This document shows positions 1 through 38,601 of a stretch of DNA of 38,601 nucleotides, in pieces (position 1 is the stretch's first letter; every line of letters begins with the position of its first letter). The stretch is from a virus (taxonomy: Duplodnaviria > Caudoviricetes). The stretch spans positions 1 to 38,601 of the IMG/VR virus record IMGVR_UViG_3300029825_000023. One strand, given 5' to 3'. Position numbers and translations under genes: made by a program. The notes under the pieces are model-generated. The model was not told the origin of the DNA, made no database searches, and worked only from the letters and a program-made list of their open reading frames with translations.

Positions 1-99
1 CATAAATATTTCTACGTTTTGCCTCTTCGACATAATCGGCAACTATTAAAAAGTAGTCAGCTAGGTTGTGATTCTTGATGACGTTGGCTTCAAGCTTTA
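1..99. repeat. 99-bp terminal overlap (identical to 38503-38601), circular contig
   Basis: cataaatatttctacg...caagcttta occurs at both ends, and the DnaE frame runs through the junction. Confidence 0.97.
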
Positions 100-1033
100 A
101 CCTCTCAATATATTCTTTATTTGCCAAGCCTCTTACTTTTAACTCGTTAATGCATTTCTTTTTCAGGTCTTTATAAGCATTATTTGTGTCAGGAAAAACA
201 GGAACAGAATCACTAAAATCAAGCTGTATGCCAACTTTGTCGTATATTTCCTCGAGATTATCAAGCATTTCCCTAGCTTGCTTTTTAGTAAATTCTCTTA
301 GTAACTTAGCTTTGATTTCCTTTTCTGAATGCATGTGACGAGCACCATAAGTTGCTTCAACATCTGATTTCTTGCCGCTTAACGCATGCATCACCTTATA
401 CGTTTCAAAGTCCTCATGCCTTGTATAATGGGAGTCAGTTGTTGGGATGCATTTCACGTTGTATGTTTTACCCAGTGAATATAGTTCCTTATTAGCTAGC
501 TCTTGCAACCCAACCTCGTCAATCGGGATAGGCATAATTTCAAAATAGAAGTTATCATGAAATATCCTTTTAAACCTCTTTGTTGCCTTTATGGCAAGCT
601 TATCATTATTGTTCACTATTGCCTGCGATACAATCCCGCCTATGCATGCTGATGTGCATATTACGCCTTCGTTATATTTTTCAAGTAGGTCGAAAGTAAC
701 TACGCCACGCCGATAGAAATTATGCTCGTTTGCATAAGTAATTATTTGCATGATGTTTGAGTAACCTGTTTGATTTTGAGCAAACAAACATAAGTGATAA
801 TATGGTTTGTCTTTATTAAAGTGGGGCTGAAAGTAAGCTTCAACCCCAATGATAGGCTTTATTCCTGCTTTGTTACACTCAAAATATAGTTTAGCTACCC
901 CTGCTGTGCTACCATGGTCTGATAAACCAAGGGCAGGCATCCCTAACTCTTTGGCATATTCTACAATGTCCTGAATACGACCAAAACCGTCAAATAAGCT
1001 ATATTGAGAATGCTTATGAAGCTCAAACCACAT
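1..1033 (-). CDS. dnaE: DNA polymerase III alpha (DnaE, family C), N-terminal part with PHP domain; continues across the junction into 38502-36896 (879 aa in total)
   Basis: Manual translation from ATG at 1033: MWFELHKHSQYSLFDG...LSDHG...IIGVEAY...YHLCLFAQNQTGY...TSACIGG...TTDSHY; 1033+1607 nt = 880 codons in frame. Confidence 0.93.
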   Translation of the reverse strand, partial: MWFELHKHSQYSLFDGFGRIQDIVEYAKELGMPALGLSDHGSTAGVAKLYFECNKAGIKPIIGVEAYFQPHFNKDKPYYHLCLFAQNQTGYSNIMQIITYANEHNFYRRGVVTFDLLEKYNEGVICTSACIGGIVSQAIVNNNDKLAIKATKRFKRIFHDNFYFEIMPIPIDEVGLQELANKELYSLGKTYNVKCIPTTDSHYTRHEDFETYKVMHALSGKKSDVEATYGARHMHSEKEIKAKLLREFTKKQAREMLDNLEEIYDKVGIQLDFSDSVPVFPDTNNAYKDLKKKCINELKVRGLANKEYIERLKLEANVIKNHNLADYFLIVADYVEEAKRRNIY

Positions 1034-1625
1034 ATTTACCAGCTACTTTCGTAAATTCTTGCAGGTCTTCTTTGTAAACATGAAGGCTGCCAATTAAGAA
1101 ATTCATGTCAAACTTCTGCTTATAATACAGCACTTTCCGGCCGGCTACGTAAGCTAAGTACATATCAGTAATGAAGTTATTATAAAAGTCACAACTTCTC
1201 ATGCCTACATTAATGTATGATTTATCATTGCGCTGCATAAAGTTTATAAATTGAAAGCAATGCATTTGGTCGAAAGTTATGCTTAGCTGCCTTGTTGTAA
1301 TAATCTCGTCAGCATCTGGATATGCTCTTACTATATTGCGAAGTTTATCCACGTTAAACCGCAGCTGAGCATAATCAGAAAGTATGTAATTGCCTATTTG
1401 CCCATTTGTAGCTCTTAATTCTAAAACAGCGTTTGCTATTTCCCAAGCTTGATTGATATTAAAGCCAATCAAATCGAAAAGCTCATTAAATGACTCCTCG
1501 GTAATATCTTTAAAACGAAGAGTGACTGCTGGAAGCTCAACTGTGTTGCTAACAAATTTTTTCTTCCTAGCTAGCTCAATTATTTGTTTAGCTTTGGGAC
1601 TTAATTTTTCAAGTATTTCCGACAC
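1023..1625 (-). CDS. Thymidylate synthase-fold protein, dCMP hydroxymethylase/methylase-like
   Basis: HCFQFINF (catalytic Cys), MRSCD-x7-D and IGSLHVY motifs. Confidence 0.8.
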   Translation of the reverse strand: MSEILEKLSPKAKQIIELARKKKFVSNTVELPAVTLRFKDITEESFNELFDLIGFNINQAWEIANAVLELRATNGQIGNYILSDYAQLRFNVDKLRNIVRAYPDADEIITTRQLSITFDQMHCFQFINFMQRNDKSYINVGMRSCDFYNNFITDMYLAYVAGRKVLYYKQKFDMNFLIGSLHVYKEDLQEFTKVAGKYVV

Positions 1626-1648
1626 ATATAAACCTCCCTAAATAATAA

Positions 1649-1727
1649 TGGAGAGCAGGGCAGGATTCGAACTCTGCTTTTCCAATAGTTTGCTGCTACT
1701 GGTATGTTGCCCTTACATCACCTGCTC
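1649..1727 (-). tRNA. Non-canonical tRNA-Cys(GCA)-like RNA with encoded CCA
   Basis: GAGCAGG/CCTGCTC acceptor stem, ATGT/ACAT D-stem, CCAGTAG/CTATTGG anticodon stem, loop CAGCAAA, GTTCGAATC T-loop, T-CCA end. Confidence 0.75.
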
Positions 1728-1737
1728 TCAAAAAAGA

Positions 1738-2691
1738 TTATTCAACACATAAGTATTTTTTAGCCTCTATGTTGATACGATAAAGTAATCTGTTGAAATA
1801 CTCAAATATTTCCTTGAAAAGATTCCAGCTCCCACCGGCAGTGCCATTCATCTCATTCCGGTATTTCTGATAAATAAAGTCATCAGGATGCCATTCAAAA
1901 ATGTCGCTGTCTTCATCCGGGAAATAAAGATTGGTAGCCTTTCCTGTCCTTGCCATATTGACATAAAACATAGATGGCTTATGGAAGTCAAATATGTCGT
2001 AGCAATATGGTATTTTAGCCACTATGCCACATGCCATCTGGTAGGCAATTATGTTATCAGTCTCAGGCTGGATTTGCTTGTCAATCCTTTGATTAATAAA
2101 TGCTATAGCATCTTTTAAATTCATGCGCATAAAGTAAAATGTTTCCAAGCAACGAGGGAGAATATACCTTGCATCCATAATTGAAACTTCTTTGCTGTCA
2201 ATCATGTCGCAATAAAGCTGCTTAGCATCTTTCGCTATTTGCTTATATCGTTCAAGAAATTCAGGTGAGTTTTCAATGCTCCATGGCACTAAAGCTGCTC
2301 TGTCCGTCCACCACTTATCACCTGAGCAGTCAGCACTGAAGCTACCGGTCCTATATCTAATAAGATGTGTTGCCTCTTGTATGCTAATACCAGATATTTT
2401 GAATACCAAGTTAATTGTTTCAAGAGCCGTTGGCAATGATTTGCCGAGTATACAATTTCGAATCAATTCGTCCTTTTCTCTTACTGAAAGTTTACGTGCA
2501 TCATTTGGGTCTTCAGCCCATGTTGCTTCAAGAAATTGCGGCAAATAATCCCTTAATTCATCAGGGGTAGGTGCTGCAATTAACTCAACATCAATAGCGC
2601 TAAGGTTATTTTTAAGAAGTGTTGTAGGTTTTTTGCCCCACTTTTGTTCCATGGGTAGTTCAACGGGTTGTAAGCTTTCATTCTTTGGCAT
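1738..2691 (-). CDS. Divergent flavin-dependent thymidylate synthase (ThyX-like)
   Basis: LIRYRTGSFS (RHRxxS-like), DARYILP, MNLKDAIAFINQR. Confidence 0.8.
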   Translation of the reverse strand: MPKNESLQPVELPMEQKWGKKPTTLLKNNLSAIDVELIAAPTPDELRDYLPQFLEATWAEDPNDARKLSVREKDELIRNCILGKSLPTALETINLVFKISGISIQEATHLIRYRTGSFSADCSGDKWWTDRAALVPWSIENSPEFLERYKQIAKDAKQLYCDMIDSKEVSIMDARYILPRCLETFYFMRMNLKDAIAFINQRIDKQIQPETDNIIAYQMACGIVAKIPYCYDIFDFHKPSMFYVNMARTGKATNLYFPDEDSDIFEWHPDDFIYQKYRNEMNGTAGGSWNLFKEIFEYFNRLLYRINIEAKKYLCVE

Positions 2692-2731
2692 TATAATCCT
2701 CCTTTGACAGAAATAAGGAGGGTTTCCCCTC

Positions 2732-2941
2732 CTATTCAGCTACCTCGTATCCTTGAATTATCCCTTTGGCGTACTCAATCATGTTTGCCTGAATCCATTT
2801 TGCAGTAGTGCTGTAGCCAAGCGTTTTAGCTATATCAATTACAACTGCAACATCAAACATGCTGGTTAGCCCTGTGTCCCTCGCTGCAAGAATACCATCG
2901 ATAATATCTTGGCTTGGAACCTGCGTCTTACCTCTTTCCAT
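2732..2941 (-). CDS. DUF5049-like small phage protein
   Basis: ILAARDTGLTSMFDV motif; RBS upstream. Confidence 0.6.
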   Translation of the reverse strand: MERGKTQVPSQDIIDGILAARDTGLTSMFDVAVVIDIAKTLGYSTTAKWIQANMIEYAKGIIQGYEVAE

Positions 2942-2994
2942 TTAAACCATCCTCTCGATTGCTGTAGTACCAAGCTTTAGCTTAGCCTAATCAT

Positions 2995-3041
2995 ATTATA
3001 TACTATTGGCAGCTTATATACTATTGGCAGCAGATGTAAAC
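2995..3041 (-). promoter_or_regulatory. Early-type promoter (GTTTACA...TATAAT) disrupted by an 18-bp tandem duplication
   Basis: ttatatactattggcagc occurs at 2996-3013 and 3014-3031; -35 TTTACA at 3035-3040. Confidence 0.65.
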
Positions 3042-3532
3042 CTTTTTATTAGTTCTTTTTCAAGCTCGTCTATCCGCTTATTTACACCATCTGCAAATTC
3101 AAACGTTTTGTTTCCAAGCGCAGCTTCAACCATGCAATATTGCCTTACGCTATAAAGGTCTGCAAGCTTAACAACACTAAATATCTCTTCGTCCTTGCTA
3201 TGCAAAGCGTAATCGGGATAGTTGTCTTCCATAAAACTGTCTTCGAATATTTGTAGCAGCATGCGTAGCGTTTCGCTTAAGTCTTTTACGTCAGAAGGTA
3301 CATCACTCAATATTGTTTCAGGTACGTCATGCAACAAAGCATATTCAATGCACTTAGCTTTTAGCTCTCCTTCGATGCTTAGCTTGTCGCATATTTCAAG
3401 CACAAATAGAGCTGTGAAAAATGAATGCTCAGCTACACTTTCATTGATTAGTCGTAGCCTGTGATTGTATCTAACAAGCGTTTTTAATTTATAAACTTCC
3501 ATAAGATAATCATTAGTTAATAAAGGCATCAT
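3014..3532 (-). CDS. HD-domain deoxynucleotide phosphohydrolase (YfbR/DatZ-like)
   Basis: VRY...ESVAEHS...ALLHDVPE...SDVPS...VKLAD. Confidence 0.88.
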   Translation of the reverse strand: MMPLLTNDYLMEVYKLKTLVRYNHRLRLINESVAEHSFFTALFVLEICDKLSIEGELKAKCIEYALLHDVPETILSDVPSDVKDLSETLRMLLQIFEDSFMEDNYPDYALHSKDEEIFSVVKLADLYSVRQYCMVEAALGNKTFEFADGVNKRIDELEKELIKRFTSAANSI

Positions 3533-4476
3533 TCGACTGCCCCCTTGTATAGGTTGCGTGTTCCTCTGAGAACATTCATTATTTTGTCCTTAATAGAAAT
3601 ACCTTCTGAGGAAGTAAATTCATCTCGACCTAAGATAGTAAGGTTTCCCGATTGAGCTAACATTACGTTAAATTTACCGCTGGTGCCAATCGTTTCATTA
3701 TAATATACAACAGGTTTATTTTTGCCGTAGGCGTAGCCAGCTTCCCATATTGTGCCTATATCCTTGCCATCAGTAACAGCAAATACTAGGTCGCAATTGT
3801 TTATTTCCTTAATGTTGTCCTGAAAAGCTTTCTCGCGCTCCTCCTGTGTAGCGCTAGGGGTTAACAGAATATTTTCACGCGGGCTAAATACTCTGAATCC
3901 TATGTGCCTAAGTTCTTTTATCAGCCGCTCTTCTCGTTCAATTTGAGACGGGTTGAAAAATGGAGCAGCAAAATATATTTTGGGAACGTAAATATCAAAT
4001 TGCTCAGTTAAACTTTTAACAACGTCGTTAATACTATTAAAATCACATGTATATTTCTTTCTAATTGTGCTTGCTTTAAAGAATGCTTCAAAAATTGCCT
4101 GATATATTTCCAAATCTTTTCCATGAGCTTCAGACGCTCTTTTTAAATCGCTCTTGTCAGTAGGAACAACAAGAATTAAAATAGCATCAAGCTCTGAAAG
4201 CTTTTTGTCTATTATTTCAATTTCAAATGATGTATAATTTCTTTCAAGTGCCCCATAAACAAACTCGGTCATGTGAAAACGGTCAATAACAATGTTTTCG
4301 TTTTTGAATATTTCTAAAAACCGAAGCGATGTGTTAAGCTTTTCTAGAGCAACGTCTTTTGTTATTTTCATACCTTCAAAATATGAATCTTTAAAGAGCT
4401 TGAAGCCATGTTCAACAAACTTATTGCAAAGAGTGGTTTTACCCACCCTATCAATACCTTCTACAATAACTATCAA
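3529..4476 (-). CDS. Fusion of a dNMP (thymidylate-type) kinase and a nucleoside 2-deoxyribosyltransferase/N-glycosidase domain
   Basis: N-term EGIDRVGKTT P-loop and DRF...E.VY; C-term IYFAAPFF, DIGTIWEAGYA, NVML. Confidence 0.85.
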   Translation of the reverse strand: MIVIVEGIDRVGKTTLCNKFVEHGFKLFKDSYFEGMKITKDVALEKLNTSLRFLEIFKNENIVIDRFHMTEFVYGALERNYTSFEIEIIDKKLSELDAILILVVPTDKSDLKRASEAHGKDLEIYQAIFEAFFKASTIRKKYTCDFNSINDVVKSLTEQFDIYVPKIYFAAPFFNPSQIEREERLIKELRHIGFRVFSPRENILLTPSATQEEREKAFQDNIKEINNCDLVFAVTDGKDIGTIWEAGYAYGKNKPVVYYNETIGTSGKFNVMLAQSGNLTILGRDEFTSSEGISIKDKIMNVLRGTRNLYKGAVE

Positions 4477-4483
4477 TTTACAT

Positions 4484-4807
4484 TTACTCCTCTCGATGAA
4501 TACTTAAATTAGGGTCAAATCCTTCAGGGTACCGACGTTTTAGTTTGTCAATGTTACGCTGCGCCATCTCTTCTAGAGTGATTCCACAAGCACGAGCTAA
4601 CTTGGCTACGTACCAAAGGGTGTCCCCGCCTTCTTCGATAAGTTTATCTACATCAAGCTCGTGCCCTTGGTCTAGTACTTTTTTCATGTGCTCCAATGTC
4701 TCGGCGGCCTCCCCAACCACGCCCATGGTTGCATTGCGTAAAGCGTTCAGCTTATCCATCGGAGCGTCTGTTCTTGCAGCTAGCAATTGATATTCGTCAA
4801 GTGTCAT
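4484..4807 (-). CDS. MazG-like nucleotide pyrophosphohydrolase
   Basis: MTLDEYQ...GVVGEAAE...EEGGDTLWYV...NIDKLKRRYP; start reassigned to ATG at 4807. Confidence 0.88.
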   Translation of the reverse strand: MTLDEYQLLAARTDAPMDKLNALRNATMGVVGEAAETLEHMKKVLDQGHELDVDKLIEEGGDTLWYVAKLARACGITLEEMAQRNIDKLKRRYPEGFDPNLSIHREE

Positions 4808-4808
4808 T

Positions 4809-5567
4809 TTACCAATCGTCGTCATTGTCCTCGTCCTCATCTGTATCATCAGAACCCCGCTCTTCGTCGTCCTCATCATCATTCCAAATCTGCTCTTCTT
4901 CGTCCAACTCCTCCAAAAGCTCTATATAGTATTCTGCTGATTTCTTGGGGTTTGGGTCAAGGTCACGTTCCTTACAGAGTTGATAGAGTTCTTTTGCAGA
5001 CATATCTTCATAGTTTATTACTTCGTCATCGTCGTCGTCATCCACTGGAACTTCAATATCAGGTGAAAACGCTTTACCTATCATTTTTATCATGGCGTCA
5101 CGGGTTGGAGCCTTAACTTTACTTTTGAACTTAGCCTTGTCCATTGGAATAACAGAGTAAGATGTACTTTGCTGTTTGCCTTTACGTTCTAGTACATAAT
5201 CCCGGTCGGTAATGGTTCCGTAAGTTTCATACATGCTTATGAGTGCAGGGATAGGGGTACAATTGTTAACCGCATAAAGCAGTATTTTAACCTCGTTGGC
5301 ATCGTAGTCATAAACGGGCCATGCATAGTTGTTGCGGGTTCTTAGCTCATCGTTATTGCAGAACTTACATTTCTTTTTGCCTAGCTCCTTTGCACAAATG
5401 CAATTAATACCCTTAGCAAAGCTATCGTGGAAAACAAGCTCTAGGCCTTTTTCAAAGTCAACAAGAAAGCGAATCCTACGCTTTGTGTCGGCTTTAATAA
5501 ATAGAATTTTACCTTTGCTGCCACCAGATTTAGCAATGTCCTCTTTCATACTTTTAAGAATTGACAA
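4809..5567 (-). CDS. Putative single-stranded DNA-binding protein (gp32-like) with acidic tail
   Basis: RIRFL..H..C..CKFC Zn-like motif, acidic C-terminus, adjacent to primase. Confidence 0.65.
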   Translation of the reverse strand: MSILKSMKEDIAKSGGSKGKILFIKADTKRRIRFLVDFEKGLELVFHDSFAKGINCICAKELGKKKCKFCNNDELRTRNNYAWPVYDYDANEVKILLYAVNNCTPIPALISMYETYGTITDRDYVLERKGKQQSTSYSVIPMDKAKFKSKVKAPTRDAMIKMIGKAFSPDIEVPVDDDDDDEVINYEDMSAKELYQLCKERDLDPNPKKSAEYYIELLEELDEEEQIWNDDEDDEERGSDDTDEDEDNDDDW

Positions 5568-5568
5568 A

Positions 5569-6528
5569 TCAAAATCCTCCCATCGTTTTTCTTTTTGCTG
5601 CTTTTAATAGCTTGGGTGTCATGTCCCCCATGTCTTTTACCCTTCTAGGGTATTGAAAAGGGACTACCTCAAAATGTTGTTTTAAGAAAGCAGTCCCTTT
5701 TTTACCGCATTCATCGTTGTCTAGTGCCGAGATTATTGTTGTTACACCTTGCTTTTTTAACTTTTCTATCTGCTCTTGTGTTGCTTTCCAGCCTAAAATA
5801 GCACATACATATTTGATGCCAAGTTGCTTAGCCTTTAAGTAGTCCATATAGCCCTCTACCACAACAACTCTGTAATTATCATATTTACCAACAATAGTGC
5901 TTCGCCTGCTGAATCCTTTATTATATAAGTATTTCCGTTTCTGTTCTATCTCGGGGCTGGTTGTCCTACAAACCCAACCTTTAAACTCCCCCATGTCACG
6001 CATAGGAAATATAATAGGATATGAGTCATTATAGGTTAGTTTTGCTCCGGCTTTGTTGAGAGATTCGGGATTGAAGCCTCGACATAGTAAATAATGCTTT
6101 TCAACCGAATCCTCAACAAGCCAGTCCACTTTACGAAGATTGTAATAATAATCCTCAGCCCTTACTAGCAATTTCTTTTGCTCCCTTGAGCGTTGTTGCT
6201 TTGTTTTTGAGTTATGTAAGGTAACATTATTGGGCCCTGACTTGTTCATAGTGAAACGATATAATAATTGCCATTGCTCTATAAGGGTAAGGTTATGATT
6301 GAACATCTGGATTAATTCTAGGGCCCCTCCCCCTTTTTGACAACCAAAACAAAACCATCTACATTCATTTACATCAATCAAAAGGCTTGCATTTACATCA
6401 GCGTGGAAAGGGCAAACAACTTTGTATTTTGTTTCACCCTCCCAAAGGTTATAATGCTCAAGTACTTTAATAAATGTTTCAGGGCTGCCAGCTTGTTCAT
6501 AAAGGGATTTTGCAATATCAATCGCCAC
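5569..6528 (-). CDS. DNA primase (CHC2 zinc finger + TOPRIM)
   Basis: CPFH...CFGC; VVEGYMD; ALDND. Confidence 0.92.
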   Translation of the reverse strand: MAIDIAKSLYEQAGSPETFIKVLEHYNLWEGETKYKVVCPFHADVNASLLIDVNECRWFCFGCQKGGGALELIQMFNHNLTLIEQWQLLYRFTMNKSGPNNVTLHNSKTKQQRSREQKKLLVRAEDYYYNLRKVDWLVEDSVEKHYLLCRGFNPESLNKAGAKLTYNDSYPIIFPMRDMGEFKGWVCRTTSPEIEQKRKYLYNKGFSRRSTIVGKYDNYRVVVVEGYMDYLKAKQLGIKYVCAILGWKATQEQIEKLKKQGVTTIISALDNDECGKKGTAFLKQHFEVVPFQYPRRVKDMGDMTPKLLKAAKRKTMGGF

Positions 6529-6530
6529 CC

Positions 6531-6983
6531 TTAAGTTATTGTAATTGATTTGCGTATTTGAGCGTTGTAACAGCCATCGATATCTTCCAGCGATAGTTGG
6601 TTAGTATCAAAAAGCTGTTTAATTGCATCATTATTTACCGCCTTCCGAACCTCAATTAGGTCTTTAAATTGCTTTGGCTTAATACCTGCTTCTCTGAGCA
6701 AAGATGTTAAACCTGCATAATTTACTACGACGACTTCTTTGTCAATTATTTGCTTGCCAAGCTCTTTGGGCAGCTTTTTCTCAAGTTTTTCTATATCATA
6801 AGCGATAATTAATGCTTTTCTGCATGTAGCTGTGTGGCTATCTGTAGCCATGCTATTGCTTGCAGAGTTGTCGAAAGCTTTAATTAAGATGTCACGACGT
6901 TTATCGTATTCGGCTTCTATATTTTCCTTTTTAACTTTCAACTCATGCATTTCGTCGATTATCTTATTATAATCTTGCTTCAT
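6531..6983 (-). CDS. Hypothetical protein
   Basis: 150-aa ORF tightly packed in the operon. Confidence 0.75.
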   Translation of the reverse strand: MKQDYNKIIDEMHELKVKKENIEAEYDKRRDILIKAFDNSASNSMATDSHTATCRKALIIAYDIEKLEKKLPKELGKQIIDKEVVVVNYAGLTSLLREAGIKPKQFKDLIEVRKAVNNDAIKQLFDTNQLSLEDIDGCYNAQIRKSITIT

Positions 6984-7461
6984 TTGTTGTAACCCTGCCT
7001 TTTGTCAGCTCCTCAAATATCCCTCGGGGCCAGCGCTGACCTGTCTTATACCAAACAACTGCTTTCTTGTTCACGAGGTACCTTATGCCACGCTTTGTCT
7101 CTATGCGGAACTTGTCGGCGTGAATCTCAACAATTTTGCCGCTGTACATCCTGTCTCCTACATAAAATGCAACCAGCACGCCCACCTCGGCGCTGTCTTC
7201 ATACCTGTCCTTCGCAGGGTTCCTTACACGTTTTTCCTTCATACGTTTTTCTACTGCCTCCTCAAAGCTAAGATGTTTACTGCCTTTGCTCTTTGCATTG
7301 TTGTTCAAATGAGCATTGTTCTGCGCCTCTTTAGCGATGATTGCTTCAACAAGGTCTGCTTTCTTCATGTCATGTCTTCCAACGATTTGCAAGTCTTTTG
7401 CAACCTCAAGCAAGTGTTTTTTCGTGCAATTAAGCAACTCAGTTCTCTTTTCTCTTTCCAT
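6967..7461 (-). CDS. Protein with N-terminal Rho-N/HeH-like motif and C-terminal SH3-like segment
   Basis: LLEVAKDLQIVGRHDMKKADLVEAI; GAGGAGG RBS before ATG at 7461. Confidence 0.6.
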   Translation of the reverse strand: MEREKRTELLNCTKKHLLEVAKDLQIVGRHDMKKADLVEAIIAKEAQNNAHLNNNAKSKGSKHLSFEEAVEKRMKEKRVRNPAKDRYEDSAEVGVLVAFYVGDRMYSGKIVEIHADKFRIETKRGIRYLVNKKAVVWYKTGQRWPRGIFEELTKGRVTTNEARL

Positions 7462-7488
7462 TACAATTCCTCCTCTAAGTAAATTTAA

Positions 7489-7504
7489 AGGGGCCGAAGC
7501 CCCC
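7489..7504 (-). terminator. GC hairpin with UUCG loop (terminator-like)
   Basis: GGGGC-TTCG-GCCCC followed by TTT on the minus strand. Confidence 0.5.
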
Positions 7505-7558
7505 TTGTGTTCTGTTAGTGGGCGCATTTACCTATCTTGTAGGGCCGGGACCTGCTTT

Positions 7559-7774
7559 TTATGCTTTATGGATGGGGGTGCGCTTGACCGCAAAATACCT
7601 CTCCGTGACTTCAAAGCCTTCTTTTTCCAGCGCATCAAGAATAGCGGTTGCCATGATTTTAGCAACTCTGGTACTGCAAATAATTTCGCTTTGTATCGTT
7701 CTTTCGATAATTTCGAGAATTGTCAAAGATTCCTCCTCCCTTCTGCGGGGCACTTTCCATTTTATATTTTCCAT
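7559..7774 (-). CDS. Hypothetical early protein
   Basis: Strong GAGGAGGAGG RBS directly after a promoter. Confidence 0.7.
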   Translation of the reverse strand: MENIKWKVPRRREEESLTILEIIERTIQSEIICSTRVAKIMATAILDALEKEGFEVTERYFAVKRTPIHKA

Positions 7775-7825
7775 TTTATCCTCCTCCTCTTGAGTGTTTT
7801 GGCCTTTTTCCTTGGCCTTGATTCT

Positions 7826-7875
7826 ATTATATCATACCTATTTAAAATGTAAACCTTTTTTAAAAATATTTTTAT
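7826..7875 (-). promoter_or_regulatory. Early promoter: A/T-rich UP element, GTTTACA, TGA-TATAAT
   Basis: -35 TTTACA at 7848-7853, 16-nt spacer, extended -10 at 7826-7834; conserved at 5 other sites. Confidence 0.8.
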
Positions 7876-7876
7876 T

Positions 7877-8077
7877 TTATTTTTCTTGGTCCTTGCCAGC
7901 TGCTTTCCCGTCCACATAACTCTCACCCAAAATAAACGCTGTCACCACGCCAGCAATCCAGGCGTAGGCTTCCCGGTCGATAGGTGTTCCGAATCCTTCA
8001 TTCAGGATAATGAACAGTGCACTGAACAGCGCGGATAAGAACTTGCGGCTTTTCAGTCTTTGTAGAAACGGTCTCAT
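7877..8077 (-). CDS. Holin
   Basis: LKSRKF motif, two TM helices, GESYVD, next to endolysin. Confidence 0.75.
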   Translation of the reverse strand: MRPFLQRLKSRKFLSALFSALFIILNEGFGTPIDREAYAWIAGVVTAFILGESYVDGKAAGKDQEK

Positions 8078-8736
8078 TTCTTAAGCACCCCTTCCCGTTC
8101 TAAGATTACCAAGGTTTTCAATGTAGACTCCGGCAGATTGATATTACCTTTTCCATCGCCAGCCAAAGACTTCCTGTCTATCAGTTTTTTAATCAAAGGT
8201 TTGCCCCAATCCGGCACATCTTCAAAAGTTTTATAAACCGCTTCTTCACTTCCTTTCAAGTCACTAAACAACCGCTGCCACGGAAAGCCGGGTCCAGGGC
8301 AGTTAGGACGATTCACGCTGTCAATGCGATAATGGCCGATAATATGGCCCTCATCTATCGGTATGCCATGCTTGGCGATAAGCTGTTTATGTAACCATAA
8401 AGTAGCCTGATACTGCATTTCCGTAAGCCGTTCTCCCGGTAGCGCTTCATGTTCTATGCCTATAGTATACCTGTTAGGATTAGAACCGTCGTATAGAGGC
8501 CAACTAGGCTTGTTTACTACTCCGGCATGCCACGAAGTATCTTCATCCCGTACCATCTGATATATTTTGCCTTGCCGAGTGATAAGATAATGTGCACTTG
8601 CTTTTGCCTGCGGATTCCTCATCCACGACAAGCAGCCAGGAAATGCTCCTGCAGTTATATGGTTAACTATAGCAATTATTTTCTTTCCATTGCGCCCTTT
8701 GCTAAAATTTGGGCTTGCCGCCCATTCAATCTCCAC
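8074..8736 (-). CDS. Endolysin, N-acetylmuramoyl-L-alanine amidase (Amidase_2) with SLH-like C-terminus
   Basis: IVNHIT, ASAHY, SWHAG, IGIEHE, IIGH, CPG; FEDVPDWG. Confidence 0.93.
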   Translation of the reverse strand: MEIEWAASPNFSKGRNGKKIIAIVNHITAGAFPGCLSWMRNPQAKASAHYLITRQGKIYQMVRDEDTSWHAGVVNKPSWPLYDGSNPNRYTIGIEHEALPGERLTEMQYQATLWLHKQLIAKHGIPIDEGHIIGHYRIDSVNRPNCPGPGFPWQRLFSDLKGSEEAVYKTFEDVPDWGKPLIKKLIDRKSLAGDGKGNINLPESTLKTLVILEREGVLKK

Positions 8737-8938
8737 TTTCGTCCCTCCCTTCAAGCTTTACTTTTTCGCGAGTTATTTTCGATAAACTCCAAAGCTCTAC
8801 TGTAGTAAAACTGAACCAAGCTACTATCAACGATGTTGGCTCACTACCTATCCTATAAAATAAAAACAAAATAGCTATAGTAAAAGCAATATTCAAAATC
8901 AATACTAAAGCTACTATTTTCTTGCTAAAATTATTCAT
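8726..8938 (-). CDS. Small two-TM membrane protein (lysis module)
   Basis: Hydrophobic segments; position in lysis module. Confidence 0.65.
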   Translation of the reverse strand: MNNFSKKIVALVLILNIAFTIAILFLFYRIGSEPTSLIVAWFSFTTVELWSLSKITREKVKLEGRDESGD

Positions 8939-9240
8939 ACCTGCACCACCTGCTGCGTTACTCTGCGCATATAATCAGCATATTTTATTTCGACCCTTCT
9001 TGCCCATTCCATAGCATCTTCGACGTCGCCATTGCATTTTTGATTCATTACTGCTTTCGCTGTCACTTTAGACAATTTTAATTCAGCCTGTATCATTTCC
9101 ATCTGAATCAACGCGCCTTCTGCTTTGAAAGCTTCTTGTTTCTCGCTTTTCTTTTGATTCCTTTTCTGGCTAACCCCAATATAACTAACTATTATTGCCG
9201 TTAGCCCCGATATTGTTGCTGATATAATCCCTGCCTCCAT
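8935..9240 (-). CDS. Holin-like membrane-anchored protein
   Basis: N-terminal TM helix; CNGDV motif; GGGGAGG RBS. Confidence 0.55.
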   Translation of the reverse strand: MEAGIISATISGLTAIIVSYIGVSQKRNQKKSEKQEAFKAEGALIQMEMIQAELKLSKVTAKAVMNQKCNGDVEDAMEWARRVEIKYADYMRRVTQQVVQV

Positions 9241-9270
9241 CGCATCTCCTCCCCTCAAATCGGCCATGAA

Positions 9271-9290
9271 AAAGAGCCCTTTGGCTCTTT
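9271..9290 (-). terminator. Rho-independent terminator-like hairpin
   Basis: AAAGAGCC/GGCTCTTT stem followed by a T-run. Confidence 0.55.
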
Positions 9291-9392
9291 AAAATTCTAT
9301 AGGACGCATTTTGTACCTACTGCGTCATAGAAGATTTTTGTGTTACTGCGCTTTTTTAGTCTAATGCGACACATAAGAAACCTTAGACGTCG

Positions 9393-9563
9393 TTATACTA
9401 TTGGTTCTACTGGTGCATTAGGGTCAAATCCTACCTCTAAGAGAACTTCTAAAACTATTACCCTTAAATTGCTAAGTGGTGGACATTGTTCATAAGTATA
9501 AGTCCCCAACAATATCATTGACACCCAAACCTTAACCAGTCCGCTATTTTTAGTAAATGTCAT
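9393..9563 (-). CDS. Small tail-associated protein (CD1375/XkdX-like)
   Basis: LVKVWVSMILLGTYTYEQCPPL; typical position after tail fibre. Confidence 0.55.
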   Translation of the reverse strand: MTFTKNSGLVKVWVSMILLGTYTYEQCPPLSNLRVIVLEVLLEVGFDPNAPVEPIV

Positions 9564-9586
9564 ATCAAACCCCTCCATTTCCAATC

Positions 9587-9838
9587 TTATAAAATAGCCA
9601 GCAGAATAGACAGTTCTGCTATTGACTGCTGCAAGTCAGTAATTTTTTCCTCGGTTGTCTGCGGCTTGTCCGCAAATACGGCCTCATGTGGAGTTACACT
9701 GGTATCTATACTAGACAGAATTTTACCATCCGGCACCTCTACCATCATAAACTGGACACCGCCTTGCGGTTCCCTAACCGTACCTGTAGCCTGAAAAATT
9801 ATAAAACCCGTATTGTCATAAATTACTAAAGCATTCAT
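9587..9838 (-). CDS. Putative tail-fibre assembly protein
   Basis: LVIYDNTG N-terminus, coiled C-terminus, follows fibre gene. Confidence 0.55.
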   Translation of the reverse strand: MNALVIYDNTGFIIFQATGTVREPQGGVQFMMVEVPDGKILSSIDTSVTPHEAVFADKPQTTEEKITDLQQSIAELSILLAIL

Positions 9839-9854
9839 GTATTAAATCTCCTTC

Positions 9855-10808
9855 CTACCATTTTTGATTACAAGCAAAATATTTATCGACCATAACGGCA
9901 TATCCGCTAATATTCCGTATAGTAAAACTGTTACCTGACGTTTCATACACAGAAACACCATGTATTAGGCCGGTGCTATATATTCCTCTCCAAACATTGG
10001 AATAGGTTAAATTAGTAAAGGCTGCACTTCCCCAGTTACCATTAACGTATACCCTTAAAACTATCAGTTTAGGAATAAATGACGTATTAACAGTTACAGT
10101 TGAGTTAGCTTCAGCGCTTATATTTAAATTTGTACCGATTTGGAATATAGCACCATCCTGAGTAGTACCCCCGCTATAATATCCAGCAGGTACACTAACA
10201 CCCAAACCAAGACTAAATGTACCTCTGTTTACCATGGTTCCCGTTATATCTCCTGCATCCGTACTTGCCGTTTTACCAGAGAGAAGGTCGGATGCTACAG
10301 CGTTTCCGCTGCCTCCTTCACCCTGTAATATAAAATTTGTACCGTCATACCTCAAAGTGTATATTCCGCCATTTTTGAGATTGGTAACGTCAGTTCCATT
10401 TGCCTTTTTAATGGTTTTGGCACCCAAGCTATTTACATTTATGGTAGATGCACCTGTGCTATCAACATTGATTTTTACTGCAAGCGCCATACCTGCCACA
10501 TAACTTGTAGGTGCAGGGGTTAGACTTACGGCATATGTGTTAGCCAAGCCTGTTGTGGCACCATAAGGTACTTGTAACGTATAATCGGCCAGATGCGCAT
10601 CAAATTCAGCTTTTGTTGCTTGTGCATTCCAAGCGGTACGCTCCTCAGAGGTTATATGGATCGTTGTGTTTTCTCCGTGCGTCTTTACCGCAGTATCAAG
10701 CTCCTCTGTTTTATTCTCATTTCGGTTGAGGTTCTGTGCGCTGATGCCGGGAGCCTGGCCGTTAACGTATGTCGTTTTTTCGTAGTCACCCAAAGCCACA
10801 TCAATCAC
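9855..10808 (-). CDS. Tail fibre / receptor-binding protein
   Basis: HIT.EER..WN, AHLADY, TLRYDGTNFILQGEGG, DLLSGKTAS motifs typical of Firmicutes phage fibres. Confidence 0.8.
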   Translation of the reverse strand: MIDVALGDYEKTTYVNGQAPGISAQNLNRNENKTEELDTAVKTHGENTTIHITSEERTAWNAQATKAEFDAHLADYTLQVPYGATTGLANTYAVSLTPAPTSYVAGMALAVKINVDSTGASTINVNSLGAKTIKKANGTDVTNLKNGGIYTLRYDGTNFILQGEGGSGNAVASDLLSGKTASTDAGDITGTMVNRGTFSLGLGVSVPAGYYSGGTTQDGAIFQIGTNLNISAEANSTVTVNTSFIPKLIVLRVYVNGNWGSAAFTNLTYSNVWRGIYSTGLIHGVSVYETSGNSFTIRNISGYAVMVDKYFACNQKW

Positions 10809-11312
10809 CTACGCTCTCTGCATGGTATCAGCACGCCGGATAGTCCAGGACTCAGTACTGGATTTCTGTCGGCTGTAGAGTACCCTTGCTATCATAATGC
10901 CTGTGTCTTTTGTGGTAGAAGCATTTACCCCAGCAAACCAGCCTATTTCCTCGCACTTAAAGGAATTAGCTTCAGTATCAGCGATGTATAACTCTGTGTA
11001 GAGTTTACCAGCTGTCGCAGGGTCTACATTCTGGCTGGTAACTGCTTTCCTAAATTGTTCAGCCACCAAAGTGCTCTGGTCATTCGCCGGGGCAGTAGAA
11101 TCATTTCCCAGAGCTACATATTTTATCTTACCGTCTGTTACATCGCCTTTAAGAATATCCCGGAACATATCCAACCCGTCATCCATTATAAGATTGGGTC
11201 GAATCTGGTCCCTCCAGAGCTCTTTGCCTGTTTCTTTATCGTGTGCGATTATTTCCCACTGTCCCATCCAGTTAGTTTTTGTTCTGACTTTTACTGTTGT
11301 TTTGTCATTCAT
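10809..11312 (-). CDS. Tail/baseplate structural protein
   Basis: NLIMDDG...YVALGN...EIGWF...MIAR pattern. Confidence 0.65.
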   Translation of the reverse strand: MNDKTTVKVRTKTNWMGQWEIIAHDKETGKELWRDQIRPNLIMDDGLDMFRDILKGDVTDGKIKYVALGNDSTAPANDQSTLVAEQFRKAVTSQNVDPATAGKLYTELYIADTEANSFKCEEIGWFAGVNASTTKDTGIMIARVLYSRQKSSTESWTIRRADTMQRA

Positions 11313-11324
11313 CGCTTATCCTCC

Positions 11325-12383
11325 TTACATCGGATATAGGTCATCTGCCGGGTACAAATCCTCAGCAGGCAACAAGCTATATTGACTCACTGCAAGCGCC
11401 TCAGCCCAAGCAGTTTCCTCACTCATTTCCACCGGAGGGATGGCCGCTATGGTTTCCCGCCAGATTACTTCTTCATCGGTAGCTACCGGGGTAACTCTAC
11501 CGGTCTGCTCTTGCCACTGCCACCATCCGGCTACCTGTATCGGTGGTGGTACTTCAGCCACTTCAGCCCATGCCCAAGTTTCTTCTCGGGCTATATAGTA
11601 TTCCACTGGCCCTTCATCGTCTTTGAGAGCCGCTTTTTCAAGCGCAAATAACCGCTGTGATAGGTCTTTGAGAATACTACTTACGTTTCTGTCCGGGCTC
11701 TCCAACTGGAGTCTGATGTCCACCCTAGATTCACCTGGAACGCTGTCGTAGGTTACTTCTTTTATTTCCAGGTAACAATCTATGTTCAAATCAGGTATCT
11801 GTGTCAGGATGTACTCTCCAGGCTTATAGACACCGGAAAAGGGTTCTATACTGCCTGATATGACCGGCTGGCTATATTTGAATAGATGTCTGAGGCCCAG
11901 CTCTAAAGCTAAGTCCTTATCGTTAGTATCCACCCTGAGAATATCCTCGAAAGCACCATATTGTTCTTTGCTAATTGGTTCCTCCAATAAAATCTTAATC
12001 GGGTACTCGTATTTATATGTGATGGTTCCAGTTCCGGAAGTACACAAGTCAGGAATAAGTAGCTTTTCTGATGCATTCAGAAGAAAATCATTTGCCCCCG
12101 CTTCATCAATATGTTGGATACCCAGAGTTTTTACACTTCCACCGATAGTTACGGTCACCGGGTTACGAGGGCTGTAGTCCAGCTGTATAGCATCGGTTCC
12201 CACGGTGATATTCTGAGTATATAGGTCGCTTGTAGCTTTCCCGCCCTTTACCCAGAGCCGATTAACCAAGCTCCCGGAATTGGGGGTAAGCTTTGCAGAT
12301 CCTTTTTTGTATGCCCCTGGTTGCAGTGTATACTTTGATATCCGGCTACCTGCCGGGAAAAAATGTACTGATACAATACTCAA
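11325..12383 (-). CDS. Tail tip/baseplate protein, C-terminal part
   Basis: VNRLWVKG, SKEQYG..E; C-terminal W-x-E repeats and LYP motifs. Confidence 0.7.
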   Translation of the reverse strand: MSIVSVHFFPAGSRISKYTLQPGAYKKGSAKLTPNSGSLVNRLWVKGGKATSDLYTQNITVGTDAIQLDYSPRNPVTVTIGGSVKTLGIQHIDEAGANDFLLNASEKLLIPDLCTSGTGTITYKYEYPIKILLEEPISKEQYGAFEDILRVDTNDKDLALELGLRHLFKYSQPVISGSIEPFSGVYKPGEYILTQIPDLNIDCYLEIKEVTYDSVPGESRVDIRLQLESPDRNVSSILKDLSQRLFALEKAALKDDEGPVEYYIAREETWAWAEVAEVPPPIQVAGWWQWQEQTGRVTPVATDEEVIWRETIAAIPPVEMSEETAWAEALAVSQYSLLPAEDLYPADDLYPM

Positions 12384-12395
12384 TTCCGCACCCCC

Positions 12396-13073
12396 TTACC
12401 CCGGATAGAGGTCTTCAGCCGGGTATAATGTCTCTGATGGCCTGGGAGGGTAGAATACCCTATGCTGAACCGTTTCCTCCCAGTCCAAGGCTTCATCAGT
12501 GGCCAGAGCTGGTGGCACCAGTTCAACCAGCTCAGTCCATCCCGAACTTTCAGTATCTGGAGTAATCTCTTCCGGCAATGGTTCAAAAATCACCCACTCA
12601 TATCCCGAGAGTTCACAAAGTTGTTCCATGCAGTCAAAGAGAAATTCATCCTTGAACTTGATGCTAATAGTCTTATCGCAAGCTACAATCGAATCTCGAT
12701 TCATGGTCGGCATATACTTTGTAAACAAGTCAATTACAATATCAGATATTTTCTCATTCTCATAACTTTCAGCCACCACTATTTTCTGAGTCCGGCCAGT
12801 ATAACACATGCCCTCAAGTTGGACCATTTTTACTGGGCCATCTACTCTTTTAGCCGGGGTTAGTACCCAGCCTTTGAAGATATGGTCATCTTGCCGAATC
12901 CAGACATCAGAGCCAACTGGAAAGGCATCGACCAAATCACCAGTCAAATCTGGAATTTCCAAAGTAAAAGACCCTGACCGATTTGTTGCCGACAGGGACA
13001 CTGTGCATCTGCTATAGACTTTAACTTCCTGCTCTAAGCCACCTGGGGGAGTGATTTTTATTCTTGTACCCAT
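12396..13073 (-). CDS. Tail tip/baseplate hub protein, N-terminal part
   Basis: Follows the tape measure gene; F.GWV, ISDIV.DL, LCELSGYEW. Confidence 0.7.
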   Translation of the reverse strand: MGTRIKITPPGGLEQEVKVYSRCTVSLSATNRSGSFTLEIPDLTGDLVDAFPVGSDVWIRQDDHIFKGWVLTPAKRVDGPVKMVQLEGMCYTGRTQKIVVAESYENEKISDIVIDLFTKYMPTMNRDSIVACDKTISIKFKDEFLFDCMEQLCELSGYEWVIFEPLPEEITPDTESSGWTELVELVPPALATDEALDWEETVQHRVFYPPRPSETLYPAEDLYPG

Positions 13074-16000
13074 TACCAAGCACCCCCAGTGGCTAACCCA
13101 AAATCTTTGCTGATTTGCTTTGATACAGTTTTTGCAAAGTCCTCCATACCATTCCGGCCAACGATTGTCCCTTTATTTATCACCGATAAGTTGATTTGTC
13201 GGTTTGTTGTGACGTTGCTGCCACCGCTTAGAGCTTCTACTGCGCCCAGCAAAGCCTCAGTCATCATCGGTTGTAACCTCGGCAGGGGGAGGATGGCCTC
13301 GTCATCTCCGGCTTCAGCAATCATGCCTATAGTGGGCCGTGTTACGATTCCCCCTGCGGCAAATTGCTTGAGATATACTTTTCCATCACGAATCTCGGCA
13401 TTCTCTTCCCCGTAATGGTTGATAATTTCCTCTAGAGACGGCTGCTTGACGCTACTGTCAGGATTGTACCCACTTGCAGCCAAAGCTCCCGTATCAGTCC
13501 AGTATGTCGCAGCAAGCTGCTTCCCATTGTTAAAATCCTGAATACTAAATATCCCCATAACCTGCAACGGGTAATCGTGCAAATACTTTTGATTGTTTTT
13601 TTGGTTATACGCATAATTTGCGCCTTTTTCTAAACCTGCGCGCTCCGCATCAGCTCCGCTGCCATGGGGTACATTTATTGTTGGCTCCGGAGAACTTCCC
13701 CCGCCACTTGATGACGGGGTATCATCATAAGTAGGAGCTGTTTGACTTGGTGTCGGTGATAGTTGCTGAATCGGCGCCGGAATAATAGGTGTTTCAAGGG
13801 TTGCTTTCATGGATGTAAAACTTGATATAATAGTGTTAATCTGTCCTTGCACACCGGTTACTATGTTGCCCATTGCTGTTGTAACTTCGTTTGATTTGGT
13901 AGCTATACCGTTAGCTAATCCCTGAGAAATGTTTTGCCCGTATTCAGCCATTACAGCAGAGGGGGAATGTATTCCGAAGGCATTTTTAACTTTATTTTTT
14001 ACTGATTCGGCCACATCCCTCATAGCGTTTACCGCAGTTTGTATTTTATTTTTGATACCGTCGGCCATGCCCTGGACAATATTATGGCCCCAGGTAACGG
14101 CATCGGTTTTTAAGTCTTTCCAAATTTGGATAGTCTTATCTTTCCAAGTATTCCAAAGGCCTTGAACTGCAGCCCAGGGGTTCCACGTCCCTAACCATGA
14201 TGTGAAAGTATTCCACCATGTGTCCGTGTCAGTTTTGAGATTATTCCAAACCCCAAGTATATTGGTCTTAAAATTATCCCAAATCTGCTTTACAAAAGAC
14301 CATGGATTCCACGTCCCTAACCATGTGGTAAAAGTTGACCACCAAGTATTAGTTTCTGTTTTGAGGTTATTCAAGACTTCAATAATCTTAGTCTTAAATT
14401 CATTCCACTTATTTTGTACGAAGTTCCAGGGATTCCAGGTGCCCATCCAATCTGTGAGCTTTTTCCACCATTCTTCGAAAAAGGCTTTTATGCTGTCCCA
14501 TACTTCGATAGTCTTTACTTTTATTTCGTCCCAATTTTTATAGATGGCTCCAGCAACTAGCCCCATGGGTCCAGCAATTGCGCCCAGGAGAAGTGGCCAC
14601 CATTCAACCAGGAAGCTTTTTAAGTCGTCCCATAGCGTTGTCCAGGTCAAAGCTATCTGCTCTCCCCAGCCCTTAAACATGGTCCCTATAGCGGCCCAGC
14701 CTTCTGTCCAGCCTTTTTTGAGCGCCTCCATGCCCTCGGACCAACCGGTTTTTAAGTCCACCCAGAGCTTCGCGCCAAAGGCTTTTATTTCGTCCCAGTT
14801 TTTATATACTGCTACGCCTGCTACTACTAATGCCGCCAAAGCAGCTATAGCTATCCCAATTGGACCGGTCAAAACGGTTATAGCCGCCCCTAAAACAGGA
14901 AATCCTGCAGAAAGCCCCGCCATAACAGTGGCTCCGCCAGTCATTGCCGCAGACATAGCTCCCAAACCCGTTATTAAAGTTCCAATCGCAGAAATTAAAG
15001 GGCCAAAAACTAGCAGCAAGGGGCCGATGGCCGCCGCTAAAGCCGCGATAGCCAAAATTACCTTTTGCGTAGAAGGAGACATGTCGCCAAACGCTTTTAC
15101 CATCTCTTTTAATTTTGCAACAAGCGGCGTTATGATTGGTGTCAACATCTGCCCCAGGTCGGCGGCAACATTTTTTAGCTCGGTTTGTAGTCCTCGCAAG
15201 GTTCCAGATGCTCCTTCGGCTTCTCTAGCCGCTTGTCCCTGTGCTGCTCCTGTCTGCTCCATTATGAGTGCAAGTGTTGCGGCTTGCTTTGTTGCTAGGT
15301 CCATCTGCCCCGTACCATCATATAGTCCCATTTCTAGTGCCTTTGTCTTAATAGTAGCATCGTTAACGCCCATGCCATAGTTGTCCAGCATGGAGTTGTT
15401 CCCCTTGAGCGCCCCGGTGAGGGCTTGTACTGCGCTTTCCGTGGTACCGCCAAACATAGCTGTTAGGTCACCGGCCAACTCAATCAGAGCCTGGGCTTGC
15501 TTGGATGCCTCCTTCTCGGACAACCCGCCAATATTTTGGAGCATTGAGCCCATCATGTTGGCGTATTCCAGGGCTTCACCTTCCGCTATTCCGTAATAGC
15601 TTTCAAGACCATCAGCCCACTTTTTTGTGCTGCCAGAAGCCTTGCCAAAAATCTGATCTGATGCGCCCATAGCGTCTTCCAGATCCGCCGCAAATTTGAA
15701 TGCTGCTGCTCCTGCGGCAACGATTGGAGCTGTAACCTTCATTGACAGGTCTTTGCCGATGCCAGTCATTTTTTGACCGACGCCCTGTATTTTTTGCCCG
15801 AGCTGCTCAGCAGTCATGCCGGTGCTTTTCAGTTGTGTCTCAAACTTTTTTAGCTCCTGCTCAGCTTTGGTAACCTCGCGCTGGAAGGCCCGGTATTGTT
15901 CCTCGCTTATTTCACCATTCTTAAATTGCTCGTTGACCTGTTGCTGAGCAGTTTTAAGGCGGTCAAGTTTTTCCTTTGAGTTAGCAACCGCCTCGGCCAA

Positions 16001-16180
16001 GAGCTTCTGCTTCTGCGCGAGCAACTCTGTATTGCCGGGATCTAGCTTGAGAAGTTTCTCAACTTGCTTTAGTTCTGAAGAGACGTCTTTTGTTTTCTTA
16101 TTTACATCCTCCAGGGCTTTGTTTAGCTTTTGGGTATCACCCGCAATTTCAATTGTTATGCCTTTTATATTTCCGGCCAT
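13073..16180 (-). CDS. Tail tape measure protein
   Basis: MAGNIKGITIEI.GDT..L..AL; Trp-periodic repeats; FGIHSPS; FAAGGIVTRPT...EAG.EAILPL. Confidence 0.95.
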   Translation of the reverse strand: MAGNIKGITIEIAGDTQKLNKALEDVNKKTKDVSSELKQVEKLLKLDPGNTELLAQKQKLLAEAVANSKEKLDRLKTAQQQVNEQFKNGEISEEQYRAFQREVTKAEQELKKFETQLKSTGMTAEQLGQKIQGVGQKMTGIGKDLSMKVTAPIVAAGAAAFKFAADLEDAMGASDQIFGKASGSTKKWADGLESYYGIAEGEALEYANMMGSMLQNIGGLSEKEASKQAQALIELAGDLTAMFGGTTESAVQALTGALKGNNSMLDNYGMGVNDATIKTKALEMGLYDGTGQMDLATKQAATLALIMEQTGAAQGQAAREAEGASGTLRGLQTELKNVAADLGQMLTPIITPLVAKLKEMVKAFGDMSPSTQKVILAIAALAAAIGPLLLVFGPLISAIGTLITGLGAMSAAMTGGATVMAGLSAGFPVLGAAITVLTGPIGIAIAALAALVVAGVAVYKNWDEIKAFGAKLWVDLKTGWSEGMEALKKGWTEGWAAIGTMFKGWGEQIALTWTTLWDDLKSFLVEWWPLLLGAIAGPMGLVAGAIYKNWDEIKVKTIEVWDSIKAFFEEWWKKLTDWMGTWNPWNFVQNKWNEFKTKIIEVLNNLKTETNTWWSTFTTWLGTWNPWSFVKQIWDNFKTNILGVWNNLKTDTDTWWNTFTSWLGTWNPWAAVQGLWNTWKDKTIQIWKDLKTDAVTWGHNIVQGMADGIKNKIQTAVNAMRDVAESVKNKVKNAFGIHSPSAVMAEYGQNISQGLANGIATKSNEVTTAMGNIVTGVQGQINTIISSFTSMKATLETPIIPAPIQQLSPTPSQTAPTYDDTPSSSGGGSSPEPTINVPHGSGADAERAGLEKGANYAYNQKNNQKYLHDYPLQVMGIFSIQDFNNGKQLAATYWTDTGALAASGYNPDSSVKQPSLEEIINHYGEENAEIRDGKVYLKQFAAGGIVTRPTIGMIAEAGDDEAILPLPRLQPMMTEALLGAVEALSGGSNVTTNRQINLSVINKGTIVGRNGMEDFAKTVSKQISKDFGLATGGAW

Positions 16181-16217
16181 TTATTTTTTCACCACCTTTT
16201 GCCTTAAGCCCGGTTTT

Positions 16218-16442
16218 TTATAAGTCAACTTGGTCGATATAGCCCTTTTTGACCCGCCCGGGTTCTCCTTCCCCATCTACAAGGTTGGCCACAATCAACA
16301 GGTCAAAAGCATCTTCCAGATTTTCATTATCGATTTCAAACATCAGCTTGTTAAATGCCCGACAAAAAGACATGCAAAAGTAAATAACCCGTTGGTACTC
16401 CGACAAGTGGTTTAGGTCCTTGCCGGAGTTCCCCCGTTTGGG
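16218..16442 (-). CDS. Tail assembly chaperone extension (gpT), reached by -1 frameshift
   Basis: Open -1 frame from slippery C-CCA-AAC at 16442-16436. Confidence 0.7.
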   Translation of the reverse strand, partial: PKRGNSGKDLNHLSEYQRVIYFCMSFCRAFNKLMFEIDNENLEDAFDLLIVANLVDGEGEPGRVKKGYIDQVDL

Positions 16443-16729
16443 ATTTGTCCCATTTTTATGGCGGAAATCTGGTTAACCCATTCTCCCAGGTAAGTAAATA
16501 TTTCTACCAGTTCCTCAAAGTCCAAATTATCCTCAATTGCTTCCGGGGTTACATCGGGATGCGCGAAAGCTATTACTACCAGGTTGGTCATTTCGTCAAG
16601 CATCTGTTCACCGTCAAGCTCGCCTCTTTGCTGCTGCTCCGTGAACTTTATCAGCTGCCGCCAGAGTTTTATTTTAGGCTTGGGCATAGTGATTTTTTTG
16701 TTGTTTACCACTATTTGTGGTGCATTCAT
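16412..16729 (-). CDS. Tail assembly chaperone (gpG-like)
   Basis: Position between major tail and tape measure genes; AGGAGGAG RBS. Confidence 0.8.
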   Translation of the reverse strand: MNAPQIVVNNKKITMPKPKIKLWRQLIKFTEQQQRGELDGEQMLDEMTNLVVIAFAHPDVTPEAIEDNLDFEELVEIFTYLGEWVNQISAIKMGQIPNGGTPART

Positions 16730-16758
16730 AGGTATTCTCCTCCTATTTTAAAGTATGA

Positions 16759-16776
16759 GGCGGCACTCAGGCCGCC
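16759..16776 (-). terminator. Hairpin after the major tail gene
   Basis: GGCGGC/GCCGCC stem. Confidence 0.4.
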
Positions 16777-16781
16777 CGGGA

Positions 16782-17678
16782 TTATGCAGCAGTAGTGAAG
16801 TTTATTAGGGTTAAACCTGCTGCTAGTTTCTGACCATATACATCTGTTACCAGGCCAGAGGCAACTGCAATGTATTCTGTAGATGCAGCCAGGTTGCTAG
16901 TAGGATTGAGCGTAACAACCTTCTTGGCAGCATCAATTGATAATGCTGCTGCAACCTTAGAGCCATCAGAGGCTTTTATCAGGTAGAAATAATCATCAGT
17001 TAATTGGTCATCACGCAGAGCGTTATTGTAGGTAAATGTAATGCTGTCGCCCACAGCTACCGTCTGCGCTCCATCAGTTGGCACAGTGGCCAGGGTCAGA
17101 GCATTCGGCTCAGCAATTGCCACTGGCGCAGCATTAAACCAGTTCGTGATTATGCTTGCAGGTACTGCAGGGTCGTCCTCGTCTACGGCAAATTTGTAAA
17201 GCCCGTCATAATCCCGCCGGAGGCCAACGAATTTCATTACCTGCGTGTTAAAATTAGTTTTTTCTTCTTTAGTTTTATACTTATCATCTGGAATCGTAAA
17301 GTTACCTTTCAGGTACCACACATAACGGTATTTACCGTTAGACTTCAGACTCCGGAACCCGATGGCAACGTCCAGGGGAGTGTCGTCTGACTTTTCTCCT
17401 ACTACACCGGATGTTACTGTCTGGCCAAACAGCAATGCCCGCAGGGACAAGGGAAGGTTCGTGAATTCAATGTCAATTTCCTGTCTGCCAATGCTGGGGG
17501 CATTAACCGCGGGACCGTCGTCGGCGTATTGTGTTTCGATACTTCCATTTGCTTTCACATCAGCGGTAACCAGCCCGCTGATTGCTACGGGAGTATCATA
17601 ACTGCAACCAGCGGTGGTATCCGTGAGTAACGGGGCGTAGTGAAAACTGTCTAGCCCAATTTGAATAGCTTCAGCCAT
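16782..17678 (-). CDS. Major tail tube protein (phi13 family) with C-terminal Ig-like domain
   Basis: IGLDSFHYA, YADDG, YRYVWYLKG.F; C-term P.DGA..V...ITFT...VTLNPTSNL...FTT. Confidence 0.92.
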   Translation of the reverse strand: MAEAIQIGLDSFHYAPLLTDTTAGCSYDTPVAISGLVTADVKANGSIETQYADDGPAVNAPSIGRQEIDIEFTNLPLSLRALLFGQTVTSGVVGEKSDDTPLDVAIGFRSLKSNGKYRYVWYLKGNFTIPDDKYKTKEEKTNFNTQVMKFVGLRRDYDGLYKFAVDEDDPAVPASIITNWFNAAPVAIAEPNALTLATVPTDGAQTVAVGDSITFTYNNALRDDQLTDDYFYLIKASDGSKVAAALSIDAAKKVVTLNPTSNLAASTEYIAVASGLVTDVYGQKLAAGLTLINFTTAA

Positions 17679-17693
17679 TTTGTTTATACCTCC

Positions 17694-17999
17694 TTAAATT
17701 TCATAAAGGACCTGGTATAGGCCCTCACTGTCGATATACGTCTCGGTTTTTTCCCAGTAAATGCTGTTCGCACCGAACACGTCCTCAATTAACTTCTCTG
17801 ATGCTGTATCCTTCTTTTTCGCATACAGCTCAACCTGGTAATTGTTGAATTTCTCAGCTACTTTATTGTCAGCCCCGAAGTTGCTAGAATAGCTGAACAG
17901 GTACACAACATACGGCGGAGTCGGTGGCGACACAAAGTGATGATACGCCACCGGCAGCCCGGTTGTTTTTAGTAGTTGAAACAGTGTTGCTTCATCCAC
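17694..17999 (-). CDS. Tail terminator protein
   Basis: GLPVAYHHF..PPYVVY..NFGADN..QVELY. Confidence 0.85.
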   Translation of the reverse strand: MDEATLFQLLKTTGLPVAYHHFVSPPTPPYVVYLFSYSSNFGADNKVAEKFNNYQVELYAKKKDTASEKLIEDVFGANSIYWEKTETYIDSEGLYQVLYEI

Positions 18000-18375
18000 G
18001 TTTGATCGCCTCCTCTACCTCTTGCACAAAGTCTTTTATGACCTGCTCCTCGGCCGGTCTGATGTGGGGCTTTCCCTCTACCCGGCCGCCACCTACTTTC
18101 GCATGGCCATGTTCTAATAGGTGAGTAAGCCGGTAGTGCGGCGCCTTTACGTGTACAATTCGCTTGTGCGGCTGACCTACTTCTGGCTCGGTTTTCATCG
18201 TCCAACTCTTGGCATACTTGCCGTATCGTTTCGGGGATGTTTGTTTGAGCCGCTTGACCGCCGCCTTACCCACTCGCTCACTGCTGACGTTGACCTTCTT
18301 AACTACATCCTGGGAGTAGTCGGCCAGGCCTTTTGCTATCTCCGCAGCCAGCTGGTCGATGTCGATATTAGTCAT
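17992..18375 (-). CDS. HK97 gp10-family neck protein
   Basis: THLLEHGHAK.GGRV..PHIRPA. Confidence 0.88.
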   Translation of the reverse strand: MTNIDIDQLAAEIAKGLADYSQDVVKKVNVSSERVGKAAVKRLKQTSPKRYGKYAKSWTMKTEPEVGQPHKRIVHVKAPHYRLTHLLEHGHAKVGGGRVEGKPHIRPAEEQVIKDFVQEVEEAIKRG

Positions 18376-18376
18376 A

Positions 18377-18826
18377 CTACCACCCCACAAACGCAGCGAG
18401 CAGGGCCGCTTGGTATGCTGCTCTATCTTCCGCTGTCATGGTTACGTTTTCGTCAGCCAGGATGGTTTCAACAAGGGCTTTAAGGTCTTGTACCAGCTTA
18501 TGGTCTACCAGCTTCGCGCTGCCGGTTTCGTCAGCTATGATCCGCTCACAGGTCAGTCGGGTTTTGTCGCCTCGTTTCTCGGTGCGGATGATGTTGTAGA
18601 CTTTCCCGTCATGCTCCAACTTCGGTTCGTCCTGGTATTCATAGGAATAGATTTCAAACTGCTTCTCAGGCTTCAGTCCCGCTACTGAGGCGTTGTAAAA
18701 CTCGCTTTGATTAACATAGAACTCGTTGGCGTACATTGTGCGCTCGGTAGTCAATGCAACCTGATTGCCAATGCTGTCCTCGGCCACAGTGACGGTGATC
18801 AGTTTGATTATCTGGTTATGTCTCAT
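18377..18826 (-). CDS. Head closure / head-tail adaptor
   Basis: SEFYNA...GLKPE..F...EY....Y.IIRT. Confidence 0.85.
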   Translation of the reverse strand: MRHNQIIKLITVTVAEDSIGNQVALTTERTMYANEFYVNQSEFYNASVAGLKPEKQFEIYSYEYQDEPKLEHDGKVYNIIRTEKRGDKTRLTCERIIADETGSAKLVDHKLVQDLKALVETILADENVTMTAEDRAAYQAALLAAFVGW

Positions 18827-19113
18827 GGACTCACCACCGCCTCAGTGTAGTCAACCGATAAGGCCAGGTGCCTTTTAAGCATCAGATAGGACTCCAAAAA
18901 CCTCTCGGCGTCGGGGTTGTCATAGCCATGATGGGCTTTGCAATAAGTATTTATGGCTCTTTTGATGAGCGCGTCGCTCTCGTCAGCCTTGGTTATCCCC
19001 GCCAGCTCAAGGTCCTTTTTGGCGGCGTCGATGAGATCCCCGACCTCGCCATCAAATGCAGTATTGGCTGCGGCTATCCGCAGAGCCACCTTCACATCAT
19101 CCAGGATAGCCAA
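18823..19113 (-). CDS. Head-tail connector protein
   Basis: LDDVKVALRI...LIDAA..DL..AG...AI.TYCKA. Confidence 0.87.
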   Translation of the reverse strand: MAILDDVKVALRIAAANTAFDGEVGDLIDAAKKDLELAGITKADESDALIKRAINTYCKAHHGYDNPDAERFLESYLMLKRHLALSVDYTEAVVSP

Positions 19114-19126
19114 TTATGCCACCCCC

Positions 19127-19345
19127 TTATTTTTTTGCCTTGGTCGATTTTTTGACAGGCTTGATTACTGCCTCGCGGATTTCCGGTTCCACTATCACGG
19201 CTGTCTGTATCGGCTGTTCATACCGGCCACCGATTAGGCCCATATGCCGCAACTTGGCGGCGCGCCAGTCGTCGAGTTCTACCGGATCACCAGCCTGTTT
19301 AAATCCAGTCACATCCTGGAATGGTTTTAAAACAATGTATTGCAC
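19127..19345 (-). CDS. Small head-associated hypothetical protein
   Basis: YIVLKPFQD...GD.VE...RA..L; AGGAGG RBS. Confidence 0.7.
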   Translation of the reverse strand: MQYIVLKPFQDVTGFKQAGDPVELDDWRAAKLRHMGLIGGRYEQPIQTAVIVEPEIREAVIKPVKKSTKAKK

Positions 19346-19372
19346 TTTCTATCCCTCCTTTAAGGGGAGAAA

Positions 19373-19391
19373 GAGGGGCTTTGCGCCCCTC
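19373..19391 (-). terminator. Terminator-like hairpin
   Basis: GAGGGGC/GCCCCTC stem followed by pyrimidines. Confidence 0.5.
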
Positions 19392-19394
19392 AGA

Positions 19395-20117
19395 TTAAAC
19401 GCTTACGTCAACTTTCGCGGCGGCCACCTGGTTGGTCAGGGGAGAATATCTGTTCTCTCCGCGCACCAGTATAGCACCGGTCAGGGCTGCTGCGGAGTTG
19501 GTGACCCGCAGAGCTACATAATTGAAGCCATCTTTTAGGTACGCAGTGTCACATTCTACATAGCCGATTGCCCGCAGGGTTGCCGGGGTAATGGTTGCGG
19601 CGGCATCGGTAATCGTTATAGTCACCTCACCGGGTTCGGTACTGATAAGAGTTACTGCCGCTTGAGCAGCGGAAGCAGTTACACCGGGTACCCCTGCGGT
19701 CGCATGGTTGATAGCGGCTGCCAGGCTTGCGGCACAACCAGCGTTATCCACACCTACCGCAAATTTACGGTTAGCTAAGTCTGCAGCAGCAGCAGCCTCA
19801 AAGGTCAGACCATTAATGGTGACTTTGTTAGTTGCTACTACGGTATCAACGGTCAGAGTAGCAGCGGCCACTTTGGTGTTGGCCGTAATGGTAGCAGCGT
19901 TATTGGTGACTACTTCGGCATCAGTACCAGCAGCATCTTTAGCCTGCATAACCTGACCAATAGAGGTCGCGGCTGCGGCCATCGCACCAACTCCCCAAAC
20001 AAACAGGGCCTTATTACGCAGACCCATATTGTAATAGGTTCCGGTAGACGCGGCATTAATGGACGCGGGGACGATTGCTATATCAACTTTGTTTATTTCG
20101 CTCAAAAGTTTTGCCAT
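19395..20117 (-). CDS. Ala-rich structural protein, probable capsid decoration
   Basis: Directly after the capsid gene; own GGGAGG RBS. Confidence 0.6.
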   Translation of the reverse strand: MAKLLSEINKVDIAIVPASINAASTGTYYNMGLRNKALFVWGVGAMAAAATSIGQVMQAKDAAGTDAEVVTNNAATITANTKVAAATLTVDTVVATNKVTINGLTFEAAAAADLANRKFAVGVDNAGCAASLAAAINHATAGVPGVTASAAQAAVTLISTEPGEVTITITDAAATITPATLRAIGYVECDTAYLKDGFNYVALRVTNSAAALTGAILVRGENRYSPLTNQVAAAKVDVSV

Positions 20118-20139
20118 TGTATTATTTCCTCCCTTCCTA

Positions 20140-21357
20140 CTAATCCAAGACCACAAACGGGCTAACAGTGGAAACGCCGTCACGGGCTAACAGCGGAGTG
20201 CTCAGCCAGGGCTGACCGTCTACATTCCAGAACGCCTTAATAATAGTTCTGTTCTGGGTAAACAGCGGATGCTCGCTCATGGATATACTGATACCGCTAC
20301 CGTCTTTAATCAGATAGTAGTCTAAATCAACCAGTATCAGGTCGCCCTCCCTCCCAAGTATCGGTGACTGGTCGTTGAGCAGGAAGGGTATGCCTATCAG
20401 GGTACCGGGTGCGCCCTCGCGTGCGTTGGGCTGCCATACCAGGTTCTGCCCAGTGTCAACCATAGTCATCAGCTGGGGCAGGATAGTCTGAGAACCAATC
20501 CAAGCCAGCCTACCACCGAACTTGGCGCGGGCAAACATATTGATTATATCAGTATAGGCAATAGCATTGGCTCCTGCACGAGCTACCTGTATAGCAGCAG
20601 GATGCCCAATAATGCCTAAAGGCTGGCCTGCGCCACCTCCGGACAGGAAGGCATCTTCTTCAGCGGCAATTATCGCCTTGCGAAGTAGGCTAGATACCAA
20701 AGCGCCAGCGGCCGCACTGTTACGGAGCAGTTTGTCAGTAACCACGACATGGGCGGCTACTTCGTTTGGTTCTAAGCGAATCTCGCGGAACGCCGGTTCG
20801 GTTTCGGGTTTCTGTGCGCCTTCTGCTATCCAGGTTACCTGTACGCCAGCATATACGCCGTTAGCTTCACCCTGGTCGAGTGCCGGGATGGTAATGGCAG
20901 CATCGGGCGGGTCGCCAGCCGGGATGACCTGTGCGCGGGGTCTGAATATTGCGGACTGGTCGTCAACCATTTTTATCTGGTTGGAAAACTGTTCTGGTAC
21001 GATGAAGCCGCCATTAGCACCGATTCCCATGTTTAGGAACCGCTTCTGGGTTTTATCACTCATCTCTTTGGCTCTTAAAGACTGGTCCTGCGGGTTATAT
21101 TTTACGGTCTGCAAAAACTCCCCGAAGTCACGGAATTGTTCCTGCTGTTCTGGTTCTTTGGCCGGGTCAGCCTTGCGGGGCTGAATGTTGATGGATTCAA
21201 ACATCTGTTTGCGTTTCTCAATAGCGGCTTTTTCATCCACCAATCCGCGCAGTTCGGTTTCCAGTGCATCCAGGTCGACTTCCTTATCGCCTTCTAACAG
21301 GCTGCGGATCTCTAACATACGGGCTTCTATTTCTGCCATTCTGGTCATGTTTTTCAT
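20140..21357 (-). CDS. Major capsid protein (HK97 fold)
   Basis: GGFIVPEQF, WIAEG..KP, coiled-coil delta domain. Confidence 0.95.
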   Translation of the reverse strand: MKNMTRMAEIEARMLEIRSLLEGDKEVDLDALETELRGLVDEKAAIEKRKQMFESINIQPRKADPAKEPEQQEQFRDFGEFLQTVKYNPQDQSLRAKEMSDKTQKRFLNMGIGANGGFIVPEQFSNQIKMVDDQSAIFRPRAQVIPAGDPPDAAITIPALDQGEANGVYAGVQVTWIAEGAQKPETEPAFREIRLEPNEVAAHVVVTDKLLRNSAAAGALVSSLLRKAIIAAEEDAFLSGGGAGQPLGIIGHPAAIQVARAGANAIAYTDIINMFARAKFGGRLAWIGSQTILPQLMTMVDTGQNLVWQPNAREGAPGTLIGIPFLLNDQSPILGREGDLILVDLDYYLIKDGSGISISMSEHPLFTQNRTIIKAFWNVDGQPWLSTPLLARDGVSTVSPFVVLD

Positions 21358-21363
21358 TCCTCC

Positions 21364-21987
21364 TTAATAAGTCATGGTCTTTAACAACAGTGTTCTTCTG
21401 CGCTCGCGTTGCCTCTCCAGGTCAACTGCCCTCTCCAGGGCCGCCATCCTTTCGCTCTCCAGCTCCAGGACTTTTCGTGCGCTTATTGAAGTCGCATCAT
21501 AGGCCGGCTGGTCTACGGCTGCCACATCAAATACTTTATCAATCTTGCGGACATGCCATGTCCGTGCCTCTTTGTCAAAACTCTCCTCGCGAATGGTAAA
21601 GGCAAAAGACATTTTGTCCACTGCTCCGGCTTTTATCAGGGTATAAAGGTCACGGGCCTGCTGAGTATCGAAGAACTTGGCCCTGACCAAACCATCTTTT
21701 GCGACCTCCAGGCTGCCACCGCGGGTGCGTGCCATAATAAAAAGATTGTCGTTGTGGTTATACCGGAATACCACATCGCGCATATCGGCCTCGTCCAGAG
21801 CTCCCGCCTCGATTACTTCTTTGTACTCGTTGCCCCCGGATTTAAAAAGGACCGTCGGCTGATTGAACACTACCGCGCGGCCCTCGACTATCATTTGGTT
21901 TTCTTCGGTTACTATTGGGGTAAGGTCTGCGAACCTAAGTTCCTTCCCCTCCCGTTTAGGAATTATTATCTGGGTCAATAGGGTCAT
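21364..21987 (-). CDS. HK97-family prohead protease
   Basis: EG.AVVFN, YNH, MSFAF, DVAAVD.PAY. Confidence 0.93.
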   Translation of the reverse strand: MTLLTQIIIPKREGKELRFADLTPIVTEENQMIVEGRAVVFNQPTVLFKSGGNEYKEVIEAGALDEADMRDVVFRYNHNDNLFIMARTRGGSLEVAKDGLVRAKFFDTQQARDLYTLIKAGAVDKMSFAFTIREESFDKEARTWHVRKIDKVFDVAAVDQPAYDATSISARKVLELESERMAALERAVDLERQRERRRTLLLKTMTY

Positions 21988-23170
21988 CCTCCTCTCCTAA
22001 TTGGTACTGGTTGGCTTTGGCTGCGTCGATGTAGTTAAGGCTTACCAACCGCTTGTCGCCATCCTCAACAGGTGCCAAGTTGAATATCTCCCTGGCTTCG
22101 TTTATGGTGAGTAGCCCCATCGGTACCATCTGCTTCACCAAAGCTATCTTCGTCCTGGCTGATGCGTATTGAAGCCGGTTGGCTTCAAATACTATCTCAT
22201 GCCCGCGGCCACGCTCCCCCTGGGTAAATAACTTAGAGGTAAACTCCAGCGACATCTGGACGGCCAGCGGTTCCAGGGTTGACTCGTAAAATGCGTTCCA
22301 CTGATCCTCATTATAGTTACCCATGACGATGTTCTCGTTAACGCCAAAGTATCGGTAAACATTGTCGCGTAACTCCTTCATTTGTTTAGCATCGACCATC
22401 TTTGGTTCTGATGTCAGTTCCGTATAATCGGCCTTACTATCCAGCGCGGCTACGCCACCGTTATTCTGGACCACCAGATATTCCTCGACGAACCGGTCTC
22501 GGTTGGCCTTGATGTCGGCTTCTTTAAGGATGCCCTGATATTTCAAAATACCTCTTAAACTGGCCGACGTTTTAACCGCTTGCCCGAGGCCTTCGTTGGT
22601 CGTGTGGATTGCCTCCAGGGTGTTGTTAAGTGCCTTGTTATTCTCACCAGACAGGTCATTCTTGTAGTAGTGCCGGCGCAGGTGGATTACTTCGTTATAT
22701 GGCAAAATAATGCTATCGTCGTTGAACCAGAACCGGGCGCCAATCTGTCCCAGTTGGTCCTCAATAAATTCTGTCTGCTGGGCAATGACCGGCCATGCTG
22801 CTTTGAGGGTCGTGCCCTCCCATACCGGGTAAGCGAAGGCGTTATTATCCATCAACAGGGCAGTGACCATCTTATAAAGAAAATCGTAGGTACTCATGTT
22901 TGGGTTGGGCCTTATCTGCAGCACTCGCTCAACCTGCCCGCCTACCGGCTGGATGTCTTTACCTGTCCGCTTGATGTGCTTGGGCTTGAGTTTTGCGGCG
23001 TTACGGGCGATGGCATCAACCGCGCCCCGGACAACGTCAGCGCTGTATGGGTCATTCCCCCAGGTTGTGAATACAGCATTGTAGCCGTTAAGCAGCTTTA
23101 ACTGGTTATAAATTGTGTCAGCTCTGGGCTTGCGCCCAAACATCATCTGGAATAAGCTTCTGCGTGCCAA
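21956..23170 (-). CDS. Portal protein (HK97 family)
   Basis: RPNPNM, NNAF, EVIHLR, TINEARE. Confidence 0.95.
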   Translation of the reverse strand: MARRSLFQMMFGRKPRADTIYNQLKLLNGYNAVFTTWGNDPYSADVVRGAVDAIARNAAKLKPKHIKRTGKDIQPVGGQVERVLQIRPNPNMSTYDFLYKMVTALLMDNNAFAYPVWEGTTLKAAWPVIAQQTEFIEDQLGQIGARFWFNDDSIILPYNEVIHLRRHYYKNDLSGENNKALNNTLEAIHTTNEGLGQAVKTSASLRGILKYQGILKEADIKANRDRFVEEYLVVQNNGGVAALDSKADYTELTSEPKMVDAKQMKELRDNVYRYFGVNENIVMGNYNEDQWNAFYESTLEPLAVQMSLEFTSKLFTQGERGRGHEIVFEANRLQYASARTKIALVKQMVPMGLLTINEAREIFNLAPVEDGDKRLVSLNYIDAAKANQYQLGEEDDPIDPDNNS

Positions 23171-24876
23171 TCCATCACCCTCCCTATCAGTCCTTTATAA
23201 TCCTCCATGTTGTTCTGGAGTACGGTATAAGCTATAAGCATCGCCACGGCTGGGTCAATGCGCCGGCGTCGGGTTTTACCCTTGACGGGCCTTATGTTTT
23301 CATTTTTGTCTTCTTCAATCGCCACATTAGTTAGCGCCCACTTAACTACCGGATCATTATTGTAGTTGATATGCTTAGCCTCCAAGTCTGCCCCCATAAG
23401 CTTCATCGGTGCACTTAATGTCCGTGCTCCCATAATGACCGGCAGTAGGTTCTGCTTGTTTTTATACCCCATCCGGTTCTCCATATCCTCGAGCCAGGCT
23501 GGTGAGTTCCAAGAGTCATAACCACACCAATATGGGATAATGCCATATTGGTCGCGCATTTTAATAAACCAGTCTGTTACATACCTGTAATCAACCCGGT
23601 TGCCTGGGCAGGTCGTAATAAAACCCCTTTCAATCCACAAGTCATACGGGATCTTATCCTCCTTGACCCTTTCCTCTACCAGATCCTCTGGCATAAATCC
23701 TTGGCCAACAAAACACAACTCTGAAAATCCAGGTTTTTCTATGAGTATGCCAGCGTATGTAAGGTCGGTAGTAGCTGACAAGTCTACTCCTCCCACTCCG
23801 TAGCTATTACATAGAGTTTCAATATCAAACAAAGCCATGTTGTTGGCCTGTTCAAAAGTTAACCATGCCTCAGATGATGTCTCCCGGACGTTAAATTCTT
23901 TACATACCAAATTTTTTACTAAGGCTGAATTTGCCTGGGCTTTTTTAACTTTAGATGCCAACTGCTCCAGGCTTTTTATGGTACCCAGCCCGGGGTTAGC
24001 TTTTCTCCAGCAGGTAGGATCAGTCCATTCTGACCGATCATCAAGCTCATAAATAAAGGCTATAAAGTGCTCGTCTTTGTAACCGTTCTTATCAAAGTAG
24101 CCATTTATTACTCTTTCGGCTTCTTCATATTTCTGGTCATATAAGCCCTCCCGGATCGTACCAGCTGTTGATGTCATATAAATAAGCGGTTGCTCTCTGG
24201 CAGTGGTGCCGTCAGCTATGATGTCATAAAGAGCCTTACCATATTTCCACTGGTGAATCTCATCCATGAGACCCCCATGGACATTTAGTCCATCAAGAGT
24301 ATCGCTATCGCTTGCCAGAGGCTTGAATACTCCATCATTAAAATCACTGTTCAGTTCGGCAACCAGTGGTTTTACCCTTTTTAACAGAACCGGAGATTTT
24401 CTGACCATCCGTTTTGATTCTTGCCAGATGATTTTAGCCTGGTCCCGCTTGGTTGCCACTGCGTAAACTTCAGGTCCGGGTTCGCTATCCCCCACCAATA
24501 AATAAAGCCCCACAATGGAGGCCAATAATGATTTACCGTTTTTCTTTCCTACTATTAGCAGCGATTCCCTGTATTTACGGTTGCCCTCGATATCAATAAA
24601 ACCGAATACGGTTGCAAGATGTGCTTTTTCCCAGAGCTCTAATCTTACAGGCTGGCCGCCAAACTTACCCTTACTGTGTTTGCAATAATTCTCGCCAAAT
24701 TCGATTACATGGTTAGCCCGCTTTGGACTGTAATAATATTCACTGTTGTTATTAGTTAAATCATGGACAATCTTCTGGTATGTCTTTCTGACTTTCTCGC
24801 TGACTACCTCTTTGCCGCTTTCAATATGCTCCCAGTATTCCAAAATTGGGTTATAGGCTAGCGGGTATTTAATCAT
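23143..24876 (-). CDS. Terminase large subunit
   Basis: GKKNGKS, MDEIH, GVDLS.TTD, RIDPAVA. Confidence 0.96.
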   Translation of the reverse strand: MIKYPLAYNPILEYWEHIESGKEVVSEKVRKTYQKIVHDLTNNNSEYYYSPKRANHVIEFGENYCKHSKGKFGGQPVRLELWEKAHLATVFGFIDIEGNRKYRESLLIVGKKNGKSLLASIVGLYLLVGDSEPGPEVYAVATKRDQAKIIWQESKRMVRKSPVLLKRVKPLVAELNSDFNDGVFKPLASDSDTLDGLNVHGGLMDEIHQWKYGKALYDIIADGTTAREQPLIYMTSTAGTIREGLYDQKYEEAERVINGYFDKNGYKDEHFIAFIYELDDRSEWTDPTCWRKANPGLGTIKSLEQLASKVKKAQANSALVKNLVCKEFNVRETSSEAWLTFEQANNMALFDIETLCNSYGVGGVDLSATTDLTYAGILIEKPGFSELCFVGQGFMPEDLVEERVKEDKIPYDLWIERGFITTCPGNRVDYRYVTDWFIKMRDQYGIIPYWCGYDSWNSPAWLEDMENRMGYKNKQNLLPVIMGARTLSAPMKLMGADLEAKHINYNNDPVVKWALTNVAIEEDKNENIRPVKGKTRRRRIDPAVAMLIAYTVLQNNMEDYKGLIGRVMDWHAEAYSR

Positions 24877-25225
24877 TCTCCCGACCCCCTACAAAACTAT
24901 TAAAGCCATCATCCTCAGGCTTTGACTCATCTTTAGGCAGTAGGTCAGTGAGCTGTTTTATGATTTTCTGGTAGCTGGTATTCATTGTGTTATATAAATC
25001 GGCTACTGGTCGCTTGCGTTCGTAGGGATCCTGGTCCTTACCCTGCTGAAACATTTCCACAAAACCATTCTGATCTAGGTCGGCCTCAAAGTCCTCCAGG
25101 GTGACTCGCATGAAAGCCGCCCTTTGGATCAGGCCCTGGACTGTTTGCTTTTTTTGTCCTTCTAAATTTTTGTAAATTTTCTTAAGTCGGTTCTCCTCTT
25201 TCCGGATTCGCATTGCTTTTTCCAA
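24869..25225 (-). CDS. Terminase small subunit
   Basis: LIQRAAFM...YERKRP...Y; upstream of TerL. Confidence 0.85.
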   Translation of the reverse strand: MEKAMRIRKEENRLKKIYKNLEGQKKQTVQGLIQRAAFMRVTLEDFEADLDQNGFVEMFQQGKDQDPYERKRPVADLYNTMNTSYQKIIKQLTDLLPKDESKPEDDGFNSFVGGREND

Positions 25226-25364
25226 CTGCTTTCACCTCCTCACAAAAGCATCTAAATATGGCCGGTTTTCAAGGGGGAGGGGGTACTGTAAAACTACCTA
25301 TGTATTAAACGGACCTTCCCTTCCCGGTCCCTGGGCTCGATCTAATTTCTTATACAGGGGGGGG
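25226..25364. other. Probable cos packaging region
   Basis: Non-coding gap between HNH and TerS with G/C runs (ggggaggggg, gggggggg), the usual cos location. Confidence 0.55.
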
Positions 25365-25652
25365 CTAAACTTCGACAAGATTCCCCTCACCATCAAAAAC
25401 CAATCCCTCTGCTGTACTGGCGCCTCCGTGCTCCCTGTTATGGCAGTCTTGACAAAGATACTCCAGGTTGTCCCAATTCAACGTCACATTAGGGTCGTTG
25501 ATGTTTACCGGCGTCAGCTTCTCCTTGTGATGGACGATTACCCCTGGTCTTCCGCATCGCTCACATAAGCCAAAGACTGATTGGATGTAGGCAGCCCGGC
25601 ACTTCTGCCAAGCCTTACTTTTGTAAAATGCTTTCGCCCATTCTTGTGCCAC
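25365..25652 (-). CDS. Terminase-associated HNH endonuclease
   Basis: FYKSKAW, CERC, VHH, NLEYLCQDCHNREH. Confidence 0.93.
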   Translation of the reverse strand: MAQEWAKAFYKSKAWQKCRAAYIQSVFGLCERCGRPGVIVHHKEKLTPVNINDPNVTLNWDNLEYLCQDCHNREHGGASTAEGLVFDGEGNLVEV

Positions 25653-25657
25653 ACATG

Positions 25658-25846
25658 CTACTCCTCATAGCTATCCAGGCTAATCATCCTGTAGACGTAT
25701 TCCTGCCGGATAATCGCTGGGATTCTTTCATCAATAACTAGATCACCAATTATAGCAACAAGGCCTTTAAATAAAGGCATATCTCACATGTTTATCTTAA
25801 CCTCAAGCGCTTTGGCTTTAGGAGGTTGATCTGAACGTTTTTCCAA
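25658..25846 (-). pseudogene. 62-codon ORF interrupted by an in-frame TGA (25784-25786)
   Basis: AGGAGGAG RBS + TTG; MEKRSDQPPKAKALEVKINM*DMPLFKGLVAIIGDLVIDERIPAIIRQEY... Confidence 0.5.
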
Positions 25847-25894
25847 TTTCTGCTCCTCCTCTCATATCCGCTACTCGCCCCCACCCCTGCTACA

Positions 25895-25947
25895 ATCATA
25901 CGGATATGCAAATCGGCATGTCAAAAAACACTGCCCTTTACTGCCCT
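25895..25947 (-). promoter_or_regulatory. Putative late promoter TTGACA-18-TATGAT with upstream AGGGCAGT direct repeat
   Basis: -10 at 25895-25900, -35 at 25919-25924, repeats at 25930-25937 and 25940-25947. Confidence 0.6.
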
Positions 25948-26036
25948 ATTTTTATTTAGCCTTACTACATGTTCGCTTCTTTGATTATAAGTTGTTATCA
26001 TTCTATTCACTCCTAACCAACTCGCCTTTATACACA

Positions 26037-26072
26037 AAATAGGCAGAGAGCTTTTACTTTCCCTGCCTATTT
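26037..26072 (-). terminator. Terminator separating early/middle from late genes
   Basis: AAATAGGCAG/CTGCCTATTT inverted repeat. Confidence 0.65.
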
Positions 26073-26081
26073 GCATTAAAT

Positions 26082-26453
26082 TTAGTCGTCTTGCATCCTT
26101 TGCTGTCTGTATGTAGTCTTTACATCTAGTGATTCCTTTAGCCTTTTCCTAAAGGTTATCATGTTGCATCTACTGCAATTGTATTCTTCGTTAATAAAAA
26201 ATGATGAGTGTATGTCTTTGCATGTATTGCAAAACCTATCAGCTATTTCAGCATCGTCTAATGTACAGAATAGCTCTAACTTAAACTTGGTCCAATTCGG
26301 TGTTTCCTTGACTTTAGTTATTTTCCACGTTGAGTCTTGAAGATGTCTGTTTGAAATAATATTAATTGCCAACCACTTGCAAACCTTCATATAAGCGTCC
26401 TTTGACTTAGCAGCTTTGAATGTCCTTTCGAAATACTTTTCGCTTATTTGCAT
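26082..26453 (-). CDS. Hypothetical protein with two CxxC motifs
   Basis: CNTC...CSRC. Confidence 0.7.
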   Translation of the reverse strand: MQISEKYFERTFKAAKSKDAYMKVCKWLAINIISNRHLQDSTWKITKVKETPNWTKFKLELFCTLDDAEIADRFCNTCKDIHSSFFINEEYNCSRCNMITFRKRLKESLDVKTTYRQQRMQDD

Positions 26454-26933
26454 TTATTCCTCCCCCTGACCCCATCTAATTATTTTAACCTCTGAGGTTC
26501 TGTGTCCCATTCTGAGAGCCTCTTGATGATTTGGTATATAGATATCAATCTTGTTTCCTTGAATTGACTGTCCCCTATCCTCAACCTCGTAGAGGTTACC
26601 ATCAATTTCAACCAATGTACCAAACGGGAAGCGGTTGTCCATCGCTATTGTGTGGTTTTCCCTTGCTAACCTGCCATTAGCCGTTATTCCTCTCGTGGGG
26701 TTGCCAAATGATTTGCCTGTACATTTTTCACATGAGCAATAATAATATATGTCTGCAATAATAACTTCACTCTCAGATGATTCTACAACCTCGGGTAAAC
26801 TTTCAACTTCCTGCGTAACCTCGATTGGCTTGTTATATGCCGCAATTTGCTCTTGTACGTTTTTATCAACTGTGTGTAATGCAAAAAGTATGATTCCTGA
26901 TAAAAGTAAAACTGATAGCATCTTTGCTTTCAA
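26454..26933 (-). CDS. Exported 3D-domain (lytic transglycosylase-like) protein
   Basis: Signal/TM; GITANG, TIAMD..FPFGT, VEDRG, IDIY. Confidence 0.88.
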   Translation of the reverse strand: MKAKMLSVLLLSGIILFALHTVDKNVQEQIAAYNKPIEVTQEVESLPEVVESSESEVIIADIYYYCSCEKCTGKSFGNPTRGITANGRLARENHTIAMDNRFPFGTLVEIDGNLYEVEDRGQSIQGNKIDIYIPNHQEALRMGHRTSEVKIIRWGQGEE

Positions 26934-26945
26934 GTTATTCCCTCC

Positions 26946-27398
26946 CTAGGCGTTTACTTCAATTTCCATTTTTGCTAACCTATCAGCCTCCTCGTTGTAT
27001 TTATTTCCGCTATGGCCTTTTACTTTGTAAAAGCTACAACTTATTTTGCCATAAACAAGGCTAAATAATCCAAGCCACAAATCTTTGTTTTTTACATCAG
27101 TACCTGCTTTTGTTTTCCAGCCATTTTTTGCCCATGCTAACAACCAATTCTGCTTTATGGCATTAACAACGTAAGAGCTATCTGAAAATATATGGATATT
27201 ATCGGCATTTTGCTCTGTTGCTAACCTTATCGCTTCTATTGCTGCTTTAAGCTCCATGCGGTTGTTTGTTGTATCAGCCTCATAACCTGAAATATGATAT
27301 TTCTTCTTTTTTGAAGGAATTAAAATGATAGCGCCCCACCCGCCGGGGCCAGGATTGCCACTGCAAGCACCATCAGTAAAAGCTTTTATTATTTCCAT
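26946..27398 (-). CDS. rnhA: Ribonuclease HI
   Basis: TDGACSGNPGPGGWG, TTNNRMEL, SDS.YV, VKGHSG..NE.AD. Confidence 0.95.
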   Translation of the reverse strand: MEIIKAFTDGACSGNPGPGGWGAIILIPSKKKKYHISGYEADTTNNRMELKAAIEAIRLATEQNADNIHIFSDSSYVVNAIKQNWLLAWAKNGWKTKAGTDVKNKDLWLGLFSLVYGKISCSFYKVKGHSGNKYNEEADRLAKMEIEVNA

Positions 27399-27401
27399 AT
27401 A

Positions 27402-27761
27402 TCAAATATCAACTTTCCTTTCAGAGTCAAACATCTTACCTAGCTCTATGTAGCCATATAGAACTAAAATAGACTTGCACATGCCTTCATACAGTGTCCG
27501 AGCTATAATCGTATAAATATGCTGATGTTCAACAACTTCTTTAATCATAAACGACCAAGCTTCTTCCGAGGCTGAATAAATATAAGCAATTCTGACAGGG
27601 TACTTTTTAATTACTTTTTTATACCCCTCTTCTAATACCTCTAGTGTGAGTTCGTCCGCTTCAAAACGCCTGAACCATTTTGTCTTCAAGACTGCCTTCT
27701 GCAACTTGGTAAGACTTGCATTATCATCTATTTTCATACGTAGTATATCTTCTAACTTCAT
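27402..27761 (-). CDS. Hypothetical protein
   Basis: 119-aa ORF with GGAGG RBS. Confidence 0.75.
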   Translation of the reverse strand: MKLEDILRMKIDDNASLTKLQKAVLKTKWFRRFEADELTLEVLEEGYKKVIKKYPVRIAYIYSASEEAWSFMIKEVVEHQHIYTIIARTLYEGMCKSILVLYGYIELGKMFDSERKVDI

Positions 27762-27785
27762 GCCTTCCTCCCCTTAAATTTATGA

Positions 27786-27815
27786 AAAAGGGGCTAAGCT
27801 TCCCTAGCCCCTTTT
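27786..27815 (-). terminator. Rho-independent terminator
   Basis: AAAAAGGGGCTA/TAGCCCCTTTTT. Confidence 0.75.
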
Positions 27816-27841
27816 GGCTCTTTGTGCAGAGTCGGTACTTC

Positions 27842-28396
27842 CTAGATGTCCCAGTAATCGTCGTCTTCATCTTCGTCTTCAGGCTTGCCAACTGCTTTTT
27901 CCAGCATTGCAACTACGTCGGGCTTGGTCATGCCCTTTTTGATTTTACAACCCAGCTCTTTTGCAGCTTCCTTGAGTTCAGACTGTGACATCTTGGAAAA
28001 GTCAGGACCATCTTTAGTGGTCTCTTCGTCATCGTCGTCCCATTCATCTTCCTCTACGTCTTCTTTTTCCTTTTTGCTGGCCTTTTTACCCTTTTTGCCG
28101 GCAGGCTTTTCCTTTTTGTCTTCCTTGTCCTTTTTGCTTTTGCCTTTGGAGGCTTTTTCCGCAGGTGGAGCTTCGTCCTCATACTCGTAAGGCTCTACGC
28201 CTTCAATCATTCCTTTGTTGATTTGGCGGACCGAGATATGTGACGGGATAGATTTGATTATTTCAACCAAACCGGCTTCAGACGATGCGTTGACCGCAAA
28301 CATCGGGAAACGTCTACAGATATCAGCTATTGCTTCTTTGTCTTCTCCCGCCCTAATAACATCCAATGCGTCTCCGGGTCTCCAATTCTTAGCCAT
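27842..28396 (-). CDS. Lys/acid-rich protein with C-terminal HeH/Rho-N-like motif (putative DNA-binding)
   Basis: DFSKMSQSELKEAAKELG...MTKPDVVAML. Confidence 0.65.
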   Translation of the reverse strand: MAKNWRPGDALDVIRAGEDKEAIADICRRFPMFAVNASSEAGLVEIIKSIPSHISVRQINKGMIEGVEPYEYEDEAPPAEKASKGKSKKDKEDKKEKPAGKKGKKASKKEKEDVEEDEWDDDDEETTKDGPDFSKMSQSELKEAAKELGCKIKKGMTKPDVVAMLEKAVGKPEDEDEDDDYWDI

Positions 28397-28496
28397 TTTT
28401 AATTTCCTCGCTTTCATTTTTAAAATTTATTTTTAATGTTTGTTTTCTAACAACTATGTGCCTCTTCTGAGCGGTATTTTAAGCAAATTGAAAAAT

Positions 28497-28649
28497 CTAA
28501 AATTTTAATTTGTTTAAAGTAAAGACGTAAAGTTCTAAAATCCTTAAACTTTCTAAAGCTGATTCAAAATCCTCATCGTTAAAATCTTCTGTTAGCCTAT
28601 CTAAAACCTCCTTTGCTAGCAATTTACATTTGAGATATTCTTTGTCCAC
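28497..28649 (-). CDS. Hypothetical 50-aa protein (not in the ORF track)
   Basis: AGGAGGTG RBS + GTG; MDKEYLKCKLLAKEVLDRL... Confidence 0.55.
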   Translation of the reverse strand: MDKEYLKCKLLAKEVLDRLTEDFNDEDFESALESLRILELYVFTLNKLKF

Positions 28650-28709
28650 TTGTTCACCTCCTTAAAGGGGGAGGGAAGGGGCCGAGGCCCCTCATTTGTT
28701 TTTATGTTT

Positions 28710-28919
28710 TTAGAAATATTTTTCCCATCTGGCGGGAATACGAAGTTCAATATCTAAAATACCATAGACTAAATCTTCTTTTGTTGACCTTTTATCAAAA
28801 CCTCCGACGATGTTTGTCATCCTGTTTACCATTTCGATCAATTCATTCTTGCTCTTGCTCTTCAATTCGTTGTATCTTCTTTCCCTTTTTTCCCTAAACT
28901 CGTTTATTCTCTTCTCCAT
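28710..28919 (-). CDS. Small early protein with HeH/Rho-N-like motif
   Basis: LKSKSKNELIEMV...STKEDLVYGIL; follows a promoter. Confidence 0.65.
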   Translation of the reverse strand: MEKRINEFREKRERRYNELKSKSKNELIEMVNRMTNIVGGFDKRSTKEDLVYGILDIELRIPARWEKYF

Positions 28920-28974
28920 CCTGTCATCCTCCTCTGAGTGATTTTATTTTGGCCTTTTTGTTGGCCTTGATTCT

Positions 28975-29022
28975 ATTATACCATGTATGGCTGAAATGTA
29001 AACCATTTTTGTAAATATTTTT
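28975..29022 (-). promoter_or_regulatory. Early promoter GTTTACA-16-(TGG)TATAAT with UP element
   Basis: Near-copy of 7801-7875. Confidence 0.8.
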
Positions 29023-29033
29023 TGTAATTATTA

Positions 29034-29270
29034 CTAAATATCTAGTTCGTCGATTGCTTCATTGATGGCTTCGCTTACCTTTGGTAGCATTTCAGCTGGA
29101 ATATTAAGTGCCCCTTTGAGGAAAAAATTCATTGGCTTGCCTTCCTCATCTTTGGTATGTATTTGCTGGCCAATGAGTACTTTGTCTTCCCTCTTGTTGT
29201 GGCTGATAACGATGGTCCTTTTGTCGGTTACCTCAATCCGGGCGATTTCCTTTAAATTTCTTACGTACAT
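29034..29270 (-). CDS. Hypothetical, possibly PC4-like ssDNA-binding protein
   Basis: Beta-rich N-terminus, KGALNIP, C-terminal helix. Confidence 0.5.
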   Translation of the reverse strand: MYVRNLKEIARIEVTDKRTIVISHNKREDKVLIGQQIHTKDEEGKPMNFFLKGALNIPAEMLPKVSEAINEAIDELDI

Positions 29271-29470
29271 TTCGCATTCTCCTTCTTTTTATTTTTATAT
29301 TTCCTTATTTCTGATAAGATTATTTCATAAGCCATTGCTTTCTTTGTTTTAACAAGGTCATTCTGAATAGGCTTTTCAAAACTATGACCTTCCTTGAGAG
29401 CTGCTATTTCGCCCTCAGTTTGTTTAACAATTCGAACAATGGACTTAAGAAGTTCCTTCTTAGTCGTCAT
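29261..29470 (-). CDS. Hypothetical protein
   Basis: Packed ORF. Confidence 0.6.
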   Translation of the reverse strand: MTTKKELLKSIVRIVKQTEGEIAALKEGHSFEKPIQNDLVKTKKAMAYEIILSEIRKYKNKKKENAKCT

Positions 29471-29834
29471 TATCACTATCCTCAAGCTCTACCTCAGCAA
29501 CGAGCTTTATTTTAAGCAGCTCTTCCTCACCTATGATTGCTACCAGATTATCATGTTCTATGTAGTCAATGTCTGATGTAAGCTTAAGATGACCTTGGCC
29601 ATCCCGGTCAATGCTTAGCCCTTGGAAGTTAAATGTGCCTAGCCTAAGAGCTTTCTTTCCTGCTGCTTTTACAATAACATCAATGTGCTGGCCAACAAGC
29701 ATAATTACTCTGGCCATGCTTGCTCTTTCGTCATAAGCAAATTTAAGCTTTAACTCAAGAATCCTATTCTTCTTAGTGCTGTGGCCGTCATATTGGCCAA
29801 CTGCTACCACTACAATTTCCTGTGTTTCACTCAA
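29460..29834 (-). CDS. Hypothetical protein
   Basis: AGGAGG RBS; packed ORF. Confidence 0.7.
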   Translation of the reverse strand: MSETQEIVVVAVGQYDGHSTKKNRILELKLKFAYDERASMARVIMLVGQHIDVIVKAAGKKALRLGTFNFQGLSIDRDGQGHLKLTSDIDYIEHDNLVAIIGEEELLKIKLVAEVELEDSDNDD

Positions 29835-30325
29835 TTCTTCGACCTCCTATTTTCATATTCCTGCTGCTTTTCTTCCCAAAATTTTTCTTTGTTACCCGAA
29901 GTGATTTTACGCCTATTTAGCTGCTGGCTTGCCGTTTCATCTTGGTCCTTTTGAAGCAATTCATTTATAATAGTAGGTTGTGGCTTGTTCGCCATTGAAA
30001 GATTATTACCAAACAAATGGTTATATACCTCTTGTATGTTATTAACCTCTACAACCAAGTATAGTTTATCTGGCTTTATAAAGTCAATAATGAATACCGG
30101 GGCTTTGTGTTCTACCATTGCATGATATTCCAACTTCTTGATATCATCAAGCGTTATTCTGTAGCTGCTTGCGTCTGTTGACTTAAGTTGGGCTAACACA
30201 TGGTCATTATAGCCGTCTTCCTTTTCCTTCCAACCTGCACCAGATGCTTTAGTCGGCGTAAGGCCCAACCTCTCCATTATTTCCTTTTCACGCTTGAAAT
30301 ACCACTTAATTGGTCTTTTTGCCAT
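29831..30325 (-). CDS. PD-(D/E)xK Holliday-junction-resolvase-like nuclease
   Basis: E...PTKASGAG..KEDG...QLKST. Confidence 0.6.
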   Translation of the reverse strand: MAKRPIKWYFKREKEIMERLGLTPTKASGAGWKEKEDGYNDHVLAQLKSTDASSYRITLDDIKKLEYHAMVEHKAPVFIIDFIKPDKLYLVVEVNNIQEVYNHLFGNNLSMANKPQPTIINELLQKDQDETASQQLNRRKITSGNKEKFWEEKQQEYENRRSKN

Positions 30326-30609
30326 TTTGAATCTCGAATCTCCATAGCCCCCATAATAGCATAATTAGCTAAATCCAGCAGGGTGTCGATTGCCGTCTCG
30401 TCGTTCTCCTCTGCACCCTTAAGCAGGAGCTGTTTTGCTCGGCTAAGCTTGTCGTCTAGCCTGATACATAGCATTGTTGGCCCATACTCTTCGTAGGTCT
30501 TTGAGAATGAATTACCATAAGCTGCATTCTTTTGCTCATACAAATCATTCAAAAGCATGCATAATCTTTTATGGTTCCTGACGTTAGCAGGTTTCTCCCC
30601 ATTTACCAT
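30277..30609 (-). CDS. DUF1599 / nucleotide-modification-associated all-alpha NTP-PPase-like protein
   Basis: KNAAYGNSF...IRLDDKLSR...DTLLDLANYAIM. Confidence 0.85.
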   Translation of the reverse strand: MVNGEKPANVRNHKRLCMLLNDLYEQKNAAYGNSFSKTYEEYGPTMLCIRLDDKLSRAKQLLLKGAEENDETAIDTLLDLANYAIMGAMEIRDSKWQKDQLSGISSVKRK

Positions 30610-30932
30610 TTTTTTATCCTTCCTTTGCATAATCTTTCGGCGTCATGTGAAAGCTTAATTTCGTCCTCCGAGCTAAGTTTCCCGGGCAAATCAAACCCCG
30701 TACTACCATCGAAGTCCTTAAAGTAACAGGCATAACGTGACAACCTCGACTGCCGTGGATGTTGCCCCATTAAGCTTACCAACTGATAGCAGTTACGGTC
30801 AAACTGTGAATCTGTCACAATGCTTTGTCCTAGATTGTAGTAAACAATACTATGAACAATAATCCACCTCTGTAGTAGTTCAATCTTTTCTAACACAGTA
30901 AAGTGCGGGTTGCGCTTGAAGTCCATTTGCAT
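30603..30932 (-). CDS. Stand-alone NAD-dependent ligase domain-Ia-like protein
   Basis: HSIVYY...IVTDSQFD...L. Confidence 0.7.
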   Translation of the reverse strand: MQMDFKRNPHFTVLEKIELLQRWIIVHSIVYYNLGQSIVTDSQFDRNCYQLVSLMGQHPRQSRLSRYACYFKDFDGSTGFDLPGKLSSEDEIKLSHDAERLCKGRIKKW

Positions 30933-30951
30933 TAGCCTCCTTAATAAAGCT

Positions 30952-30980
30952 CTAAGGACGGATGGTCAGTCCGTCCTTAG
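30952..30980. other. 11-bp perfect hairpin (terminator or processing site)
   Basis: CTAAGGACGGA/TCCGTCCTTAG. Confidence 0.55.
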
Positions 30981-31016
30981 TATAAGTAAAAGAGGGAGGT
31001 ATTTAGGAGGAAGGTC

Positions 31017-32132
31017 CTAGGCTATTGCCTTGAAAGCCTTCCAATATTTATTACTGGTGTTAACTGGTCTGATTGTCCTGATTGTATCCTTGTCCATTCC
31101 TTTAACAACTGCTATTACTATGACCTTTTCTAGGGGCAGAGCTTTTTCCAGTTTTTCTACCGATATGATTGCCCGGTAGCTGAAGGTTGCTCTAATTCCG
31201 ATTGATTTGCATTCTTCACGAAGTTCGTTGATGAAGTCTACCAGTTCTTTGTTGCCTTTGGCCAGCGCCATCTCTATGTTCCGGTCGTAGTCAAATTCTA
31301 TTACTGCAAACCTGTCCAGCGAGCTTTGGTCCAGCGTTAACCTTCCTGTATACTGTTCGTCTGCCCCATCGCCTACCGTGTTTCCTGCTGCTACTATCCT
31401 GAACTCCGGGTGAGCAAATATCTTGCCGTTTGGAAATTCGAAATATCTATTTGCTATAGCTGCATTGAGTAGTACTAAAACCTCTGGGATGCTGGCGTCC
31501 ATTTCATCCAGGAAGAATAAACCGCCATCCTTGAAAGCCTTGTAAAATTCTGTTTCGTGGTAGATTCCGCCTGCATCAATGAACCCTGTGATTTTGAACT
31601 CCTGCTGTACTGCGTTTGTGAAGTAGAAGTCTAATTCTAGGTCCGTTGCTATTTGCTGGAGTGTGTGGTTTTTACCTGAGCCAGCTGGCCCTACCAAGTA
31701 TACTGGGATGTCGTTCTCAATGCATGCTTTGATTGTTTCATATTCTTTGTGTACTACGTATCCGTTGTTGGTTTTTGCTTCGTGTTCCTTTTCAATCTTT
31801 TCGATTGCCTTTTCAAAGGTGATTCCTTTTTCGTAGTTCCCTATCCATTCAACGTCTTGTGCTTCGTTATTTTCGTTTACCTGTGAGAACTTATAGATGT
31901 TTGTGTTTAAGTTGAATAGGTAGCTTCCTGCCAAGACGCCGGTTTTCCGAGGGTAGAGCTTTCTTGTGTGAGCCTTGTGACCTTTGGTGATTATCGCCTT
32001 TTCGAAGTTGTCAAGTGCTTGTACATTTAAGCTGTTGTTGTCTACCTTGATTTCCACTTGCTTGTCCTCCTCTTGAGCGTTGATGTTCTTCACCATAACC
32101 GCCTTTTCAGTTTCCATTAAAATCTCTAACAT
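31017..32132 (-). CDS. MoxR/CobS-like AAA+ ATPase
   Basis: GPAGSGKN, FFLDEMD, AAGNT, LDRF. Confidence 0.9.
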   Translation of the reverse strand: MLEILMETEKAVMVKNINAQEEDKQVEIKVDNNSLNVQALDNFEKAIITKGHKAHTRKLYPRKTGVLAGSYLFNLNTNIYKFSQVNENNEAQDVEWIGNYEKGITFEKAIEKIEKEHEAKTNNGYVVHKEYETIKACIENDIPVYLVGPAGSGKNHTLQQIATDLELDFYFTNAVQQEFKITGFIDAGGIYHETEFYKAFKDGGLFFLDEMDASIPEVLVLLNAAIANRYFEFPNGKIFAHPEFRIVAAGNTVGDGADEQYTGRLTLDQSSLDRFAVIEFDYDRNIEMALAKGNKELVDFINELREECKSIGIRATFSYRAIISVEKLEKALPLEKVIVIAVVKGMDKDTIRTIRPVNTSNKYWKAFKAIA

Positions 32133-32231
32133 TAATATCGTCCTCCTCTGAGTGATTTTAATTTCTGAGTGATTATGTTTCCCCCTTTATTCGATTTTCA
32201 AAGAGCTTAGGAAGGCCTTGTCCATGTATTA

Positions 32232-32260
32232 ATTATAACATAACCACTCAGAATGTAAAC
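32232..32260 (-). promoter_or_regulatory. Early promoter GTTTACA-16-(TGT)TATAAT
   Basis: -35 at 32254-32259; -10 at 32232-32237. Confidence 0.75.
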
Positions 32261-33004
32261 CTATTTTTGAATCTTTTTTATAAAGATTTCACCTTTTTTC
32301 AAATATTTCTTAAGGGCATCTTCCTCTAATGGCACGCCGTAAGCATTAAAGCTACCGTGCAATGTTGGGTCAACCTCTATTAGCCTGAATAAAATTCTTC
32401 TTAGCATGCTAGGATGCACCAGCGGAAAAGCTACTTTTGAAACGTTCAACCGTTCACTTGCTGATTTAATTTTAATTCTGCAAAGAACCCCTTGTTTTTT
32501 ATCTGCTGAACCGAGGATAATGTAGAGGTTTACCGCATATCCTTGTGTTTCCAACGTTCTTACTAAATGCAAAACTTTGATGCTTTCCTCTTCAATTACC
32601 TGCTTGCTTATTCCTGCATGATAGCTGATGTCTTTTACCAACGTAATTATCTTTTTCTTTTCGGAAACTTTCTTTTTGTTGTACATGTTTGTGGGTATTC
32701 CTTGCAAATACCGAGGAACTGAAGCCTGATAGCCTACTACATCATATGTTGTTTTCTGCTTTGTTGCATTGTCGATTTTGATATCGTTAAGCTTTTTAGT
32801 AAGAACCTGCGCTTCAGCTCTCCAGCCGTGCAAGAAAAGGTCCACTGCTTCATCATAACTTTTAGTACCTGTGAACCATTCATTGCCTGTTATGCTTGAC
32901 CTTATATGTTCAGCTTGAAAAATACTTCCGTAAGGAGTATCTGTGATGTATCTGTATAGCTCGTTTAAGCTATTGAAGTTGTGCACCCCTGTGATTTTAC
33001 TCAT
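32261..33004 (-). CDS. vWA/CobT-like partner of the MoxR ATPase
   Basis: DVVG...VPRYLQG.P..M; DIS; HPSMLRR; adjacent to the AAA gene. Confidence 0.65.
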   Translation of the reverse strand: MSKITGVHNFNSLNELYRYITDTPYGSIFQAEHIRSSITGNEWFTGTKSYDEAVDLFLHGWRAEAQVLTKKLNDIKIDNATKQKTTYDVVGYQASVPRYLQGIPTNMYNKKKVSEKKKIITLVKDISYHAGISKQVIEEESIKVLHLVRTLETQGYAVNLYIILGSADKKQGVLCRIKIKSASERLNVSKVAFPLVHPSMLRRILFRLIEVDPTLHGSFNAYGVPLEEDALKKYLKKGEIFIKKIQK

Positions 33005-33152
33005 ATTTTGCCTCCTTATTCTTTAAGACTGCCTGACTTTGTTTTCTTGACCTTACGGTAACCAACCTTTTCGACCAAGTAGTCCCATCAGTACCGCTTA
33101 ACGCCTGCGGCTTGCTTTGTTATTTTCTTGTCCAAGAGCTGTTGTTGATTCT

Positions 33153-33181
33153 ATTCTATCACGTCTGTCTGGAAAGTAAAC
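33153..33181 (-). promoter_or_regulatory. Early promoter GTTTACT-16-(TGA)TAGAAT
   Basis: -35 at 33175-33180; -10 at 33153-33158. Confidence 0.7.
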
Positions 33182-33188
33182 CATTTTT

Positions 33189-33287
33189 TCAATTTATTTG
33201 CATTATTTTTATTCCAGCCCCTTTTTTACTGTAGCAATTTGAATCATGTGCAGCTACCGACTTCGCTATTTGAAAGTATTTTTCCAT
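33189..33287 (-). pseudogene. 32-aa ORF resembling the N-terminus of dCMP deaminase
   Basis: GGAGG RBS; MEKYFQIAKSVAAHDSNCYSKKGA versus the YF..A..VA.RS.C....VGA consensus. Confidence 0.45.
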
Positions 33288-33288
33288 G

Positions 33289-33909
33289 TTATTCCTCCAA
33301 TTTCAGATTTGGGTTATTAACAAAAGCATAGAGTGCTATACAGCCGCTATCTGCTGCATCGTCATCGTAGTAAACCTTTCCGGCGTTCTTGCCTTTTTTG
33401 TGTATTTTATAGCTGCCATCTTTGTTTTTTATGGTAACATCAAAGCCTTGTTTTTGTACAAACAATATAGCAGCTGCCTTCTCAGGCTTTTCAAAGCTCT
33501 TATATTTTACAGCATCTGTTTTGCTATTACCAAGCACTTTCGACTTCCAGCTCCTTGTATCTACAGAATAAACAGGAACATTGTATTGATACGCTGTGTC
33601 AACTATCGTTCCTATCAATGCCCCTGTTGCTTTTAAGTAGTCAGGTCTTAATCCAAAGCTTTGCTCTTGTTTAGGCCCTTGGCTGAACGTCCTTATTCGT
33701 TCTACCAAAATAACTATTTCATCTGCCTTGCCCTTGTTTGCTTTAAGTATCTTAGACAGAAGCGTCGATACATGTAACCGTTTTTCTATCTTGTTTTTAC
33801 AACCATTAAAATCAATACTTCTTACAACTAAAAGTTTATTATCAGCTGCTATACTTATTCCTGTTCTAGCATAGCTTTGGTCTATACCAATGGATAGCTT
33901 TTTATACAT
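33289..33909 (-). CDS. RuvC-like Holliday junction resolvase
   Basis: IGIDQSYARTG, ILVE, WKS.V.G, DDAADS..IA. Confidence 0.8.
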   Translation of the reverse strand: MYKKLSIGIDQSYARTGISIAADNKLLVVRSIDFNGCKNKIEKRLHVSTLLSKILKANKGKADEIVILVERIRTFSQGPKQEQSFGLRPDYLKATGALIGTIVDTAYQYNVPVYSVDTRSWKSKVLGNSKTDAVKYKSFEKPEKAAAILFVQKQGFDVTIKNKDGSYKIHKKGKNAGKVYYDDDAADSGCIALYAFVNNPNLKLEE

Positions 33910-33950
33910 ACAAACAATAACTATCCTCCTTTAGTAGAGTAGTTAACTTA

Positions 33951-33977
33951 AGTAGTAGTAGTAGTAGTAGTAGTAGT
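33951..33977. repeat. (AGT)9 trinucleotide repeat in an intergenic region
   Basis: Direct reading. Confidence 0.95.
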
Positions 33978-34114
33978 CTTATAAGATAGTAAGCAGTACC
34001 CTTCGCCGCACGGGTGCGTCGCGTTAACAGGTGCGATTTTGTGCGTCCGACGTAGGCGACAGCTTGGTTGTCAATAGAAGCCCTACATCTAGGCATCTCT
34101 CAAGCCCTTGCATT

Positions 34115-34939
34115 TTATAGGTCAACTCTCTTGTTTCCTATATTAAAGCAGGCATCTCGCATGTTGCAGCTCTTCGCCCTTGATGTTTCACTGTTTTTAC
34201 ATTTTTTTGGTGGAATTTCTTTTGACTTAACAAAAGCCTTTTTCATTTCCTGTACTTGATTCAATCTACCTAAAAATGGCAGTACTTGTTCTGGGTCATA
34301 TTCACACATAAAAGGCTGCCAGCCCTGGTTGTTTTTATCTTCAGCTAGCACAAAACCTTGTGAAATGCCAAGTAAATGCATATATAATTGTAACTGTTTT
34401 TGACCAGAAGGATGCGACTTTGCTTTTTGATATGCAAATGTATTCATCGATTTTATTTCAACAACATATTTTGTGCCATCCAGATTTATAACAGCGTCAG
34501 GGGTAAAGTAAAGCTCATATTCGTCTGAAAAGTGCCTTGCTTCAATATCTACGGCAATACCAGCTTTAATAAACATACTTTGCCACTTCTCGTGGATTGA
34601 GTTTCCTGCAGCAAATATGCGTAAAAGGTTAATAGGTAGTTGCTCACCCTGATTTTGCTTATATAATAATGAAAGAACTTGGGCTCTGTAGCAGAACTCA
34701 TTATCAGATACAATGATAGCACTGGCATGTAGCCCTGCCCTTTCCTCGTCCTTTTCATCCCTTAAATAAAATAGTTTATCAAGCCTACTTTTAATTAATA
34801 GGCCTTTGAGGTCATCAGGATAGGTACTTTTATTCCTTGACATAGGTTTATGCCTATTTGAGGATTGCTTTTCAACTGAAGGATTCTGGCTACCTTTCCC
34901 TTTACTTAATTCATCCATGATAGCTGACTTTAATGACAT
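34115..34939 (-). CDS. PD-(D/E)xK (Cas4-like) exonuclease
   Basis: HAS...C.R...G..IHE; TPD...VEIKS; QLQLYM; C-terminal Cys. Confidence 0.85.
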   Translation of the reverse strand: MSLKSAIMDELSKGKGSQNPSVEKQSSNRHKPMSRNKSTYPDDLKGLLIKSRLDKLFYLRDEKDEERAGLHASAIIVSDNEFCYRAQVLSLLYKQNQGEQLPINLLRIFAAGNSIHEKWQSMFIKAGIAVDIEARHFSDEYELYFTPDAVINLDGTKYVVEIKSMNTFAYQKAKSHPSGQKQLQLYMHLLGISQGFVLAEDKNNQGWQPFMCEYDPEQVLPFLGRLNQVQEMKKAFVKSKEIPPKKCKNSETSRAKSCNMRDACFNIGNKRVDL

Positions 34940-34966
34940 AAGAACCTCCATATAAAAAATAAAAAG

Positions 34967-34987
34967 AAGGGGCCATAAAGGCCCCTT
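34967..34987 (-). terminator. Rho-independent terminator
   Basis: AAGGGGCC/GGCCCCTT followed by a T-run. Confidence 0.7.
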
Positions 34988-35004
34988 GCTATTAATTTAT
35001 GCCG

Positions 35005-35388
35005 CTATTCTCTAGGCTGGCTGATGATGTCATGTATCTTTAGCATCCACCTGTTGCACTTTAATATCATTTCATCATGGTATATTTTGCCCGGATTGGT
35101 AGCAATTCTGAAATAAGCGTCTGATATAAGGTTGAGACATGTGACAACTATCATTACTTTATCATCCGGAACCTCTAACAACATGGGGTATTTTCTACGG
35201 TATTCTTGAATGAGATTCGCCGCATGGGTGTCAAAATCGACTTCACTTTTAACTTCATCAACCTGCTCCCCTAGAAGCTCGCTTATGTTCTCTAAGCTGC
35301 CGGATATGCTTTTTAATGTGTGAATTAATGTAGGCAGCTGTTTGTCAAAGAACTTTTTACCGTACATAGTTTCGTGAAATTGTGGCAT
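35005..35388 (-). CDS. Hypothetical protein
   Basis: MPQFHET.YGKKFF..QLP.LI N-terminus; AGGAGG RBS. Confidence 0.75.
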   Translation of the reverse strand: MPQFHETMYGKKFFDKQLPTLIHTLKSISGSLENISELLGEQVDEVKSEVDFDTHAANLIQEYRRKYPMLLEVPDDKVMIVVTCLNLISDAYFRIATNPGKIYHDEMILKCNRWMLKIHDIISQPRE

Positions 35389-35489
35389 TTACATTTCCTC
35401 CTTTGGTCTTTTAGTTTTTAAATTTAAGGGGTATAAACCCCCGCCCCGCTCTCCTCCTCAGAGTGTCGATAGGTTTTATTCCAGATAGT

Positions 35490-35720
35490 TCAAGATTCCC
35501 ACCATGTGTAATACAGATAATGCTCATGCGTGGCTATTGTATTTTCTAATGCCTTTATTTTTCGTCTTATTAAAAACCTTTTAAGCAAATTCATCTTTTT
35601 TGTTTCTAACTCATGGCTAAGTCGCTCAATTCCAATCTTACAGTTCTTAATCTCTTCATGCCTCCTATCTTGTGTTTCTTTGCTTTCGTAATACCCCTTC
35701 AATTCAGGCATAAACGCCAT
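35490..35720 (-). CDS. Hypothetical early protein
   Basis: GAGGAGGTG RBS after a promoter. Confidence 0.7.
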   Translation of the reverse strand: MAFMPELKGYYESKETQDRRHEEIKNCKIGIERLSHELETKKMNLLKRFLIRRKIKALENTIATHEHYLYYTWWES

Positions 35721-35773
35721 CGGTCAGTCACCTCCTCTCGAGTGTTTAGTACCAATTTCGTTGGTCTGTGTAC

Positions 35774-35802
35774 ATTCTAACATGTCCTACAGAAATGTAA
35801 AC
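35774..35802 (-). promoter_or_regulatory. Early promoter GTTTACA-16-(TGT)TAGAAT
   Basis: -35 at 35796-35801; -10 at 35774-35779. Confidence 0.7.
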
Positions 35803-36704
35803 TATTTTTTGTAAAGTTCTTTGTTTTGCTGCATGAGTTCTAGCCGAATAGGCTTAATATCGTCGTGGCTGACATAACCTCTACTAAAAAACATAGGTAA
35901 TTCACATTCCCCAAACGGATTGCATATCTTTGATTTGACAACTTTGCATTTGGTGATTATGCCAACCTTTTCATTGTCTGCTGTGTTAGCAGGATTTTTG
36001 TTGGGTACGTCAATCCATGCACGTCTGCCAACTTGTATTCTTACGCTAGCATAATGTCTAAGTGCATGCCCACCGGGCGTCTGGGTCTTTTCACCAAACA
36101 TCAATGCATCCATTTTGTCCCTTACTTGATTTATAAAAATAACGGTGGCCCCGGTTATTTCTATGATGTCATTCAGATTCTTTAACGTTCTACTGAACAA
36201 CGCAGCAAGTTGGCCCCTTTGTGGTTGTTTTTCAATATCCTTTTCGACTTGCTCATATTGCGCTTTTGGTACCATGCCGGGAACGCTGTCTATTATTACC
36301 AAAGGAATACCCGCTTTGCTGAATTGCATTGTTTTATCCATAATATCCTCTGCATGCTTGCAGTCTCGGTATACAAGCATTTGCTTTGGTTTATTACCAA
36401 ATAACTTTGCTCTGTCGATGTCAAATGTCCCCTCTGCTGGAATAAACAAGCACATTTTATGAAGCGAACCGAGATGGTAAGCAAGGCTTGTTTTTCCAGA
36501 GCTTTCAGGCCCAAATATTTCTACCATCCTGCCTTTCGGCATCCCTCCACCCAAAACAGCGTCAAGGTCTTCAATATAAGTGCTCCAACGAGGAATACCA
36601 GCGTTAGCAGCTTTTGAGCCTAGACTATAAATGGAACCTTTTCCTTGCTTATTCTCTATCCCTTTGCATAGCTCCATTATTTGCATTAGTTGTTTTTTAT
36701 CCAA
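35802..36704 (-). CDS. recA: RecA/UvsX-family recombinase
   Basis: GRMVEIFGPESSGKT, IIDSV, FINQVR, TPGGHALRHYAS. Confidence 0.93.
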   Translation of the reverse strand: MDKKQLMQIMELCKGIENKQGKGSIYSLGSKAANAGIPRWSTYIEDLDAVLGGGMPKGRMVEIFGPESSGKTSLAYHLGSLHKMCLFIPAEGTFDIDRAKLFGNKPKQMLVYRDCKHAEDIMDKTMQFSKAGIPLVIIDSVPGMVPKAQYEQVEKDIEKQPQRGQLAALFSRTLKNLNDIIEITGATVIFINQVRDKMDALMFGEKTQTPGGHALRHYASVRIQVGRRAWIDVPNKNPANTADNEKVGIITKCKVVKSKICNPFGECELPMFFSRGYVSHDDIKPIRLELMQQNKELYKK

Positions 36705-36895
36705 AGTATCATTCCTTTCCAGAGGTTGTACGTTAAAGCATGTTGAAAGTTAATACAATCGAATATATTTATACCTGCGGTTGTTTAGCATTAAGTCTGT
36801 AAGGAGCCAGTTTGGCATTAAAACGTTTTTGCCTTAATACTTCTCTTTTCTTGTTCCATTCTTGGTACTTAGGGCATTTATTATGACAACCTAAA

Positions 36896-38601
36896 TTAAT
36901 TGCATATTAAGCTGGCGTTATACTTTATTACTCTACTTAAATAGCGTTTCATATTAAACTCAGCAGCCCCATGCTCAACAAGGGAATTAATTACTCCTTT
37001 GTGGACTGCCCTACTTCTACAGCGTTCGACAAACTCATCAATAGATTTATACGGACCATTTTCTTTCCGTTCGTTTTCAATATACTCGGCCGCTTTAAGG
37101 CCAACACCGTTAATAGTCGTAAGGCCTTCTTGTATTACCTTTTCACCATCAACTTTGCGAAGAGAATAATCAGCTGAGTAGTTAACATGGGGAAGGAATA
37201 TGACTATGCCATCTTTGGCAGCATCTTTCCTAAATTGCCAATCTTTAGTTTTGTCGTAGCTATACTTCATGCTTGCATACCAGAACTCAGCAGGGTGGAA
37301 TATTTTGTGGTACATTTGCCATTCTGATATAAGAGCGTAACCTGAGCCGTGGCCTTTGTTAAACAAATATAATGTCATACTATCAAACAGTTCAGCAGCT
37401 TCTTGCTTGTTAACTTTACTTATTTTATTTGCCCCTTCAACGAACTTGTCTTTTAGTTCAAGTCGTTGTTCTTCGTTAAATTTAAACTTCATAATCTTAT
37501 CAACGTCGTCATTGTGCATTTGAGCAAGCCCTTTGCAGATACGCATTACATGTTCTTGATAAATAATTGTGCCATAACTGTCAGCAGTATAAGGGTACCA
37601 CGGAGTATTTTTGTTAGGCTTTACTTTGTTCTCAGCATAGTGTGTGTGCATTTGTAATTGCAAAGGGCCGGGTCTATTAAGTGATACAGCAGCTATCAGG
37701 TCTTGAATGTTGTCCGCTCCCATTGATACAAGAATATCTTGAGCAGTTGGCTTATTTAGCTGGAATATGCCCATAGTCTTTCCTGTTTTGAAGCCGTCAT
37801 AGATAGCTTGTTTTTGCTTCTTCGATGCAGTTCGTGTGACGTATTTATCACCGGTTAACTCTTCGATTTCGTGGATGATGTTTAATGTTTTCAGCCCAAG
37901 AATGTCAAACTTAAGGAAGTCGAAAGCTTCAATATCATATTTATCAAAGCATGTAACGAACTTCCCTTTCACTTTCATCAACGACATATAGCTACCAATG
38001 GAGTTTCGTGTAATTACAACACCAGCTGCGTGAGTTCCGTAGTAACGTACTTGACCATAAAGTTTGCAAAAATGCGTGATGATATTGCTATATTGCTTTT
38101 CAAGCCTGCGCATTTCAGGAAGTGCTATAATTTTATTATAATCTACACCTTCAAACTCAAAGTGAGCTTTATCGTCAACGTTTTTATCAAGCGTGCTTTT
38201 GAATATCTTTGCATCTTCCTCATCCATTTCAAAATGTTTTATGAAGTCGTTGCATAGGTTTTTTACACGATAGAACCCAAATGTAATTACTTGAGCCGAG
38301 TGCCCTTTGTATTTTTCAAGCAAGTATTCTATAATTTCATCACGCAAACCATACTCAAAGTCAAGGTCTATATCAGGCATCTTCTTTTTATCAGCTCTGA
38401 GAAAGCGTTCGAAATCATTGCCTATTTCTACAGGGTCAACGTTCGTAATGCCTAATAAGTTAGCTATAAGCGAGCCACAAACGGAACCCCTTCCGGGTCC
38501 TACATAAATATTTCTACGTTTTGCCTCTTCGACATAATCGGCAACTATTAAAAAGTAGTCAGCTAGGTTGTGATTCTTGATGACGTTGGCTTCAAGCTTT
38601 A
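36896..38601 (-). CDS. dnaE: DnaE polymerase, C-terminal part (palm/fingers/HhH); same gene as 1-1033
   Basis: GPGRGS, FERFL, PDIDLDF, HAAGVVI, KFDILGL, IIYQE, YLFNKGH. Confidence 0.95.
   Translation of the reverse strand, partial: KLEANVIKNHNLADYFLIVADYVEEAKRRNIYVGPGRGSVCGSLIANLLGITNVDPVEIGNDFERFLRADKKKMPDIDLDFEYGLRDEIIEYLLEKYKGHSAQVITFGFYRVKNLCNDFIKHFEMDEEDAKIFKSTLDKNVDDKAHFEFEGVDYNKIIALPEMRRLEKQYSNIITHFCKLYGQVRYYGTHAAGVVITRNSIGSYMSLMKVKGKFVTCFDKYDIEAFDFLKFDILGLKTLNIIHEIEELTGDKYVTRTASKKQKQAIYDGFKTGKTMGIFQLNKPTAQDILVSMGADNIQDLIAAVSLNRPGPLQLQMHTHYAENKVKPNKNTPWYPYTADSYGTIIYQEHVMRICKGLAQMHNDDVDKIMKFKFNEEQRLELKDKFVEGANKISKVNKQEAAELFDSMTLYLFNKGHGSGYALISEWQMYHKIFHPAEFWYASMKYSYDKTKDWQFRKDAAKDGIVIFLPHVNYSADYSLRKVDGEKVIQEGLTTINGVGLKAAEYIENERKENGPYKSIDEFVERCRSRAVHKGVINSLVEHGAAEFNMKRYLSRVIKYNASLICN
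38503..38601. repeat. 99-bp terminal overlap (copy of 1-99)
   Basis: Identical sequence. Confidence 0.97.

Follow-up and report, generated by a model that had tools for sequence, protein, structure and literature searches.

A cysteine-type ThyX gene module in phages and its predicted role in cytosine modification

The window, by which we mean the whole stretch of 38,601 nucleotides that was analysed, carries a group of genes for nucleotide enzymes immediately ahead of the gene for its DNA polymerase. The question it raises is whether these genes make a modified base for the phage DNA, which base that would be, and by what reaction. A preliminary description proposed a modified cytosine made by MazG, a kinase-NDT (nucleoside 2'-deoxyribosyltransferase) fusion, an HD protein, an odd ThyX, a tRNA-like RNA, a TS-fold protein, and DnaE. 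The general idea stood: synteny, slot exchange, and site avoidance point to a co-conserved module that makes a new nucleotide and destroys the old one, most likely acting on cytosine. The list of parts did not. A literature search, with subscription journals and supplements outside its reach, found no description of the module.

Layout of the cluster and its conserved core

All the named genes were found, on the minus strand (Table 1). The TS-fold gene overlaps the start of dnaE (1033) by 11 nt, and dnaE itself is split by the contig end, resuming at 38599-36896 through a terminal repeat of ~98 bp, for a total of 879 aa. The picture of a co-oriented and tightly packed cluster is right as regards genes, strand, and overlaps, but it omitted the DUF5049 ORF and the terminator-like hairpin that lie between the HD and ThyX genes, and because of these a single continuous operon is not certain. 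Terminator-like hairpins give a weak signal (5 found versus 3.1 expected), and a promoter scan of the window remained at chance level (17 versus 13.6). The kinase domain matches YorR of SPbeta (2axp) weakly (E 0.013). No glycosyltransferase was identified in the window genome.

Table 1. Features of the cluster and of its surroundings in the window
Feature	Position	Strand	Evidence or remark
SSB-like protein	4809..5567	minus	PHROG SSB matches and slot survey; upstream edge of exchangeable slot
MazG-like (d)NTP pyrophosphatase	4484..4807	minus	PF03819 E 3.6e-10
Kinase-NDT fusion	3529..4476	minus	7 nt after MazG; 4-nt overlap with HD
Fusion, N-terminal P-loop dNMP-kinase-like domain (YorR/TMK-like)	3991..4476	minus	phrog_761 E 3.6e-10
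Fusion, C-terminal NDT domain	3529..3990	minus	PF05014 E 4.6e-20; alignments to 6evs/1s2d
YfbR/OxsA/DatZ-like HD 5'-deoxynucleotidase	3014..3532	minus	PF12917 E 9e-17; phrog_7076; PDB 2cqz, 5tk6, 2paq
DUF5049 small ORF	2732..2941	minus	Besides the window, in closest relative only; probable passenger
Terminator-like hairpin	2716-2733		Between HD and ThyX
Cys-type ThyX-fold flavoprotein, core enzyme	1738..2691	minus	PF02511 E 5e-19
tRNA-like cloverleaf, degenerate, unconserved	1649..1727	minus	
Minimal ThyA-fold (TS-fold) protein, accessory	1023..1625	minus	C123 and D154 (= T4 D179)
DnaE N-terminal part (PHP domain)	2..1033	minus	
DnaE C-terminal part	36896..38599	minus	Continuous across terminal repeat
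Nucleotide modification associated domain 1 (DUF1599), outside cluster	30277..30630	minus	PF07659 E 6e-8

The search for conserved synteny suggested in the preliminary description was run, and the core genes are co-conserved across relatives. This core consists of a Cys-type ThyX (Ser88 changed to Cys, folate His53 lost), NDT, and a 5'-nucleotidase; it does not include MazG, the tRNA-like element, or the TS-fold gene of Asp type. NDT is found in 40 of the 46 Cys-ThyX loci and HD also in 40 of 46, an NT5C/HAD nucleotidase taking its place where HD is missing. Conversely, when the best 80 NDT-seeded loci are examined, 73 have a ThyX-fold gene in the neighbourhood, nearly always of an atypical type. 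Among the exceptions, two loci (L047 and L048) have neither NDT nor HD in the Cys-ThyX flank, and two others (L026 and L030) have an FAD protein and a HAD protein instead; the similarity of this FAD protein to UDP-galactopyranose mutase is weak (E 0.0099). The module occurs on several phage backbones, including that of the cultured Geobacillus phage GR1 (OK896991), and the phage set is large: one search gave 706 homologues, and a separate one, limited to E ≤ 1e-30, gave 70 clusters when grouped at 50% identity.

The NDT domain of the window keeps E245, D239, and N270, which align with 1s2d; we take the Glu to be the nucleophile and the Asp/Asn to bind the 5'-OH. The acid/base Asp is replaced by Asn (N221) in 23 of 23 aligned sequences. 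The NDT tree is poorly resolved, with long branches and interleaved Cys, SQM, and gp130 labels. In 31 of the 46 Cys-ThyX loci, the place that MazG has in the window goes to a dUTPase_2-type gene, and MazG is better described as a local replacement for the dimeric dUTPase/dCTPase-type gene of relatives than as a part of the module. DnaE must also be withdrawn from the list, as it is a backbone gene common to kin with an empty slot, and the module also adjoins other polymerases. The same goes for the tRNA-like element, which folds as a cloverleaf (z -2.3) and is probably a degenerate tRNA outside the module. It is not called by Rfam or by ARAGORN with default settings, and ARAGORN reports it only at the 85% threshold, alongside two further dubious candidates. 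The nearest relative has another anticodon at this place (GCA versus GCT), and more distant loci lack the element.

Two pyrimidine-enzyme folds, one of them accessory

The predicted structure of the Cys-ThyX (pLDDT 87) has only ThyX matches in Foldseek, which confirms the fold, and the window protein misses the cut-off of NCBIfam TIGR02170 (42.5 versus 87.9 bits). With canonical ThyX (T. maritima TM0449; PolB) it shares the FAD/nucleotide arginines R78, R80, R147, and R174 (R112, R114, R175, and R202 in the window). It differs by S88 to C (C122), H53 to L (L86), R74 to T (T108), E86 to A, a G-D in the R90/Y91 region (D125 at Y91), and ~100 extra residues, with extensions at both termini. The folate-stacking His53 and Tyr91 are therefore both replaced; roles of H53, R74, and Y91 in canonical ThyX are given in PMC11940539 and PMC8316439. 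The canonical motif RHR-x7-S-x-R is absent and gives way to R-[YH]-R-x7-C-S-G-D (RYR-x7-C-S-G-D in the window), CSGD and the Leu at the H53 position being present in 120 of the 120 nearest homologues. In 7 of 49 records, a second, far higher-scoring ThyX is present in addition to the Cys-ThyX. This co-occurrence and the replacement of H53, R74, and Y91 argue that Cys-ThyX is not the dTMP synthase. In a quick tree search without bootstrap, from which gp130 was left out, Cys-ThyX forms a branch with the SQM type, apart from the others (SH-aLRT 97).

The TS-fold protein has active-site residues typical of dCMP-type ThyA-fold C5 enzymes (T4 gp42/MilA): the Cys nucleophile, Arg-Ser, His-x-Tyr, and the Asp found at position 179 in T4. 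Of these, C123, R143, S144, D154, and H182 are invariant in 22 sequences. Its best profile matches are T4 dCMP hydroxymethylase and MilA, and its model (pLDDT 89.5) matches, among others, HY126 AfhB (9iqu, TM 0.60), the structural ranking being that of Foldseek alone. With the T4 hmC system (gp42, gp56, gp1) and the TS-fold dCMP hydroxylases (HY126 AfhB, RB69 gp48), the module shares the make-new/destroy-old logic, and its TS-fold protein shares the Cys nucleophile and Asp179. Unlike them, this protein is shortened (150-200 aa, without match to PF00303) and dispensable, and the core enzyme here is of the ThyX fold. The D169 equivalent varies among D, N, and E. D169N is the signature of 5hodCMP synthases such as AfhB and RB69 gp48 (PMC13326640); it is absent from the window protein (D146, RSCD), and GR1-type copies have the Asn. 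The TS-fold gene is present in 9 of 25 near-complete genomes. It is thus accessory, and two C5-pyrimidine enzymes, as in the earlier proposal, are not needed. We also asked whether it might act as a covalent dCMP deaminase in place of the zinc enzyme, but the two distributions are not complementary: both genes occur in each of two genomes (G002 and G003), and neither in several complete ones. The DatZ/MazZ/PurZ system of Z-genomes is similar in having HD and MazG hydrolases next to a polymerase, but the enzymes here are pyrimidine enzymes, and PurZ was not found among the proteins scanned.

Slot exchange and avoidance of restriction sites

The slot between the SSB gene and dnaE is exchangeable among kin, where it is empty or holds a methyltransferase, an hmC synthase with a glycosyltransferase, or a carbamoyl-hmC module. 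Among 79 SSB-seeded loci, 47 are empty, 13 have TS-fold modules, 7 DNA methyltransferases, 5 atypical ThyX, and 7 other or unresolved contents. One relative (L071), with an SSB 88% identical, has a carbamoyltransferase and an hmC-type synthase in the slot and keeps the window-type TS-fold gene. The hmC modules of this slot lack NDT and HD, so the occurrence of this pair follows the atypical ThyX and is not a general mark of base replacement.

Slot content goes with the avoidance of restriction sites, with the caveat that the loci compared are phylogenetically non-independent and that hosts differ. Purging of GC-only palindromes is seen in kin with an empty slot (median O/E of 0.36 over 22 loci). 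It is absent from Cys-ThyX kin (15 loci; 0.78 with the TS-fold gene, 0.83 without), SQM-ThyX kin (1.37), hmC kin with glycosyltransferase (0.69), and the window (1.03). Within one dataset prefix, the O/E of GGCC is 0.83 in module-bearing kin versus 0.03 in empty-slot kin. The counts of GC-only restriction sites (observed/expected) are 120/127 in the window, 95/89 in GR1, 50/127 in PBC1, and 2/61 in the T-modified SP-15, while Carin-5 (25/41), YerA41 (11/14), and phiXF1 (0.85) are weak controls for avoidance. The window still avoids GATC (25/100). The contrast of module-bearing kin with empty-slot kin and with SP-15 points to a modified C or G, and relaxation of GC-only sites fits both alike. 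Dinucleotide counts show no depletion of CC, which together with easy metagenome assembly argues against a very bulky and complete substitution.

Candidate reactions and rival readings

We consider it very likely that the module modifies phage DNA and, if so, probable that the modified base is cytosine; that its side chain would then derive from a sugar is a tentative proposal, to which we give somewhat less than an even chance. With similar caution, sequence comparisons lead us to propose that this conserved and exchangeable module makes a C5-substituted dCMP, which would take the place of cytosine in phage DNA. The side chain that we predict Cys-ThyX to add has five carbons, is hydroxylated, and derives from 2-deoxyribose. 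MazG or dUTPase_2 would convert canonical pyrimidine dNTP to dNMP, HD would remove the phosphate, and NDT would split the nucleoside, which would both deplete the canonical pool and release deoxyribose. The reduced FAD of the ThyX-fold enzyme would trap the sugar aldehyde at N5, in the way that formaldehyde is captured by canonical ThyX; PMC8316439 describes uptake of a free aldehyde by ThyX via a flavin carbinolamine. Cys122 would add to C6 of dCMP and activate C5, and elimination with hydride transfer would give 5-(3,4,5-trihydroxypentyl)-dCMP or a closely related nucleotide. Together, the module kinase and the host NDP kinase would produce the triphosphate for incorporation by DnaE, and in relatives glycosyl- or methyltransferases, which are found as neighbours of the module, might cap the hydroxyls. 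The Cys step is weakened by the SQM sister clade, which keeps Ser88 yet has relaxed GC sites, and R202, the equivalent of the uracil N3 activator R174, counts against dCMP as substrate. NDT and HD could also simply destroy dCMP or dTMP.

Together with MazG, they would do no more than destroy dCTP and dCMP if Cys-ThyX, the Asp-type TS-fold protein, or both made a cytosine bearing only a small substituent (5-methyl, 5-hydroxymethyl, or 5-hydroxy), a reading that is unlikely but deserves serious consideration. The site pattern resembles that of hmC kin, sequencing was easy and CC undepleted, C123, D154, and the best matches of the TS-fold protein would suit such a reaction, as would the Asn of GR1-type copies and the nitroreductase gene next to ThyX. 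However, the TS-fold gene is missing from 16 of the 25 near-complete genomes, loci without it are also relaxed at GC sites, the window protein has D146 and its ThyX has lost the folate His, the hmC modules of the same slot manage without NDT and HD, and an O2-dependent hydroxylase fits poorly with the fermentation, landfill, and biogas samples to which the phage was matched by shared words, rows of small share being left out. That guanine is the modified base, made by the flavoenzyme and exchanged into the nucleotide by NDT, is very improbable. This would fit the relaxed GC-only sites, also seen in kin with queD/folE genes, and the best PHROG of HD, annotated as dATP triphosphohydrolase, but both synthase folds are those of pyrimidine-C5 enzymes and purine-pathway genes were not seen in the cluster.

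We give little credence to ordinary pool metabolism, in which a divergent dTMP synthase works with salvage and sanitising enzymes and the DNA stays unmodified. The Pfam and NCBIfam labels (Thy1, MazG, YfbR, NDT) would fit, no other thymidylate synthase is encoded in the window, and the structure of an S88C ThyX exists (3g4c); against this stand the co-occurring canonical ThyX, the swaps with methyltransferase and hmC modules, the lost purging of restriction sites, and the glycosyl- and methyltransferase neighbours in relatives. Replacement of thymine as in SP-15 and YerA41, with Cys-ThyX alkylating dUMP to polyhydroxypentyl-dUMP, is likewise improbable. The logic of NDT, HD, and atypical ThyX is shared, R174 is kept, dCMP deaminase occurs in 19 of 48 records, and UDG in some loci. 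Yet the signature of T modification, i.e., purged GC-only sites and depleted TT, is absent from Cys-ThyX phages (TT 1.12, versus 0.80 in gp130 phages), Cys-ThyX has lost the SxR motif of gp130, and in the quick tree, which did not include gp130, it groups with SQM. The site-avoidance and TT data led us to downgrade this scheme from leading reading.

To return to the sugar-derived chain on cytosine, its closest parallel is gp127-gp130 of SP-15 and their homologues in Carin-5 and YerA41, phages with C5-polyhydroxypentyl-uracil, which combine an atypical Thy1/ThyX with NDT, YfbR-HD, and a kinase. NDT and YfbR-HD are encoded by all six phages of the gp130 family, and the gene order in GXN1 is NDT-HD-ThyX. 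These T-hypermodified phages (linkers of 88, 88, and 104 Da in SP-15, Carin-5, and YerA41) pair NDT and HD with a different atypical ThyX: gp130 has ~400 aa and keeps SxR, and the base modified in such phages is T, with GC-only sites avoided and UDG-PolA in use. Between Cys-ThyX and gp130 the relationship is no more than remote (hhalign probability 6.5% over 51 columns, without HMM match), hence the SP-15 system is an analogy, not an ortholog. The SP-15 modification is made at the nucleotide level, and gp130 was guessed to be an hmdUMP synthase (PMC5977210). The linker of YerA41 weighs 104 Da (PMC12686479), by arithmetic the C4H8O3 that thymine would gain from a reduced deoxyribose chain. That these phages pair NDT and HD makes deoxyribose a candidate for the donor of the C5 alkyl group. 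Rather doubtfully, we extend this to a widespread ThyX-fold clade of folate-free reductive C5-alkylation, which would use 2-deoxyribose released by NDT and HD to turn dCMP into 5-(trihydroxypentyl)cytosine. With dUMP as substrate, such chemistry would account for the pentyl linker in SP-15 as well as that of 104 Da in YerA41.

If true, the scheme would add a new nucleobase and, for flavoenzymes of which methylation alone has been known, a new C-C bond-forming reaction. It would also reveal a way in which many phages evade restriction, the predicted side chain shielding phage DNA from bacterial restriction enzymes. The origin of the dihydroxypentyl-uracil of SP-15, a 50-year-old puzzle, would become testable with three small enzymes, and GR1 is a cultured, non-pathogen carrier in which the question can be decided. 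A reductase gene was also considered as the cause of the difference between 88 and 104 Da, and was rejected since YerA41 has an SDR like gp129 of SP-15 (32%).

Gene content and enzymes of the cluster

All the genes named in the preliminary description are present in the window, in the same orientation and closely packed. The HD–ThyX interval contains a DUF5049 ORF along with a hairpin weakly suggestive of a terminator. The proposed tRNA-like RNA does form a cloverleaf, but this is degenerate and not conserved. The 38.6-kb virus record is flanked by direct terminal repeats, and dnaE runs across its ends (879 aa in all); CheckV estimates its completeness at 76%, and most relatives are ~45 kb. 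Among 24 public-run rows, 8 share at least half of the window's words, under labels of fermentation, landfill, or unspecified metagenomes, and we infer a host among Firmicutes.

The 317-aa ThyX-like protein is confidently modeled as a ThyX (pLDDT 87). When aligned with Thermotoga maritima ThyX, it keeps R78, R80, R147, and R174, but shows S88→C122, H53→L86, R74→T108, and E86→A120, with G-D replacing R90-Y91. The CSGD motif of this Cys-type ThyX (Cys-ThyX) and the Leu at the H53 position are found in 120/120 nearest homologs. According to the available sections of two studies, ThyX H53 stacks the folate, S88/Y91 assist carbon transfer (PMC11940539, PMC8316439), and free formaldehyde can be used via an N5 carbinolamine (PMC8316439).

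The 200-aa TS-fold protein is a minimal ThyA fold in which C123, R143, S144, D154, and H182 are invariant. Its top profile matches are T4 dCMP hydroxymethylase and MilA, and its second Foldseek match by E-value is the dCMP hydroxylase AfhB of phage HY126 (TM 0.60). In the accessible part of PMC13326640, N177D is the signature of dCMP preference and D169N that of hydroxylases; the window protein has the former and lacks the latter. The TS-fold profile matches 9/25 near-complete virus records. The NDT domain retains the nucleophilic Glu and the Asp/Asn pair characteristic of enzymes acting on nucleosides; the HD protein is YfbR/OxsA-like.

Conservation of the module and an exchangeable slot

The cluster is real and conserved. 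The ThyX variant has 706 homologs, carried by DnaE siphovirus-like, SPbeta-like (including the cultured Geobacillus phage GR1, 47.5%), ligase-bearing small, large, and one PolB phages. The search for conserved synteny suggested in the preliminary description finds NDT and HD each in 40/46 Cys-ThyX loci (an ORF filter left out L014), along with a dUTPase_2-type gene (31/46), a TS-fold gene (19/46), and a canonical ThyX (5/46). Two misses are cut by contig ends, an FAD protein and an HAD nucleotidase replace NDT/HD in L026/L030, and neither NDT nor HD is seen in the flank in L047/L048. Conversely, among the best 80 of 448 NDT-seeded loci, many of them near-duplicates or overlapping the earlier set, a ThyX-fold gene lies within the flank in 73/80 and HD in 55/80. 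A sister ThyX type with an E-S-Q-M motif (SQM) is paired with the same NDT and HD and groups with the Cys type in a quick tree (SH-aLRT 97). A second, far higher-scoring Thy1 gene is present in 7/49 records. In relatives the module is joined by glycosyltransferases, SAM methyltransferases, or a sugar epimerase, as would fit a hydroxylated base.

SSB seeding gave 80 loci, the 79 new ones being sorted by the content of the SSB–dnaE interval. It is empty in 47/79 and elsewhere holds TS-fold modules (13/79, several with glycosyltransferases), DNA methyltransferases (7/79), Cys-ThyX (3/79), SQM-ThyX (2/79), or other and unresolved genes (7/79). In L071 it holds dUTPase_2, a carbamoyltransferase, and an hmC-type synthase-kinase, presumably for carbamoyl-hmC chemistry; the window's TS-fold gene is retained after a short dnaE-like start, a chimera that looks like a recombination scar of an apparently recent module swap. 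From these contents, the interval is therefore a DNA-protection slot.

Base replacement is an already known kind of phage system. This module was not found described in the literature searched (main texts of papers outside paywalls, the HY126 study being behind one), nor in the available parts of PMC13697223 or PMC8989533, and the accessible literature describes neither the enzyme family, the NDT+HD linkage, nor the predicted base.

The probable modified base and its proposed substituent

The cluster is probably a cytosine-replacement module. Palindromes were counted against Markov expectation in 9–17-kb loci (22 of the empty ones, 15 Cys, 7 SQM, 5 hmC plus glycosyltransferase). The median observed/expected ratio of GC-only 4-mers is 0.36 in empty-slot kin, versus 0.78 in Cys loci with TS, 0.83 in those without, 1.37 in SQM, and 0.69 in the hmC group, with the window at 1.03. 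For AT-only sites the groups do not differ. Nominal p values for the Cys groups (4e-4 and 1e-3) are overstated because kin are not independent. Within a single dataset prefix, GGCC stands at 0.83 (8 Cys loci) versus 0.03 (15 empty). Two "empty" loci without avoidance carry queD/folE-type genes after dnaE, and are an unplanned positive control. GC-only sites number 2 for 61 expected in the T-modified SP-15, 50 for 127 in PBC1 (canonical ThyX), and 95 for 89 in GR1; weaker controls are Carin-5 (25/41), YerA41 (11/14), and phiXF1 (0.85). The gp130-type phages show TT depletion (median 0.80, LIS04 included), which Cys phages do not (1.12). GATC is still avoided in the window (25/100), and likewise in L071. 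The pattern favors the modified C originally proposed, leaves a modified G as a lesser possibility, and speaks against T.

SP-15 offers a parallel: it encodes gp127 (a tandem NDT), gp129 (an SDR), and gp130 (an atypical Thy1) together, as well as HD, kinase, and HAD. A further 7 phages, Carin-5 and YerA41 among them, have gp130 homologs, and NDT and YfbR-HD score above Pfam cut-offs in 6/6 family members tested, SP-15 included. The window NDT query matches only five cultured phages over the NDT domain (GR1, GXN1, LIS04, and two vibriophages), and an atypical ThyX lies close by in all five. Thymidine linkers are of 88 Da in Carin-5 and 104 Da in YerA41 (PMC12686479, available sections). By arithmetic, 104 Da is C4H8O3, the gain over thymine from a reduced 2-deoxyribose chain on uracil C5. 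To judge by a 1978 title of Walker and Mandel, ribose label reportedly enters DHPU. The NDT+HD pair might supply a sugar aldehyde to the atypical ThyX, as suggested by the same-slot hmC modules, which lack NDT/HD; in the Cys/SQM clade this chemistry would be carried out on dCMP. Against this weigh the lack of orthology between gp130 and Cys-ThyX, the Ser88 retained by SQM enzymes, and the R174 retained in Cys-ThyX. NDT and HD may instead serve destruction only, and the accessible part of PMC5977210 proposes another route, starting from hmdUMP. The exact chemistry of a sugar-aldehyde transfer to dCMP is put forward tentatively, with rather less confidence than cytosine replacement itself.

Features of the window and of relative loci (L-numbers)
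Locus	Position	Observation
Window	2996-3034	Short direct repeat, tatactattggcagc x2, across HD stop codon and HD–DUF5049 gap; may be an insertion scar
Window	30277-30630	Nucleotide modification associated domain 1 (DUF1599), away from the cluster
Window	31017-33004	DUF7192 protein adjoining AAA ATPase; RecA and RNase H also encoded in the window
L071	4590-8850	Exchanged slot in a close relative; SSB 88% identical
L154 (Listeria phage LIS04)	5968-8620	Tandem NDT syntenic with SP-15 gp127, then atypical ThyX gp124, unlike gp130
L017 (Xanthomonas phage XcP1)	7989-15504	Carpasina-type: FAD protein (weakly UDP-galactopyranose-mutase-like), RTR-type ThyX, HAD, DnaE, often SDR; likely another modification module, as yet undescribed, in cultured phages
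L050-L064		Carpasina-type, as L017
L070, L074, L169-L188, L214, L235		Second atypical ThyX clade (E-S-Q-M) with NDT+HD, kinase, SAM methyltransferase or glycosyltransferase-like gene; no avoidance of GC-only sites
L097, L099, L111, L112, L115, L118		Slot with kinase, dUTPase_2-like gene, Asp-type TS, and one or two very divergent TS-fold proteins
L089, L098, L135		hmC-type synthase and glycosyltransferase modules accompanied by a radical SAM gene
L144, L148		queD/queE/folE-type genes and TIM-barrel-like ORF after dnaE; likely a 7-deazaguanine module on the same backbone
L066-L068		Only GTDB matches; phage-like contigs in MAGs labeled Ruminococcus, Clostridia, Bacteroidales, possibly mis-binned

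Follow-up and report, generated by a model that had tools for sequence, protein, structure and literature searches.

The window, by which we mean the whole stretch of 38,601 nucleotides that was analysed, is a circular siphophage genome of 38.5 kb with a 99-nt terminal repeat. Its gene content includes head and tail proteins, a terminase, a primase, RecA, and DNA polymerase III alpha, and all 56 of the open reading frames (ORFs) scanned lie on the minus strand. The locus under study is framed by 2 of these genes. Upstream is a gene for a ThyX-fold protein (1738..2691, minus strand; Pfam Thy1, E 5e-19) with an altered loop motif, SADCSG, that is kept in 13 of 13 aligned sequences. Downstream is a gene for a 200-aa protein with a thymidylate synthase/dCMP hydroxymethylase fold (1023..1625, minus strand), recognized by weak matches (PHROG E 6.5e-4; PDB E 0.0045); the DNA polymerase III alpha gene comes next. 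Between them, on the same strand, lies a tRNA-like cloverleaf of 79 nt with an encoded CCA (1649..1727). A Shine-Dalgarno-like site for the downstream gene (1633..1639, minus strand) follows 9 nt past the CCA, and is present whether or not the locus carries the cloverleaf.

The 2 flanking proteins may modify pyrimidines, and a domain scan found no tRNA-binding or transferase domain in either. Their genes belong to a nucleotide cluster (1023-5567) that encodes MazG, a kinase-deoxyribosyltransferase fusion, an HD nucleotidase, the ThyX-fold protein with its SADCSG motif, and the short thymidylate-synthase-fold protein; an Nmad1 (DUF1599) gene lies apart at 30277-30630. Given the cluster and Nmad1, a modified DNA base in this phage is plausible. 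In a close relative (L001 343-4603; also L145 and L146), the entire module that precedes the 200-aa gene is swapped for another: the 592-aa and 469-aa proteins found there are, by eye, carbamoyltransferase-like and thymidylate-synthase/kinase-fusion-like, and a polymerase-like N-terminus has been added to the 200-aa gene. The swap points to DNA-modification modules that are exchangeable.

Metagenome runs with a matching stretch come from fermenter, digester, landfill, and sludge, and we infer a Firmicutes host. Among cultured phages, a related ThyX-like protein was found in one, Geobacillus phage GR1 (47.5% identity). Across 28 ORFs of the window there are 83 Cys and 223 Ser AGY codons among 8748. 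A promoter scan found no minus-strand promoter-like site from 2396 to 1446. The insert that holds the cloverleaf thus lacks such a site, and the element would be transcribed as part of the operon. A terminator-like hairpin sits immediately upstream of the ThyX-like gene (2733-2716, minus strand), with no predicted promoter past the hairpin.

The cloverleaf has the form 7/4/7/5+bulge, and all 23 of its pairs are intact. The acceptor stem, with its 5' strand at 1721..1727 and its 3' strand within 1649..1659, has 7/7 Watson–Crick pairs, among them G1-C72, A2-U71, and G3-C70, and is followed by U73 (1652) and CCA (1651-1649). The D arm (1704..1718), of a type common among phage tRNAs, consists of a 4-bp stem (4/4) and a 7-nt loop, with A14, A15, G16, G18, G19, and A21. 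The anticodon arm (1682..1702) combines a 7-bp stem (7/7: 6 Watson–Crick pairs and 1 G-U) with a 7-nt loop, C32-A33-G-C-A-A-A, in which A33 lies at 1694 and the anticodon GCA at 1691..1693. The variable loop, AAAA (1678..1681), yields A15-A48. The T arm (1660..1677) has 5/5 Watson–Crick pairs, a canonical T loop, and a bulged A at 1673, before G53. In the predicted fold, the leader GA (1729-1728) pairs with U73-C74. The earlier note had described the full cloverleaf with its encoded CCA, GCA anticodon, and U73, as well as the 7-bp anticodon stem, A33, the bulged A, and the GA/TC flanks, and all of these are as described, on the minus strand. We add 2 further departures from canon: G16, and A48, which gives A15-A48 and not R15-Y48.

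Measured against a canonical elongator tRNA, the element keeps U8, A14, G18, G19, A21, the T-loop consensus, and CCA. It lacks the 5-bp anticodon stem with 7-nt loop, U33, R15-Y48, and the uninterrupted 12-bp acceptor/T helix; its helix has 12 pairs and 1 bulged A. The 4 extra bases of the anticodon arm form 2 Watson–Crick pairs across both strands, and the connectors are not shortened. In the Rfam frame, the same arm is read as a 5-bp stem with an 11-nt loop, and the T stem as having 1 inserted base.

The element is a real, tRNA-derived feature. Rfam RF00005, searched on 181 bases, scores it at 33.1 bits (E 1.2e-5; cut-off 29 bits). A relaxed cloverleaf descriptor matches it alone in the window, and gives a match in 0/1000 dinucleotide shuffles when CCA is required and in 1/1000 when it is not. 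The folding energy is unremarkable (z -1.73; z -2.89 for the whole 91-nt insert). The check by ARAGORN and covariance model that the earlier note proposed gave a divided answer: ARAGORN finds the element once its threshold is lowered to 80% (-ps80; score 88.6), with no hit under the default, -ps, or -ps90 settings, and RF00005 finds it on the 181 bases and not in a search of the whole window. The RF00005 searches also missed a second allele, with anticodon GCU. Neither ARAGORN nor the descriptor found another tRNA-like fold in the window, in agreement with the claim that this is its only tRNA.

The element resembles canonical phage class I tRNAs with a short ATGT/ACAT D arm (mostly Gly, Gln, Thr, and Trp; RF00005), with which it has in common the D-arm type, the 4-nt variable loop, the 7-bp acceptor stem, the T loop, and the elbow bases. 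A pattern for this D arm matched 120 loci in the 25 of 64 parts scanned, none homologous to the element; 44 distinct matches close a cloverleaf, of which 38 are canonical phage tRNAs. These 38 include 12 Gly, 10 Gln-type, 6 Thr, and 4 Trp, and no Cys. Against them the element shows 5 departures: G16 (pyrimidine 16 in 37/38), A33 (U33 in 36/38), A48 (pyrimidine 48 in 36/38), an anticodon arm longer by 4 nt, and a T stem longer by 1 nt. The extra bases of the anticodon arm and T stem bring the distance to 32, versus 27 in canonical tRNAs. More broadly, 215 of 217 distinct cloverleaves (336 loci) fit a frame with a 5-bp anticodon stem and no bulge, and the 2 exceptions are the 2 alleles of the element. 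No published description of this tRNA architecture was found in the literature searched.

The element is carried by an insert of 91 nt (1640..1730, minus strand) made up of a 3-nt leader, the tRNA-like gene, and a 9-nt AT-rich trailer. Its borders are uncertain by 3 nt, with TTT at each side. In locus L144, whose 2 flanking genes match those of the window at 96-98% identity, the site is empty: the spacer is 21 nt versus 112 nt in the window. The filled form was present in 4/4 metagenome runs examined (4 studies; 4 of 24 matching runs), and in 2/4 of them, X3 and X4, filled and empty contigs occur together, with a joint (1639->1731) that skips the 91 nt. The contig depths are 490 filled versus 322 empty in X3 and 7.5 versus 2 in X4, contig depth being distinct from share of cells. 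Locus L143, at 100% identity to the window, was not treated as an independent case; L002, L003, L019, L152, L195, and L335 are 1 contig, and L149 and L150, identical over the stretch compared, may be 1 phage.

At greater distance, no tRNA-like fold follows the ThyX-like gene in any of 16 loci (L004-L015, L148-L150, and GR1). In L004-L015 (51-63% best-segment identity) the gap after the ThyX-like gene is at most 66 nt, and in GR1 the next gene abuts it. L144 and L148-L150 have the gene pair but no element, and 13 further loci have the ThyX-like gene but no element; in the close relative L001/L146, both the ThyX-like gene and the element are missing from the corresponding place. The earlier note had named relatives with nothing here as one half of what would refute it, and L144 and the 16 distant loci are such relatives. 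The outgroups favour gain of the insert in the window's lineage, which would make later deletion of a hairpin in the empty allele the less favoured history.

A single base of the 112-nt spacer differs between the window and L003: anticodon position 36 (1691), which changes GCA to GCU. The window and runs X1 and X3 have GCA, and L003 and runs X4 and X6 have GCU; the anticodon is not fixed, and position 36 is the only variable base seen in the element. A contig of X3 with 32 differences over 330 nt has none inside the element among the differences listed. The flanking coding DNA shows 49 differences in 1362 bases. Because this predicts 3.3 differences in 91 nt and 1 was observed (P 0.16), there is no significant sign of purifying selection on the insert. 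A comparison for compensatory changes has 2 known alleles to draw on, which differ by 1 unpaired change.

Searches for diverged homologues found none. Protein-anchored scans found only the 2 near-identical alleles. A DNA pattern for the bulged T arm matched 4 stretches, 1 of them the element; one for T loop plus CCA, run on 14 of 64 parts, matched 123 loci, none of them homologous and the majority canonical tRNAs in which A52-C62 is mismatched; and one for anticodon loop plus T loop matched 51 loci, 1 of them the element. A 19-base T-arm/acceptor word found 6 stretches in species genomes, none like the element, and blastn against GenBank phages and plasmids found 3'-end matches only (best E 0.07). 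A covariance model of the element found 1 of 14 related records, the source record of the model. The cluster of the 200-aa ORF has 43 members, and P0007 is a relative at 52% identity.

Lone tRNA genes turn up here and there in this phage group: among 13 related records, 2 have a single tRNA or tRNA-like gene above the Rfam cut-off, at other sites, and in 1 of these the anticodon arm is replaced and CCA is missing. A 13-bit Rfam match inside a coding sequence (G002) was treated as noise, and ARAGORN -ps80 matches in GR1, which fall within coding genes, were disregarded.

Several other unusual tRNA bodies were seen along the way. In a complete related phage (L333 1500-1588, plus strand; G010), a tRNA body has a long stem-loop for an anticodon arm and no CCA; a 355-aa gene precedes it, and a gene like the window's ligase-fragment gene follows at a short distance. 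Three viral contigs (L016/L018 at ~1410-1530 and 720-840, L017 at ~460-580) carry a different tRNA-like RNA that contains the element's bulged T-arm word, in which a large shared insert replaces the anticodon arm; it has no ARAGORN or Rfam tRNA match, and its D arm in L016/L018 is Leu-type. A phage tRNA body with the element's D-arm type and encoded CCA has a 17-nt U-rich anticodon loop (L330 ~239-326, minus strand). Finally, a Pirellulales MAG has a long-armed tRNA-like gene with a 6-nt anticodon loop and the element's T-loop/acceptor 3' word (L159 655-740, minus strand).

The amino acid identity of such a body would depend on a few positions. U73 and GCA are the main determinants for cysteinyl-tRNA synthetase (CysRS), bacterial tRNA-Cys also having G2-C71 and C3-G70, and U73 on its own confers Cys identity on minihelices (PMC9976931). 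The Gly determinants given in the same source are U73, G1-C72, and C35, along with C2-G71 and C36, and Ser identity requires a long variable arm (PMC9976931). Of the Cys set, the element has U73, with A2-U71 and G3-C70 in the acceptor stem and an anticodon that is not always GCA; of the Gly set, it has U73, G1-C72, and C35, with A2-U71 and either A36 or U36. The earlier note had taken U73 and GCA as established CysRS identity: the main determinants are indeed present, but U73 also occurs in Gly/Thr bodies, which account for the 9/38 same-D-arm tRNAs that have it, and GCA is replaced by GCU. From its bases, the body appears equally Gly-like and Cys-like, and its identity is ambiguous.

A purely Gly-like reading is opposed by 2 phage tRNA-Cys genes (L184 389-463 and L208 389-461, both minus strand) with the identical A33/GCA loop. 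These genes are otherwise canonical (46 and 50 bits; the search pattern required that loop). Bacterial tRNA-Cys, these A33-type genes included, has U73, GCA, and the same 7-nt loop in common with the window's allele; L184 and L208 differ in their 5-bp stem and in having no bulge and no encoded CCA, and the element lacks G2-C71/C3-G70 and reads GCU in some strains. Against GenBank phages, the best 25 of 195 matches to L208 are annotated only as tRNA-Gly or tRNA-Ser. A degenerate tRNA-Cys of the A33 type was also seen in L174.

Some exceptional tRNAs invite comparison. The selC* tRNA-Cys and allo-tRNAs described by Mukai et al. (PMC5389517) resemble the element in U73 with GCA, an anticodon stem longer than canonical, and a T stem with a bulged A (A51a). 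Their acceptor branch, as presented there, is 8/4 or 9/3, their variable arm is long, and they come with Sec machinery (PMC5389517), whereas the element has 7/5 plus a bulge, a 4-nt variable loop, and no sel genes. A selC*/allo-tRNA identity was rejected, the element having neither an 8/4 branch nor a long variable arm, and a Pyl/Sec-type identity was rejected too.

We tentatively favour, with something short of even confidence, the reading that the element is a non-decoding relic of a tRNA from a phage tRNA cluster, cut out of the operon transcript as a by-product and carried as a near-neutral passenger. Its D-arm type and short AT-rich trailer suggest capture from such a cluster, and the T residues at its borders suggest entry or loss by recombination at a 3-nt microhomology. 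It would be co-transcribed with the replication operon from promoters upstream, and host RNase P could then excise it, given that the acceptor/T helix, elbow bases, and CCA are kept. RNase P recognizes the T/acceptor helix and RCCA, and cleaves tRNA-like folds in phage RNAs and mRNAs (PMC11143913). Decoding would fail at the anticodon arm, 4 nt longer and so 2 bp too long, at A33, and at the bulge in the T stem; EF-Tu contacts the T stem, and U33 aids decoding (PMC11415595). The element thus seems to keep the features that RNase P reads and to have drifted in those that the ribosome reads, such as U33 and arm length. Under this account it would be near-neutral, and would perform no service for the 2 neighbouring enzymes. 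The poor decoding proposed in the earlier note is likewise favoured by the anatomy, namely the longer anticodon arm, A33, A48, and the T-stem bulge.

Several considerations temper the passenger reading. Random decay would be expected to leave a less tidy fold than one with 23 intact pairs, 2 extra matched pairs, and a kept elbow, T loop, and CCA, which argues against neutrality. The X3 contig in which no listed difference falls inside the element points the same way, and the position of the sole substitution, in the anticodon, also fits selection on the loop. A33 and A15-A48 are no proof of lost function, because A33 occurs in the L184 and L208 tRNA-Cys genes and both occur in the working tRNA-ProX discussed below. 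Cleavage by RNase P may be weak or shifted, because the enzyme measures the helix that contains the bulge and because U73-C74 can be drawn into pairs with the GA leader.

An accessory anti-defence RNA, akin to the anticodon-nuclease decoy raised in the earlier note, is an unlikely account: once released, the RNA would act in trans as a decoy or competitor for a host tRNA-targeting nuclease or tRNA sensor, and the GCA/GCU and filled/empty alleles would track host defences. It would fit a presence/absence polymorphism at intermediate frequency in 2/4 runs, an only substitution that falls in the anticodon, and an outer shape and CCA that remain intact. Defences that cut tRNAs are widespread, and phages carry tRNAs with anticodon-loop changes against them (PMC10264068, PMC12409363). 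The phage tRNAs described there, however, act as substitutes for the cut tRNA in translation, a task that requires decoding, and neither paper uses the word 'decoy' (PMC10264068, PMC12409363). In addition, 1 substitution is too few to show selection, and no host or defence system has been identified.

We consider rather unlikely a role in cis, in which the fold is a selected processing or stabilizing signal: the 5' cut by RNase P would separate the ThyX-like cistron from those downstream, and the fold left as a 5' cap, 9 nt ahead of the ribosome site, would raise expression of the thymidylate-synthase-like and DNA polymerase genes. The retention of RNase P-read features, with the relaxed features in the anticodon arm, is what such a role would leave. 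Moreover, the predicted folds show less pairing of the ribosome site in the filled allele than in the empty one, where it is paired in part, although the fold of the empty site is weak (-4.8 kcal/mol, z +0.9). On the other hand, RNase P could be impeded by the T-stem bulge and by the -1/73 pairing, and the junction has no tRNA-like fold in 16/16 distant loci or in L144, which implies that the operon can do without it.

Distinctly unlikely, in our judgement, is a mobile single-gene phage cassette: an anticodon-switching tRNA, with position 36 flipping between strains on a single U73 body, that mistranslates host Ser codons or is a tunable bait for tRNA-cutting defences, kept polymorphic by host-dependent selection. 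If this holds, the phage would carry a mistranslating or decoy tRNA whose architecture we found nowhere described in the literature searched.

The translational side of that idea, a weakly decoding tRNA of dual identity, is improbable. Here the U73 body would be charged with Cys or Gly by a host synthetase; the GCU allele would misplace this residue at AGC/AGU Ser codons, and the GCA allele would act as an ordinary tRNA or insert Gly for Cys. The precedent is tRNA-ProX of Streptomyces and Kitasatospora, a family of natural mistranslating tRNAs with A33, A15-A48, and varied anticodons on 1 body (PMC11415595), all of which the element has too. As reported there, however, tRNA-ProX has G21, A34, Pro identity, and a co-encoded ProRSx, whereas the element has A21 and G34, no Pro identity, and no such partner, with no aminoacyl-tRNA synthetase family match in the 56 ORFs scanned; it is also phage-borne, with a longer anticodon stem and a T bulge (PMC11415595). 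The charging that this reading calls for would draw on U73, which gives Cys identity, and on U73, G1-C72, and C35, which are Gly determinants, with no long arm for Ser (PMC9976931); the Gly share (12/38) of the canonical same-D-arm tRNAs, with 0 Cys, is in keeping with it. Against it, C2-G71 and C36 are missing for Gly and G2-C71 and C3-G70 for Cys, and the anticodon arm is 2 bp too long on connectors of normal length.

The earlier note had suggested a non-ribosomal cysteine/sulfur donor for the modification pathway, taken here as a dedicated Cys-tRNA for the flanking ThyX-like and thymidylate-synthase-like enzymes. Its appeal lies in the location between the 2 genes, in U73 and GCA in the window's allele, and in the non-ribosomal tRNA-Gly donors of staphylococci. 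The latter offer a model of a charged tRNA that evades EF-Tu; as described in PMC4574755, they lack G18/G19 and serve Fem transferases, while the element keeps G18/G19 and has no linked transferase. The proposal is not supported. The operon occurs without the element in L144, in strains that co-exist with filled ones, and in 16/16 distant loci, while L003 and 2/4 runs have GCU as the anticodon. Because the enzymes are found where the RNA is missing and the anticodon varies, we regard this reading as very improbable; the neighbours also lack a tRNA-binding or transferase domain, and the 56 ORFs a sulfur-relay gene.

The 3' ends of tRNA genes are frequent integration sites, and tRNA 3' halves were observed at contig ends among the T loop plus CCA loci, but it is extremely improbable that the element is an attachment site (attP) derived from such a gene of the host: the 56 ORFs of this circular 38.5-kb genome include no integrase match, the species-genome stretches with the 19-base word do not resemble the element, and a whole tRNA-like gene is present, not a 3' half.

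If the passenger reading is true, the element shows that aberrant phage tRNAs escape standard finders, and that a tRNA gene beside a set of enzymes may be of no service to them. Near-identical phages carry filled, empty, GCA, and GCU alleles, sometimes in 1 sample. In this manner, the locus provides a natural experiment on the expression, cutting, and selection of a non-decoding tRNA look-alike.
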